From Squalus acanthias (lineage: Eukaryota): DNA of 64,000 nucleotides. Shown piece after piece: positions 1 through 64,000 of this stretch; within the stretch, counting starts at the first letter, position 1, and each line of letters starts with the position of its first letter. The stretch is from NCBI GenBank assembly GCA_030390025.1, contig CM059432.1, forward strand, positions 3,596,001 through 3,660,000, given 5' to 3'. Below the pieces are notes generated by a model that made no database searches, was not told where the DNA came from, and was given only the letters and a program-made list of their open reading frames with translations. Both the position numbers and the translations under genes were made by a program.

Positions 1-303
1 CAGCCAATTTGTGCACAGCAAGCTCCCACAAACAGCAATGTGATAATGCCCAGATAATCTGTTTAATGATGTTGATTGAGAGGTAAATATTGGCCAGGAC
101 ATCGGGGATAAACTCCCCTGCTCCTCTTCGAAATAGTGGCCATGGGATCTTTTACGTCCACCTGAGAGAGCAGACGGGGCCTCGGTTTAACGTCTCATCC
201 GAAAGACGGCACCTCCGACAGTGCAGCACTCCCTCAGCCCTGCACTGGGAGTGTCAGCCTAGATTGATGTGCTCGAGTCTCTGGAGTGGGCCTTGAACCC
301 ACA
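1..303 (-). mobile_element. Deu-domain tRNA-SINE (SacSINE1/AmnSINE1-like), partial, runs off window start
   Basis: Reverse complement of the central region of the full copies at 29340-29800 and 54132-54590. Confidence 0.85.
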
Positions 304-1051
304 GGTAGGTAGGTATGTAGACATACATACATTCGTGAGTAAATATTGAAATCTCCAGGATTTTGATTGCTTCCTCCAATCTTCCGCATGTTGGTATCGC
401 ACTCCATTTGTGTTTTTTTGCATCTGCACAATATAAACCCAGAAAGGCTGTTTGCTTTTACTGAGCTGTGCTGAAACTCCACCTTCACTCCGGCCAACCA
501 CAATGCTAGCACTGAGGTTTAAGCAGCGATCCTTGAAACACATTCTTGTACTCACGGCATGAAGAAAACAAAAGTCTTCTGATGTTCTAATCAATCTTTT
601 TTTTTCCTTAATGGCACACAGGCAGGACTTCCTGTGGGTTTTTTAACAGGAAAGTAAACCAAAAAGGATTAAAGCAAATGTGTCTTTGTGAATCATAGAA
701 TGTACACAGAGACAAATTGCCTTGTTCAATTTGAAATGGTGACGACATTATCACTCATGTTGTTGTAGGCTGGATATAGCCAAAGCATTACACTGGATTA
801 TAAACCTTGAGATTCCTCCATGTTATCTGCTGGGAATTCTGCATAGATATAGTCTTGTTTCTTCACGTCAGCCAGTAAAGCATACAGCTGTATTCTTTGT
901 GTTCTTCGCTATCTGGTTTGAGGACATCTGGCAGCCCAGCAAACAAGGTCACCTCTGAGGTATGTTCTCAGAGAATCCAGTCACCATAAGTACACATTCA
1001 ACTGAACCTGTCTGTGCACAGACACTTGCCTACAGAGAGGGAGAGGGAGAG

Positions 1052-1175
1052 AGAAAAAAGAAAGAAAGAAAGGCAGGATCAAAGAAGAAAATAAATGAAA
1101 GGAAAGAAAGAAAGAACGAAGGAAAAAAAGAAAGTAAGAAAGAAGGAAGGAAAGAAGGAAAGAAAGAAAGAAGGA

Positions 1176-1231
<56 letters not shown>

Positions 1232-1302
1232 AGGAAAGAAAGAAAGAAAAGGAAGGAAAGAAGGAAAGAAAGAAAGAAAGAAAGGCAGGAAGAAATAAAG
1301 GA
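1052..1302. repeat. (GAAA)n/(GGAA)n polypurine microsatellite
   Basis: Directly visible; explains the K/E/R-rich and F/L/S-rich ORFs 962-1318, 1079-1450, 1095-1298. Confidence 0.97.
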
Positions 1303-1758
1303 AGAGTATTCGATTTAAAACTGAGCTAATTAAAACCAACTCTGTACAATAAAGTAGAGCTAGACATATCAATAACAGTAACAATTCATGGATGATAGAC
1401 TCAGTAGACACAGATGATGGGAAGGAGGTGGCCAAGTCGGTGCAAAGCAAAACCGAAGGAAGTTAATGTGCAGAAATCGCCTACGGGAGACAGACATTTC
1501 TTTTTGAAATGTGGGTTAGGATGGGGGCGATGCTGACGCGGCTGCGTTTGTTGTCCAGCCCTAGATTGTTCACCACCGAGAGCCTCGGCCATTTTAGAGT
1601 CAACTGTGTAGTGTGGGACTGGAGTCATGTGTCGGCCAGACCTGGGAGAGGCTGAGGATTCCCTTCACTAAAGGAACCAGTTGGGTTTTTACAACCATCC
1701 AGCAGTTTTCATGGTTATTTCTTTCTGGTGCATAGCCCACAAATGACCACAATTTTAG

Positions 1759-2178
1759 CTCTGAGGAAAGATTGGATAGGCTGGGGTTGTTTTCTTTGGA
1801 ACAGAGGAGGCTTAATTGAGGTGTATAAAATTATGAGGGGCCGAGATAGAGTGGATAGGAAGGACCTATTTCCCTTAGCAGAGAGGTCAATAACCAGGGG
1901 GCAGAGATTTAAAGTAATTGGGAGAAGGATTAGAGGGGAGTTGAGCAGAAATCTTTTCACCCAGAGGGGTCTGAACTCACTGTCTGAAAGGGTGGTAGAG
2001 GCAGAAACCCTCATCGCATTTAAAAAGTACTTGGATATGCACTTGAAGTGCCGTAACCTACAGGGCTACGGACCAAGAGCTGGAAAGTGGGATTAGGCTG
2101 GGTGGCTCTTTTTCGGCCGGCACGGACATGATGGGTCGAATGACCTCCTTCTGTGCCGTAAATTTCTATGATTCTATG
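1759..2178 (+). mobile_element. CR1 LINE 3' fragment
   Basis: ORF2 C-terminus (LIEVYKIMRG..LFP..TRG..FTQR..FKKYLD), 3'UTR, (TTCTATGA)n tail. Confidence 0.85.
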
Positions 2179-2331
2179 AATAGTTTCACAACTTGCGAGA
2201 TTTCAACTCACGCCTTTGGGGTTCCTAGTCTCGTACCATAACCAGGTATGATAACTAGGCTACTCTACCCAAACACCACCCAGTTATTGCTGAATGCTGG
2301 TGAATATTTTACTGGTGTGCCAAGAGATATT

Positions 2332-3224
2332 GGGGGAAAAATTCAGTCGCGCCCCGTTTGGGGCGCAAATATCGGCCGGGCGCAAAGATTAGCGCCTGGC
2401 GCTAATTATCGCCACCGACTGAAAACTTGACTTTTATCGCCCCTGGAGGTGATTGCAGTGCTAAATCAGGCGCTTCACACCTGTCTTAAGGCGCAAAGGC
2501 CGAGGAGCGAGGCGCTACCTCAGAGCGCTGGCGAAGCTCATGTAATGTCAATCAGCAATGGAACACACACACAATGGCACGGGCCAGTTCTTAAAGGGGC
2601 TGGTTAATCTTGCTTTCCATCCACATCCTGCTCATTGCAGCCTTGAATCTCGGCCTGGAGAGACCTGCACATCAAATGTGCTGGAAAGAACAATGGAGAG
2701 TGCCAGGCAAAGAGCTCAGAGTGCAGCCCCCACAGTCTCTGCTAAATCGATACAAGGAATGGCAAATCAAAATGAACGTGCAAAGTGCTGCTCAGTACCC
2801 AAAACTCCTTCACACAACGTTGAATCTCTCCAGAAGCCTCTCCCTCTCTCTCTCAGAATGCGTAGTTCAAAAATGGCACCAACAATAAAAGGCAGGAAGC
2901 GGTCACCTTTAAATAGCGCTCCCCCTTTCCCTTCATGACTGCAGAACGCTCTCCTCAACCTGTCGTTGCTAGCGTCAGGCGGTAAGGTAGGGGGCGCCAC
3001 TCAATATCCGCTCCGGGGCGATACCGGGGCGTTGCGCAGTCGAGTGACGTCATGATCTGCTGGCACAGGAGATCGCGGCGATAAAGTTTAGCGCCGCCGC
3101 AAAATGTCTAGTTAAGTTCGCGAGTGGCGCAAACATCGCTGCGCCCGGGCGCTAGCTGCTTTGCGCCCCATTAGCGCCCTCTTAAGGCGCTAACGGGAGG
3201 CGCAACCAACTGAATTTTTCCCCC
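2332..3224 (+). mobile_element. Non-autonomous PIF/Harbinger-type TIR element, family H1 copy 1
   Basis: Perfect 16-bp TIR GGGGGAAAAATTCAGT/ACTGAATTTTTCCCCC; 3-bp TSD ATT (2329-2331, 3225-3227); GGCGC-rich subterminal regions; inverted second copy at 14724-15617. Confidence 0.85.
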
Positions 3225-4011
3225 ATTGTTCCTGGATCATAACTCCATCGACTACAAATACAGTGAAAACTGTTGATTTATAATCCTAGAATCACACAGC
3301 GCAGAATAAAGGAGGCCATTCGGCCCATCGTACCTGTGCCGGCTCTTTGAACGAGCTCTCCAATTAGTCCCACTCCCCCCCTGCTCTTTCCCCATAGCCC
3401 TGCAAATTTCTCCTTTTCAAGTATTTATCCAATTCCCCTTTTGAAAGTTACTATTGAATCTGCTCCCACCGCCCTTTCAGGCAGCGCATTCCAGATCACA
3501 ACGACTCGCTGTGTACATTCCCCAGTCGGTTGGTCTCGTGTGCTGTGGGTGGGGCGAGGGAATAGGTTCTCTGCTTCCAGGCTTCGTGTGAGGAGTACAA
3601 TTTAGCAGTTTTTCGAGGCACGCGGCCCTTTTTGAAAATCGTTGCGTGGTAAGCTCATGTTAAAACATTCATTCTAACTGGGGCCTGAAAACAGAAAAGA
3701 ACAGAAAACATTCGACCAAAAAAAAAACCCATTTCATTCGCACAAAAGTGATTGGGTTACGAATACTTCCTGCAGCCTTGATGTGAAAGTTGGCAGAGGG
3801 CTGATAGAATGCAACAAGCTGAGCACTCAGATCCAGATACTGGCAGCATTTTATGCTCGAATCAGGACACTTGTATTTAATGCCACGCCCATACTAAGAC
3901 CCAAAGACGTAATCTGAGTTCAATGCAACAAGCCCACATGCCAGGCTGCACAGATCATGCTCCATGTTCACACTGGGCGTGGCAGTAAAGTCCAGGCTGA
4001 CACGCCCAGTG

Positions 4012-4346
4012 CATGCTCGCTGACCTACAGTGGCTCCCGCTCCGGCCACGCCTCGATTTTAAAATCCTCATCCTTGTTTTCAAATCCCTCCGTGGCCCTC
4101 GCCCCCTCCCTATCTCTGTAACCTCCTCCAGCCCCACAACCCCACCCCACCCCCCGCCACCCCGAGATCTCTGCGCTCCTGAAATTCTGGCCTCTTGCGC
4201 AACCCCAACTAATGGCTCCACCATCGGCGGCCGTGCCTTCACCTGCCAAGCGACCTCAGCTCTGGAATTCCCTCCATAAACCTCTCCGCCTCTCTAACTT
4301 TCTCTCCTCCTTGAAGACACTCCTTAAAACCTCCCTCTTTGACCAA
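4012..4346 (+). mobile_element. L2 LINE 3' fragment
   Basis: LADLQWLP..RLDFKILILVFKSL motif of L2 ORF2 C-terminus. Confidence 0.8.
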
Positions 4347-4364
4347 GTTCAACTTATTATAAGG

Positions 4365-5036
4365 ACATAAGAACATAAGAATTAGGAGCAGGAGTCGGCC
4401 ATTCGGCCCCTCAAGCCTGCTCCGCTATTCAATAAGATCATGGCTGATCTTCGACCTCAACTGCACTTTCCTGTCCGATCTCCATATCCCTCGATTCCCC
4501 TAGAGTCCAAAAATCTATCGATCTCAGCCTTGAATATACTCAAAGACTCAGCATTCACAGCCCTCTGGGGCAGAGAATTCCAAAGATTCACAACCCTCTG
4601 AGTGAAGAAATTCCTCCTCATCTCAGTCCTAAATGGCTGACCCCTTATTCTGAGACTGTGACCCCTGGTTCTAGACTCCCCAGCCAGGGGAAACAATCTC
4701 TCAGCATCTACCCTGTCAATCCCCCCTCAGTATCATATGTTTCAATGAGATCACCTCGCATTCTTCTAAACTCCAGAGAGTATAGGCCTTAATATCTCCT
4801 TATGTATAGAAGCATAGAAGTATAGAAGATAGGAGCAGGAGTAGGCCATTCGGCCCCTCGAGCCTGCTCCTCCATTTAATGAGATCATGGCTGATCATCC
4901 AAATTCAGTATCTTGTCCCTGCTTTCTCCCCATATCCCTTGATCCCTTTAGCCTTAAGAAATATATCCAACTCCTTCTTGAATATATTTAATGAATTGGC
5001 CTCAACTGCTTTCTGTGGTAGAGAATTCCACAGGTT
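4365..5036 (-). mobile_element. Two CR1 3' fragments inserted in the L2 tail
   Basis: [29 protein letters not shown] (ORF 4457-4696); repeat tails at 4365 and about 4806. Confidence 0.8.
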
Positions 5037-5950
5037 ATGTGGCTCGGTGTCGAATTTTGTTTGATAATCGCTCCTGTGAAGAGCCTTGGGACTATGTTAA
5101 AGGTGCTATATAAATGCATGTTTTTTTTTGTCGTGACTGAGTTCTCTCCCACTGCCCCACACCTGATCGGTAGTTGTAGTGCATACCCAACATTGGATCC
5201 AAATGTAGAAAGCAGAAAACCTGTTCTGGTGCTAATGTGATTTATCCTACTTGTTTTCAGAACATTAAAATTAATTTTAATAAATATCGCTGTCACTGGT
5301 TTTTACCACTCCGGAAGAAAGCAGGCTGTAAATTAAATATGGAAATTACATTGAACTGAATACTGAAAGAGCGGTTTAATAAAGCCTTTATACTCAAGCT
5401 TGATTTATTTGATTGTAAATACTGATGAAATGTAAGCATATGAATACTCCTTTGGACAGGAATAATAGCAACATTGTGCTCATGACGCTCAATATCACGA
5501 TAAATTAATGTTGCCAAGCGGAGATTCCTGCCTCCTCACGCTCTTATAGTCCAAGCAGTTAATGGCATTTCAGCAGGGAACTGGGGATGAATCCACATGA
5601 GGAGGAGTGCCACTGTTAAAGGGAAACTCCACTTTTGCTTATTTCCAAAGCAAATGCCTCTATAAAGTGTTGCAAAGCACATTCTGCTGTGCGAGACACC
5701 CTGCAGAGATTGTTGGAGAACGTGCGTTCGTGCATCCCCACCCTCTCTTCCCCAAAATAGCTCTTGAAAGAGAGAAAGATGACAGAAGGAAAAGACTCAC
5801 ATTCCGACGGCGCCTTTCACAACCTCAGGATGTCCCAAAGCGCTTTACAGCCAATGAAGTTCTTTTTTCAAGTGTAGTCACTGTTGTAATGTAGGAAACG
5901 CAGCAGCCAATTTGCGCACAGCAAGCTCCCACAAATGTGATAATGACCAG

Positions 5951-6086
5951 TATAATGTATTGTCACATGGTTTGTCACATGGTTTGGTATGAGCATGCTC
6001 AGTTCGCTCTGGCCTAGTAAAGCAAGCACATGGACTAGCAACTCATCCTGCCTCTGTCCTTCATTTGTTCTCCCACATGTGTTACA
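5951..6086 (+). repeat. Gypsy 5' LTR (136 bp)
   Basis: Starts TA (TG in the 3' LTR), ends TTACA; 5 mismatches to the 3' LTR over the first 73 nt. Confidence 0.9.
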
Positions 6087-6090
6087 TTTT

Positions 6091-6108
6091 TGGTGACGAG
6101 GATGGGAT
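6091..6108 (+). promoter_or_regulatory. Primer-binding site, complementary to tRNA-Ser(GCU) 3' end
   Basis: TGGTGACGAGGATGGGAT 4 nt after the LTR; one mismatch to the complement of ...ATCCCATCCTCGTCGCCA (tRNA sequence from memory). Confidence 0.8.
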
Positions 6109-6342
6109 CCCAAAGCCATTTTTAGGGATCATGGAAGGACACAGTGTTCAACCTTTGAGTGGAAAAGTTTACGGTGAATTTGTGACACCTAAACTGAATT
6201 TTTGCGATGTTTTACCGTTAATGCTGATGCAGAATCCTCTGTGCTTTGCCTTCGTGTGTTTGTATACACAGCAACAGTGGTGTTGATTATCACAGGTACA
6301 CAGGTAGCGGCTGAGTCACTGTTCGACGGGATCGGGACAATC

Positions 6343-7208
6343 ATGGCCGCACCTACGGGATTCATCGGAAGCCTTGGCCTGTATGACCGAGCTCGCGAAC
6401 CATTCAGTTCTTACACTGAGCAGATGGAGATATTTTTTTAAGGCCAATAACATTATTGAGACCGAAGGTGCAGATGAGAATGCTCAAGCTCAAAATAAAG
6501 TATTTCGTGAACGGAAAAAAGCAATTTTTTTAATGGGGACCGGGCCTGATGTCTACGGAACGTTGACAAACCTACTCGCGTCAGGGAAAGCGAAGGATGC
6601 GGCGTTTGAAGACATTGTCGAGACACTTGAGGACCATTTCGACACAAAGCAGAGAGCTGAGGTTTGGTACCAGAAACCAAAAACAAAGTGAAACCATCAG
6701 TGAGTACATTGCAGTGCTTAAGAAACTGTCTTTGCAATGTAACACTGGCACATTTTTGGATCGTGCGTTGTGAGATAAGTTTGTGTGTGGGCTGTGGATG
6801 AGCGCACACAGTCCAAGTTACTGAACACTCTGAACCTAACGTTTGACAGAGCATGCAAACTTGCCCTATCTATGGAGATGGCATCTAAGAATGCTCGGGA
6901 GCTCTGCCCAACTCAAGTGACTAGTACGTCTGTGGTCTACAGTCACAAAGCCACCGCCAAACCTAAAGCTGTGAGAGCGAGTCAAAAGCATGTCGATGAG
7001 AGCAGTTCAGTGAATTGTTATCGCTGCAATGGAAATCACTCACCACAGTCCTGCCAATACAGAAATGCGAAATGTTTTCACTGCCAGAAGCAAGGCCATA
7101 TTTCAACAGCTTGCAGAGCTAGATCGAAAGCAGGAAGTAAGAACTATTCTAGTGGCAAAGCACAGCAGCAACAACAAAAGGGAGGAGTTCACAATATAGA
7201 AGTGAACA
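6343..7208 (+). pseudogene. gag: Gypsy gag, frameshifted
   Basis: MAAPTGFIGSLGLYD..; zinc-knuckle pair CYRCNGNH..C and CFHCQKQGHISTAC; spread over several frames. Confidence 0.85.
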
Positions 7209-7442
7209 TAACAGAAAAACGCTGGAAAAACTCAGCAGGCGAGGCAGCATCCGTGAAGAGAGAAACAGAGTTAACGTTTCAGGTCGAAGACCCTTCGTCA
7301 GACGAAAGTTCTGACGAAAGGTCTTCGACCTGAAACGTTAACTCTGTTTCTCTCTCCATGGATGCTGCCTGGCCTGCTGAGTTTTTCCAGCGTTTTTCTG
7401 TTGTTATTTCAGATTTCCAGCATCCGCAGTATTTTGCTATCG
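7209..7442 (+). mobile_element. PLE terminal hairpin insertion, family P1
   Basis: About 93-bp inverted arms (7210-7302, 7310-7402) plus 40-nt unpaired tail; 14-bp TSD TATAGAAGTGAACA (7195-7208, 7443-7456); same end sequence as the GIY-YIG-bearing copy at 8590-9339. Confidence 0.88.
7307..7343 (+). ncRNA. Minimal type I hammerhead ribozyme motif (P1)
   Basis: AGTT-CTGACGA-A-AGGTC/TTC/GACCT-GAAA-CGT-T-AACT: catalytic core, stems I and II, palindromic ACGT stem III. Confidence 0.75.
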
Positions 7443-8589
7443 TATAGAAGTGAACACACCTGATGTTGAAGACTCGGCATCTACAGTATCTATGCCACTA
7501 GCGGCAACGCTAGCAGTCGTGAGAAAGACTTCCGTGCAAAACTTTTGATCAACGAGCAATATATTGATATATGTATCGACACAGTGGCGGACTGCTCTAT
7601 CATGAGTAAGGACGCATATGAGAGTAAGTTTAATAAAATATCACTTACAAAGAGTACCGTAGAGTTAAAAACCTACTCCGAAGAAATCCTTGCGACATGT
7701 GGACAAATGGAATGTACAGTTCAACACAATGGCCTAGTCAGTAAAGCTGCCTCTTATTGTAGTGAGCTACAACAGGCCAACCCTCATGGGCAAAGACTGG
7801 TTGAGAAAGTTAAAACTAGATTGGAAAAACATCTTCTGTGTAGATGCTTCAAAGAAGCGACTCGACACGATGCTGAACAAGTATGAAAGCATGCTCACAG
7901 ACAGTTATGAGGGCATCACTGGGTATGACACGCATATCCACATCAAGTCCAATGTGAAGCCTGTCTACTGTAAGGCAAGGCCGGTCCCCTATGCGTTGAA
8001 AAGTCAGGTGGAGGAAGAGCTAGAGGAAGCTGAGAGAGAACGAGTGCTAGTAAAAACTGACAGAAGTGAATGGGCTACCCCGATTGTGGTCGTGCCCAAA
8101 GCAGACAAAACTGTACGCTTGTGCGGTGACTACAGAGTTACTATCAGCCAAGCAGTTGACGATGAGCAGTACCCGTTACCTACATCGCAAGATTTGTATG
8201 CAGCACTCTCTGGGTCAAAGGTTTTCTCCAAGCTTGACCTGTCGCACGCTTACGCTCAGCTTAATGTTAACAAAGAGAGTCAACGGTATCTCACCATCAA
8301 CACACACAAGGGACCAAGCTGCCGTATGGTGTAAAGTCTCCCCCAAAATCTACGATGGATAAGATTTTTCAAGGAGTTCCAAATTGCTTATGCAATTAAG
8401 ACGATGTGCTGATCGCAACAAGCAGCGAGGGAGAACATCTAGAAGTGTTAGATATAGTGCTTCAAAGGCTGAATTCCCACAATGCCAAATTGAAAAGGAG
8501 CAAATGTGCTTTTGTGCAGCCTGAGGTTGTGTACCTTGGTTTGAAAGTTGATGCAAATGGCTTGCAACCAGTGAAGGAAAAGATTGATA

Positions 8590-9339
8590 TAACAACAGAA
8601 AATGCTGGAAACACTTAGCAGATCAGGCAGCATCGAGGAGGAGAAACAGAGTCAACGTTTCGGGTCGAACCCTTCGTCAGAACTGGAAAAGGTTAGAGAA
8701 GAGAGATTTTTAAGCAGGGAGAGGGGGGAGGGGAGGAAAGAACAAAGGGAAGGTCTGTGATAGGATGGAAGGCAGGAGAGATTAAGAGACAAAAGGGATG
8801 ATGGTGCAAGGCAAAAGGAGATGGTAATGGGACAAGTTAAGAAACAAAAGATGGCTCTAGATGAAGTGTGAATGATGATGGCAGCAACATTAACAGCTAC
8901 CATGTGAGGAAACAAGAGAAAAAAAATATATAAAGAAATACAGGTTATAGTCTGAAATTGTTGAACTCGATATTAAGTCCAGAAGGCTGTAAAGTGCCTA
9001 ATCGAAAGATGAGGGGCTGTTCCTCGCGTTTACATTGAGCTTCGTTGGAACAGTGTAAGAGGCCGAGGACGGAGAGATCAGAGTGGGAGTGGAGCGGAGA
9101 ATTAAAGTGACAGGCGACCGGAAGCTCTGGGTCACCCTTGCGGACTGAACGGAGGTGTTCCGCAAAGCAGTCACCCAATCTGCGTTTGGTCTCCCCAATG
9201 TAGAGGAGACTGTATCGTGAGCAGCGAATACAGTATACTAAATTACAAGAAGTACAAGTAAATCGCTGTTTCACCTGGAAGGAGTGTTTGGGGCCCTGGA
9301 CAGTGGGAAGGGAGGAGATAAAAGGCCATGTGTTGCATC
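8590..9339 (-). mobile_element. PLE 3' fragment (GIY-YIG endonuclease plus terminal repeat), family P1
   Basis: ORF 8945-9373 (-): NLVYCIRC..LYIGETKRRL..F.EH..HF..E..LI..L.T..PSGLN; interrupts Gypsy RT. Confidence 0.88.
8650..8684 (-). ncRNA. Minimal hammerhead ribozyme motif (P1)
   Basis: Minus strand AGTT-CTGACGA-A-GGGT/TCG/ACCC-GAAA-CGT-T-GACT. Confidence 0.7.
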
Positions 9340-10504
9340 GGCAAAAGGTTGACGCTGTCATCAATGCTCCCAAGCCACAGAACGTGTCTGAGTTAAGTTC
9401 TTTCCTTGGAATGGTCCAGTACTACGCACGTTTCTTACCTGAGTTAGCGACCATGTTAGCTCCATTGCACGAGCTCCTCAAGAAGGATGTCCAGTGGAAG
9501 TGTACAAGAGCGCAACAGGAAGCTTACGTCGCTTGTAAGAGAAGTCTCTCCAGCGATGCTCTACTTGTGCACTACGACACAGAGCGTGAGCTTAAGTTAG
9601 TGTGTGATGCTTCCAGCTACGGTGTGGGAGCTGTCATAAGCCACGTAATGGATGATGGCCAAGAGAACCCAATCGCATTCGCATTGCGAAACCGCGCAAA
9701 GAGCGAAGGAAACTACATGCAAATTGAAAAGGAAGCGCTTGCCATAGTGTTTGGAATCAAGAAATTCCAACAGTTCCTGACCAGCAGAAAGTTTATCCTG
9801 ATAACCGATCACAAACCGCTCCGAGCAATATTGGGGTCCAAATCTGCCATCCCTGCAATGACCGCATCAAGAATGCAACGTTGGGCAGTGTTGTTGTCAC
9901 AATATGACTACACGATTGAATATCGCACTTCAAAACAAAACACAATCGCAGAGGCATTGTCCAGGTTGCCACATGAGGACTCGTATATTGGGAGTGAAGG
10001 TGCGATTTTCACGCTAGGTGCAGTTGACAAAGACTTTCCCATGAATGCAACTGAGATTGCAGATGACACAGTACTGAAAAGAGTGTATGAAAACACCTTG
10101 AATGGACGGACTGATCAGTGAATGGACACAGAGTTGAAACCATTCCATAACCGACGTACTGAATTGTCTTGTGAGCAAGGTTGTGTCAAGTGGGGAAACA
10201 GAGTCTGGTACCTACTTCTTTGAGAGATAGAATTCTGGCCGAACTTCATACTGAACATCCAGGGATCATCAGTATGAAATCAATTGCAGGAAGCTTTGTT
10301 TACTGGCCTGGATTGGACAGTGATCGTGAACCACTTGATCATGAACACATACAGGAGTTTGACTCCATTCAGACTTCAGTAACTGAGGTACCAGGTTCAA
10401 TCAAGACTGAGATAGAAACAGGGTCATCTTTGAATTTGGAACCAAAACAAAACAGCCCGAAAATTGGTTCAATACCAAAATCTCTGAATCTTCTGTAAGG
10501 AGAC

Positions 10505-11455
10505 CATCTTCAATGACCTTCCCTCCAACATAAGGTGAGAAATGGGGATGTTCGCGGATGACTGCACAGTGTTCAGTGCCATTCACAGCTCCTCAGATAA
10601 TGAAGCAGTTCCTGCCCACATGCAACAAGACCTGGACGACGTTCAGGCTTGGGCTGATAAGTGGCATTCGCGCCACACAAGTGCCAGGCAATGACTATCT
10701 CCAACAAGCGAGAGTCTAACCACCGCCCCTTGACATTCAATGGCATTACCATCGCCGAATCCCCCACCATGAACATCCTGGGGGTCACCATTGACCAGAA
10801 ACTTAACTGGACCAGCCACATAAATACTGTGGCAACAAGAGCAGGTCAGAGGCTAGGTATTCTGCGGCGAGTGTCTCACCTCCTGACTCCCCAAAGCCTT
10901 TCTACCATCTACAAGGCACAAGTAAGGAGTGTGATGGAATACTCTCCACTTGCCTGGATGAGTGCAGCTCCAACAACACTCAAGAAGCTCGACACCATTC
11001 AGGACAAAGCAGCCCGCTTGATTGGCACCCCATCTACCACCTTAAACATTCACTCCCTCCACCACCGGCGTACCGTGGCTGCAGTGTGTACCATCTACAA
11101 GATGCACTGCAGCAACTCGCCAAGGCTTCTTCAACAGCACCCCCCAAACCTACGACCTCTTCCACCTAGAAGGACAAAGGCAGCAGGCGCATGGGAACAC
11201 CACCACCTCCAAATTCCCCTCCAAGTCACGCACCATCCTGACTTAGAAGCATATCAGGCCGATCCTTCATCGTCGCTGGATCAAAATCCTGGAACTCCCT
11301 CCCTAACAGCAATGTGGGAGTACCTTCACCACACGGACTGCAGCAGTTCAAGAAGGCGGCTCACCACCACCTTCTCAAGGGCAATTAGGGATGGGCAATA
11401 AATACTGGCCTTGCCAGCGACGCCCACATCCCATAAAAATACGAATTAAAAAAAA
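10505..11455 (+). mobile_element. Non-LTR retrotransposon 3' part (CR1 group, distinct family Z) inserted in the Gypsy element
   Basis: RT MFADD, then ILGVTIDQKLNW..YKAQVRSVMEYSPLAW; tail GGGCAATAAAT..CCAGCGACGCCCACATCCC plus A-rich end. Confidence 0.85.
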
Positions 11456-11619
11456 GGAAGACTCTGCAAACCTGTTATTAAACTGGATTTGTAGTTCATT
11501 TCAAAGAAAAAAGCCGGGAGTTTTTGTTCTGTGGTACATGTAATGCTGGGAAAGGTGGGACCATAGTTTTGTTGTATTTGAGAGGGGAATACATACATTT
11601 CTTTTAAGGGAGACTGCAG

Positions 11620-11898
11620 TGTAATGTATTATCACATGGTTTGTCACATGGTTTAGTATGAGCGTGCTCAGTTCGCTCTGGCCTAATAAAGCCATAATCA
11701 AATGACGTCATCAGACCCGCTTCCTTCAATTGGCCGGCAAGCGCGCTGGGCGGGGCATATCAAGCCCAATCAGGGGAAGATCATTTTGGACAGCAGGCTG
11801 GATCTGCCACCGACGTCGCCCGCCACGGACCCGCCGAGGTTGGTAAAATCCAGCCATCGTGTCTCTGCCCTTCATTTGTTCCACCCCCATACATTACA
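11620..11898 (+). repeat. Gypsy 3' LTR with a TIR-element end inserted (about 11697-11855)
   Basis: TGTAATG...ATTACA; insert ends GTAAAATCCAGCC and matches the right end of 56184-57020. Confidence 0.85.
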
Positions 11899-11974
11899 AC
11901 CAGATAATCTGTTTTTTCAGTGATGTTGATTGAGGAATAAATATTGGCCCCAGGACACCGGGTGAGTTCTCCGG

Positions 11975-12444
11975 TAGATTTACGAGAATGGTTCCAGGGA
12001 TGAGGGACTTCAGTTACGTGGATAGACTGGAGAAGCTGGGGTTGTTCTCCTTAGAGCAGAGAAGGCTGAGAGGAGATTTGATAGAGGTGTTCAAAATCAT
12101 GAGGGGTCTAGGCAGAGTAGATAGAGAGAAACTGTTCCCATTGGCAGAAGGGTCGAGAACCAGAGGACACGGATTTAAGGTGATTGGCAGAAGATCCAAA
12201 ATCGACATGAGGAAAAACTTTTTTTACTCAGCGAGTGGAATGCACTGCCTGAAAGGGTGGTGGAGGCAGACTCAATCGTGGCTTTCAAAAGGGAATTGGA
12301 TAAGTTCCTGAAGGAAAATAATTTGCAGGGCTACGGGGAAAGGGCGGGGGGAGTGGGACTGGCTGAAGTGCTCTTGCAGAGAGCCGGCACGGGCAAGACG
12401 GGCTGAATGGCCTCCTTCTGTGCTGTAACCATTCTATGATTCTA
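11975..12444 (+). mobile_element. CR1 3' fragment
   Basis: ORF 11988-12311 LEKLGLFSLEQRRLRGDLIEVFKIM. Confidence 0.85.
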
Positions 12445-13314
12445 TCTCCCCTGCTCTTCTTCAAAATAGCGGCATGGGATCTTTCCACCTGAGAGGGCAA
12501 ACGGGGCCTCGGTTTAATGTCTCACCCAAAAGACGGCACCTCTGACAGTGCAGCGCTCCCTCAGTACTGCACTGGGAGTGTCAGCCTAGCTTCTTGTGCT
12601 GAAGTCTCTGGAGTGGGACTAAGGAGTGATACCAGGGGACTCGAGGGATATGGAGATCGGGCGGGAAGGTGGAGTTGAGGTAGAAGATCAGACATGATCT
12701 TATTGAATGGCGGAGCAGGCTCGAGGGGCCGAATGGCCGACTCTTGCTCCTAATTCTTAAGTTCTCATGTTCTTATGACCCCACAACCTTCTGACTCAGA
12801 GGCATGAGTGCTACTCACTGAGCCACAGCTGACAGATGGCTGGAGCAGTTGAAGTTATGTCAGCTGTGAAATTTTAAATTCTGAGATCGACAGATTTTTA
12901 TCAGTTAAGGGATATGGATCACAAAAAAGGCCTGAATGCTTTCAGTCTTTCTTCAGAACCAACACTCTCCCCATTCCTTGTATTATTCTAAGTGGATCGT
13001 TGCTGTAATCTTTCATGGTTCTATTAACCTTCATATAATGGGGTTCCCAGAACTGCAGACAATTCTCCAATTATAGACTGACCACGGTCTTGCACAATAT
13101 CATTTCCTCACTTTGGTACATAATAGCCAGAATCCCCTTTGCCTTATTAGGTGTCAGCCATGGTTCAGTGGGTAGCACTTCTCGCCTCTGAGTCAGAAGG
13201 TTGTGGGGTCAAAGTACCTCTCCAGGGACTTGAGCACAAAAATCTAGGCTGACACTTCAGTGAGGGAGCGCTGCACTGTCTAGTGGTGCCGTCTTTCAGA
13301 TGAGACGTCTGCCC

Positions 13315-13678
13315 TCCCTAACTCTATACAGCACCTTTAACGTAGTTAAAACATTCCAAGGTGCTTCACAGGAGTGTTATTTAATAAAATTTGACACCAA
13401 GCCACAGAGAGAGATATTAGGACAGTTGGTCAAAGAGGTAGGTTTTAAGGAGCGCCTTAAAGAAGGAGAGAGAGGCAAAGCGGTTTAGGGAGGGAATTCC
13501 GGAGCTTAGGGCCCAGGCAGCTGAAGACACGGCCGCCAATGGTGGAGCGATTAAAATCGGGGATGCGCAAGAGACCAGAATTGGAGGAGCGCAGAGATCT
13601 CGGAGGTTGCAGGGCTGAACGAGGTTACGCAGATAGGGAGGGGCGAGGCCCTGGAGGGATTTGAAAACAAAGATGAGA
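13315..13678 (-). mobile_element. L2 3' fragment
   Basis: Same sequence family as 4012-4346 and 24697-25415. Confidence 0.8.
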
Positions 13679-13679
13679 A

Positions 13680-14113
13680 AGAAAAGAAAGACTTGCATTT
13701 CTATAGCACCTTTCACGACCACCGGACGTCCCAAAGTGCTTTACAGCCAATGAAGTACTTTTTGAAGTGTAGTCACTGCTGTAATGTAGGAAATGCGGCA
13801 GCCAATTTGCGCACAGCAAGCTCCCACAAACAGCGATGTGATAATGACCAGATAATCTGTTTTAGTGATGTTGATTGAGGGATAAATATTGGCCCCAGGT
13901 CACCGGGGAGAACTCCCCTGCTCTTCTTCGAAATAGTGCCATGGGATCTTTTACGTCCACCTGAGAGAGCAGACGGGACCTCGGTTTAACATCTCATCCG
14001 AAAGACGGCACCTCCGACAGTGCAGCACTCCCTCAGTACCGCACTGGGAGTGTCAGCCTAGATTTTTGTGCTCAAGTCTCTGGAGTGGGACTTGAACCCA
14101 CAACCTTCTGACT
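13680..14113 (-). mobile_element. Deu-domain SINE, near full length
   Basis: Reverse complement of the family sequence including B-box GGTTCAAGTCC. Confidence 0.88.
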
Positions 14114-14575
14114 TTGCCGGACCGGGAGCCAATGTAGGTCAGTGAGCACAGGGGGTGATGGGTGAAGAGGAATTAATGCGAGTTGGGATACGGGGCGGCA
14201 GAGTTTTGGATGAACTCAAATTTAAGGAGGGTGGAAGATAGAAAGAACTTTCAGTTTCTGAAATATAATGACTGGGCACATATTGAGAAGAAGAGAATTG
14301 TTGTGCTGAGCCTTGGATATAACGGTTTAAATTCTGCACGTCATAAATCAAACTTTCTCAACAGGAGAAACGATTTCTGTCATGGTGAGTTGCAAATAAG
14401 AAGATTAACTATATTGTAATTGACTCCTCCTATTTCATTAACTGCAGGCTACTAATAGTTCTTGCAGGCATAAGCCTGGTCTGTCTTTTCCAAATAAAAC
14501 CCTTAAGGAGACATTGGGTTGTCCCAGTGTCATCAAACAAAAGTGCCCTCTTTTTAGAGGCGCACAACTAATAAG

Positions 14576-15946
14576 GAACATAAGAACATAAGAATTAGGA
14601 GCAGGAGTAGACCATTCGGCCCCTCGAGCCTGCTCCGCCATTCAATAAGATCTTGGCTGATCATCGACCTCAACTCCACTTTCCCGCCCGATCCCCATAC
14701 CCCTTGATTCCCCTAGAGTCCGTGGGGGAAAAATTCAGTTGGTTGCGCCTCCCGTTAGCGCCTTAAGAGGGCGCTAATGGGGCGTAAAGCATCTAGTGCC
14801 CGGGCGCGGCGAAGTTTGCGCCGCTCGCGAAATTAACTAGACATTTTGCGGCGGCGCTAAACACTACCGCCACGATCTCCTGTGCCGGCAGATCGTGACG
14901 TCAGTCGAGTGCGCAACTCCCCGGTATCGCCCCGGAGCGGATATTGAGTGGCGCCCCCTGCCTTACCGCCTGACGCTAGCAACGACAGGTTGAGGGGAGC
15001 GTTCTGCAGTCATGAAGGGAAAGGGGGAACGCTATTTAAAGGCGAGAGCTTCCTGCCTTTTATTGTTGGTGCCATTTTTGGAACTACGCATTCTCAGAGA
15101 GAGAGGGAGAGACTTCTGGAGAGATTCAACGCTGTGTGAAGGAGTTTTGGGTACTGAGCAGCACTTTGCAGGTTCATTTTGATTTGCCATTCCTTGTATC
15201 GATTTAGAAGAGACTGTGGGGGCTGCACTCTGAGCTCTTTGCCTGGTACTCTCCATTGTTCGTTCCAGCAGATTTGATGTGCAGGTCTCTCCAGGCCAAG
15301 ATTCAAGGCTGCAATGAGCAGGATGTGGATGGAAAGCAAGATTAACCATCCCCTTTAAGAACTGGCCCGTGCCATTGTGTGTGTGTTCCATTGCTGACTG
15401 ACATTACATGAGCTTTGCCAGCGCTCTGAGGTAGCGCCTCGCTCCTCGGCCTTTGCGCCTTAAGACAGGTGTGAAGCGCCTGATTTAGCGCTCCAATCAC
15501 CTCCAGGGGCGATAAAAGTCAAGTTTGCAGTCGGTGGCGATAATTAGCGCCAGGCGCTAATCTTTGCGCCCGGCCGATAATTGCGCCCCAAATGGGGCGA
15601 TACTGAATTTCTCCCCCCAAAAATCTATTGATCTCAGCCTTGAATATGCTCAACGACTGAGCATCCACAGCCCTTTGGGTAGAGAATTCCAAAGATTCAC
15701 AACCCTCTGAGTAAAGAAATTCCTCCTCATCTCAGTCTTAAATGGCCGACCCCTTATCCTGAGACTATGACCCCTGGTTCTAGACGCTCCAGCCAGGGGG
15801 AAACAGCCTCTCAGCATCTACCCTGTCAATCCCCTTCAGAATCCTATATGTTTCAATGAGATCACTTCTCATTCTTCTAAACTCCAGAGAGTATAGGCCC
15901 AATCTACTCAACCTCTCCTCCTAGGACAACCCTCTCACCCCAGGAA
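14576..15946 (-). mobile_element. CR1 3' fragment interrupted by H1 copy 2
   Basis: CCCCTAGAGTC|CAAAAATCTAT rejoins to the sequence seen intact at 4497-4518. Confidence 0.85.
14724..15617 (-). mobile_element. PIF/Harbinger-type TIR element, family H1 copy 2 (inverted)
   Basis: Full-length reverse-complement match to 2332-3224; TIR with one mismatch; flanks CGT/CAA. Confidence 0.85.
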
Positions 15947-16249
15947 CTAAACCATAAAGCAAAGGAAACTCATAAAATGAAATAATAATATTACACTGGT
16001 GTCCACTATGTTCTCCAGTCCCATATGTTGCCCATCAGTCACATAAGGCCTCAAGAGCACTGGTGGACATTACAGTCAAGATATTAATCCCTTTATCCCC
16101 CTTGTGTATGGCAAGATGAGTCTTAATTGGAAACTGCGGACCATTCAGAAGAGATGGGCCTGCAAACATACTTTACCTGCACAGTCATTGAGCTTTCCAA
16201 TAAAGGATGCACCATTTCAAATCAAACAGAATAAAAGATAATAAAAGTG

Positions 16250-17150
16250 ATCATAGAATCATAGAATGGTACAGCACAGAAGGAGACCATTCGGCCCATT
16301 GTGCCTGTGCCGGCTCTTTGAAAGAGCTCTCCAATTAGTCCCACTCTCACTGCTCTTTCCCCATAGTTCGGCAAATTTTTTCGTTTCAAGTATTTATCGA
16401 ATTCCCCTTTTGAAAGTTACTATTGAATCTGCTTCCACCGCCCTTTCAGGCAGCGCATTCCAGATCATAACAACTCACTGAGTAAAGAAATGTCTCCTCA
16501 TCTCCCCTCTGGTTCTTTTGCCAATCACCTTAAACCTGTGTCCTCTGGTTACCGACCCTTCTGCCACTGGAAACAGTTTCTCCCTATCTGCTCTATCAAA
16601 ACCCTTCATAATTTTGAACACCTCTATCAAATCTCCCCTTAACCTTCTCTGCTCTAAGGAGAACAATCCCAGCTCCTCCACATAACTAAAGTCCCTCATC
16701 CCTGGTACCATTCTAGTAAATCTCCTCTGCACCCTCTCCAAGGCCTTGACATCCTTCCCTACATTACAACAGTGACTCCACTTCAAAAGTACTTCATTGG
16801 CCGTGAAGCGCTTTGAGACGTCCGGTGGTCGTGAAAGGCGCTGTAGAAATGCAAGTCTGTCTTTCTTCTTTCTTTCTTTCTAAAGTGTGGTGCCCAGAAT
16901 TGAACACAATGCTCCAGCTGAGGCCTAACCAGTGTTTTAGAAAGGTTTGGCAATAACTTTATTGCTTTTGTACTCTATTCCTCTATTGATAAAGCCAAGG
17001 ATCCCGAATGCTTTTTTAACCGCCCTTCTCAACTGGTCCTGCCAACTTCAAAGGTTTGTGTACATACACCCCGGGTCACTCTGTTCCTGCACCCCCTTTA
17101 ACATTGTACCATTTAGTTCATATTGCCTCTCCTCATTCTTCCTGCCAAAA
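16250..17150 (-). mobile_element. CR1 3' fragment with an inserted SINE tail (about 16755-16880)
   Basis: ORF 16475-16786 KDVKALERVQRRFTRMVPG. Confidence 0.8.
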
Positions 17151-17616
17151 TGAAGATCTATTTTCATCCAGTTTGATTTATTCCTGTCCACCTATTTATG
17201 CAGAAAATCATTTTTCTGTTAGGAGCATGCTGGGAGTTCTCAGAGCACAGCGGCTTATAAAAAGGATTGTTTTGGAATCATGGAAATTGCAGCACAGATT
17301 AAATCTATTCGACCCATTGTGCCTGTGATGGTGCCAGCTTCATATCAGAGTGATTTACTCTAATCCCATCTTCCTGCTCTTTCCTTGTACCCTTCAATTT
17401 ATTTCTCCAAGTGCTTATCTAATTCTCTCTTAGATGTTGCGATCGACTCAGCTTCAATCGCGTGGTAACACGCTGTATATTCCAACAACACTTTCAGTGG
17501 GAAAAAAAATATTCTTTGGTTGTTTTTTTTTTGTTGCGGTGCATCTGATGAAGATTCGAATTTTCGAAGATTGTAATTAACAAGATCCTTTCGTTTAACA
17601 ACAACAACTTGTATTT

Positions 17617-19030
17617 AAGAAAGGAGGGGGAGAGAAAATGGGGAACTGCAGACCAGTTAGCCTGGCATCAGTAGTAGGGAAAAATGCTAGAATCTATTAT
17701 TAAGGACGTGGTAACAGGGCACTTAGAAAATAATAATAGGATTGGGCAGAGTCAGCACGGATTTATGAAAGGGAAATCGTGTTTGACGAATCTGTTAGAG
17801 TTTTTTGAGGTTGTAAGTAGCAGAATAGATAAGGGGGAACCAGTGGATGTGGTGTATTTGGATTTTCAGAAAGCCTTCGATAAGGTGCCACACAAGAGGT
17901 TATTAAACAAAATTAGGGCTCATGGGATTGGGGTAATATACTAGCATGGATTGAGGATTGGTTAACGGACAGAAAACAGAGAGTAGGAATAAACGGGTCA
18001 TTTCGGGTTGGCAGGCTGTAACTAGTGGGGTACCGCAAGGATCAGTGCTTGGGCCTCAGCTATTCACAATCTATATCAATGATTTGGTTGAGGGGACCAA
18101 ATGAAATATATCCAAATTTGCTGATGATACAAAGCTAGGTGGGAATGTAAGTTGTGAGGAGGATGCAAAGAGGCTTCAAGGGGATATAGACAGGCTAAGT
18201 GAGTGGGCAAGAACATGGCAAATGAATATAATGTGGAGAAATGTGAAGTTATCCACTTTGGTAGGAAAAATAGAAAAGCAGAGTATTTTTTAAATGGTGA
18301 GAGATTGGGAAATGTTGATGTTCAGAGGGACCTGGGTGTCCTTGTACACGAATCACTGAAAGTTAACATGCAGGTACAGCAAGCAATTAGGAAAGCAAAT
18401 GGTATGTTGGCCTTTATTACAAGAGGATTTGAGTATAAGAGTAAAGACATCTTACTGCAATTATATAGGGCCCTGGTGAGACCACACCTGGAGTATTGTG
18501 TACAGTTTTGGTCTCCTTACCTAAGGAAGGATATACTTGCCATAGAGGGAGTGCAACGAAGGTTCACCAGACTGGTTCCTGGGATGGGGGGATTGTCCTA
18601 TGAGGAGAGATTGAGTAGACTAGGCCTATATTCTCTAGAGTTTAGAAGAATGAGGTGATCTCATTGAAACATACAAAATTCTTACAGGGCTTGACCGGGT
18701 AGGTGCAGGGAGGATGTTTCCCCTGGCTGGGGAGTCTCGAACCAGGGGTCACAGTCACAGAATAAGGGGTCGGCCATTTAGGACTGAGATGAGGAGAAAT
18801 TTCTTCACTCAGAGGGTGGTGAATCTTTGGAATTCTCTACCCCAGAGGGCTGTGGAGGCTCAGTCGTTGAGTATATTCAAGACAGAGATCGATAGATTTT
18901 TGGATATTAAGGGAATCAAGGGATATGGGGATAGTGCAGGAAAGTGGAGTTGAATATCAGCCATGATCTTATTGAATGGCTTGAGGGGCCGAATGGCCTT
19001 CTCCTGCTCCTATTTCTTATGTTCTTATGT
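17617..19030 (+). mobile_element. CR1 LINE, RT domain to 3' end, frameshifted, inserted in an L2 tail
   Basis: QHGFMKGKSCLTNLLEFF, YLDFQKAFDKVPH, LVRPHLEYCVQFWSP; (TTCTTATG)n tail. Confidence 0.92.
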
Positions 19031-19659
19031 CTTTATATAGCGCCTTTATCGTAGTAAAACATCCCAGGGTGCATCACAGGAGCAATTATCAAATACATTT
19101 TGACACCAGGCCACTTAAGGAGCTATTAGGGCAGGTGACCAAAAGCTTGGTCAAAGAGGGAGGTTTTAAGGAGCGTCTTAAATGAGGAAAGAGAGGTAGA
19201 GAGGCGGAGAGGTTTAGGGAGGGAATTCCAGGGCTTGGGATCTCGGCAGCTGAAGGCACGGCCGGCAATGGTTGAGCGATTAAAATCAGGGATTCTCAAG
19301 AGTTAAAAAAAAATACAATCGGAAAGTGTATTTTGACAACGTCAGTCATGTGTCAATTGAGGCACTGCAATCGACCTCAGAGTCGTGGGACAGGGAGAGG
19401 CTAAAAGGGTTAACTTATTAGGACAGGTTGCACAGACTAGGCTGGTATTCCCTCGAGTATTGAAGATTAAGGGGTGATCTAATCGAGGTGTTTAAGATGA
19501 TTAAAGGATTTGATAGGGTCGATAGAGAGAAACTATTTCCTCTGAGCCAGGCCATTCAGGGGTGATGTCAGGAAGCACTTCTTCACACAAAGGGTGGTGG
19601 AAATCTGGAACTCTCTCCCCCCAAAAAGCTGTTAAGGCTGGGGGGGGGGGGTTCAATAT

Positions 19660-19798
19660 GCATCTCTTCACTTCACCTGACGAAGGAGCAGCGCTCCGAA
19701 AGCTTGTGATTTCAAATAAAGCTGTTGGACTATAACCTGGTGTTGTGCGACTTCTCACATTTGTCCACCCCAGTCCAACACCGGCATCTCCACATCAT
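19660..19798 (+). mobile_element. Putative PLE 3' terminal fragment, family P2
   Basis: Homologous to the right arm and tail of 51136-51587; no coding part seen, so PLE assignment rests on structure. Confidence 0.7.
19673..19709 (+). ncRNA. Minimal hammerhead ribozyme motif (P2)
   Basis: TCAC-CTGACGA-A-GGAGC/AGC/GCTCC-GAAA-GCT-T-GTGA. Confidence 0.78.
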
Positions 19799-19928
19799 AA
19801 TAAATAAGTACAGCAGCCGCCTGTGAATGCCATTCAGCTGTGATGGCCAAACATCTCCAAAACACAGTAGGAAACTGTCTTAAGGTCAGCAAACAAATCA
19901 ACTACCGATTCCATAGACACAAAAGGAG

Positions 19929-22618
19929 TAACAACAGAAAGTGCTGGAAACACTCAGCAGATCAGGCAGCGCGAGGAGAGAGAAACAGAGTCAACGTTTT
20001 GAGCCGGGGACCCTTCGTCAGAACTGGAAAAGGTTAGGGAGGAGAGATTTTTAAGCAGGGGCAGGGAGGAGGGGAAGGAAAGAACAAAGGGAAAGTCTAT
20101 GGTAGGATGGAAGGCAGGAGAGACTAAATGACAAAACATAGAAACATAGAAGATAGGAGCAGGAGTAGGCCATTCAGCCCCTCGAGCCTGCTCTGCCATT
20201 CGATGAGATCATGGCTGATCATCTAAACTCAGTACCCTGTACCTGCCTTCTCCCCATATCCCTCGATACCTTTAGCTTTAAGAAATATATCTAACTCATC
20301 CTTGAATATATTTAATGACTTCGCCTCAACTACCTTCTGTGGTAGAGAATTCCACAGGTTCACCACTCTCTGGGTGAAGAAATTCTTCCTCATTTCTGTC
20401 CTAAATGGTTTACCCGTTATCCGTAGATTATGACCCCTGGTTCTGGACTCTCCGACCATCGGGAACATTCTTCCTGCATCTAGTTTGTCCAGACCTGTCA
20501 GAATTTTATATTTTTCGATGAGATCCCCTCTCATTCTTCTGTACTCCAGTGAGTATAAGCCCAATCGACCCAATCTCTCCTCATATGTCATTCCTGCCAT
20601 CCCAGGTATCAGCCTTGTGAATCTTCGCTGAACTCCTTCCATGGCAAGAACATCCTTCCTCAGATAAGGCGACCAAAACTGCACACAGTACTCAAGCTGT
20701 GGTCTCACCAAGGCCCTGTACAACTGCAGCAGGACATCCCTGTTCCTATACTCAAACCCTTTCGCTATGAAGGCCAACATACCATTTGCCTTCTTCACCG
20801 CCTGCTGCACCTGCATGCTTACTTTCAGCGACTGGTGCACAAGGACACCCAGGTCTCGTTGCACTTCCCCTTCTCCCAATCTATTGCCATTCAGATAATA
20901 GTCTGCCTTTCTGTTTTTGACACCAAAGTGGATAACCTCGCACTTATCCACGTTATATTGCATCTGCCACGCTTCTGCCCACTCACCCAACCTGTCCAGA
21001 TCATCCTGGAGTTTCTCGCTATCCTCCTCGCTGCACACACTCCCACCCAGCTTTGTGTCATCTGCAAACTTGGAGATATTACATTTAATTCCCTTATCTA
21101 GATCATTAATGTATATTGTGAATAGCTGGGGTCCAAGGACCGATCCCTGCGGTACCCCACTAGTCACTGCTTGCCACTCGGAAAAAGACCCATTAATTCC
21201 TACTCTCTGCTTTCTGTCCGCCAACCAGTTCTCTATCCAAGTCAATACCTTGCCCCCAATCCCATGTGCCTTAACTTTACCCGCTAATCTCTTATGCGGG
21301 ACCTTATCGAAAGCCTTTTGACAGTCCAAATACACCACATCTACTGCTTCTCCCTTATCTATTTTCCCAGTTACATCCTCAAAAAATTCCAGTAGATTAG
21401 TCAAGCACGATTTACCTTTTGTAAATCCATGTTGACTTTGTCCGATCCTGTCACTGTTTTTCAAATGCTCAGCTATTACATCCTTTATAATAGACTCTAG
21501 CATTTTCCCCACTACCGATGTCAGGCTTACCGGTCTGTAATTCCCCGCTTTCTCTCTACCACCCTTTTTGAATAGTGGGGTAACATTAGCTACCCTCCAA
21601 TCCATGGGTACAGTTCCAGATTCCATCGAATGTTGGAAGATGATCAGCAATGCATCTACTATTTCTAGGGCCACTTCCTTAAGTACCCTAGGATGTAGAT
21701 TATCAGGCCCTGGGGATTTATCGGCCTTCAATACCGTCAATTTCCCTAACACCATTTCCCTGCAAATACTGATTTCTTTCAGTTCCTCCCTTTCATCAGA
21801 CCGTATGTTCTCCAACATCTCTGGGAGGTTATTTGTGTCCTCCTTTGTGAAGACAGAACCAAAATATGCATTATATGGGCTGCCATTTCTTTGTTCCCCA
21901 TTATAACTTCCCCCGCTTCTGACTGCAAGGGACCTACACTTGATTTCACTAATCTTTTTCTCTTCACATATCTATAAAAGCTCTTACAGTCAGTTTTTAT
22001 GTTCCCAGCAAGCTTACTTTCATATTCTATTTTCCCCTTCTTAATTAATCCCTTTGTCCTCCTTTGTTGAATCCTAAACTGCTCCCAATCCTCAGGGCTA
22101 CCGCTTTTTCTGGCCAATTTATATGCCCTCTCCTTGGATCTTATGCTATCCCTAATTTCCCTTGTTAGCCACGGTTGAGTCTCCCTTTTTGTTTTATTCT
22201 TATGCCACACTGGGATGTACAAATTCTGTAGTTCATCCATGCAGTCTTTGAATGTTTGCCATTGCCTATCCACCGTCAACCCCTTGAGTGACATTCCCCA
22301 ATCAATCCTACCCAATTCGCGCCTCATACCATCGTAGTTTCCTTTATTTAAATTCAGGACCCTAGTCTCTGATTCAACTACTTCACTCTCCATCCTAATG
22401 AAGAATTCTATCATATTATGATCACTCTGACCCAAGGGGCCTCGTACAACAAGATTGCTAATTAATCCTTTCTCGTTGCATAATACCCAGTCGAAGATGG
22501 CCTGATCTCTGGTTGGTTCCTCGACATATTGTTCCAGAAAACCATCTCGTAAACATTCTAGGAATTCCTCCTCCACAGTATGATGGTGCGAGGGAAAAGG
22601 AGAGGTAATGGGACAAGA
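19929..22618 (-). mobile_element. PLE P1 terminal fragment (about 19929-20133 and 22580-22618) split by a CR1
   Basis: Collinear with 8590-8836; hammerhead core mutated (GAAA to AAAA). Confidence 0.75.
20134..22580 (-). mobile_element. CR1 LINE, 5'-truncated, long ORF2 stretch with one frameshift near 21870
   Basis: ORFs 21779-22702 and 20229-21818 (529 aa): [52 protein letters not shown]. Confidence 0.95.
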
Positions 22619-23183
22619 AAAGAGTGTTTGGTTCGTAACCTCTTCTTCCGGCTCAGATGACATTTCCAAACCACTCCAAAGGTTCATGAATTTGTCGGAC
22701 ACTCTTAATTAGATTACAAACTCTTAACTTACTCCAGACAATTATTCGCTGGCCAGTCAGGATGCCTCAGACACGTGGCCAGTGTTTATTAAAATACTAT
22801 TGACAATGTTATGACATTCAGCAATGTGGGAAACCACTTTTGAAAAGATATATATTGAGCAGGAGGCCACATCAATGCAGTGAAAGCATTGTGTCAGTCA
22901 CATTGCAAAATTACCTCAGAATGCTCGAAATAATATCTCAATAAAGGCAATCAGTTTTTCTTTCTTTTGAACTTATTAGAAACCAATAAAATTACTATGG
23001 AAGGTTTAAATTATATAGAATTACTGTCACTAAAATTATGAATTAAATTGCTATTTATTCAGAAAGTAACAAAAATTATGTTTTTCTACCGAAAGGTGCA
23101 GAATTGTACAGTGCAAATATTTTAATGAAAACAGTGATTTGTTTAAACTTTGTGCAAACATTCATGGTTAAACGAAGTTACGA

Positions 23184-23575
23184 CAACAACTTGCATTTAT
23201 ACAGCGTCTTTAACCTGGTAAAAGGTCCCAAGGCGCTTCACAGGGAGCGATTATCAGACAACATTTGACACCGAGCCACATGAGATATTAGGACAGGTGA
23301 CCGAAAGCTTGGTCAAAGAGGTAGGTTTTAAGGAGCATCTTAAAGGAGGAAAGAGAGGTAGCGAGGTGGAGAGGTTTAGGGAGGGAATTCCAGAGCTTAG
23401 GGTCCAGGCAACTGAAGACACGGCCGCCAATGGTGGAGCGATGGAAATCGTGGGATGGTCAAGAGGCCAGAATTGGAGGAGCGCAGAGATCTTGAAGGAT
23501 GTAGGGCTGGAGGAGGTTATAGAGATAGGGAGGGGTGAGGGGATGGCCAATGGTGGGGTGATGAAAATCAGGGAT
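23184..23575 (-). mobile_element. L2 3' fragment
   Basis: (CAA)n tail and family sequence. Confidence 0.8.
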
Positions 23576-23904
23576 GCAGTAACAGTAATATCTGGAGTAA
23601 AATTGTGTCGTGCAGTATTAAATACATTTACTTAACACATACGTGCAAAATTCCTTTTCTCTTTTAATGGAAGCGTAAATGATCATTTAAAATAAGCAGT
23701 CGCATGGGAGGTTAAATGTCATTGTAAAATAGTTAATGCCTTTGCTAAAATAATAGATAAAAGAATTTCGTACAAACACCTGAGCACAGTTGTGATGTTT
23801 AAAGTCTTGCATTTCTACAGCACCTTTCACGGCCACCGGACGTCCCAAAGCGCTTTACAGCCAATGAAGTACTTTTGAAGTGTAGTCACTGTTGTAATGT
23901 AGAT

Positions 23905-25415
23905 CTATCCTTGGCCCCCTCCTATTTCTCATCTACATGTTGCCCCTTGGCGACATCATCAGAAAACACAGCGTCAGTTTCCACATGTACACTGATGACA
24001 CCCAGCTCTACCTCACTACCTCTTCTCTCGACCCCTCCACGGTCTCTAAATTGTCAGACTGCTTGTCCGACATCCAGTTCTGGATGAACAAAAATTTTCT
24101 CCCATTAAATATTGGGAAGACCGAAGCCATTGTTTTCAGTCCCCGCCACAAATTCCTTTCATAAGAACATAAGAACATAAGAAATAGGAGCAGGAATAGG
24201 CCACTTGGCCCCTCAAGCCTGCTCCGCCATTCAATAAGATCATGGCTGATCTAGGGCTCAAAGCCACTTCCCAGCCCGCTCCCCATAACCCTTCACTCCC
24301 TTATCTTGCAAAAATTTGTCTATCTCCACTTTAAATGTATTTAATGACCCAGCCTCCACAGCTCTCTGGGGCAGAGAATTCCACAAATTTACGACCCTCT
24401 GAGAGAAGAAGTTCCTCCTCATCTCAGTTCTAAAAGGGCGACCCTTTATTCTGAGACTGTGCCCCGAGTTCTAGATTTTCCCGCGAGGGGAAACATCCTC
24501 TCTGCATCTACCCTGTCAAGCCCCCTCAGTATCTTATATGTTTCGATAAGATCACCTCTCATTCTTCTAAATTCCAATGAGTATAGGCCCAGCCTGCTCA
24601 ACCTTTTTCCTTAGACACTGACTCCATCCCTCTCCCTAACATCTGTCTGAGGCTGAACCACACTGTTCGCAACCTTGGTGTCATATTTGACCCGAAATGA
24701 GCTTCCGATCACATATCCGCGGCATAACAAAGACCGCCTACTTCCACGTCCGTAACATCGCCCGTCTCCGCCCTTGCCTCAGCTCATCCGCTGCTGAAAC
24801 CCTCATCCATGCCTTTGTTACCTCTAGACTTGACTATTCCAATGCACTCCTGGCTGGCCTCCTACATTCCACCCTACGTAAACTTGAGGTCATCCAAAAC
24901 TCGGCTGCCCATGTCCTAACTCGCACCAAGTCCCATTCGCCCATCACCCCTGTGCTCGCTGACCTACATTGGCTCCCGGTTAAGCAGCGCCTCAATTTCA
25001 AAATTCTCATCCTTGTTTTCAAATCCCTCCATGGCCTCGCCCCCTCCCTATCTCTGTAATCTCCTCCAGCCCTACAACCCCCCCCACCCACCAACCCCCC
25101 GAGATATCTGCGCTCCTCTAATTCTGCCCTCTTGAGCATCCCTGATTATAATCGCTCAACCATTGGTGGCTGTGCCTTCTGTTGCCTGGGCCCTAAGCTC
25201 TGGAATTCCCTGCCTAAGCCTCTCCGCCTCTCTACCTCTCTCTCCTCCTTTAAGACGCTCCTTAAACCTACCTCTTTGACCAAGCTTTTGGTCACCTGCC
25301 CTAAATTCTCATTATATGTTAAATTTTTTGTCTTATAATACTCCTGTGAAGCACCTTGGGACGTTTTACTACGTAAAAGGTGCTATATAAATACAAGTTG
25401 TTGTTGTTGTTGTTG
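23905..25415 (+). mobile_element. L2 LINE RT to 3' end, with a CR1 inserted at about 24160-24612 (-)
   Basis: FHMYTDDTQLY, LNIGKTE, LIHAFVTSRLDYSNALL, LHWLPV; (TTG)n tail. Confidence 0.9.
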
Positions 25416-25416
25416 C

Positions 25417-25795
25417 ATCAGAAGGTTGTGGGTTCAAGTCCCACTTCAGAGACTTGAGCATAAAATCTAGGCTGACACTCCAGTGCAGTGCCGCCTATCG
25501 GATGAGACGTTAAACCGAGGCCCCTCTGACCTCTCAGGTGGATGTAAAAGATCCCATGGCACTATTTGAAGATGAGCAGGAGAGTTATCCCCGGTGTCCT
25601 GGCCAATAATTATCCCTCAACCAACATAATGAAAACAGATTATCTGGTCATTATCACATTGCTGTTTGTGGGAGCTTGCTGTGCGCAAATTGGCTGCCGT
25701 GTGTCCTACATTACAACAGTGACTACACTGTAAAGCGCCTAGAGACGTCCGGTGGTCGTGAAAGGCGCTGTAGAAATGCAAGTCTTTCTTTCTTT
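25417..25795 (+). mobile_element. Deu-domain SINE
   Basis: Family match with internal deletions. Confidence 0.85.
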
Positions 25796-25796
25796 C

Positions 25797-26493
25797 TCTG
25801 GGGAAATAGGTCCTTCCTATCCACTCTATCTAGGCCCCTCATAATTTTATACATCTCAATTAAATCTCCCCTTGGCCTCCTCTGTTCCAAGGAAAACAAC
25901 CCCAGCCTATCCAATCTTTCCTCATAGCTAAAATTCTCCAGTCCTGGCAACATCCTCGTAAATCTCCTCTGTACCCTCTCTAATGCAATCACATCTTTCC
26001 TGTAATGTGGTGACCAGAACTGTTCGCAGTATTCTAGCTGCAGCCTAACTAGTGTTTTGTACAGTTCAAGCATAACCCCCCTGCTCTTATATTCTATGCC
26101 TTGACTAATAAAGGCAAGTATCCGTATGCCTTCTTAACCACCTCATCTACCTGTCCTGCTACCTTCAGGGATCTGTGGACATGCACTCCAAGGTCCCTCT
26201 GATCCTCTGCACTTCTCGGTATCCTACAATTTATTGTGTATTCCCTTGCCTTGTTAGCCCTTTCCAAATGCATGACCTCAAACTTCTCCAGACTGAATTC
26301 CATTTGCCACTGTTCTGCCCACCTGACCAGTCCATTGATATCTCCCTGCAGTCTACAGCTTCCTTCCTCATTATCAACCACACGGCCAACTTTTGTATCA
26401 TCTGCAAACTTCTTAATCATGCCCCCTACAATGAAGTCTGACTCATTGCCCTGCGGAACCTCACTGGAAACAGCCTTCCAGTCACAAAAACGC
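25797..26493 (-). mobile_element. CR1 RT fragment
   Basis: VPQG..KFADDTKV; LYKTLVRLQLEYCEQFWSP. Confidence 0.85.
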
Positions 26494-27389
26494 ATCTGGA
26501 ATGTGACAGGAGTGCAAAACTTTTATATATATATATATATACACATATCTGGCTATTAAGCTGTTAGACACTAATGCCGCACAGCCCAATTTCAGCCTCA
26601 AACAGATTGGCTTATGAGATTAAAATGTTAAACAAGGAACGAGGTCTCAATTTTGCAATCAAGAGTTACAGAGTGCCTTGCATGATTTCCTAATTAATTT
26701 AGATACTGACTGCAGGACATGTCTATCGTACAGACAAGTTATTGATGCTGCATTTAAGATAGAATGATGTGATAGGATTTGAAAGATTCTTTTGGGGGGA
26801 GAGGTGGGTTTTAATCGATACTGTTCTATTCCATCCAGGTAACAAGATATTTACCATTTCTAATGAGGAACATAGTTCTCCTTTCTATATGTACAGCAAT
26901 GAAAGTCAAGGACATGACTGATTACTTACTTTTAATTTAGCCAAATCCCCTTTGTCTGTTTCAGACCTCTGGGATAGAGCTTTAATTGATGAAATAGCAC
27001 TGCTGTCTCTCATGATTGCAACCTCATCTAAAATAGAATCAATTTGAGTCTTTATCTCCGTTAGGGAAGAGCATTCCCTAAGCTAAGGCAGCTAAGTCCT
27101 CTGTACGTGTCAACCAAGCTACGCTCAGTTCTGGAGGCAACGTGGCATTCTGAAATGGAAGTGATTGTGGATCTCTGCTCAAGGTTCATGCGAATCAGAT
27201 ATGAGATCTTGATGAACTCGATTCTGCTTCCTCGAGATAAATTGTCAAGAAGTTTCACGATTACAGATCTGCAGCGTTCTCAAATTAAACAGAGAAAATG
27301 CTGGAAACACTCAGCAGGCCAGGCAGCATCTGTGGAGCAATGAAGGATGAACAGGCTAATCTCAAAAGGCTGAGCAATATACCAAATGC

Positions 27390-27685
27390 ACAACCTCTAC
27401 CACCTAGAAGGACGAGGGCAGCAGGCGCATGGGAACACCACCACCTCCTAGTTCCCATCCAGGTTACACACCATCCCGACTGGGGACATATGTTGGCTGT
27501 TCCTTCATCGTCGCTGGGTCAAAATCCTGGAACTCGGTCCCTAACAGCGCTGTGGGAGCACCTTCACTACACGGACTGCAGCGGTTCAAGAAGGTGGCTC
27601 ACCACCACCTTCTCAAGGGCAATTAGGAATGGGCAATAAATGCCGGCCTTGCCAGCGACGCCCACATCCTGAGAATGAATTTTTA
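27390..27685 (+). mobile_element. Family Z LINE 3' fragment
   Basis: Matches 11153-11435. Confidence 0.85.
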
Positions 27686-27991
27686 AAAATGGTAATTGAA
27701 AACCTTGGCCACAATATGTCCACAATAAGCAAGATATGGATGCTATAAACTCATTATAAAGCATATTAAAACATTTATAACATTATGATCTACTTACAGC
27801 TACTTACATTCAGTGTTGTACAAGGTCTGTACCTGTTGAATTAATATTACAGTTCTGAGTAGCAGGTTGGGGAGAAAATATATCTCTTGGTTCTGGACTC
27901 TACAATTTAAAACAATAGAGACCAGTGAGCGAGGTTATTGGATGTCCTGTTCCACACTAGAGTCTAATCTTTGCAACATAACAAGAGATAT

Positions 27992-28973
27992 GGGTCTAGA
28001 AATTCGGGAGTGCCAATATCTGGGCGCTCATTCGGCGGAGGGTAAATACCTGGGTGATGGGGAGGTTTCAGGCCATGGGGCCGGGGCTGTGGAAGATCAG
28101 GAGTCGTGGGGGCCGGGAGTTGCGGAGGGAGGCTAGGTGTCCTGGGGCCGGGGTGGGTGGGGGGGGGAGGAGATGTTGGAAGATCAGAAGTCCCTGAAAC
28201 AACCTCCAGCCCTACAACCTTCCGAGCTCTCTGCGCTCCTCCAGTTCTGGCCTCTTGGGCATCCCTGATTTTCATCGCTCCACCACTGGCGGCCATGCCT
28301 TCAGCTACCAAGCCCCTAAGCTCTGGAATTCCCTCCCTAAACCTCTCCGACTCTCCACCTCTCTCCCCTCCTTTAAGACGCTCCTTAAAACTTACCTCTT
28401 TCTGTTCTAATATCTCCTTATGTGGCTCGGAGTCAAACTGCTGTTGATAACCGCTCCTGTGAAGATACTGGGGACGATAAAGGCACTATATAAATACAAG
28501 TTGTTGTTCTTGTCCCAGGGCCGGGGTGGGGTGGGGTGTGTGGGTGGGTGGTGGAGGGGGGTGGGAGAGATCAGAGATCGTGGATGCTGGGGCTGGTGGG
28601 GTGGGGGTGGGGTTAGGTTGGGAGATTAGGGCAGGGGAGCGGTTGAAGATCAGAAGTCGGGGATGAGGAGGTGGGGAGGGGGGTTGTCGGTGATCGGGGA
28701 TCCCGGGGCCCGGGGGTTGGGGTTGGAGTGTGGGTCGCTCTTGCTTCTCCGGGCTCCATATTCAGTTAAGTTCTTCTCCATTGCAGACATTTCCTAGGGC
28801 TGGTTTCCATGAGTGCTTCCCGCCACGGCACTGGCTGCCTCTGGGAGATCTCAAGAATGCCTTAGATCCATTATTTGTTGCAACTGAACCTCGGAGTTCG
28901 GTATTAATACAAAAAGTCCTTGCAGAATACTATTGGCAAAGTTCTGCCTATTGCCTGCCGAACTTTCTCTCCC
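27992..28973. mobile_element. Possible old TIR element with G-rich interior, containing an L2 fragment (about 28200-28510)
   Basis: Degenerate ends GGGTCTAGAAATTCGG / CCGAACTTTCTCTCCC; repeated GAAGATCAG motifs. Confidence 0.35.
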
Positions 28974-29339
28974 AGTTATCATCTGGAACCTTGTCCCTTA
29001 TACCCAGAAGTGTAATGGCGCAGTTAACTATCCTTTGCTGATCCAGGGTTGATTGAGCATTCACGAGGCTGAAGGGAACCTTTGACTTACCCAATGGTAT
29101 TTCTCCAAGTCTGCTCGACTCTCAACAACCTACTGGGGCCAAAGTCATGAAATATTAATCATTGTTACAACTGTCTCTGGCTGCATCCTGTTTATGTTTA
29201 TGTTTCATATTTTATGATGTAGTTTTTGTCTAAAGTCACCCATTTGTGAATGATACTTCCATATCTATCGATCGATCTGTCCATCCATCTCTCTATCCAA
29301 TCACTGGCATTGTCCTTCTTTGAATATGGAGATTAGACA

Positions 29340-29800
29340 GTGTCAGCCGTGGCTCAGTGGGTAGCACTCTCGCCTCTGAGTCAGAAGGTCGTGGGTTCAC
29401 AGTCCCACTCCAAGAGACATGAGCACATAAAGCTGGGCTGACACTCCAGTGCAGTGCCGATGGAGTGCTGCACTGTCGGAGGTGCCGTCTTTCAGATGAG
29501 ACGTTAAACCGAGGCCCCGTCTGCTCCCTCAGGTGGATGTAAAAGATCCCGCGGCCACTATTTCGAAGAAGAGCAGGGGAGTTCTCCCCGGTGTCCTGGG
29601 GCCAATATTTATCCCTCAATCAACATCACAAACAGATTATCTGGTCATTATCACACTGCTGTTTGTGGGAGCTTGCTGTGCGCAAATTGGCTGCCGCGTT
29701 TCCTACATTACAACAGTGACTGCACTTCAAAAAGTACTTCATTTTGACTGTAAAGCGCTTTGAGATGTCCGGTGGTCATGAAAGGCGCTATAGAAATGAA
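29340..29800 (+). mobile_element. Deu-domain tRNA-SINE, full length
   Basis: A-box TGGCTCAGTGG, B-box GGTTCA, Deu core, L2-like tail AAAGGCGCTATAGAAATG. Confidence 0.9.
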
Positions 29801-29886
29801 AATCTATTCGACTCCGATATTATTCGGGCCTAAATGTTATTGTTACCTGAGGTCTTGAGTGCAGGCGTGGCTTCCCTGCCAGATCA

Positions 29887-30313
29887 AGAAAAGAAAGAAC
29901 TTGCATTTCTATAGCGCCTTTCAGGACGTTCCAAAGCCCTTTACAGCCAATGAAGTACAGCCGCTGATGTAGTGTAGGAAATGCAGCAGCCAGTTTGCAC
30001 ACAGCAAGCTCCCACAAACTGCAGTGGTGTGGGTTGAGGGATAAACATTGGCCAGGACACCAGGGAGAACTCCCCTGCTCTTCTTCGAAATAGTGGCCAC
30101 GGGATCTTTTACACGAACCTTGGAGGGCAGACGGGGGCCTCGGTTTAACGTCTCACCCAAAAGACGGCACCTCCGACAGTGCGGCGCTCCCTCAGTACTG
30201 GCACTGGGAGCGTCAGCCTCGATTTTTGTGCTCCAGTCTATGGAGTGGGTTCTTGAACCCACAACCTCCTGACTCAGAAGGAGAGAGAGTGCCGCCCACT
30301 GAGCCACAGCTGA
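29887..30313 (-). mobile_element. Deu-domain SINE
   Basis: Family match, opposite orientation to 29340-29800. Confidence 0.85.
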
Positions 30314-31509
30314 CGCCTGACGTGACTGATGCAAAAATTGCTGTGGGAGGAATTTTTAGTGCGAGCACTTAAGGTGTGCACTTGAGGTTGAAGTGCCCCA
30401 CATTGCCGTGTTAATGCACAGATCATTCTCGATGAGTTCATCTCGTTCAAATAGAGCTCGTGCTGCTGGAGAGGCTGCAGTGAGGAAGCCGGGTTGGCGA
30501 CCGCTAATTTTGTTCCCACAGTGGAGATTTTTTGCGTACTATGAGGATGGCACTTCAGTGCTCCATTGGCACTGAACTTGGCAAAGCAGAACCAACAAGA
30601 GCAGCAAAAGGCATGTCAGTTGGCTCTCAGTAAATATTCAATAAATCTGCCACGTGAGCTTGAAAGCTGCTGGTCTATTGTAAAAACCCAACCTGTTACA
30701 AACATCATTCAGGGAAGGGAACCTGCCAACTCTGGACTGCCGACTTGTGATTCCAGTCTGACGTTATGTAGTGGACTCTTAATGCCTCGGCCCAGTCTGA
30801 TTGTAATCACAATCTGTCTTTCGGATGAGACGTTAAACCGAGACGCCCCCGTCTGCCTTCTCAGGTGCATGTTAAAGGTCCCCATGGCACTATCTCTAAG
30901 AAGAGCAGGGGGAGTTCTCCCAGGGGAGTCTTGGCCAATATTTATCCCTCAACCAACATCACCAAAATGGATGATTCTGGCCATTATCTGAGTGTTGTTT
31001 GTGGGATCTTGCTGTGTGCAATTTGGCTGCCGTGTTTCCTACATTACAACAGCGACTACACTTCGAAATGCACTTCATTGGCTGTCAAGCACTTCAGGGC
31101 GTCTGAGGTGGTGAAAGGCGCTATAGAAATGTAAGTCTTCCTTTCTTTCGATTGAAGAGAGCTCACCGCACCCTTCGCAGGGCAATTTGGGTTGGACAAG
31201 AACTGCGACCTTGCCAGAAAGGTCATCCCATGAACAATAAATTAAAAAAAATGAAACTGCAGCAGCTGTGGACAGATGCAGAAGGAGACCTTGCGCTTGC
31301 CAGGAATCTGGCAACGTAAGATACAGTCCCCATGTATCGGGTAATTGCCACAGAGCTGCTGCCAGTTCGCTGCTGTTTCTCAGTTCAGAGCAAGTATGTC
31401 CAGTATTGTTAACCCAATGTTTCTGCTTCGTGATGGTGTGGCCCAATATTCCTCCCGCCCACCAACCCTCCGCCACCATTCTCTGGGCACTGGACAGGCA
31501 CTCGTTATT

Positions 31510-32501
31510 AAAAAGAAAGACTTGCATTTATATAGCGCCTTTCACAACCACCGGACGTCCCAAAGTGCTTTACAGCCAATGAAGTACTTTTTGAAGTGTA
31601 GTCACTGTTGTCATGTGGGAAACGCGGCCGCTATTTGCGCACAGCAAGCTCCCACAAACAGCAATGTGACAATGACCAGATAATCTGTTTTAGTGATGTT
31701 GATTGAGGGATAAATATTGGCCCAGGACACCGGGGAGAACTGCCCCCTGCTCTTCTTCACAATAGTCCCATAGGATCTGTGTCAGCTGTGTCTCAGTGGG
31801 CAGCACACTTGCTTCTGAGTCAGAAGGTTGTGGGTTCAAGTCCCACTCCAGGGACTGGAGCAGATACAAAAGCTAGGCTGACAGTCCAGTCCAGTGCAGT
31901 GCTGAGGGACTGCTGCACTGTCAGAGGTGCCGTCTTTCAGATGAGACATTAAACCAAGTCTGCTCTCTCAGGTGGATGTAAAAGATCCCATGGCACTATT
32001 TCGAAGAAGAGCAGGGGAGTTATCCCCGGTGTCCTGGGCCAATATTAATCTCTCACTCAACATAACAAAAACAGATGATCTGGTCATTATCACATTGCTG
32101 TTTGTGGGAGCTTGCTGTGCGCAAATTGGCTGCTGTGTTTCCTACATTACAACAGTGACTACACTTCAAAAAGTGCTTCATTGGCTGTAAAGCGCTTTGA
32201 GACGTCCGGTGGTCGTGAAAGGCGCTATGGAAAAGTAAGTCTTTCTTTCACATCCTCCCGAGAGGGCAGACGAGGTCTCGGTTTAACGTCTCATCTGAAC
32301 GACGGCACCTCCGACAGTGCAGCGCTCCCTCAGCACTGCACTGGAGTGCCAACCTAGATTTATCAATATAGACCTTGGTTTAAACTACATAAAATAAAGG
32401 ACACGATACAAAGTCATTAAATAGTTCAGCTAAGTGGGACTTGAAACCCACAACCTTCTGACTCAGTGAGTGAGAGTGCTGCCCACTGAGTCACAGCTGA
32501 C
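31510..32501. mobile_element. Deu-domain SINE (+, about 31779-32248) nested in a minus-strand copy of the same family
   Basis: Minus copy breaks at GGATCT near 31778 and resumes near 32250. Confidence 0.8.
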
Positions 32502-32820
32502 ATTAGAATATGAACAGACAAAATTGACGAGCGGGAAAAGACCAGCTGGTCCATCAAGCCCGTCCCACACCTCATGGTGGCCGGAGAATCATGACTGGAC
32601 ATTTCCACCCTTCTTCCTCGCCTCTCCTCCAACCCCTGCCCAAAGCATGGCTTGGTCGCAGATCTGGCTGAGGCCCATCTCCTGATAGGGCGTTGTGCTG
32701 TAATTATAAGAACCAGAGTCAGTAGAAGGTTCTGAGTGTGTAAGAAGTTTTAAGAAGAACTGAGCTTTGAGTTTAGGTGGAGTTACTTCGTATTAACTTC
32801 AGTATGAATTTGGATCAAGT

Positions 32821-33696
32821 ATTTTTATTGTTCATTCACAGGATGTGGGCGTCCCATCCCTAATCGCCCCTGAGACGGTGGTGAGCCACCTTCTTGACAG
32901 CTGAGTCTCTTGCTCGGCCATTTCAGAGGGGCAGTTAAGAGTCAACCACATTGCTGTGGGCCTGGAGTCACATATCGGCCAGACCGGGTAAGGACGGCAG
33001 ATTTCCTTCCCTAAAGGACATTAGTGAACCAGATGGGATTTTATGACAATCCGCTAGTTATAAGGTCACCATTACTGATACTAGCTTTACGTTCAGGTTT
33101 AATCTTAGAGTCGGGGTTTATTGGCAGTTTCACTCACACAAGCACCAGTCAAAGAAGGTAAAACCGACAAGAATAAAAAGTACCGCACAAATGCATTTTA
33201 TTCCTGATTTATTTACAGTGTCAGCTGTGGCTCAGTGGGTAGCACACTCGCCTCTGAGTCAGAATGTTGTAAACCGAGGCCCCGTCTGCTCTCTCAGGTG
33301 GACATAAAAGATCCCATGGCCACTATTTCGAAGAAGAGCAGGGGGAGTTCTCCCTGGCCAATATTTATCCCTCAATCCACATAACAAAAAACAGATGATC
33401 TGGTCATTATCGCATTGCTGTTTGTGGGAGCTTGCTGTGCGCACATTGGCTGCCGTGTTTCCTACATTACAACAGTGACTACACTTCAAAAAAAGTACTT
33501 CATTGGCTGTAAAGCGCTTTGAGACGTTGTGAAAGGCGCTATAGAAATGCAAGTCTTTCTTTTATTTAATTAACTGAATTTAAATTCCCCAGCTGCCAGT
33601 GGTGAGATTTGAACTCTTGCGCTCCGGGCCATTAGTCCAAGGCCCTGTCTGGTTGAATGCTAGTCGAAGTAATATTACTACTATGCCACTGTTCCT
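32821..33696 (-). mobile_element. Second tRNA-SINE family with a family-Z LINE tail; interrupted at 33084-33193 and by a Deu SINE (33218-33562)
   Basis: Minus-strand A/B boxes TGGCATAGTAG and GAGTTCAAATC; tail CAAGAAGGTGGCTCACCACC..ATTAGGGATGGG..GACGCCCACATCC. Confidence 0.7.
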
Positions 33697-34569
33697 GTAA
33701 ACACTTTAAATTCACGGCCCACGGTACACGGTATTTATTACTATCAGCACAAGTGACAAGCATGGGCACATGGCACAGTGATAGACATGTTACTGTTCCT
33801 GATGCAAAGTAAACTTGCAGAGTGTAAAGAGGTTAGGAACTGGAGCGGAATAAATTGATTCAGTCCCATCGAACTGCACCACTGAGATTGTTATACTGTA
33901 CTTCTATACACGGCTAGCTGCTCGACGGATGAAAAATGCCTGGCTTATTGTTCGAGAAGGATGCCCCTTAAATATTCATGACCCAGTGAACATTTGTGCG
34001 GCACTTTTTATTCCTGTCGGCTTTACCTCCTTGGACTGGTGCTTGTGTGAGTGAAACTGCCAATAAACCCCGACTCTTAAGATTAAACCTGGACGTAATG
34101 CTTGCACAGTCACACGTGTTACAGTAAAAATACACAGCAGGACTAAAATCCCTTTGTTATTTGCGCCTGATAAATGGGGTCTGACTGTAGAAAATCGACT
34201 GCGTAAGGAAAAGACCCAATGATGATAAACTGTACATTCTTCGTGTCTGCTCAATATATGAAAAAGGGGCCATTTAAATGCTTATTTGGCCACAGGAAGA
34301 AACAGCTCGGATAAGTGCATTAATATATTTATGCTCGGCATGGGAGCGAAAACCTATTTACACTTACTCAGTGGCTGCATGCGTGTGTTTGGGTTCAACC
34401 AGGCCTATTGTATAGGGCTATTAACTGAAAATCTATCTGGTCCGCACTGAGACAAGTGGCACTGCCAATTCTTCATCAATGACTGCACTCTGAGTCCTGC
34501 GTAACGGTGAGCTACAGGTTAACAGGACACCCAGATATCAGGATCGAAGACACTATTATGAAATGTTTT

Positions 34570-34920
34570 CATAGAATCATAGAAATTTATGGCACAGAAG
34601 GAGGCCATTCGGCCAATCGTGTCCGCGCCGGCCGACAAAGAGCTATCCAGCCTAATCCCACTTTCCAGCTCTTGGTCCGTAGCCCTGTAGGTTACGGCTC
34701 TTCATGTGCATATCCAAGTACTTTTTAAATGTGCTGAGGGTTTCTGCCTCTACCACCCTTTCAGGCAGCGAGTTCCAGACCCCCACCACCCTCAGGGTGA
34801 AAAAAGTTCTCCTCAACTCCTCTCTAATCCTTCTACCAATTACTTTAAATCTCTGCCCCCTGGTTATTGACCCCTCTGCTAAAGGAAATCGGTCCTTCCT
34901 ATCCACTCCATCTAGGCCCA
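34570..34920 (-). mobile_element. CR1 3' fragment
   Basis: ORF 34652-34948. Confidence 0.85.
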
Positions 34921-34935
34921 AATTCTGCACAAACA

Positions 34936-35480
34936 ACACACAAGGCACAAGTCAGGAGTGTGATGGAATACTCTCCACTTGCCTGGATGAGTGCAGCTCC
35001 ATCAACACTCAAGAAGCTCAACACCATCCAGGACAAAGCAGCCCGCTTGATTGGCACCCGATCCACCAACTTAAACATTCACTCCCTCCACCACAGGCGT
35101 ACCGTGGCTGCAGTGTGTACCATCTACAAGATGCACTGCAGCAACTCGCCAAGGCTTCCTCGGCAGCACCTCCCAAACCCGCGACCTCTACCACCTAGAA
35201 GGACAAGGGTAGCAGGCGCATGGGAACACCACCACCTCCAAGTTCCACTCCAAGGCACACACCATCCTGACTTGGAAGTATATCGGCCGTTCCTTCATCG
35301 TCGCTGGGTCAAAATCCTGGAACTCCCTCCCTAACAGCACTGTGGGAGTACCTTCACCACACGGACTGCAGCGGTTCAAGAAGGCGGCTCACCACCACCT
35401 TCTCGAGGGCGATTAGGGATGGGCAATAAATGCTGGCCTTGCCAGCGACGCCCACATCCCAGAAACGAATAAAAAAAAAC
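34936..35480 (+). mobile_element. Family Z LINE 3' fragment
   Basis: KAQVRSVMEYSPLAW and family tail. Confidence 0.88.
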
Positions 35481-35809
35481 ACAGAGAATAGTTTAAAAAA
35501 AAATAGACTGATCATTTCAACGTTGCATGTTAACGCTGTTTGTTTATGGTGGGCGGTGGTCTTGTAAATGAATCGCAGACAACCTCGTGAGATTTCTCTG
35601 ACAAAGAAGAATTGGTGCAGTCACAGTGTGTTGACAGTGGTGGGGGGGTGGGCGGGGGCGTAGATTGCGATCATAGTCATGGAGCGGCAATCAAGTGGAC
35701 TGGATGATGTTGGATGTTCGAGTGTTGTTGCAGCTATACTCGTCCATCACACTCCTGACTTGCGCTTTTTAGATAGCAAAGAGGCTTTGAGGGATCAGGT
35801 GAGCCACTA

Positions 35810-36712
35810 GTGATTGCACAGTGTTCAGTTCCATCCGCAGTTCCTCAGATAATGAAGCAGTCCATGCCCGCTTGCAGCAAGACCTGGACAACATCCAGGC
35901 TTGGGTTGATAAGTAGCAGGTAACATTCGCGCCAAACAAGTGCCAGGCAATGACTATCTCCAACAAGTGAGAGTCTAACCACTGCTCCTTGACATTCAAC
36001 GGCATTATCATCGCCGAATCCCCCACCATCAACATCCTGGGGGGTCACCATTGGCCAGAAACTTAACTGGACCAGCCACATAAATACTGTGGCATCAAGA
36101 GCAGGTCAGAGGCTGGGTATTCTTCAGCTTGTGACTCACCTCCTGACTCCCCAAAGCCTTTCCACCACCTACAAGACATAAGTCAGGAGTGTGGTGGAAT
36201 ACTCTCTACTTGCCTGGATGAGTGCAGCTCCAACAATACTCAAGAAGCTCGACACCATCCAGGACAAAGCAGCCCGTTTGATTGGCACCCCATCCACCAC
36301 CTTAAACATTCACTCCCTCCACCACCGGCGTACCGTGGCTGCAGTGTGTACCATCTACAAGATGCACTGCAACAACTCGCCAAGGCTTCTTCGGCAGCAC
36401 CTCCCAAACCCGCGACCTCTTCCACCTAGAAGGACAAGGGCAGCAGGCGCATGGGAACACCACCACCTCCAAGTTCCCCTCCAAGTCACACACCATCCTG
36501 ACTCGGACATATATCGACGTTCCTTCATCGTCGCTGGGTCAAAATCCTGGAACTCCCTCCCTAACAGCACTGTGGGAGCACCTTCACCACACGGAGTGCA
36601 GCGGTTCAAGAAGGCGGCTCACCATTCACCTTCTCAAGGGCAATTAGGGATGGGCAATAAATGCCGGCCTTGCCAGCGACGCCCACATCCCAAAAATGAA
36701 TAAATTAAAAAA
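35810..36712 (+). mobile_element. Family Z LINE 3' part
   Basis: Collinear with 10559-11440. Confidence 0.88.
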
Positions 36713-37035
36713 TAGTCTCAGAGTACCCAACTTCAGCGTGGCTCCTGTAGCAATGATGCCGATAGGATCTTCCTGGTGTAGCAAGGCTTGATATTTACAC
36801 CACATTTGCCATTTGGCCATAATTTCCTAATGGTTGTCTTAATTCATGACCAGTGGTAAATTAGGATGAGGTGTTTTGGACCAGAGCTTGCAGTGTTACC
36901 AGCGAGACCATAAATTAAGGTATTTACCATTGCATAACAGTCTGTGACACCCACATAAAAGTTAATGTGAATCCCTGTGGGTTTTTCATGTAACAGAAAA
37001 CACTTAATTGGCTCACATTTGTTTACAGGATGTTT

Positions 37036-38045
37036 CATAGAATCCTAGAATAGTACAGCACAGAAGGAGGTCATGCAACCCATCGAGTCTGTGCCGGCTC
37101 TTTCGAAGAGCAATCCAGTTAGTCCCACTCCCCCGCTCTTTCCCCATATCCCTGCAATTTTTTCTCCTTCAAGTATTTATCCAATTCCCTTTTGAAGGCT
37201 ACTATTGAATCTGTCTTCACCACCCTCTCAGGCGGCGCATTCCAAATCCCAACCACTCGTTGCGTAAAACAGTTTTTCCTCCTGTCGCCTCTGGTTCTTT
37301 TGCCGATCACCTTAAATCTGTGTCCTCTGGTTATCGACCCTTCAGCCATTGCAAAAGTTTCTCTTTATTTACTCTATCGGAACCCCTCATAATTTTAAAC
37401 GCCGCTATCAAATCTCCTCTTAGCCTTCGTGTCTTCAAGTGTCAGCTGTGGTTCAGTGGGTAGCACACTTGCCTCTGAGTCAGAATGTTGTGGGTTCATA
37501 GTCCCACTCCAGGGACTTGAGCACATAAAGCTAGGTTGGCACTCTAGTGCAGTGCTGAGGGAGTGCTGCACTGTTGGAGATGCCGTCTTTCGGATGAGAG
37601 TTAAATCGAGTCCCTGTCTGCTCTCTCAGGTGGACATGAAAGATCCCACGGCACTATTTCGAAGAAGAGCTGGGGAATTATCCCCGGTGTCCTGGGGCCA
37701 ATATTTATCCCTCAAACAACATAGCAAAAACATATTATCTGGTCTTTATCACATTGCTGTTTGTGGGAGCTTGCTGTGTGCAAATTGGCTGCTGCGTTTC
37801 CCACATTACAACGGTGACTACACTCCAAAAAGTACTCCATTGGCTGTAAAGCGCTTTGAGACGTCCGGTGGTTGTGAAAGGCGCTATATAAATGCAAGTC
37901 TTTCTTTTTCCAAGGAGAACCACCCCAGCTTCTCCAGTCCATCCACGTCACTGTAATCCCTCATCCCTGGAACCCTATTGCAGTAAAGCTCTTCTGTTCC
38001 CTCTCCCAAAGCCTTCACCTCCTTCCGAAAGTGAGGTGCAAAATG
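37036..38045. mobile_element. CR1 (-) with a full-length Deu SINE (+, about 37440-37908) inserted
   Basis: CR1 ORF 37119-37349; CR1 resumes at CAAGGAGAAC near 37911. Confidence 0.8.
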
Positions 38046-39836
38046 TATTTGCTGCCTTTCGGGCGAAGCCTCAGTGGGCAGTGTAGTGTCGCAAACTTCA
38101 GCTTGTGGAAGGAAGCATTTCATTAGCCAAGAATCCAGACACTGCAGCTGCTCCGGCTAACTCTCCAGCACATTATATATTCCTATTATATTCATAATCC
38201 TTTGAGAATTAGAATTTCTGTAGTCTACAGACAATCAATTATATTCCTTTCAGGAGTGATGTGCTGGAAGGCCATGATTTAAGCTGCAGTAGAGGCGAGA
38301 CGAGGTAGAACACAGCCTAGCGCTACCTTCGTGCTGTATTTGGCTATCTCGAATGACTAAACAATATCTTACGTTAATTATGACAGACACTTTAATCTGG
38401 CACACCTGTAAAACACCACATCAAATAATTTAACGTGCTGCCTTCTGCCATCTTTTCACTGTGGGCATGCTTTCTCTGATACAAAGTTTAAAGGAGGAAT
38501 CTTGCTATCAGGGCCAATTTCTAAAGAAAATTGGTCCGTGCCGGTGTTTCTGCTCCACACGAGCCTCCTCTCACCTCTCTTTATCTCACTCCATCAATAT
38601 ATCCTTCTATTCCTTTCTCCTCATGTGTTCATCCAACTTCCCCTTAAATGCATCTATACTATTCGCCTCAACCACTCCCTGTGGTAGCGAGTTCCACATT
38701 CTCACCACTCTCTGAGTAAAGAAGTTTCTCCTGAATTCCCTATTGGATTTATCAGTGACTGTCTTATAGATAGATAGAGTTATACAGCACAGAAAGTGAT
38801 ATTGATGGCCCTTAGTTCTGGTCTCACCAGCAAGTGGAAACATCTTTTCTACGTCTACCCTATCGAACACCTTCACAATCCTAAAGACCTCTAATAAGTC
38901 ACTCCTCAGTCTTCTCTTTTCTCGAGAAAGGAGCTCCCCATCCTATTAAATCTGGTCTGATAGTTATAACCTCTCAGTTCTGGTATCTTCCTTGTAAATC
39001 GTTTTTTTTGTTGTTGCAACTTCTCCTGTGCTTCTATATCCTTTTGGAATCTGGAGACCAGAGCTGTGCACAGTAGAAGCAGTTGTAGCAGAGGTGGGGG
39101 GCCACTAAAGGTCATTTCAAAATTCAACCCTGTGGGGCCAGGAGGAGCTGGAGCGCTCTCTGGGTCCCACAAAGAAAGTCTGGGCTGCTGTCGCCCTGGG
39201 AACTTGCGCACGACCCCTTCTGTACTCACGGAACACTCCCATCGACCCCCCCACCCCCACCCGCGACTCCAGGAGTCACCCTTGACCGTCAGTGGGAATC
39301 CGCTGAGCTGCCTCTGGGCGCCTGTTTCAGGCGGGTAGCTTGACCTAAATGAAGCCCGGCCATCATAGTACCCCGGAGCCTTTCTGTGGGTGTTCAGTCC
39401 ACGCACACCATAGTGTCTACAGCACAGAAACAGGCCATTCGGCCCAACTGGTCCGTGCCGGTGTTTCTGCTCCACACGAGCCTCCTCCCGCCCCTCTTCA
39501 TCTCACCCCATCAGCATATCCTTCTATTCCTTTCTCCCTCATGTGTTTATCCAGCTTCCCCTTTAAATGCATCTATACTATTCGCTTCAACCATTCCCTG
39601 TGGTAGCGAGTTCCACATTCTCACCACTCTCTGGGTAAAGAGGTTTCACTAGCTTTCCACTCAGCAATTAAAATTCCTCTCAAAGGCCACATGCAAACAT
39701 ACCACAAAAAGCTCAGCACCTTCCTGAAAGGAGGGCAGGAAAGAGAGGAGAAGACATTTACACAGAATTTACAGCACTTTCGGCCCAACTGATCCGTGCC
39801 GGTGTTTATGCTCCACACAAGCCTCCTTCCACCCTA

Positions 39837-40314
39837 AATAACAACAGAAAACGCTGGAAAAACTCAGCAGGCCAGGCAGCATCCGTGGAGAGAGAAACAG
39901 AGTTAACGTTTCAGGTCGAAGACCTTTCGTCAGAACTGGAAAAAGCAGGAAATGAAATAGATTTAAAGCAAGGATAATGCTGGGAAAAGGGGGAGGGGAT
40001 GAAAGAACAAAAGGAGAGATTAGGAGACCTTGAGAGACATTAAGAGATAATCAAGGCAAGAGGAGGTGTTGATGTGACAGGTTGAGGCTAGATGAAGTGT
40101 GAAATGCGCTGGCAGAATGAAGGACAGCTGCCAGCTTCTGGGAGGGAAAAAAAAGGGGGGGGGGGGCCAAACAAAAGAGTGGATGAAAAAATAAAATATA
40201 AATGTGATAGGGGCCGAGGTTATGATCTAAAATTGTTGAACTCGATGTTGAGTCCAGAGGGCTGTAGGGAGCCTAAACGAAAGATGAGGTGCTGTTCCTC
40301 GAGCTTACGCTGAG
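39837..40314 (-). mobile_element. PLE P1 3' fragment inserted in a CR1 3'UTR
   Basis: 14-bp TSD CTCCTTCCACCCTA (39823-39836, 40315-40328); GIY-YIG C-terminus (EEQHLIFRLGSLQPSGLNIEFNNFR) on minus strand. Confidence 0.88.
39901..39937 (-). ncRNA. Minimal hammerhead ribozyme motif (P1)
   Basis: Identical to 7307-7343, on the opposite strand. Confidence 0.75.
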
Positions 40315-41047
40315 CTCCTTCCACCCTACTTCATCTCACCCTATCAGCATATCCTATTCCTTTCTCCCTCATATGTTCATAGCCTCCCCTTAAATGCCTC
40401 TGTGCTATTCACCTCAACCACTCCCTGTGGTCGCGCGTTCCACTCTCTGGATAAAGAAGTTTCTCCTGAATTCACCATTGGATTTATCAGTGACTATCCC
40501 ATATCCATGGCCCCCAGTTTTGGACTCCCTCACAAGCGGAAACGTCTTCTCTACATCCACCTGGTCAAAGAGCAAAGCTTTATGCAAGAGAATCACAGAA
40601 TCATAGAATAGTCCAGCACCGAAGGAGGCCATTCGGCCCATCGAGTCTGCGCCGGGAGTGACTTTTAACCTTAATGTTTTATTGAGTCTTTCAGCAGAAT
40701 AACAAAGAACAGAATGACCGGATGAGCTAATACGTGGCATTGGGAGACGTGGAGGAGGGAAGTGGAATAATCCAGAAAGCAAAATAAATTATAAAGAAAC
40801 AGGCAGTAGGTCATAAAACAAAATATTTTAATTTAGATAATGTTTCTGTGTTATCCCAGGAGAGCTTCGAACCATTTCACACTGTGGAAGGTGTTAGAAC
40901 ACACAAACCTTCGGGGACAGCAGCAATAAATTGGAGAAAATGTTGGTGTTTATAACCTAGATACTTAAGCAAGACAGACGGTTAAAAATACCAGCAGATC
41001 TCCCATGGCATTGCTCGCCATGCGTAAGAGGATGCGTTGTTTTATAA

Positions 41048-41570
41048 TATTAGGACAGGTGACTCGAAGCTTGGTCAAAGAGGTAGGTTTTCAGGAGGGT
41101 CTTAAAGGAGGAGAGAGGGGTAGGGATGTGGAGAGGTTTAGGGAGGGAATACCAGAGTTTAGGGCCCAGGCAGCTGAAGGCATGGCCACCAATGGTGGAA
41201 ATTGGGGCTGTGCAAGAGGCCGGAATTGGAGGAGTGCAGATATCTCGGGGGGTTGTGGGGCTGGAGCAGGTTACAGAGATAGGGTGGGGGACGAGGCCAT
41301 GGAGGGATTTGAAAATAAGATTGATGATTTTAAAATCGAGGCGTTGCCGGACAGGGAGCCAATGTAGGTCAGCGAGCACAGGGGTGAATAGGACTTGGTG
41401 CGAGTTAGGGTGTGGGCAGCAGGTGGGAAGCTGGCCAGGAGAGCACTGGAATAGTCAAGCCTAGAGATAACCAAGGCATGGATGAGGGTTTCAGCAGCAG
41501 ATGAGCTGAGGCAGGGGCGGTGACTGGAGATATTACGGAGTTGGTCTTGGTGATGGAGAGGATTTGGAGT
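41048..41570 (-). mobile_element. L2 3' fragment
   Basis: LADLHWLPVRQRLDFKI; SRLDYS. Confidence 0.82.
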
Positions 41571-42274
41571 TGGAAGTAGTACAAAGGAACATCTGTTGTT
41601 GATTTAAATAACAGTAGATCCTGTGGAGTATACCTGGAGGAGTGTGTAATGATCAAGGCATTATGGCTTGACTGAGAGAAAAACATGCTTGTTAAATTTG
41701 TCTGAATTCTTTGAGAAGGTATTGAAGATTGTGGATGAAAGGCGCTTCAGGAACACTACTTGTCTAGTCTTCAGCAAAGCTTCACTAAAACAGACGATCT
41801 GGTCATTATCACATTGCTGTTTGTGGGAGCTTGCTGTGCGCCAATTGGCCGCCGCATTTCCTACATTACAACAGTGACTACACTTCAAAAAGTACTTCAT
41901 TGGCTGTAAAGCGCTTTGGGACGTCCTGAGGTTGTGAAAGGCGCTATATAAATGCAAGTCTGTCTTTCTTTTCAATTTGCTGCCTCATAGGACACAGGTG
42001 GATGCGTATTGGAGTGGCAGGAAATTACGAGGGAGGTGCCCCAAGGACCTTTGTACCAAGCTCGGACCTTTGCTATTCTCAGGGACCTCATCGTTTTGGA
42101 AGTGGGCATTGACAATACTGTCAAAATCTGCCTGAGACACCAAGGCGAGGAGAGGGGTTCCAAACAGTGAAAGGCAGGTTGATCAGGTGCGGAAGGATTA
42201 GGAATTCTAGCATGAGAAATGACAAGTGCAATTCTGTGTCGACAAGTGCAAAGCGAGGAATAAGCATTGGAAGT

Positions 42275-42677
42275 AAAAGAAAAACTTGCATTTCTCTAGC
42301 GCCTTTCACGACCTGAGGACGTCCCAAAGCGCTTTCCAGCCAATGAAGTACTTTTTGAAGTGTAGTCACTGTTGTAATGTAGGAAACGCAGCAGCCAATT
42401 TGCCCACAGCAAGCTCCCACAAACAGCAATGTGATAAATGACCAGATAATGATGTTGGTTGAGGGATAAATATTGGCCAGGAGACCTCCACTGCTCTTCT
42501 TCGAAATAGTGGCCGTGGGATCTTTTATATTTACCTGAGAGGGCATTCAGGGCCTCAGTTTAACATCTTATCTGAAAGACAGCACCTCTGACAGTGCAGC
42601 ACTCCCTCAGCACTGCACTGGAGTGTCAGCCTAGATTTGTCTTTGGAGTGGGACTATGAACCCACAACCTTCTGACC

Positions 42678-42708
<31 letters not shown>

Positions 42709-43181
42709 GCGAAGAGAAAGAAAGACTTGCATTTCTATAGCGCCTTTCACGACCACCGGATTTCTCAAAGCGCTTTACAGCCAATGAAGTACTTTTGGAG
42801 TGTAGTCACTGTTGTAATGTGGGAAACGCGGCAGCCAATTTGCACACAGCAAGCTCCCACAAACAGCAATGTGATAATGACCAGATAATCTGTTTTTATT
42901 ATGTGGATTGAGGGATAAATATTGGCCCAGGACACCGGGGAGAACTCCCCTGCTCTTCTTCGAAATAGTGGCCGTGGGATATTATATGTCCACTTGAGAG
43001 AGCAGACGGGGCCTGGGTTTAATGTCTCATCCAAAAGACGGCACCTACAACAGTGCAGCACTCCCTCAGTACTGCACTGGGAGTGTCAGCCTACCTTTAT
43101 GTGCTCAAGTCTCTGGAGTGGGACTTGAACCCACAACCTTCTGACTCAGAGGGATGTGTGCTGCCCACTGAGCCACAGCTG
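42275..43181 (-). mobile_element. Two tandem Deu-domain SINEs (about 42275-42710 and 42712-43181)
   Basis: Two head-to-tail family matches. Confidence 0.87.
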
Positions 43182-44219
43182 AGAGGGCTGGGCTCATTGG
43201 TGATCGGACACCTCCCGCCACTCAAAGTCAAAACTCCACATGATTATTGGTTACATGGGCAAAGTACTGGGCGGCACCTGCACTCATGGACCCCTGTACC
43301 TCGTTATATAATTGCAAGGTGCTGTCATTTCAAGACACGCAGGGTGGAAAAGTTGACGAGAGATGGAGGAGTCCAGAACAAAGAGTGATAGCCTTAAAAT
43401 TAGAGCCAGGCCGTTCAGGGGTGATGTCAGGAAGCACTTCACACAAAGGGTGGTGGAAATCTGGGACTCTCTCCCCCAAAAAGCTACTGAGGCTGGGGGG
43501 GGTCGATTGAAAATTTCAAAACTGAGATTGATAGATTTTTGTTGGGCGAGGAGTATTAAGGGATACGGAACCAAGGCGGGTAGATGGAGTTAAGATACAG
43601 ATCAGCCGTGATCTCATTGAATGGCGGAACAGGCTCGAGGGGCTGAATGGCCTCCTCCTGCTCCGATATTCCTCTGTTCCTTCCCATGTTCGTACATGGC
43701 AGTGAGCGGCGTAAAGAATTCACTTCAAAACTCACATCAGCGCAGATAACCTTTTGGCTGCCACAACATTAAATCTGTTCAGAACCTCACAAACACTTCT
43801 ATCACTCGCAAGAGAAGATTCCAAAACATCGCTAACCTGTAAGGAATCTATTAGGAATTGCATTTAGCTTTCAGGATATTGCTGTTCAGAGTTAATTATT
43901 GTCAACAAGAGGGTGAATGCTGCTGTTTACATCCGGAGCTGGAACTCTTCCTGGGGGTGGACAGCAGGATGTTTGGAACCTGTCTCCACTTGCATCGAAG
44001 GTTCTTTTATTTCATGCAAGTAAATTGTCGTTAGCTCCTCAGACTTTAAATATGTTTATTGAATTAACAGCTGTATAGAAAAAAAAAATGCATTCGGTAA
44101 CTACAAACTCTCCTGGGTGGAGACTGACTGGGACTGAATTCAATGTGTACGGACAAAGCTGGGCTTCCAGTGCCTTAACAAGCCCTACGTCTCTCTGAAA
44201 TCATGTGTAGATAATTAAG

Positions 44220-45323
44220 AATTTAAGAATATAGGAAATAGGAGTAGGCCCCTCGAGCCTGCTCCACCATTCGATAAGATCATGGCTGATCATCTACCTC
44301 AGCTCTATTTTCCTGCACTATCCCCAAATCCATCGATTCCCTGAGGATCCCTTGAATCTATCGATCTCACCCTTGAATATACTCAACGACTGAGCATCCA
44401 CAGCTCTCTGGGGTAGAGAATTCTAAAGATTCACCACCCTCTGAGTGAAGAAATTCATACAAACATACGAATTAGGAGCAGGAGTAGGCCACTTGGCCCT
44501 TTGAGCCTGCTCCGCCATTCAATAAGATCATGGCTGATCTGATTACTCCACATTCCCGCCTACCCCCGATAACCTTTCACCCCCTTGCTTATCAAGAATC
44601 TATCTACCTCTGCCTTAAAAATATTCAAAGACTCTGCTTCCACCGCCCTCTGAGGAAGAGAGTTCCAAAGACTCACGACCCTCTGTGAGAAAAAATTCCT
44701 CCTCATCTCAGTCCTAAATGGCCGACCCCTTATCCTGAGACTGTGCCCCCTAGTTCTAGATACTCCAGCCAGGGGAAACAACCTCTCAGCATCTACCCTG
44801 TCAATCCCCCTCAGAATCTTATAAGTTTCAATGAGATCACCTCTCATTCTTCTAAACTCCAGGGAATATAGGCCCATTCTACACTATCTCTCCTCATAGT
44901 TGGAAGTGATTCTGCTTATTTAGAAGAATGAGAGGTGATCTTATTGAAACATATAAGATTCTGAGGGGGCTCGACAGGTTAGATGCTGAGAGGATGGTTC
45001 CCCTCATGGGGGAATCTAGAACTAGGGGCATAGTTTCAGGATAAGGGGTTGCCCATTTAAAATGGAGATGAGGAGGAATTTCTTCTCTCGGAGGGTCGTG
45101 AATCTTTGGAATTCTCTACCCCAGAGGGCTGTGGAGGCGGAGTCATTGAATATATTCAAGGTGGAGATAGACAGATTTTTGAACTATAAGGGAGTCAAGG
45201 GATATGGGGTGCGGGCAGCAAAGTGGAGCTGAGGTAGAAGATCAGCCATGATCTTATTGAATGGTGGAGCAGGCTCGAAGGGCCGAATGGCCTACTCCTG
45301 CTCCTATTTCTTATGTTCTTATG
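44220..45323. mobile_element. Cluster of CR1 3' fragments (minus about 44220-44898, plus about 44919-45323)
   Basis: ORF 44560-44877; repeat tails at both outer ends. Confidence 0.82.
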
Positions 45324-46776
45324 TGCAGGAAGTGTTTTTTTTATGTAGCCCATTTCAAAATTGATAAGGAGTGATACAGCAGCTATTGAAACAGCAGCTA
45401 TAGCAGCAGAAGGGGATAACAGAGTATGGGAACAGGAGGAGGCCATTCAGCCCTTCGAGCCTGTTCCGCCATTCAATGAGATCATGGCTGATCTGCGACC
45501 TAACTCCATCTACACGCCTTGGTTCCGTAACCCTTAATACCCATGCCACCAGCGTCTCGATTGTAAAATTTTCATCTTTATGTTCAAATCCCTCCATTGC
45601 CTCACCCCTCCCTATCTCTGTAACCTCCTCCACAACCCTCCGAAATCTCAGCGCTCCTCCAATTCTGGCCTCTTGCTCATCCCCGATTTTCATCACTCCA
45701 TCATTGCCAGCCATGTTTACAGTTGACTAGGCCCTAAGCTCTGGAATTCCCTCCCTAAACCTCTCCGCCTATCCACCATCAACAGGGCACAAATCGAGGT
45801 TTAATGGAATACTCTCCACTTGCCTGGATGAGTGCAGCTCCAACAACACTTAAGAAGCTCAACACCATCCAGGACAAAGCAGCCCGCTTGATCGGCACCC
45901 CATCCACCACCTTAAACATTCGCTCCCGCCACCACCGGCGTACCGTGGTTGCAGTGGGCACTATCTAAAGATGCAACAACTTGCCAAGGCTTAAGAACAT
46001 CAGAACATAAGAAATAAGAGCAGGAGTAGGCCATACGGCCCCTCGAGCCTGCTCCGCCATTCAATAAGATCATGGCTGATCATCGAACTCAACTCCACTT
46101 TCCTGCCCGATCCCCATATCCCTTGATTCCCCTAGAGTCTAATAATCTATCTATCTCAGCCTTGAATATACTCAAAGACTCAGCATGCACAGCCCTCTGG
46201 GGAAGAGAATTCCAAAGATTCACTACCCTCTGAGTGAAGAAATTCCTCCTCACCTCAGCTTCTTCGACAGCATCTCCCAAACCCGCGACCTCTTCCACCT
46301 AGAAGGACAAGGGCAGCAGGCGCATGGGAACACCACCACCTCCAGGTTCCCCTTCAAGTCAGATGCCATCCTGACTTGGACATATATGGGCCGTTCCTTC
46401 ATCGTCGCTGGGTCAAAATCCTAGAACTCCCTCCCTAACAGCACTGTGGGAGCACCTTCACCACACGGACTGCAGCGGTTCAAGGAGGCGGCTCACCACC
46501 ACCTACTCAAGGGCAATTAGGGATGGGCAATAAATGCCGGCCTTGCCAGCGACGCCCACATCCCAGGAACAAATAAAAAAAACCTCTCCCACCTCCTTTA
46601 AGACGATCCTTAAAACCTACCTCTTCAACCAAGCTTTTGTTTACCTATTCTAATATTTTCTGACGTGGCTCGTTGTCAAACTTTGTCTGATAATCGCTCC
46701 CGTGCAGCGCCTTGGGACATTTTACTATGTTAAAGGCGCTGTATAAATACAAGTTTTCCTGCTTTTACGCTGAACG

Positions 46777-47110
46777 TGTTTTTTTATGTTGATTGATAAG
46801 GAGTGATACCGCAGCTATTGAAAGGGTGGGTGTAGCAGCAGAAGCAGATCAGGTTCAAACAATGTCGATACAACTTGAGTATGATAAGGGTGGCAAACTT
46901 TTAATTAGGAGATGCTACAGACAGCAGCAGAAAGCGATCAGGGACACAGGGAGCTGTCTGGACAGATAAGGAGGGCTATGGAAAATTGTAAGGCGCCAAT
47001 CATGGGGGGATCTCAACATGGTGGAGGTTGAATGGATTGATCGAGGAGAAGCAGAAGGGAGGAGTGAAAATAGAAACAAATTCACTGAGGCGGTCAGGCA
47101 CTATTTCCCC
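46777..47110 (+). mobile_element. Highly decayed CR1-type endonuclease region
   Basis: Remnants resembling CYR.., IMG.DLN...W across frameshifts. Confidence 0.4.
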
Positions 47111-47386
47111 ACATGATTTGTTCTTCACAACCCAGTGGAGCTGATTATTCACTTGATTTTTTTTCAACGGGAAAGATCTCAGGACGCCCCAAAGCGCTTT
47201 ACAGCCAATGAAGTGCTTTCTGAAGTGTAGTCGCTGTTGTAATGTAGGAAACGCGGCAGCCAGTATATGCACAGCAAGCTCCCACAAACAGCAATGAGAC
47301 AATAACCAGGTCATCTGTGTTTTTAGTGATGTTGATTGAGGGATAAATATTGGCCCAGGTTCTTCAAATAGAGCCATGGGATATGA

Positions 47387-48132
47387 TTGGGAGAAGGGGA
47401 AGTGCAACGAGACCTGGGTGTCCTTGTGCACCAGTCGCTCAAGGTAAGCATGCAGGTACAGCAGACGGTTAAGAAGGCAAATGGTATGTTGGCCTTCGTA
47501 GCGAGAGGGTTTGAGTACAGGAACAAGGATGTCTTGCTGCAGTTGTACAGGGCCTTGGTGAGACCACACCTTGAGTATTGTGTACAGTTTTGGTCGCCTT
47601 ATCTGAGGAAGGAGGTTCTTGCCATGGAAGGAGTTCAGCGAAGATTCACAAGGCTGATACCTGGGATGGCAGGAATGACATATGAGGAGAGATTGGGTCG
47701 ATTGGGCTTATACTTGCTGGAGTTTAGAAGAATGAGAGGGGATCTCATTGAAACTTATAAAATTCTAACAGGACTAGACAGACTAGATGCAGGAAGGATG
47801 TTCCCGATGGTCGGGGAGTCCAGAACCAGGGGTCACAGTCTAAGGATAAGGGGTAAGCCATTTAAGACAGAAATGAGGAGGAATTTCTTCACCCAGAGAG
47901 TGGTGAACCTGTGGAATTCTCTACCACAGAAGGCAGTTGAGGCCAATTCATTAAATATATTCAAGAAGGAGATAGATATATTTCTTAAGGCTAAAGGGAT
48001 CAAGGGATATGGGGAGAAGACAGGTACAGGGTACTGAATTTGGATGATCAGCCATGATCGCATCGAATGGTGGAGCAGGCTCGAGGGGCCGAATAGCCTA
48101 CTCCTGCTCCTATCTTCTATGTTTCTATGTTT
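47387..48132 (+). mobile_element. CR1 3' part inserted in a minus-strand Deu SINE
   Basis: Open 216-aa ORF2 C-terminus, same subfamily as 20134-22580. Confidence 0.92.
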
Positions 48133-48594
48133 TTATGGATCTTTGACGTCCACCTGAGAGGGCAGACCGGGCCTTGGCAATTTTAACATCTCATCCAAAA
48201 GACGGCACTTCTGACGCTGTAGCACTCCCTCAGCTCTGCCCTGGGAGTGTCAGCCTGGATTCTGTGCTCACGTCTCTGGAGTGGGACGTGACGCTGCAAT
48301 CTTAGGACTCAGAGCCAAAAGTGCTACCCACAGAGCAATGGCTGCCTTGGGAGATTATGGGGAAGGGACTTATTTCTCATTAAATTGGGGATCAACTTGC
48401 AGGGTCGGTAAAGTTGGGGAGGGCGGTGTGGTGTCGTTGATTGAATAATCGGACATGGGCATTGATGGATGGGAGGTAACCAGTGTTTCCTGCAAGCACT
48501 TGATTACACACAAACGGACCTGCATCTTCCCCAGGTTCCCAATGATGCAAGTCAGCAGTAGGATGGACCTCTTGTATCACTGTAACGTTACAAG

Positions 48595-49067
48595 ATCAAC
48601 TTGCATTCATAGAGCGCCTTTAACGGAGTAAAATGTCCCAATGCACTTCACAAACAAAATTTGAGACAGAGCAAAAAAAAGAAGAGATTAGGACAGGTGA
48701 CCAAAAGCTTGGTCAAAGAGGTCGGTTTTAAGGAGCGTCTTAAAGGAGGAAAGAGAGGTAGCGAGGCGGAGAGGTTTAGGGAGGGAATTCCAGAGCTCAG
48801 GGCCCAGGCAACAGAAGGCACAACCACCAATGGTGGAGCGATTATAATCGGGGATGCGCAAGAGACCAGAATTGGAGGAGCGCAGAGATCTCGGAGGGTT
48901 GTAGGGCTGGAGGAGATTACAGAGATAGGGAGGGGGGCGAGTCCATGGTGGGATTTGAAAACAAGGGTGAGAGTTTTAAAATCGATGTGTTGCCGGACCG
49001 GGAGCCAATTGTAGGTCAGCGAGCACAGGGGTGATGGGCGAACGAGACTTGGTGCGAGTTAGGATAC
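48595..49067 (-). mobile_element. L2 3' fragment
   Basis: Family match. Confidence 0.8.
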
Positions 49068-51181
49068 CTATCAAACTATAGCATATGTAGCATATTCTCC
49101 TTAGAGAAGCAAAGCTTAAGGGGAGGTTTGTTCAAAATCAGGAATGGTTTTGACTGAGTAAATAAGGAGAAACTGTTTCCAGTGGCAGGAGGGTCGGTAA
49201 CCAGAGGACACTGATTTAAGGTGATTGGCAAAAGAACCAGAGGGGGAGAGGAGGAGAATTTTATTCACTCAGCGAGTTGTTGTGATCTGGAACGCGCAGT
49301 CTGAAAGGGCGGGGGAAGCAGATTCAATAGTAACTTTCAAAACAGAATTGGATAAATACTTGAAGGGGAAGAATTTGCAGGGCTATGGGGGAAAGAGCAG
49401 GGGGGAGTGGGACTAATTGGAGAGCTCTTTCAAAGAGCCGGCACAGGCTCGATGGGCCGAATGGCCTCCTCCTGTGCTGTGCGATTCTGTGATTCTATGC
49501 TATGTGTGGAGGTCCTTGCAACACTAAGTACTCACTGCAGAATTTCATTTAAGTTTCATAAAAGTTGGTGATGCCCAGTAACCAAAACGTCAGTTCAACA
49601 TTAATGACCTGAATAGATGATTTCTTCCATACGATGTAAGTATTCAGCGGGTGAGCTACCGTATGGATCACTCGGTCAACTTACTGCTTAAATATTCATG
49701 GTTTTTCAACCAGCCCATCAGGGATTTCCAATACATACTTCACTTTAAAAATCATCAGCACTGGTGGTGTAATAGTTTGTGATTTATTGGAACCAAAGAC
49801 AGCGTTGAAAATCCGCCAGCTTTGTTTGTGCATTGAGAGCACAGAACAGTGGGGCAGGTGAAGCAAGCTCCTCCAGTAATTAGCACAGTCGCACATTCAA
49901 ATACTGCATCACAAGAACTACATCGGATCACACAGGAGATACAGCACAAGAAGGGGCCATTTGGCTGTCCATGCCGGCGTTTATGCTCCACTCGAGCCTC
50001 CTCCCGTCTTTCCTCATCTAACTCTATCAACATTACCCTCTAGAACTAGGGGGCATAATCTTAGAATAAGGGGCTGCTCTTTCAAAACTGAGATGAGGAG
50101 AAACTTCTTCACTCAGAGGGTAGTGGGTTTGTGGAATTTGCTGCCCCAGGAAGCTGTGGAAGCTACATCATTAAATAAATTTAAAACAGAAATAGATAGT
50201 TTCCTAGAGGTAAAGGGAATAAGGGGTTACGGTGAGCGGGCAGGAAATTGGACATGAGGCTGAGTTCGGATCGGTCAGGGCCCTGTGGGTGGCGGAGCGG
50301 GCCCAGGGGCTGAGTGGCCGGGTCCTGCTCCTACTTCTTGTGTTCTTTAGATTGGAGGTTAGGATCAGATCAGCCATGATCTTATTGAATGGCGGAGCAG
50401 GCTCGAGGGGCCGATTGGCCTACTCCTGCTCCTATTCTTATGTTCTTATGTTCCCTTCTCCCTCATGTGTTTATCTAGTTTCCCCATAAATGCATCTGTG
50501 CTATTTGCCTCAACCACTCCCTGTGGTAGCGAGTTCCACATTCTCACCACTCTCTGGGTAAAGAAGTTTCTCCTGAATTGCCTACTTGATTTCTTGGTGA
50601 CTATCTTATATTGAAGACCTCTAGTTATACTCTTCCCCTTTAATGGAAACACTCTCTCTGATGGAGCCACTCTAATGGAAACACTCTATCAAAACCTCTC
50701 ATAATTTTAAAGACCACTATTAGATCACCCTTCAGCCTTCTCTTTTCAAGAGAAAAGAGACCCAGCCTGTTCATAGAGTCATAGAGTCATAACGGCACAG
50801 AAGGAGGCCATTCGGCCCATCGAGTCTGTGCCGGCTCTCTGCAGAGCAATCCAGTCAGTCCCATTCCCCCGCTCTATCCCCGGAGCCCTGCAAGTTTATT
50901 TCCCTCAAGTGTCTATCCAGTTTCCCCTTGAAAACATCGAGTGTCTCCGCTTCCACTACTTCCGTCGGCAGCGAGTTCCAGGTCCTCACCACTCGCTGCG
51001 TAAAAAAGTTTTTCCTCACATCCCCCCTTTTATCTCTTGCCCAAAACCTTAAATCTGTGTCCCCTAGTCCTTGTACCATCAACTAGTGGGAACAGCCTTT
51101 CCCCGTCTAGCCTATCCAAACCCATCATAATCTTGAGAAGTCGCACAACACCAGGTTATAGTCCAACAGATTTATTTAATT

Positions 51182-51220
51182 TTACAAGCTTTCGAAGCAG
51201 TTCGCTCCTTCGTCAGGTAA
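51182..51220 (-). ncRNA. Minimal hammerhead ribozyme motif (P2, left arm)
   Basis: Reverse complement of 51458-51496. Confidence 0.75.
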
Positions 51221-51457
51221 GTTAGCAATGAGAGAATCTCCCAGAATTCACAATTTAAACCCAGACAAAATCTATTCACATTATTCCCTACAACAAAGAG
51301 CACAGCCAAGACAATGAGATGTGTCCCAGGGGGTCCAACGTGTCAAACCTGGGACACATCTCATTGTCTTGGCTGTGCTCTTTGTTGTAGGGAATAATGT
51401 GAATAGATTTTGTCTGGGTTTAAATTGTGAATTCTGGGAGATTCTCTCATTGCTAAC

Positions 51458-51496
51458 TTACCTGACGAAGGAGCGAACTGCTTCGAAAGCTTGTAA
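51458..51496 (+). ncRNA. Minimal hammerhead ribozyme motif (P2, right arm)
   Basis: TTAC-CTGACGA-A-GGAGC/GAACT/GCTTC-GAAA-GCT-T-GTAA. Confidence 0.78.
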
Positions 51497-51932
51497 AATT
51501 AAATAAATCTGTTGGACTATAACGTGGTGTTGTGCGACTTCTCATTTTTGTCCACCCCAGTCCAACGCCGGCATCTCCACATCATGACCATCATAATCTT
51601 GTACACCTCTATCAAATCACCCCTCAACCTCCTTTGCTCTAATGAAAACAAATCCAGCTTCTCCAACCTGTCCTTGTAGCTAAGATCCCCCATCCCCGGA
51701 ACCATTCTGGTAAATCTCCTCTGCATCCTCTCATCCTTTGCTGATGGGTATAACCTCTCAGTCTGGTATCATCCTTCTAAATCCTTTCTGCACCCTCTCC
51801 AGTGCCTCTATATCCTTTTCATAATATGGCGACCAGAACTGTACATAGTATTCCAAGTGTGGTCTAACCAAGGTTCCAAACAAGTTTAGCATAACTTTCA
51901 ACTTTAGAACCATTTCATAGCAATGCAACAGT

Positions 51933-52373
51933 AGCCGTGGCTCAGTGGGTAGCATTCTTACCTCTGAGTCAGAGGATTGTGGGTTCAAATCCCACTCCAG
52001 CGACTAGAACACATAATCTAGGCTGATACACCCAGGGGAGTCCTGCACTGTCGGAGGTGCCTGTCTTTCAGATGAGACATTAAACCGAGGCCCTGTCTGC
52101 CCTCTCAGGTGGATGTAAAAGATCCCATGGCACTGTTTTGAAGAACAGCGCGGGAGTGTGCCCTGGTCAGTATTTATCCCTCAACCAACAAACTGAAGCA
52201 GATGATCCGGTCATTTATCTCATTGCTGTTTGTGGGAGTTTGCTGTGCGCAAATTGACTGCCGTGTTTCCTACATTACAGCAGTAACTTCAAAAAGTATT
52301 TCATTGGCGGTAAAGCGCTTTGGGACATCCTGAGGTCGTGAAAGATGCTGCAGAAATGCAAGTTCTGTCTTTT
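51933..52373 (+). mobile_element. Deu-domain SINE
   Basis: Family match. Confidence 0.85.
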
Positions 52374-52424
52374 CCTTAAGTCACCTTGCATAACCATCGC
52401 AGTGCATTTAGAAACCTGAGAAAG

Positions 52425-53478
52425 ATAAGAAATACGAACTGGAGTCGGCCAAACGGCCCCTTCGAGCCTGATCCGCCATTCAATAAGATCATGGCTGATC
52501 ATCAACCTCAACTCCACTTTCCTGCCCGATCCCCATATCCCTTGATTCCCCACTTGAATATACTCAAAGACTGAGCATCCACAGCCCTCTGGGGCAGAGA
52601 ATTCCAAAGATTCACAACCCTCTGAGTGAAGATATTCCTCCTTATCTCAGTCCTGAATGGCCGATCCCTTATCATAAGAACATAAGAAATAGGAGCAGGA
52701 GTAGGCCATTTGGCCCTTCGAGCCTGCTCCGCCAATCAATAAGATCATGGCTGATCTTCTACCTAATCTCCACTTTCCTGCACTATCGCCATATCCCTTG
52801 ATACCCTTAATATTCAAAAATCTATCGATCTCTGTCTTGACAACCAATGCATCCACTATCTCTATAGCCACCTCTTTCAAAACCCTAGGATGTAGGCCAT
52901 CAGGTCCAGGAGATTTATTGTCTTTCAGTCCCATTAATTTCTCCAGTATTAATTTTTTTACTAATACTAATCTCTTTCAGTTCCTCATTCCCGTTCTCCA
53001 CTATTTCCAGGAAGTTTTTTGTGTCTTCTTCTGTGAAGACAGACACAAAAGTATTTGTTTAATTTTTCTGCCATTTCCTTGTTCCCCATTATAATTTTTC
53101 CTGTCTCAGCCTGTAAGGGACCCAAATTTACTTTGGCTAATCTTTTCCTTTTTACATACTGGTAGAAGCTTTTACAGTCTGTTTTCATGTCTCTTGCTAG
53201 TTTACTCTCATATTCTATTTTCCCTTTCTTTATCAATTTCTTGGTCCTCCTTTGCTGAATTCTAAAATCCTCCCAATTATCCTGAGACTATGACCCCTAG
53301 TTCTAGACTCTCCAGCCAGGGGAAACAACCTCTCAGCATTTACCCTGTCAATCCCCCTCAGAATCTTATATGTTTCACTGAGATCACCTCTCATTCTTCT
53401 AAACTCCAGAGAGTATCGGCCCAATCTGCTCAATCTCTCCTCATAGGGCAACCCTCTCATCCCAGGGATCAATCTAGA
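52425..53478 (-). mobile_element. Nested CR1 fragments
   Basis: Outer copy breaks at CCCTTATC (52672) and resumes TTATCCTGAGAC (53277); inner copy carries KSPGPDGLHPRVLKE. Confidence 0.8.
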
Positions 53479-54131
53479 GAGAGGAGAATTGAATCAAGCA
53501 ATCACCAAGAATGTCCGTCTTGAATATATGGTCAGTCATTGAGTATATTCAGGGCTGAGATCGATAGATTTTTGGACTCTAGGGGAATGAAGGGATATGG
53601 GGATAGTGCAGGAAAGTGGAGTTGAGGTCAAAGATCAGCCATGATCTTACTGAATGGCGGAGCAAGCTCGAGGGGCCGAATGGCCGACTCCTGCTCCTAA
53701 TTCCGATGTTCTTATGTTCTCAACGACTGAGCCTCCACAGCCCTCTGGGGTGGAGAACTCCAAAGATTCACCACCCTTTGAGTGAAGAAGTTCCTCCCCA
53801 TTCTAGAATGCAGCTTAATCTGAGGCCAGCCCGCACTGAGTTGGATTTATTAGTGGAGCAAAAGGAAGCTGCTACAGTAAATAAATGGCGCAGTCCATCT
53901 TGTGTCTGGTTTAGTTCAAGCAATGCCAGGCAAAATGTTTAGGTAACAGTTTGATTCTAACAGAATTCCACTCGGAATAGAGAAACACATTATAGTACAA
54001 TTCACTTCTCATCATCTCCTTCATTATCATCACTGTTCTTTTTCACAGGCCCAATTGTTGTCAGCACCTATCAATTTATTTATTTTAATGTAATTACTCC
54101 GATTATTACTTGCCAATTTCTCTCTGCTACA

Positions 54132-54590
54132 GCGTCAGTGTGGCTCAGTGGGCAGCACCCTCGCCTCTGAGTCAGAAGGTTATGGGTTCAAGTCCCACTC
54201 CAGAGACTTGAGCACAAAAATCTAGGCTGACACTCCAGTGCAGTGCTGAGGGAGTGCTGCAGTGTCGGAGGTGCCGACTTTCGGATGAGATGTTAAACCG
54301 AGGCCCCGTCTGCTCTCTCAGGTTGACGTAAAATATCCCACAGCCACTATTGCAACGAAGAACAGGGGAGTTCTCCCTGCTGTCCTGGGCCAATATTTAT
54401 CCCTCAACCAACATCACTAAAAACAGATTATCTGGTCATTATCACATTGCTGTTTGTGGGAGCTTGCTGTGCGCAAATTGGCTGCCGCGTTTCCTACATT
54501 AAAACAGTGACTACACTTCAAAAAATACTTCATTGGCTGTAAAGCCCTTTGGGTTGTGAAAGGCGCTATAGAAATGTATGTCTTTCTTTT
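54132..54590 (+). mobile_element. Deu-domain SINE, full length
   Basis: A/B boxes, core and tail. Confidence 0.9.
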
Positions 54591-54798
54591 CTGTTGTTAC
54601 ATTCTTGCTCTGGGTCCCCACTTAATCATCTTTCCCCCTTTGCACGCTCATGGCTGCCTCTAAACGCAATAAAAACCAAACTCAAACCTGGAGTAATCAC
54701 ACCATAGTATCAGACGTGGCTCAGTGGGCAGTACTCTCACTTCCTGAGTCAGAAGATTGTTGGTGCAAGTCCCACTCCAGACACCTGCATGAGAACAT

Positions 54799-55270
54799 GT
54801 GATGGAATACTCTCCACTTGCCTGGATGAGTGCAGCTCCAACAACACTCAAGAAGCTCGACACCATCCAGGACAAAGCAGCCCGCTTGATCGGCACCCCA
54901 TCCACCACCTTAAACATTCACTCCCTCCACCACTGGCGTACCGTGGCTGCAGTGTGTACCATCTACAAGATGCACTGCAGCAACTCGCCAAGGCTTCTTC
55001 GGCAGCACCTCCCAAACCCGTGACCTCTTCCACCTAGAAGGACAAGGGCAGCAGGCTCATGGGAACACCACCACCTCCAAATTCCCCTCCAAGTCACACA
55101 CCATCCTGACTTAGAAGTATATCGCCGATCCTGCATCGTTGCTGGGTCAAAATCCTGGAACTCCCTCCCTAACAGCACTGTGGGAGTACCTTCACCACAC
55201 GGACTGCAGCGGTTCAAGAAGGCGGCTCACCACCACCTTCTCAAGGGCAACTAGGGATGGGCAATAAATG
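54799..55270 (+). mobile_element. Family Z LINE 3' fragment inside a Deu SINE
   Basis: MEYSPLAWMSAAPTTLKKLD. Confidence 0.87.
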
Positions 55271-56183
55271 CATCTTTCGGATGTGACATTAAACCCTCTG
55301 TCTTCCCAAATGGATATAAAAGATCCCATGGCAATATTTCGAAGAAGAGCAGGGGAGTTCTTCCTGGTGTTGAGCCTAATATTTATCCCTCAACCAACAT
55401 CACTAAAAGAAACAGATTATCTTGGCACCTATCACATTGCTGTTTGTGGGAGCTTGCTGTGCGTAATTTGGCTGCCACGTTTGCTACATTACAACAGTGA
55501 CTACACTTCATTGGCTGTAAAAGTGCTTTGGGACATCCTGAGGTCATGAAATGTGCTATAAAAGTACGAATCTTTCTTTTACAAAAGGTGACGGATTTAT
55601 ATTGAGCGTGAATATTTCAGGAAAGAATGGTTCACCCAGGGAAACAATATTTTAGGATCAGCCATGATCTTATTGAATGGCGGAGCAGGCTCGAAGGGCC
55701 GAATGGCCTCCTCCTGCTCCTAATTCTTATGATCTTGTTTTATTGGAATGTAACATTGCTGGCAGTGTAATATCCAAGCGATCACATCAGGTAACAATCC
55801 TACTAATAGAAAATGACTAGCTGAAGGGGACAGTTTAAGTATTTAGAGCTACATAACTGATTCTTGTGATTATAGAGTTAATTTTCCCAATATTGTGGCA
55901 TTTAACAAACCCAAATTGAAATGGTGAATGTGTGGAATTTTTCTGCGGCTGAATGCTTGAATATGATATGAGTCCATTAGCAGGAGAGAAAGCAAAGCGG
56001 CCAATTATGAAGCACCTATAATGTTACTTCTTTCATTCTCTTCAAGCAACTAAATTAACACGTAACCAATATAAATGATGAATATTTCTTTCAACCTGCT
56101 GTACATGGTGCAAAAACATTTTCCAAAATGGCACAATAAAGATTTAAGAAAGTTAGTTTCACTAACTGGATGGTGGACTCATA

Positions 56184-57020
56184 GGGCTGGATTTTACCAG
56201 CCCTGAGGAGGCGGGTCTGCAGGCGGGACTGCTGGGAAAGTCAAAAAGAATGGGAGCGGGTCCCGAACCTGCTCCCAACCCGCCTCCAACCAATCTTCCT
56301 GGGAGTCGGGTCCCCGATTTGCGCAGGGACCTGACTCCTAGCGGCGGGAAGAGGATTATAGCCATTTAACTGCCTGTTAACAGGCTTTTTCCCATTTTGA
56401 GACTTCTGCTGCGGGCTTCCCGATGTCGGGGAACCCCGTCAGGGTAAGTGAGACGTGCTGTGGGTCTGTTGTACTGTTTGTGTATAGATGACAGCTGCAG
56501 AAGTGGTGTGAAGGATGCAATGGGACACTGGTGAGTATCAGAGGCAAGGAAATGTTGGGAAAGTCATTTTTAATGTGTTTAGATTTTTCTGTAGGTGACC
56601 AGCTTTGAAGTGTTTGTGTGGCCTCACCTCAATGGCAAAAGTGACAGATCGCTTCTGTACCCTCACCTACAGCTGCCATCTGTTTCATCCTAAGGAGAGA
56701 GTCACTGGAGAGCCTGGGTGCAAGGGCTCACCGGTGTACAGTGATTGTCAGTGTTTGACAGCACTTCAATGCTGTCAAACACTGTCAAATCATCTGTCAA
56801 AAATTTATGGTTCATGTGCCTTTAATAAAACCGGCAGATGCAGCGTCATCAACAGACGTCATCTGACACCGGCTTTCCCTTAATTGGCCAGCAAGGCAGG
56901 CTTAAGAAGGCCAACCAGGGGAAAATAGTGTCTGTTCGTCAGATGTCGCTGGGGGTGGGACTAGAACCCGGAAGGCAGCAGTCCCGCCCCCAACTCGTCT
57001 CGGTGAATAAAATCCAGCCC
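56184..57020 (+). mobile_element. PIF/Harbinger-type TIR element, family H2
   Basis: 13-bp TIR GGGCTGGATTTTA/TAAAATCCAGCCC; 3-bp TSD ATA (56181-56183, 57021-57023); GGCGGG subterminal repeats. Confidence 0.82.
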
Positions 57021-57023
57021 ATA

Positions 57024-57463
57024 GTGTCAGCCAGTGGCTCAGTGGGTAGCACTCTTTCCTTCTGTGTCAGAAGGTTGTGGGTTCAAGTCCCACTCCAGAG
57101 ACTTGAGAACAAAAATCTAGGCTGATATTCCAGTGCACTACTGAGGGAGCTGCTGCACTGTTGGAGGTGCCGTCTTTCAGATGAGATGTTAAACCGAGGC
57201 CCCGTCTGCTCTCTCAGGTGGACGTAAAAGATCCCATGCCAGTCTTTCGAAGGAGAGCAGGGGAGTTATCGCTGGTGTCCTGGCCAATATTTATCCCTTA
57301 ATCAACATCACAAAAACTGATTATCCGGTCATTATCACACTGCTGTTTGTGGGAGCTTGCTGTACAACAGTGACTATAAATCAAAAAGTGCTTCATTGGA
57401 TGTAAAGTGCTTTGGGATGTCTGGTGGTTGTGAAGGGCGCTATAGAAATGCAAGTTTTTCTTT
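57024..57463 (+). mobile_element. Deu-domain SINE
   Basis: Family match. Confidence 0.85.
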
Positions 57464-57942
57464 CAGAAGGAGGCCCTTCGGCCCATCGTGCCTGTGCCGG
57501 CTCTTTGAAAGAGCTCTCCAATTAGTCCCACTCCCCCCTGCTCTTTCCCTATAGTCCTTCCAAATCTCTCCTCTTTTCCCCTTTCCTGCGTTTCCTACAT
57601 TACAACAGTGACTACACTTCAAGAAGTAATTCATTGGCTGCAAAGCGCTTTGGGATGCCCTGAGGTCGTGAAAGGTGCTATAGAAACGCAAGTTCTTTCT
57701 TTTTCATGTCCCAGTTGCGGGGCTATGAGGAGAATTTTTTTTACGCAGCGAGTTGTGGTGATCTGGAACGCGCTGCCTGACAGGGCGGTGGAAGCAGATT
57801 CAATAGTAACTTTCAAAAGGGGAACTGGATAAATACTTGAAAAATTTGCAGGGCTATGGGGGAAAGAGCGGGGGAGTGTGACGAAGAGCTGGCCCAGGCA
57901 CAATGGGCCGAATGGCCTCCTTCTGTGCTGTGTGATTCTATA

Positions 57943-58415
57943 AAAGAAAGAAACACTTGCATTTCTATAGCTCCTTTCACGACCACCGGACGTCTCAAAG
58001 CGTTTTACAGCCAATAAAGTACTTTTTGAAGTGTAGTCACTGTTGTAATGTGGGAAACGCAGCAGCCAATTTGCGCACAGCAAGCTCCCACCAACAGCAA
58101 TGTGATAAAGACCAGATAATCTGTTTCTGTTATGTTGGTTGAGGGATAAATATTGGCCAGGACACCGGGGAGAACTCCCCTGCTCTTTTTCGAAATAGTG
58201 CCGCGGGATCTTTTACGTCCACCTGAGGGGGCAGACGGGGCCTCGTTTTAACATTTCATCCAAAAGACAGCCCCTCTGACAGTGTAGCACCTCCTCAGCA
58301 CGGCACTGGAGTGTGTGCCTAGATTTTTGTGCTCAAGCCCCTGGAGTGGGACTATGAAACCCACAACTTTCTGACTCAGAGGCGAGGGTACAACCCACTG
58401 AGCCACGGCTGACAC
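57943..58415 (-). mobile_element. Deu-domain SINE, full length
   Basis: Family match. Confidence 0.88.
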
Positions 58416-59344
58416 TGTGACCACATCTACTACATTCCCTTTACCTACTCAGTTAGTCACTTCTTCAACAAGCTCCACTACTTTTGTCAAACACACGACA
58501 TGCCTTTAACAAACAGGCGGTGGCTGTGCTCAATGAACCCACGTATTTCTAAATACTCACTAAATCCTTTCTCAGGGTGAAGCACAGGTCAGTCAGGTTA
58601 ATGTTTGAGGGGAGGTAATGGCTGCTGAGCGGCCAGCATAAATTCCTGGAGTTTATTGTTTGGGTGTTTTTCAGAAACATGAACACTATTTTGAAGTATT
58701 AAAGGGTTTTGGCAAATCTCCTTTGGTCTGAGTGTGGCCTCTTGCGCATCCCCCGATTTTCATCGCCCCAAGCTCTGGAATTCCCTCCCTAAACCTCTCC
58801 ACCTCGCTACCTCTCTCTCCTCCTTTAAGACGCTCCTTAAAACCTACCTCTTTCATCAAGCTTTTGTGCACCTGTCCTAATATCTGCTTAGTTGGCTGGG
58901 TGTCAAGCGCCTTGGGACGTTTTACTGCGTTAAAGGCGCTATAGAAATGCAAGTTGTTGCTGTCTGGGGGAGGGCGAGTGCCAAAGGTGCCGTGTATCAC
59001 TTGTGCTTCAGCGTCGACATGTGTGAGAGATGTGACAGTTTGCTTTAATATGTTTGGCACCATCGCAAAGATCAACCAACATTGTGCAAATCTCAGGAGT
59101 CAGCCTCAAACCCGAGGCAAGGCCTCAGCTCAAAAAACATGGTTAAAAGCAGAAAGCTTCATCCATCATGTAAGGCTGGACCATGCACAGCAGGGACTCA
59201 GGGTGGGAAGAGAAGGCAGTGATGATGAGAGGAGGAGCACCTCAGGGACTTGGGCCGAGGGGAGGCGGCGGCACATCAACAACAAGAACAACCTGCATTT
59301 ATACAGCGCCTATATCACAGCAAAAGCGTCGCCAAGGCCCTTCA

Positions 59345-60481
59345 CATAAGAACATACGAATTAGGAGCAGGAGTTGGCCATTCGGCCCCTCGAGCCTGCT
59401 CCGCCATTCAACAAGATCATGGCCGATCTTCTTCCTCATCTCCAATTTCCCGCCCGATCCCCATATCCCTTGATTCCCCTAGAGTCCAAAAATCTATCGA
59501 TCCCTGTCTTGAATATACTCAACGACTGAGCCTCCACAGCCCTCTGGGGTAGAGAATTCCAAAGATTCACCACCCTCTGAGTGAAGACATTTCTCCTCAT
59601 CTCAGTCCTAAAGGGCCGACCCCTTATTCTGAGACTGTGACCCCTAGTTCTAGACTCCCCAGCCAGGGGAAACATCTTCCCTGCATCTACCCTGTCAAGC
59701 TCTGTAAGAAGTTTGCATGTTTCAATGAGATTACCTCTCATTCTTCTCAACTCTAGAGAATATAGTCCTAGTCTACTCAATCTGTCCTCATAGGACAATC
59801 CCCCCATCCCAGGAACCGGTCTGGTGAACCTTCGTTGCACTCCCTCTATGGCAAGTATATGCTTCCTTAGATAAGGAGACCAAAACTGTACACAATACTC
59901 CAGGTGTGGTCTCACCAGGGCCCTATATAATTGCAGTAAGACGTCTTTACTCTTATACTCAAATCCACTTGTAATAAAGGCCAACATACCATTTGCTTTC
60001 CTAATTGCTTGCTGTACCTGCATGTTAACTTTCAGTGATTCGTGTACAAGGACACCCAGGTCCCTCTGAACACCAACATTTCCCAATCTCTCACCATTTA
60101 AAAAATACTCTGCTTTTCTATTTTTCCTACCAAAGTGGATAACTTCACATTTCTCCACACTATATTCCATTTGCCACGTTCTTGCCCACTCACTGAGACT
60201 GTCTATAGCCCCTTGAAGCCTCCTTGCATCCTCCTCACAACTTACATTCCCACCCAGCTTTGTATCATCAGCAAACTTGGATATATTACATTTAGTCCCC
60301 TCATCCAAATCATTGATGTAGATTGTGAATAGCTGAGGCCCAAGCACTGATCCTTGTGGTACCCTACTAGTTATAGCCTGCCAACCCGAAAATGACCCGT
60401 TTATTCCTACTCTCTGTTTCCTGTCCATTAACCAATCCTCAATCCATGCTAGTATATTACCCCCAATCCCATGAGCCCTAA
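59345..60481 (-). mobile_element. CR1 RT to 3' end, open reading frame
   Basis: ORF 59436-60524: [26 protein letters not shown]; same subfamily as 17617-19030. Confidence 0.93.
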
Positions 60482-61682
60482 TTCCAGAGCTTGAGGCCCA
60501 GGCAGTGGAAAGCATGGCAGCCAATGGTGGGGTGAAGGAAATCGGGGATGCTCAAGAGGCCAGAATTCTTTGATGAAAACAGTGCTGATGCTGGAGGACG
60601 TGCGACACATGACTTTAGAATCCAGACCGGTGTCGTGGGGAGAACTCTCTTTCTCTTTTCCACGTTTCCCACATTACAACAGTGACTACGCTCCAAAAAA
60701 TACTTCATGGGCTGTAAAGCGCTTTGAGACGTCCGGTGGTCGTGAAAGGCGCTGTAGAAATGCAAGTCTTTTCTTTCTTTTTTTCTTCTTTGAAATAGTG
60801 GCTGTAGGATCTTTCACGCCCACCTGAGAGGGCAGACGGGGCCTCGATTTAGTGTCTCTTCTGAAAGACGGCACCTCCTAAAGGCAGCACCTCCGATAGT
60901 GCAGCACTCCCTCAGCCTAGATTTTTGTCCTCAAGTCTCTGGAGTGGGACTTGAACCCACAACCTTCTGACTGAACAACAACAACAACAACAACTTGTAT
61001 TTACACAGCGCCTTTAACGTAGTAAAATGTCCCAAGGCGCGTCACAGGAGCGATTATCAGACAAAATTTGACACCGAGCCACATAAGGAGACATTAGGAC
61101 AGGTGACCAAAACCTTGGTCAAAGAGGGAGGTTTTCTAAGGAACGACTTAAAGGAGGAGAGAGAGGTGGAGAGGTTTAGGGAGGTGAGACTGCTACACAC
61201 TGAGCCACAGCTCACCCCTTATACAAAATGTGGGCAGGCCCAAAAGCCAGAACAATGTGCATGATTGCTGTAACCATCCGATTCAAACAAGGCATCTCTC
61301 TGTCTTCTCCACATCCATTAAAGTTATTAGACACTGAGTCAGAACGCTGTCTGTTTCTGCATGTTGGTAAATCCCAAGGGACCAGAGGATCTGAAAGACT
61401 GTTTCTTCAGAATATCGCCACTGCATTCTCGCTCTCTTATCGCCCGCGAGCTGTCTTTTGACATGGCAGGATATGAGTAAGTATCTGACCGCAGCAGAGC
61501 CAGTGCAAGGCTGCTCGAAATTATCCACAAGGGAATATTGGAAATGTGCTCTTGCAGGCTTTAAAACATTGATCTGCCGATCGCTGCGTCAACAATTGCA
61601 TGTGATTCTGCTGGGTTGCAGTTTTCTGGTCCCACAGGTATGAGGTTAAACTTGGAATGGGGTGGGGGAGGGGCAGAACAGA

Positions 61683-62043
61683 CATAAGAATATAAGACAA
61701 TAAGAAATAGGAGCAGGAGTCGGCCATACGGCCCCTCGAGCCTACTCCACCATTCAATAAGATCATGGCTGATCTTCTACCTCAAATCCACCTTCCTGCC
61801 CGATCTCCATATCCCTTGATTCCCCTAGAGTCCAAAAATCTATCGATCTCTGTCTTGAATATGCTCAACGACTGAGCCTCCACAGCCCTCTGGGGTAGAG
61901 AATTCCAAAGATTCACAATCCTCTGAGAAAGGAAGGTTCTCCACATCTCAGTCCTAAATGGCCGACCCCTTATCCTGAGACTATGCCCCCCATAGTTCTA
62001 GACTCTCCAGCCAGGGGAAGTAATCTCTCAGCATCTCCCCTGC
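61683..62043 (-). mobile_element. CR1 3' fragment
   Basis: Family match. Confidence 0.82.
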
Positions 62044-62238
62044 CTGATGTTTGGCTGAGTTCCAATCAAACTGGTTGAGGGCCTGATCCAAAGGAGCAGT
62101 GTAGCAGTAGGATGTTAACCTGCTACCTAAGGACGATCAGTATTGGTTCTTACTCAAGCTATGCAAGCCTGGTGCCTGCAGTACAAAGTCGGGAATTTTA
62201 ACCCCCATGGTTGTGTAGGTGAGCAGTTAAAAAATAAA

Positions 62239-62980
62239 GGCCCAAAAATGAGTGCCGCTACGCGAGAGTACGCACTGTGTACTCTCGCGTATTCTCTCTC
62301 CAATTGCCGGTTTTCTGCATGCACTGCGCATGCGCTGAAAACCGGCACTTGGTGATTTCAAAAGGGGGCGGTTCCTAAGTGAACCGCGTGCGTGCTACAG
62401 GCTGCGCGCACACAGTGCACTTAGTGCTTTGAACGCGCAGGTAAGTATGGAAGATTTTGGACATAAAGAAAGGAGGCGTAAGACCCTCTTTTAACAAGGT
62501 AAGTAGTTAATTAAGTATTATTTTGAATTTTTTTCAACAGGTATATCTTTTTTAGAGACTTTAAAGAAAGGTAAGTTTATTTTTATAACTTTTTAAAAGA
62601 TTTTAAATTTTTTCAAAAATTTAATTTTTTGTTTAAAATGGTTAATTTATTTAACTATACTTATTTTATTAATGTGATGTTTTTTTTTTAAATTTAATTG
62701 AGGTTTAGCTGTTCTTTTGGGGGGGTATAGATTCATAGCTTTCACAGCACTTGTGTGAAAGCTATGAATGAAAGATGGTGTGCTGCCATTGGCTCTAACT
62801 GAGTCACGTGATCCCACAGCTCGCACGAATTAACTACGCCTGTGGGATACGGAAGCCCTGCACAGCTGCTGTCCAGAACATCAAGTTCGTGCGAGCTGGA
62901 AATGAAAAAGCCAGCGCGCAGTGAGATATCACGGGGAAGCCTTACCCTCGCACGAAGGCTCCCTCACTAATTTTTGGGCC
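62239..62980. mobile_element. TIR element (MITE-like, family H3) with AT-rich core and internal hairpins
   Basis: 16-bp TIR GGCCCAAAAAT(G/T)AGTG; no clear TSD. Confidence 0.65.
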
Positions 62981-63039
62981 ACTCTTGGAGGCGGGTCAGT
63001 CATTTTCATATTTTAATGAGGCTGCTTGCCTCAACTTTA

Positions 63040-63856
63040 GGGCTGGATTTTGTCAATGGAAGCTTTTGGAGGCAGGACTGCAGCTTGCCGGCTTTCAGTC
63101 CCGCCTCCATCAGCCTCCATCAGCTTCTGGCCAACCAGCGGGATTTTCCCCTGATTGACCTTGTTAAGCCCGCCCAGCGGGCTCAGCAGACCAATTAGGG
63201 GGAAGTCACTGACAGAGCACGTCAACGTCTGACGTGCCATCTGTCAAGATTTTTTGAAAGAAGTAAAGTCAGCGTTTGACAGCTCTGTGAAGCTGTCAAA
63301 CACTGACATTCTGTGTAGTTTGATGAGTCCTTGTAGTTCAGGACTTATCAACCCTTTCAACTTTGCAGAAATCACCTGGCTGCTGGTTCAGAGGATCCAA
63401 CAGCCAGTCTGTGAAATCTACAATGGAGATGTCGGGACTCCGGCTTCTCAGCGGCTGAAGGCTGTAGGCAGAAACAAAGGTAAGTGAACATTTTCTAACA
63501 CTTTACACTCACCTTACATACTTACCACTCCACACTTGCACCCATCACTCACCTCTACATCTCACTTTCAGACCCCTCCGACCCCCGCAGACCTCCTACA
63601 CATCTCCTCCGCTCTGGCGGGATTCCCCGAGGTCGGGAAGCCTGCACTTGGGAAGGTAAAATGGGAATAATCCTATTTTCTGCCTGTTAACTACCTGTTA
63701 ACAGACAGTTAATAGGATTTAATCCCCTTCCCGCCTCGAGGAGATGGGACCCAGGACAGGATGGCTTCCCGCCTTGTCACCCGCCCCCAAATTCTGCAAC
63801 TTTACTGGTAGTCCCGCCTCCATACCCGCCTCCTCGGGGCTGAAAAAATCCAGCCC
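63040..63856 (-). mobile_element. PIF/Harbinger-type TIR element, H2-related, inverted
   Basis: 12-bp TIR GGGCTGGATTTT/AAAATCCAGCCC; TSD TTA (63037-63039, 63857-63859); diverged reverse-complement similarity to 56184-57020. Confidence 0.82.
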
Positions 63857-63892
63857 TTAACCTCTGTTTCGCATTTAACTCCTGAAGGAAAG

Positions 63893-64000
63893 ATATACCT
63901 GCCTTAGAGGTGGTGCAACGAAGGTTCACTAGATTGATCCCTGGGATGAGAGGGTTGTCCTATGAGGAGAGATTGAGTAGATTGGGCCTAAACTCTCTAG
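63893..64000 (+). mobile_element. CR1 fragment, runs off window end
   Basis: ALEVVQRRFTRLIPGMRGLSYEERLSRLGL. Confidence 0.8.

What the first reader, a model, noticed from the sequence alone, without database searches (positions are those of the whole stretch)
19673..19709. Compensatory changes between P2 copies support a selected hammerhead fold
Seen: stem I is TCAC/GTGA here and TTAC/GTAA at 51458-51496, a double compensatory change. Stem II is GGAGC/GCTCC here and GGAGC/GCTTC there (G-C to G-U) with different loops. CTGACGA and GAAAGCTT are invariant. Stem III is only the palindrome AGCT. Established: such loop-less palindromic stem III motifs are thought to cleave as dimers. Inference: the predicted cut is after CUU, a suboptimal NUH triplet, so cleavage may be slow or need protein help.
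Basis: partly seen in the sequence, partly recalled or inferred. Interest (0 to 1): 0.7.

Follow-up and report, generated by a model that had tools for sequence, protein, structure and literature searches.

The report
Penelope retroelement minimal hammerhead, subfamily covariation
The 37-base motif is the tiny hammerhead-shaped RNA motif at the end of a very abundant Penelope-like jumping gene; its paired changes are inherited differences between subfamilies and likely reflect selection on the RNA shape, but this kind of motif and its covariation were described in 2014, so the finding is largely ordinary.

Summary
Confirmed at both coordinates. The motif is the minimal type I hammerhead in the pseudo-LTR of a Penelope-like element (RT, Cys linker, GIY-YIG-type endonuclease); a 23-base anchor beside it has 99,227 exact matches in this 3.7-Gb genome. 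The two window copies are stubs of two subfamilies. The stem I change is one base pair. Genome-wide it reads C-G 42,789, U-A 24,779, U·G 2,125, C·A 431, and a tree from flanking DNA puts U·G between the two: about one compensatory event through a wobble. Across 27 recurring haplotypes, eight pairs never break; stem II shows a second double change; the fourth stem I pair breaks in 6 of 27. The core is not invariant: N7, H17 and U4 (3,821 copies) vary. Two copies alone proved little: a double transition always keeps a pair, and the G·U change favours a competing fold. 104 of 108 copies run through the predicted CUU cut; 5' ends pile up instead at a TATA/Inr-like start just before the motif. Cleavage was not testable. 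Known kind (Cervera and de la Peña 2014). The scan noted all these points earlier on other DNA of this genome.

The parts
19656..19798 (+). 5'-truncated end stub (pseudo-LTR plus tail) of a Penelope-like element, C-G subfamily; lacks the TATA-like box; ends on the AT of the element's start codon
   Evidence: 140 of 143 bases match L027; ATG position from tandem copy L056
19670..19670 (+). A of an Inr-like TCACTTC, inferred transcription start of source elements, 7 nt before C3
   Evidence: 5' ends pile up here, often after an untemplated G; TATA-like box 30-32 nt upstream in 9 of 12 full C-G-class arms shown; inference
19673..19676 (+). Stem I 5' strand TCAC; three inner pairs conserved, outer pair not
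19677..19684 (+). Core C3-A9 (CTGACGA) plus the extra A typical of PLE minimal hammerheads
   Evidence: consensus CUGANGAH in PMC4209133 supplement
19685..19697 (+). Stem II GGAGC/GCTCC with 3-nt loop (loop 3-9 nt across subfamilies)
19698..19705 (+). G12-A15.1, palindrome AGCT (loop-less stem III) and U17; predicted cut 3' of 19705, after CUU
   Evidence: sequence; hammerhead numbering from established knowledge
19706..19709 (+). Stem I 3' strand GTGA
19715..19720 (+). AATAAA, unchanged in 61 of 61 arms on the tree; possible poly(A) signal, untested
51134..51330 (-). Inverted short-tailed arm of the U-A subfamily insertion; hammerhead motif at 51182-51220
51348..51589 (+). Long-tailed arm of the U-A subfamily insertion; hammerhead motif at 51458-51496
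51122..51135 (.). 14-bp target-site duplication, left copy (right copy 51588-51601)

Best explanation
The motif is the minimal type I hammerhead sequence in the end repeat of an abundant Penelope-like retrotransposon, and its fold was likely kept by selection on active source elements, in which it would cut only slowly, as a dimer and likely with help from the element's protein. Shown: the two window copies are promoter-less or fold-back stubs of two subfamilies; intact tandem sources carry two hammerheads about 3.1 kb apart around an RT-endonuclease ORF; stem I pair 3 occurs as C-G, U-A and a replicated U·G form. Inferred: the pair changed stepwise through the wobble; the source transcript starts about 7 nt before the core, so the two hammerheads of one tandem transcript could pair their AGCU palindromes; most new copies were made from RNA that was whole across the cut. 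The stub at 19656-19798 has no partner hammerhead in cis and is likely inert.
For: Family size and PLE ORF: (L263 has a 919-codon stop-free frame, hammerheads 3,046 nt apart; L056 3,136 nt). Pair table 42,789 / 24,779 / 2,125 / 431, C·A 0.6% against 15,538 expected if sites were unlinked (linkage is mostly descent). Tree of 47 arms built without the hammerhead: U·G arms lie between the U-A and C-G groups, the 3 C·A arms are separate tips. 27 haplotypes: 216 of 216 cells pair at eight pairs, 2 pairs change on both sides, slid controls pair 17-49%; RNAalifold recovers the same eight pairs. Variation sits on N7, loop II and H17; H17 is G in 0 of 84 arms. Internal-branch steps: 1.8 per site upstream, 2 over 13 core sites (partly built in by my patterns). 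A second family in the window keeps core and extra A with the palindrome ACGT. Published match: PMC4209133 consensus, with an AGCU-U turtle motif and a UCAC/GUGA lamprey stem I; protein-assisted cleavage in the anole element.
Against: No cleavage data; all 24 runs found are contigs and show no RNA ends. No Rfam hit. Independent events are few: by my count 7 of 7 single-side steps at the eight pairs keep pairing (p 0.008 if half of transitions do), but 7 of 9 with the outer stem I pair (p 0.09), and I set that pair aside after seeing it. U4C subfamilies spread to 3,821 copies though U4C lowers in vitro activity. The 51458 haplotype's predicted minimum is not the hammerhead fold. The 3' linker and tail are about as conserved as the core, so conservation alone is not specific. 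In the anole element, hammerhead mutants did not affect insertion in vitro.
Confidence: 0.65

Rival explanations
1. The fold is selected but cutting is dispensable: the structure serves as a protein-binding or promoter-proximal leader element, and the hammerhead core is kept for shape or by overlap with other signals.
For: 104 of 108 arms run through the cut and none starts exactly at it; U4C subfamilies spread; CUU is in the slowest tier; hammerhead mutants do not change anole PLE insertion in vitro, and Naiad PLEs lack canonical hammerheads.
Against: The positions free to vary (N7, H17 but never G, loop II) are those a catalytic hammerhead tolerates; the stem III palindrome is kept in two families with different letters; related motifs cut in vitro.
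Confidence: 0.2
2. The hammerheads cut efficiently and the unit-length RNA is re-ligated into a circle that is the main template, so copies look uncut.
For: Proposed in PMC4209133; explains partial tandems such as L056 and L263 and copies that span the cut.
Against: A circle has no 5' end, yet copies stop in excess at an Inr-like A before the motif, often after an extra G; no reads at the cut were found in anole RNA-seq.
Confidence: 0.1
3. The paired changes are neutral hitchhikers: two transitions fixed in one founder lineage and copied thousands of times.
For: Both changes are transitions; stem I shows about one event; double changes at pair 1 that restore T-A also arise in decaying copies (11 of 20 rows); the count of structure pairs shuffle ignores relatedness.
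Against: The replicated intermediate is U·G, not C·A; a second double change and three wobble changes in stem II all keep pairing while loop II changes freely.
Confidence: 0.05

Closest known systems
Minimal hammerheads (min-HHR) in pLTRs of metazoan Penelope-like elements (Cervera and de la Peña 2014, PMC4209133; parts 1-2 of 4 and part 2 of supplement file 2 read)
   Same: Type I layout, CUGANGAH with an extra nucleotide before stem II, G10.1-C11.1, palindromic 15.2-16.2 without loop III, U-rich 5' and AU-rich 3' flanks, mostly solo or opposite-strand copies, subfamilies with compensatory changes. The turtle entry has the same G-C-U-U (CUU cut); the lamprey entry has the same UCAC/GUGA stem I.
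   Different: No shark term was found in the supplement text searched (file 1 not searched). Copy number here (over 70,000 intact motifs) far exceeds the 4,000-9,000 reported for coelacanth and Xenopus. A copy-counted U-A / U·G / C-G series was not in the parts read.
PAc (Poseidon) element of Anolis carolinensis (Frangieh et al. 2024, PMC11167929; parts 1-2 of 4 read)
   Same: pLTR hammerhead, tandem pLTR-ORF-pLTR, two 3' end points 30-40 nt apart (short and long tail), uncut RNA as main template.
   Different: In PAc the hammerhead overlaps the start codon and the tail lies about 110 nt inside the ORF; here the hammerhead lies about 90 nt upstream of the ATG and the tail ends at the ATG. This ORF has the Cys linker that Poseidon lacks.
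Neptune/Nematis-type EN+ Penelope-like elements (Craig et al. 2021, PMC8557442; passages)
   Same: [quoted passage not shown]
   Different: Clade placement was not tested by phylogeny; no reference PLE proteins were at hand.

Membership tests
Minimal type I hammerhead of PLEs | Core CUGANGA ... GAAA ... UH in order | tested here: met
   U4C subfamily is an exception
Minimal type I hammerhead of PLEs | Stems I and II supported by covariation | tested here: met
   eight pairs 216 of 216 cells, two double changes; few independent events; outer stem I pair not kept
Minimal type I hammerhead of PLEs | Extra nucleotide between 9 and 10.1; G10.1-C11.1 | tested here: met
   A in 83 of 84 arms; G-C in 27 of 27 haplotypes
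Minimal type I hammerhead of PLEs | Palindromic 15.2-16.2, no loop III | tested here: met
   AGCT in this family, ACGT in the second
Minimal type I hammerhead of PLEs | Self-cleavage as a dimer or with protein help | not testable with these tools
   only contigs available; needs an assay
Rfam hammerhead families | Score at or above a family's gathering threshold | tested here: not met
   no hit at gathering or at E up to 10
EN+ Penelope-like element | Single ORF with RT and C-terminal GIY-YIG endonuclease next to the repeat | tested here: met
   RVT_1 above cut-off in L046 and L039; VVYL...WYIGET read by eye, no Pfam GIY-YIG hit for this family's ORF
EN+ Penelope-like element | Partial tandems, inverted truncated copy, optional 30-40 nt tail | tested here: met
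   L056, L263 tandems; window 51134-51589; two 3' end clusters, 46 of 108 arms long-tailed
Neptune clade | CX2-5CxxC linker between RT and EN | tested here: met
   C-x4-C-x2-C in L039, L046, L263; motif from PMC8557442, shared with Nematis
Neptune clade | RT phylogeny with named Neptune members | not tested
   no reference set fetched
Non-LTR retrozyme | Short non-coding head-to-tail tandem units with canonical hammerheads | tested here: not met
   no tandem array at either site; the motif belongs to a coding element

The most novel reading that the evidence does not exclude
The hammerhead is the first 36 bases of the capped element transcript and sits 9 nt before a fixed AAUAAA, so dimer cleavage of a tandem transcript would strip both cap and poly(A) signal: a self-limiting switch tuned to be slow (CUU, U4C), not a processing step. 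The genome's tens of thousands of copies then record its evolution step by step, including a compensatory walk through an active U·G subfamily, and show that the uncut capped RNA is the template.
Probability: 0.25. Interest if true: 0.55.

Novelty: new member of a known kind. Interest (0 to 1): 0.22.

Why it matters
Minimal hammerheads in Penelope-like elements are known, but what they do in vivo is open. This family is young, has intact tandem sources and over 70,000 intact motifs, so natural variants (U·G intermediate, U4C, CUU against CUC) can be ranked by copy number and assayed side by side. That makes the role of the ribozyme testable. The compensatory change itself is ordinary.

Tried and rejected
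Rfam gave nothing. DNA search of the own genome returned no candidates because the words are too common; pattern searches replaced it. Single-strand folding gave no significant z-scores. Co-folding two copies did not give the dimer hammerhead as the minimum; the AGCU duplex alone is -2.5 kcal/mol; the model is ill-suited, so I draw nothing from it. Searches for subfamilies with double changes at stem I pairs 1 and 2 found only 20 and 26 copies with mixed backgrounds; a small G·U / G-C / G·G group at pair 2 is too small to read. A 5' end peak at the cut site was not found. A 3' splice site before stem I was considered: CAG is present in some U-A subfamilies and absent in others. A long-range extension of stem I was considered by eye and not tested. 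Contigs of four runs show the element in other organisms but no RNA ends; in run X9 the only differences at 5% or more inside the motif were in loop II and the G·U-making 19696 C>T. No PDB sequence match for the ORF. Lünse et al. (PMC5785218) is not held; I saw only its title in a reference list. Searches had parsing faults, corrected.

Full report
Observation. At 19673-19709 the parts are stem I TCAC/GTGA, core CTGACGA, one extra A, stem II GGAGC/GCTCC with loop AGC, then GAAAGCTT. At 51458-51496 stem I is TTAC/GTAA, loop II GAACT, and stem II 3' strand GCTTC. A third copy lies on the minus strand at 51182-51220, in the inverted arm of the same insertion, which has a 14-bp target duplication. 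A descriptor for loop-less hammerheads finds 6 motifs in the window and on average 0.005 in 200 shuffles. Rfam finds none.

What it belongs to. A 23-base anchor just downstream has 99,227 exact matches in the 3.7-Gb own genome. Longer copies run into an ORF with an RT (Pfam RVT_1 above cut-off), a C-x4-C-x2-C linker and a GIY-YIG-type end read by eye. L056 and L263 are partial tandems with hammerheads 3,136 and 3,046 nt apart; L263 has a 919-codon stop-free frame. The ATG sits at the end of the tail. 3' ends fall in two clusters about 40 nt apart, and 46 of 108 arms are long-tailed. This is the layout of EN+ Penelope-like elements, with the linker described for Neptune and Nematis (PMC8557442, passages). 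The host is probably a cartilaginous fish; that is my recollection of its repeats and the label of earlier notes, not a test. The copy at 19656-19798 matches L027 at 140 of 143 bases and is a solo stub.

The stem I change. It is one pair. Genome-wide exact patterns give C-G 42,789, U-A 24,779, U·G 2,125 and C·A 431. Unlinked sites would give 15,538 C·A, but that contrast mostly reflects descent. More telling: most of the 100 listed U·G rows share one haplotype, so U·G was itself copied, while C·A rows spread over many loop types, and in L072 only one of two arms has it. A small C·A source is not excluded, since several share one background. On a tree of 47 arms (from 154; 55 were long enough, 8 collapsed as partner arms) built only from DNA upstream of the motif, U·G arms lie between the U-A and C-G groups and the 3 C·A arms are separate tips. 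Several forks there are weakly supported and the tree is unrooted. I read this as about one compensatory event via a wobble. Both window haplotypes recur in my sample (31 and 8 arms), so their differences were inherited from source elements.

The whole fold. For 27 haplotypes seen in 3 or more arms (loci chosen for rare states left out), eight pairs pair in 216 of 216 cells. Stem I pair 3 and stem II pair 5 change on both sides, three stem II pairs show G·U, and the outer stem I pair breaks in 6 of 27. Slid controls pair 17-49%; the number of double-changed pairs is reached by 37 of 500 shuffles, so that measure is not significant. RNAalifold finds the same eight pairs. Counted as events the signal is modest: 7 of 7 single-side steps keep pairing (p 0.008 under a one-half null), or 7 of 9 with the outer pair (p 0.09) (my event count). 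Many arms came from patterns that fixed the core and the first two stem II pairs, so the unbiased set matters: of 108 anchor-selected arms, 84 reach stem I and parse. Among them the core differs only by U4C (5), one G8A and one lost extra A; N7 takes all four bases; H17 is T 73, C 11, never G. On a 61-arm tree, internal steps are 1.8 per site upstream, 2 over 13 core sites and 5 at N7, but the 3' linker and tail are conserved too. U4C subfamilies hold 3,821 copies and many carry the stem II U-A pair; U4C is reported to lower activity in vitro yet allow viroid infectivity (PMC3088659, passages). A second family in the window, 46,379 pattern matches genome-wide, keeps the core and extra A with different stems and the palindrome ACGT.

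A double transition always keeps a Watson-Crick pair; 11 of 20 decayed copies changed at both sides of pair 1 read T-A. The G·U change in the 51458 haplotype creates a competing helix that takes up G8, A9 and G12: predicted minimum -8.6 against -6.0 kcal/mol for the hammerhead stems.

How it likely works. Of 108 arms, 2 start downstream of the cut, 2 start 2-3 nt after it, 16 inside the motif, 24 in the 13 nt before C3, and 64 further up. So 104 were copied from RNA that was whole across the cut. The pile-up is at the A of TCACTTC, with a TATA-like box 30-32 nt upstream in 9 of 12 full C-G-class arms shown. A purine before this A occurs 4,575 times, G in 82 of the first 100 rows; one base further up, 1,140 times, G in 54 of 100 (hand counts; Fisher p 3.5e-5). 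All 30 loci examined are 5' junctions. An untemplated G is taken as a cap mark for L1 (PMC4859970, passages). Caveat: about 26 of the 30 are fold-backs, where microhomology could also favour G, and the 4 direct junctions split 2 G, 2 A. The 19656 stub starts 14 nt upstream of this site and lacks the TATA box, so it came from a longer RNA and likely cannot be transcribed on its own. The arms at 51134-51589 face apart, so one transcript would carry one sense hammerhead and its antisense. Only tandem sources can offer a dimer in cis. CUU is listed in the slowest NUH tier (PMC8879150, passages); the C17 subfamilies have CUC, a faster one. Cleavage itself is untested: all 24 runs found are contigs.

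Comparison. [quoted passage not shown] Its alignment has a turtle motif with the same CUU cut. PMC11167929 (parts 1-2 of 4) shows protein-assisted cleavage that is not needed for insertion in vitro. TATA and Inr-like TCACT in a pLTR are noted for a rotifer element (PMC3846280, passages), and an internal promoter for Drosophila Penelope (PMC2377424, passages). Searches for shark with Penelope and ribozyme and for shark genome, Penelope, Neptune listed no paper on this family. A 2026 preprint sampled one chondrichthyan for tandem retrozymes (passages; its supplements are closed). Supplement file 1 of PMC4209133 could not be searched and may bear on this.

Earlier notes of the scan, read after my own tests, report the same family, the subfamily covariation, U4C, the uncut template and the capped start on other DNA of this genome. 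They are unreviewed and add no support.

Verdict. A real, family-level selected minimal hammerhead fold in a Penelope-like element; a new member of a known kind. Interest 0.22.

Noticed in passing
window 7265-7347, 8646-8680 (-), 39897-39933 (-), about 19986-20025 (-): A second hammerhead-bearing family with palindrome ACGT (cut after GUU); 7265-7347 is a fold-back pair; 46,379 pattern matches genome-wide; a PLE endonuclease remnant lies upstream at 8993-9337 (-). Its stem II often closes with A-U or G·U instead of G10.1-C11.1.
   Followed up: partly
G000 genome-wide; window 19670: 5' ends of copies pile up at an Inr-like A 7 nt before the core, often after an extra G, with a TATA-like box about 30 nt upstream: likely run-off from a capped transcript.
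   Followed up: yes
L031, L033, L051, L171-L180: U4C core variant in 3,821 copies, linked to a C-G to U-A change at stem II pair 5.
   Followed up: partly
window 19715-19720 and 51503-51508: AATAAA 9 nt past the predicted cut, unchanged in 61 of 61 arms and followed by a GT-rich stretch; possible poly(A) signal, not seen in the ACGT family's flank.
   Followed up: no
L263, L056, L046, L039: Near-intact or intact tandem source elements with ORFs of 800-900 codons; short end branches on the trees suggest a young family.
   Followed up: partly
window 51122-51601 and many loci: Insertions often sit inside CR1-like repeats; flanks were recognised by eye, target preference not counted.
   Followed up: no
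L153, L156, L157, L163, L165, L168, L170: A small group with G at stem I position 2.2 facing U, C or G; too few to read as a compensatory step.
   Followed up: partly

Follow-up and report, generated by a model that had tools for sequence, protein, structure and literature searches.

A palindromic insertion with paired hammerhead motifs in Squalus acanthias as a probable fossil of Penelope-like element integration

The window analyzed here, a stretch of 64,000 nucleotides of Squalus acanthias DNA, contains a long hairpin with a hammerhead motif on each strand, which raises the question of what kind of element gave rise to it and how it came to be inserted as a palindrome. The insert (51136-51587) is flanked by exact 14-bp direct repeats, i.e., a target site duplication (TSD), CCATCATAATCTTG, present as identical copies at 51122-51135 and 51588-51601 on the plus strand. 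It splits a LINE fragment at 50880-51740 (minus strand), identified by frame reading as the C-terminus of an ORF2 and presumably of the CR1 type. An earlier note on this DNA had placed the TSD inside a CR1, and the host frame (the C-terminus of the LINE reverse transcriptase, RT) indeed continues across the TSD, with ...DLIEVYKIMM on one side. The palindrome arms, at 51134-51330 and 51348-51544, are 197 nt long (196 nt when the base common to the TSD is omitted), are separated by a spacer of 17 nt and differ at a single position (51154/51524), confirming the near-perfect hairpin with one mismatch that had been described. A read-through transcript would, as had been proposed, form a long dsRNA, with a predicted folding energy of -373 kcal/mol. 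The approximately 110 nt upstream of the ribozyme match nothing else in the window, as had been stated, apart from a single 17-nt match at E 0.16.

Numbered from the ATG of the parent ORF described below, the inverted arm (51134-51349, minus strand) corresponds to positions -254 to -39 of a pseudo-LTR (pLTR), whereas the direct arm (51348-51589, plus strand) corresponds to positions -235 to +6. The former ends at a site designated A and the latter at a site designated B. Comparison of the two arms indicates that the insert consists of two antisense-started copies of one pLTR, one from each site. The 17-nt loop formerly assigned to the hairpin holds as a spacing, but not as filler: 51331-51347, read in reverse complement, equals the 17 element bases directly upstream of the right-arm start. 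The loop is thus part of the element and of the left arm, whose 5' end merely extends 19 nt further. The arms overlap by 2 nt (CC) at the centre junction (51348-51349), which sits at a predicted RNA hairpin. The tail (51545-51587, plus strand, approximately 43-44 nt) lies between the two start sites and has the ORF ATG (51584-51586) at its end; the earlier description of an inverted partial copy with a 3' tail is thus borne out. At either end the window's copy displays 2 nt of microhomology, since the last 2 nt of the left TSD copy also match the element at site A and the first 2 nt (CC) of the right TSD copy equal the continuation of the element into the ORF at site B. The substitution that breaks the palindrome, at 51524 on the plus strand, is private to the right arm, the left-arm base being found in 29/29 other best copies.

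To identify the parent family, the DNA was searched against its own 3.7-Gb genome. This yielded 911 candidates, of which the best 40 scored were the window's copy and 39 others at approximately 99.6% identity; per-site differences were tabulated for 30 of them. An exact 30-mer of the ribozyme core had approximately 2,070 matches in the genome, and its reversed control had none. Upstream of the arm, sister copies contain both a 3' UTR and the terminal part of a GIY-YIG domain, and downstream of the tail two of them run on into an ORF starting at the last codon of the tail, the ATG. One locus, L032, comprises a pLTR, an open 892-aa ORF and a second pLTR. The copy search that had been suggested for the arm therefore does reach an ORF with RT and GIY-YIG domains, and the assignment to Penelope-like elements (PLEs) with minimal type I hammerheads stands. 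The 892-aa protein matched RVT_1 (E 5.6e-8); the Pfam GIY-YIG model gave no score on it, while being listed for many relatives. In an alignment of 51 proteins, the motifs DKG, YIDD, CX4CxxC and VVY...YIG were 96-100% conserved, apart from their variable positions, as were the C, C, H, H, R, E and N residues and the cysteines of the linker CHGNLCKTC (753-761 of the ORF). A sister copy thus possesses the single ORF with RT and C-terminal GIY-YIG with CCHH that defines endonuclease-bearing (EN+) PLEs, and a pLTR organization is evident from partial tandems at L031, L032 and L108 and from 64 inverted insertions with a one-sided tail; the pLTR also contains the putative hammerhead motif expected of this group. 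A sequence search of the PDB with the 892-aa ORF gave 0 matches. The best named matches to it were shark proteins at 79-93%, and the best matches also included unnamed shark, turtle and invertebrate proteins.

A CX2-5CxxC linker between RT and EN is described for Neptune and Nematis and as absent from Penelope/Poseidon in PMC8557442, so the CX4CxxC linker places the shark element with Neptune or Nematis and not with Penelope/Poseidon. Of these two, Neptune is our tentative reading, chosen over Nematis on the basis of the vertebrate host. On sequence grounds, we identify the window's hairpin as a dead, doubly 5'-truncated and 5'-inverted copy of a coding, putatively Neptune-type PLE, of whose ORF only the ATG is retained. 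An older relative at 19670-19798 (plus strand; 88.5% identity over 131 nt) is a stub of the same lineage that starts approximately 7 nt before the hammerhead core, has a tail and carries a compensatory change in stem I.

The hammerhead cores noted in each arm are present at 51462 (plus strand) and 51216 (minus strand). By its sequence, and with the anatomy given in PMC4209133, the minimal type I motif spans 51458-51496 (plus strand), its mirror being placed by symmetry at 51182-51220 (minus strand). It is made up of stem I (UUAC/GUAA), the core CUGACGA (51462-51468), an extra A, a stem II of 5-6 bp and GAAA, with a palindromic AGCU standing where stem III would be; cleavage is predicted after 51492, at the triplet CUU. 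Rfam did not match a hammerhead in the window, its four matches at E<=1 all being to miRNA models on other hairpins. When 48 arms were selected irrespective of the core, 47 of them retained an intact CUGANGA, and position N7 was C in 26, G in 14 plus the one variant, and A in 7. Loop II varies among subfamilies and stem I covaries, i.e., UUAC/GUAA here versus UCAC/GUGA in the older family. The conserved core, free position 7 and covarying stems are those expected of a minimal hammerhead ribozyme (min-HHR), as judged by sequence.

Only 2/55 arms end within 5 nt of the predicted cut, suggesting that cleaved RNA is not the usual template; another 12/55 end between the start of the core and about -155. 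Truncation at the ribozyme cut had been suggested by the 11,520 matches of a 30-mer 3' of the cut as against 2,070 for the core, and was rejected because the excess derives from other subfamilies with variant stem II loops. The hammerhead would seem to be a passenger of the pLTR: stem III would need a second sense copy, which the head-to-head insert would provide on neither strand. Among loci L127-L176, many copies begin just upstream of the ribozyme (51452-51466 and mirror), possibly marking an RNA 5' end or an RT stop. In addition, the antisense of the ribozyme 5' edge (51214-51226, plus strand) reads CAG|GTAAGT, which we take to be the consensus splice donor and which the palindrome offers to transcription in either direction; this likeness is not kept in all subfamilies and is probably a coincidence.

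We then compared the ends of sister copies in two samples. Sample 1 combined the 30 best-match loci with those surrounding the first 100 exact core matches on contig 1; sample 2 consisted of 49 loci, taken from the first 60 genome matches to the 3' 30-mer, together with one locus found via the centre junction. The 3' ends cluster in two windows relative to the ATG, namely A (-44 to -28) and B (-6 to +14). In sample 1, an exact TSD was found in 53/61 candidate inverted pairs, all 53 of which combine one A end with one B end. The eight pairs without a TSD were six A+B and two B+B; these two B+B pairs span 1.2 and 3.6 kb and are probably separate neighbours. Sample 2 gave a TSD in 11/13 inverted pairs, again all A+B (11/11); the pairs left out were one A+B and one that was mis-scored owing to an internal deletion. 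Both samples together thus show A+B in 64/64 TSD-bounded inverted insertions, with a TSD of 12-14 bp in 63/64 (52/53 and 11/11). Ends scored as non-inverted were 21 A and 12 B (n=33, about three of which are really halves of inverted pairs); 22/33 had a TSD of 7-15 bp, and half of these (11/22) were shorter than 12 bp. The targets are AT-rich and bear a loose C-T-G-C-Y flank at both halves, to which the window's own target is a poor fit. By information content, a fixed 12-nt stagger (3.91) was not favoured over one of 10 or 11 nt (3.98 and 3.63).

Some targets recur in CR1-type repeats, in either orientation (L016, L030, L032, L086, L088, L091, L122; L021, L051, L077; L033, L100). Recurrent 5' truncations were also observed at -603/-604 (L005, L007, L016, L089) and at -235 (L001, L004, L014, a set that is partly query-selected), and these points apparently coincide with local inverted repeats of the element.

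We consider it fairly probable that these insertions arise by twin target-primed reverse transcription, in which the two strands of a staggered cut both prime on a single RNA, aided by short primer pairing. The GIY-YIG endonuclease would nick both strands approximately 12-14 nt apart at an AT-rich site with a loose CTGCY flank, leaving 3' overhangs, and the target 3' ends would each pair by a few bases with unprocessed element RNA at A and B, probably with both primers on one RNA and probably via two RT subunits. Both cDNAs would extend upstream, halting in the window's copy near the hairpin (about -260 to -232), and their ends would then join by a 2-nt overlap or by fold-back, with repair completing the palindrome. 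The length of the tail (approximately 44 nt) would equal the distance between start sites A and B.

Twin priming from one RNA is to be weighed against single priming, in which the 3' end of one cDNA would copy itself on a hairpin and a short second cDNA would merely close the gap, so that the second arm would be a copy of the first cDNA and not of the RNA. Arm 5' ends lie within 20 nt of each other in 15/56 insertions versus 3.3 expected (8/45 versus 1.9 without the ribozyme-edge stubs, and 5/30 versus 1.5, p=0.011, on contig 1 alone), and such near-symmetric centres would be explained by fold-back, as would the private changes common to both arms, among them a 9-nt deletion; 13 private positions were shared. 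In favour of one RNA as the template, the two arms share an allele in 102/103 comparisons over four polymorphic sites, with approximately 82 expected and a gap as the sole miss, and the near-symmetric 5' ends and common private changes point the same way; the shared alleles could also be due to fold-back copying, to arm-to-arm conversion or to a single source being active at a time. The window's centre is on a predicted hairpin, and its exact 30-mer has two genome matches, the second at a locus of a 91%-identical subfamily with different flanks and its own 13-bp TSD, so this junction arose twice on the predicted hairpin. Moreover, self-priming has been put forward for palindromes at inverted junctions (PMC3846280). 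Nevertheless, the arm ends are far apart in 41/56 insertions, and the centre of L030, where both arms end on one base without a loop, and two loci joined via the palindromic AGCT of stem II fit two cDNA ends meeting. Filler replaces the overlap at 26/56 centre junctions, which implies that the centre join is more than one process. Fold-back still requires priming at A and B and is thus a variant of the centre step only; it may apply to the window's copy in particular, but as a general account we regard it as unlikely.

A second rival concerns the outer junctions, where initiation might be homology-free, with overlaps arising later through repair trimming or annealing, or through a nuclease that prefers element-like targets. 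Homology-free initiation has been reported in vitro (PMC11167929), the arm-TSD overlaps are typically just 1-4 nt, and CR1 hot spots match the ORF start over as many as 8 nt (seven loci in one cluster). To assess this, we scored the overlap between TSD and element continuation against 5,000 shuffles in which element end positions were exchanged between targets, preserving target composition and the site A/B windows, collapsing 10 repeated-target loci (n=43) and scoring two junctions with an extra base as zero overlap. The excess persisted: the overlap was 2.28 nt at site A versus 0.98±0.16 nt when shuffled, and 2.16 nt at site B versus 0.76±0.16 nt (p=0.0002 for each), with zero overlap at only 3/43 (A) and 4/43 (B) junctions. 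The 28 loci taken in chromosome order, which are free of best-match bias, gave 2.50 versus 0.92 (A) and 2.14 versus 0.73 (B). Similar values were obtained in sample 2 (n=11, mostly other subfamilies), i.e., 1.91 versus 1.13 (A, p=0.005) and 1.82 versus 0.72 (B, p=0.002), and with the 12-nt core alone as overhang at least 1 nt of overlap was still found at 74/84 junctions. Inverted copies have TSDs within the narrow range of 12-14 bp, which implies untrimmed target ends, whereas the TSDs of non-inverted copies are often shorter. The overlaps are short and could originate in end joining at the repair stage; overall, however, we find homology-free initiation improbable. Homology-assisted priming appears to be the best reading of these junctions, and would qualify the in vitro claim of homology-free initiation (PMC11167929).

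The least credible accounts, to which we attach very little weight, are a non-coding, retrozyme-like element, as had been entertained in the earlier note, and an assembly fold-back. Retrozymes are non-autonomous, non-coding elements that have tandem or circular RNA and short tandem units bearing canonical hammerheads. No ORF lies in the insert itself, but its sister copies run into the 3' UTR, the GIY-YIG end and the ORF start and on both sides pass into an open PLE ORF, so a coding partner exists in cis. An artefact is countered by the exact TSD, the asymmetric tail, the private mismatch, 64 similar structures with their own TSDs and the identical centre junction at the other locus with different flanks, all of which favour a real insertion. 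Contigs of four public runs were compared with the left flank and arm, and those of four with the centre; none among the matches listed bridges the centre, which is no evidence either way. The empty-site join was seen, but as the CR1 flank is multi-copy it bears on neither polymorphism nor absence. Of the 20 public runs listed, none is on record as RNA.

Returning to twin priming, the chances seem to us evenly balanced that it is obligate in PLEs, with a dimer that makes a 12-14-nt staggered cut, both target 3' ends brought onto a single RNA at two fixed windows, and 1-4 nt of pairing that sets each start to the exact base. If true, this single step would explain the tail and the inverted pLTR as well as the tight TSD and the symmetric palindromes; initiation in vivo would then be homology-assisted, against the sole in vitro study. 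In L1 twin priming, the other target strand likewise acts as primer for a second cDNA, and the resulting inversion has a microhomology join; this primer anneals at an internal position, and there is hardly any overlap between the pieces. Unlike in L1, the primers here lie at fixed sites approximately 40 nt apart, and so the pieces overlap and form a palindrome.

The inverted pLTR, tail, TSD and min-HHR are already in print (PMC8557442, PMC3846280, PMC4209133, PMC11167929). Canonical EN+ PLEs have an inverted 5'-truncated copy and a 30-40-bp tail (PMC8557442, PMC3846280) and share with the shark element a pLTR over the ORF start, an adjoining inverted truncated copy, a one-sided tail, a TSD, partial tandems and a single ORF with RT and C-terminal GIY-YIG. 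Here, unlike in those elements, the structure is cut down to two pLTR stubs, the tail is approximately 43 nt and the TSD 12-14 bp, whereas the rotifer examples have 8-10 bp. Neither the A+B rule nor the 3'-junction microhomology counted here is reported in the sections consulted of PMC8557442 and PMC3846280, the latter giving microhomology at a 5' junction and in deletions only, and no report of either for PLEs was found in the portion of the open literature searched. In line with twin priming, Poseidon PAc of Anolis carolinensis, a predicted dimer, cleaves and extends both strands in vitro, and its two starts bound the tail (PMC11167929). The shark element resembles PAc in having two such starts and, presumably, in the cutting and extension of both strands, as well as in its AT-rich target and in that hammerhead-cleaved RNA is not the main template. 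In PAc, however, the starts lie 111-118 nt inside the ORF and the ATG within the ribozyme, whereas the shark sites flank the ATG, with the ribozyme 90-125 nt upstream (PMC11167929). The 1-4-nt overlaps of the shark element also differ from the homology-free initiation reported for PAc, and junction figures S1B and S2 of that study may bear on the homology claim. The linker likewise sets the shark element apart from Penelope/Poseidon (PMC8557442). PMC4209133 describes min-HHRs in fish Neptune PLEs, with low activity and as dimers only. Like the metazoan PLE min-HHRs described there, the predicted motif has a 4-bp helix I, an extra base between 9 and 10.1, a G10.1-C11.1 pair and a palindromic 15.2-16.2, and such motifs are often on opposite strands 100-700 bp apart; its helix II is 5-6 bp versus 7-8 bp, and its predicted cut triplet is CUU.

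The locus is one of thousands of dead copies, and its value is that of a fossil of PLE integration, a process whose later steps the one in vitro study leaves open (PMC11167929). The counts from sister copies (A+B in 64/64, TSDs of 12-14 bp, microhomology at both ends and arms with the same allele) yield precise predictions, and the open 892-aa ORF provides a second PLE clade in which to test them.

The insertion had also been called very recent, which holds in a relative sense only. Arm divergence is 1/197 (0.51%) in the window's copy, compared with a mean of 0.49% (67/13,772 sites) over 54 sister pairs, which puts its age near the average of the subfamily; non-CpG substitutions between arms amount to 26/12,739. 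With the rate reported for the epaulette shark (7e-10 per generation; PMC10587355), the subfamily is about 1.5 million generations old and the window's copy of the order of a million (0.09-20 million), figures that errors of RT and assembly would bias upward. This young subfamily still keeps an open ORF.

Several further features were observed. The start of the tail (51535-51561, plus strand) has a pyrimidine tract leading to CAG approximately 22 nt before the ATG and resembles a 3' splice site; in Penelope, an intron in the 5'-UTR is described (PMC8557442). All 20 ORFs of at least 150 aa in the window were scanned and none matched a host gene, four matching RT or RNase H only; short exons would escape such a scan. 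An unrelated hairpin at 7241-7370, in which each arm starts at a CTGACGA hammerhead-like core and the spacer is 9 nt, probably represents a different PLE family in the form of an inverted stub; the Rfam match on it is to a miRNA model, below the gathering score. ORFs with RT or RNase H similarity are located at 9204-10121 (plus strand), which we take to be an LTR-type RT-RNase H ORF, and at 20229-21971 and 59436-60551 (both minus strand), presumably LINE-type RT ORFs. Finally, a further PLE left a fragment at 8600-9277 (minus strand), in which a GIY-YIG stretch covers 8972-9277 (39% to the 892-aa ORF) and position 8680 has a hammerhead motif.
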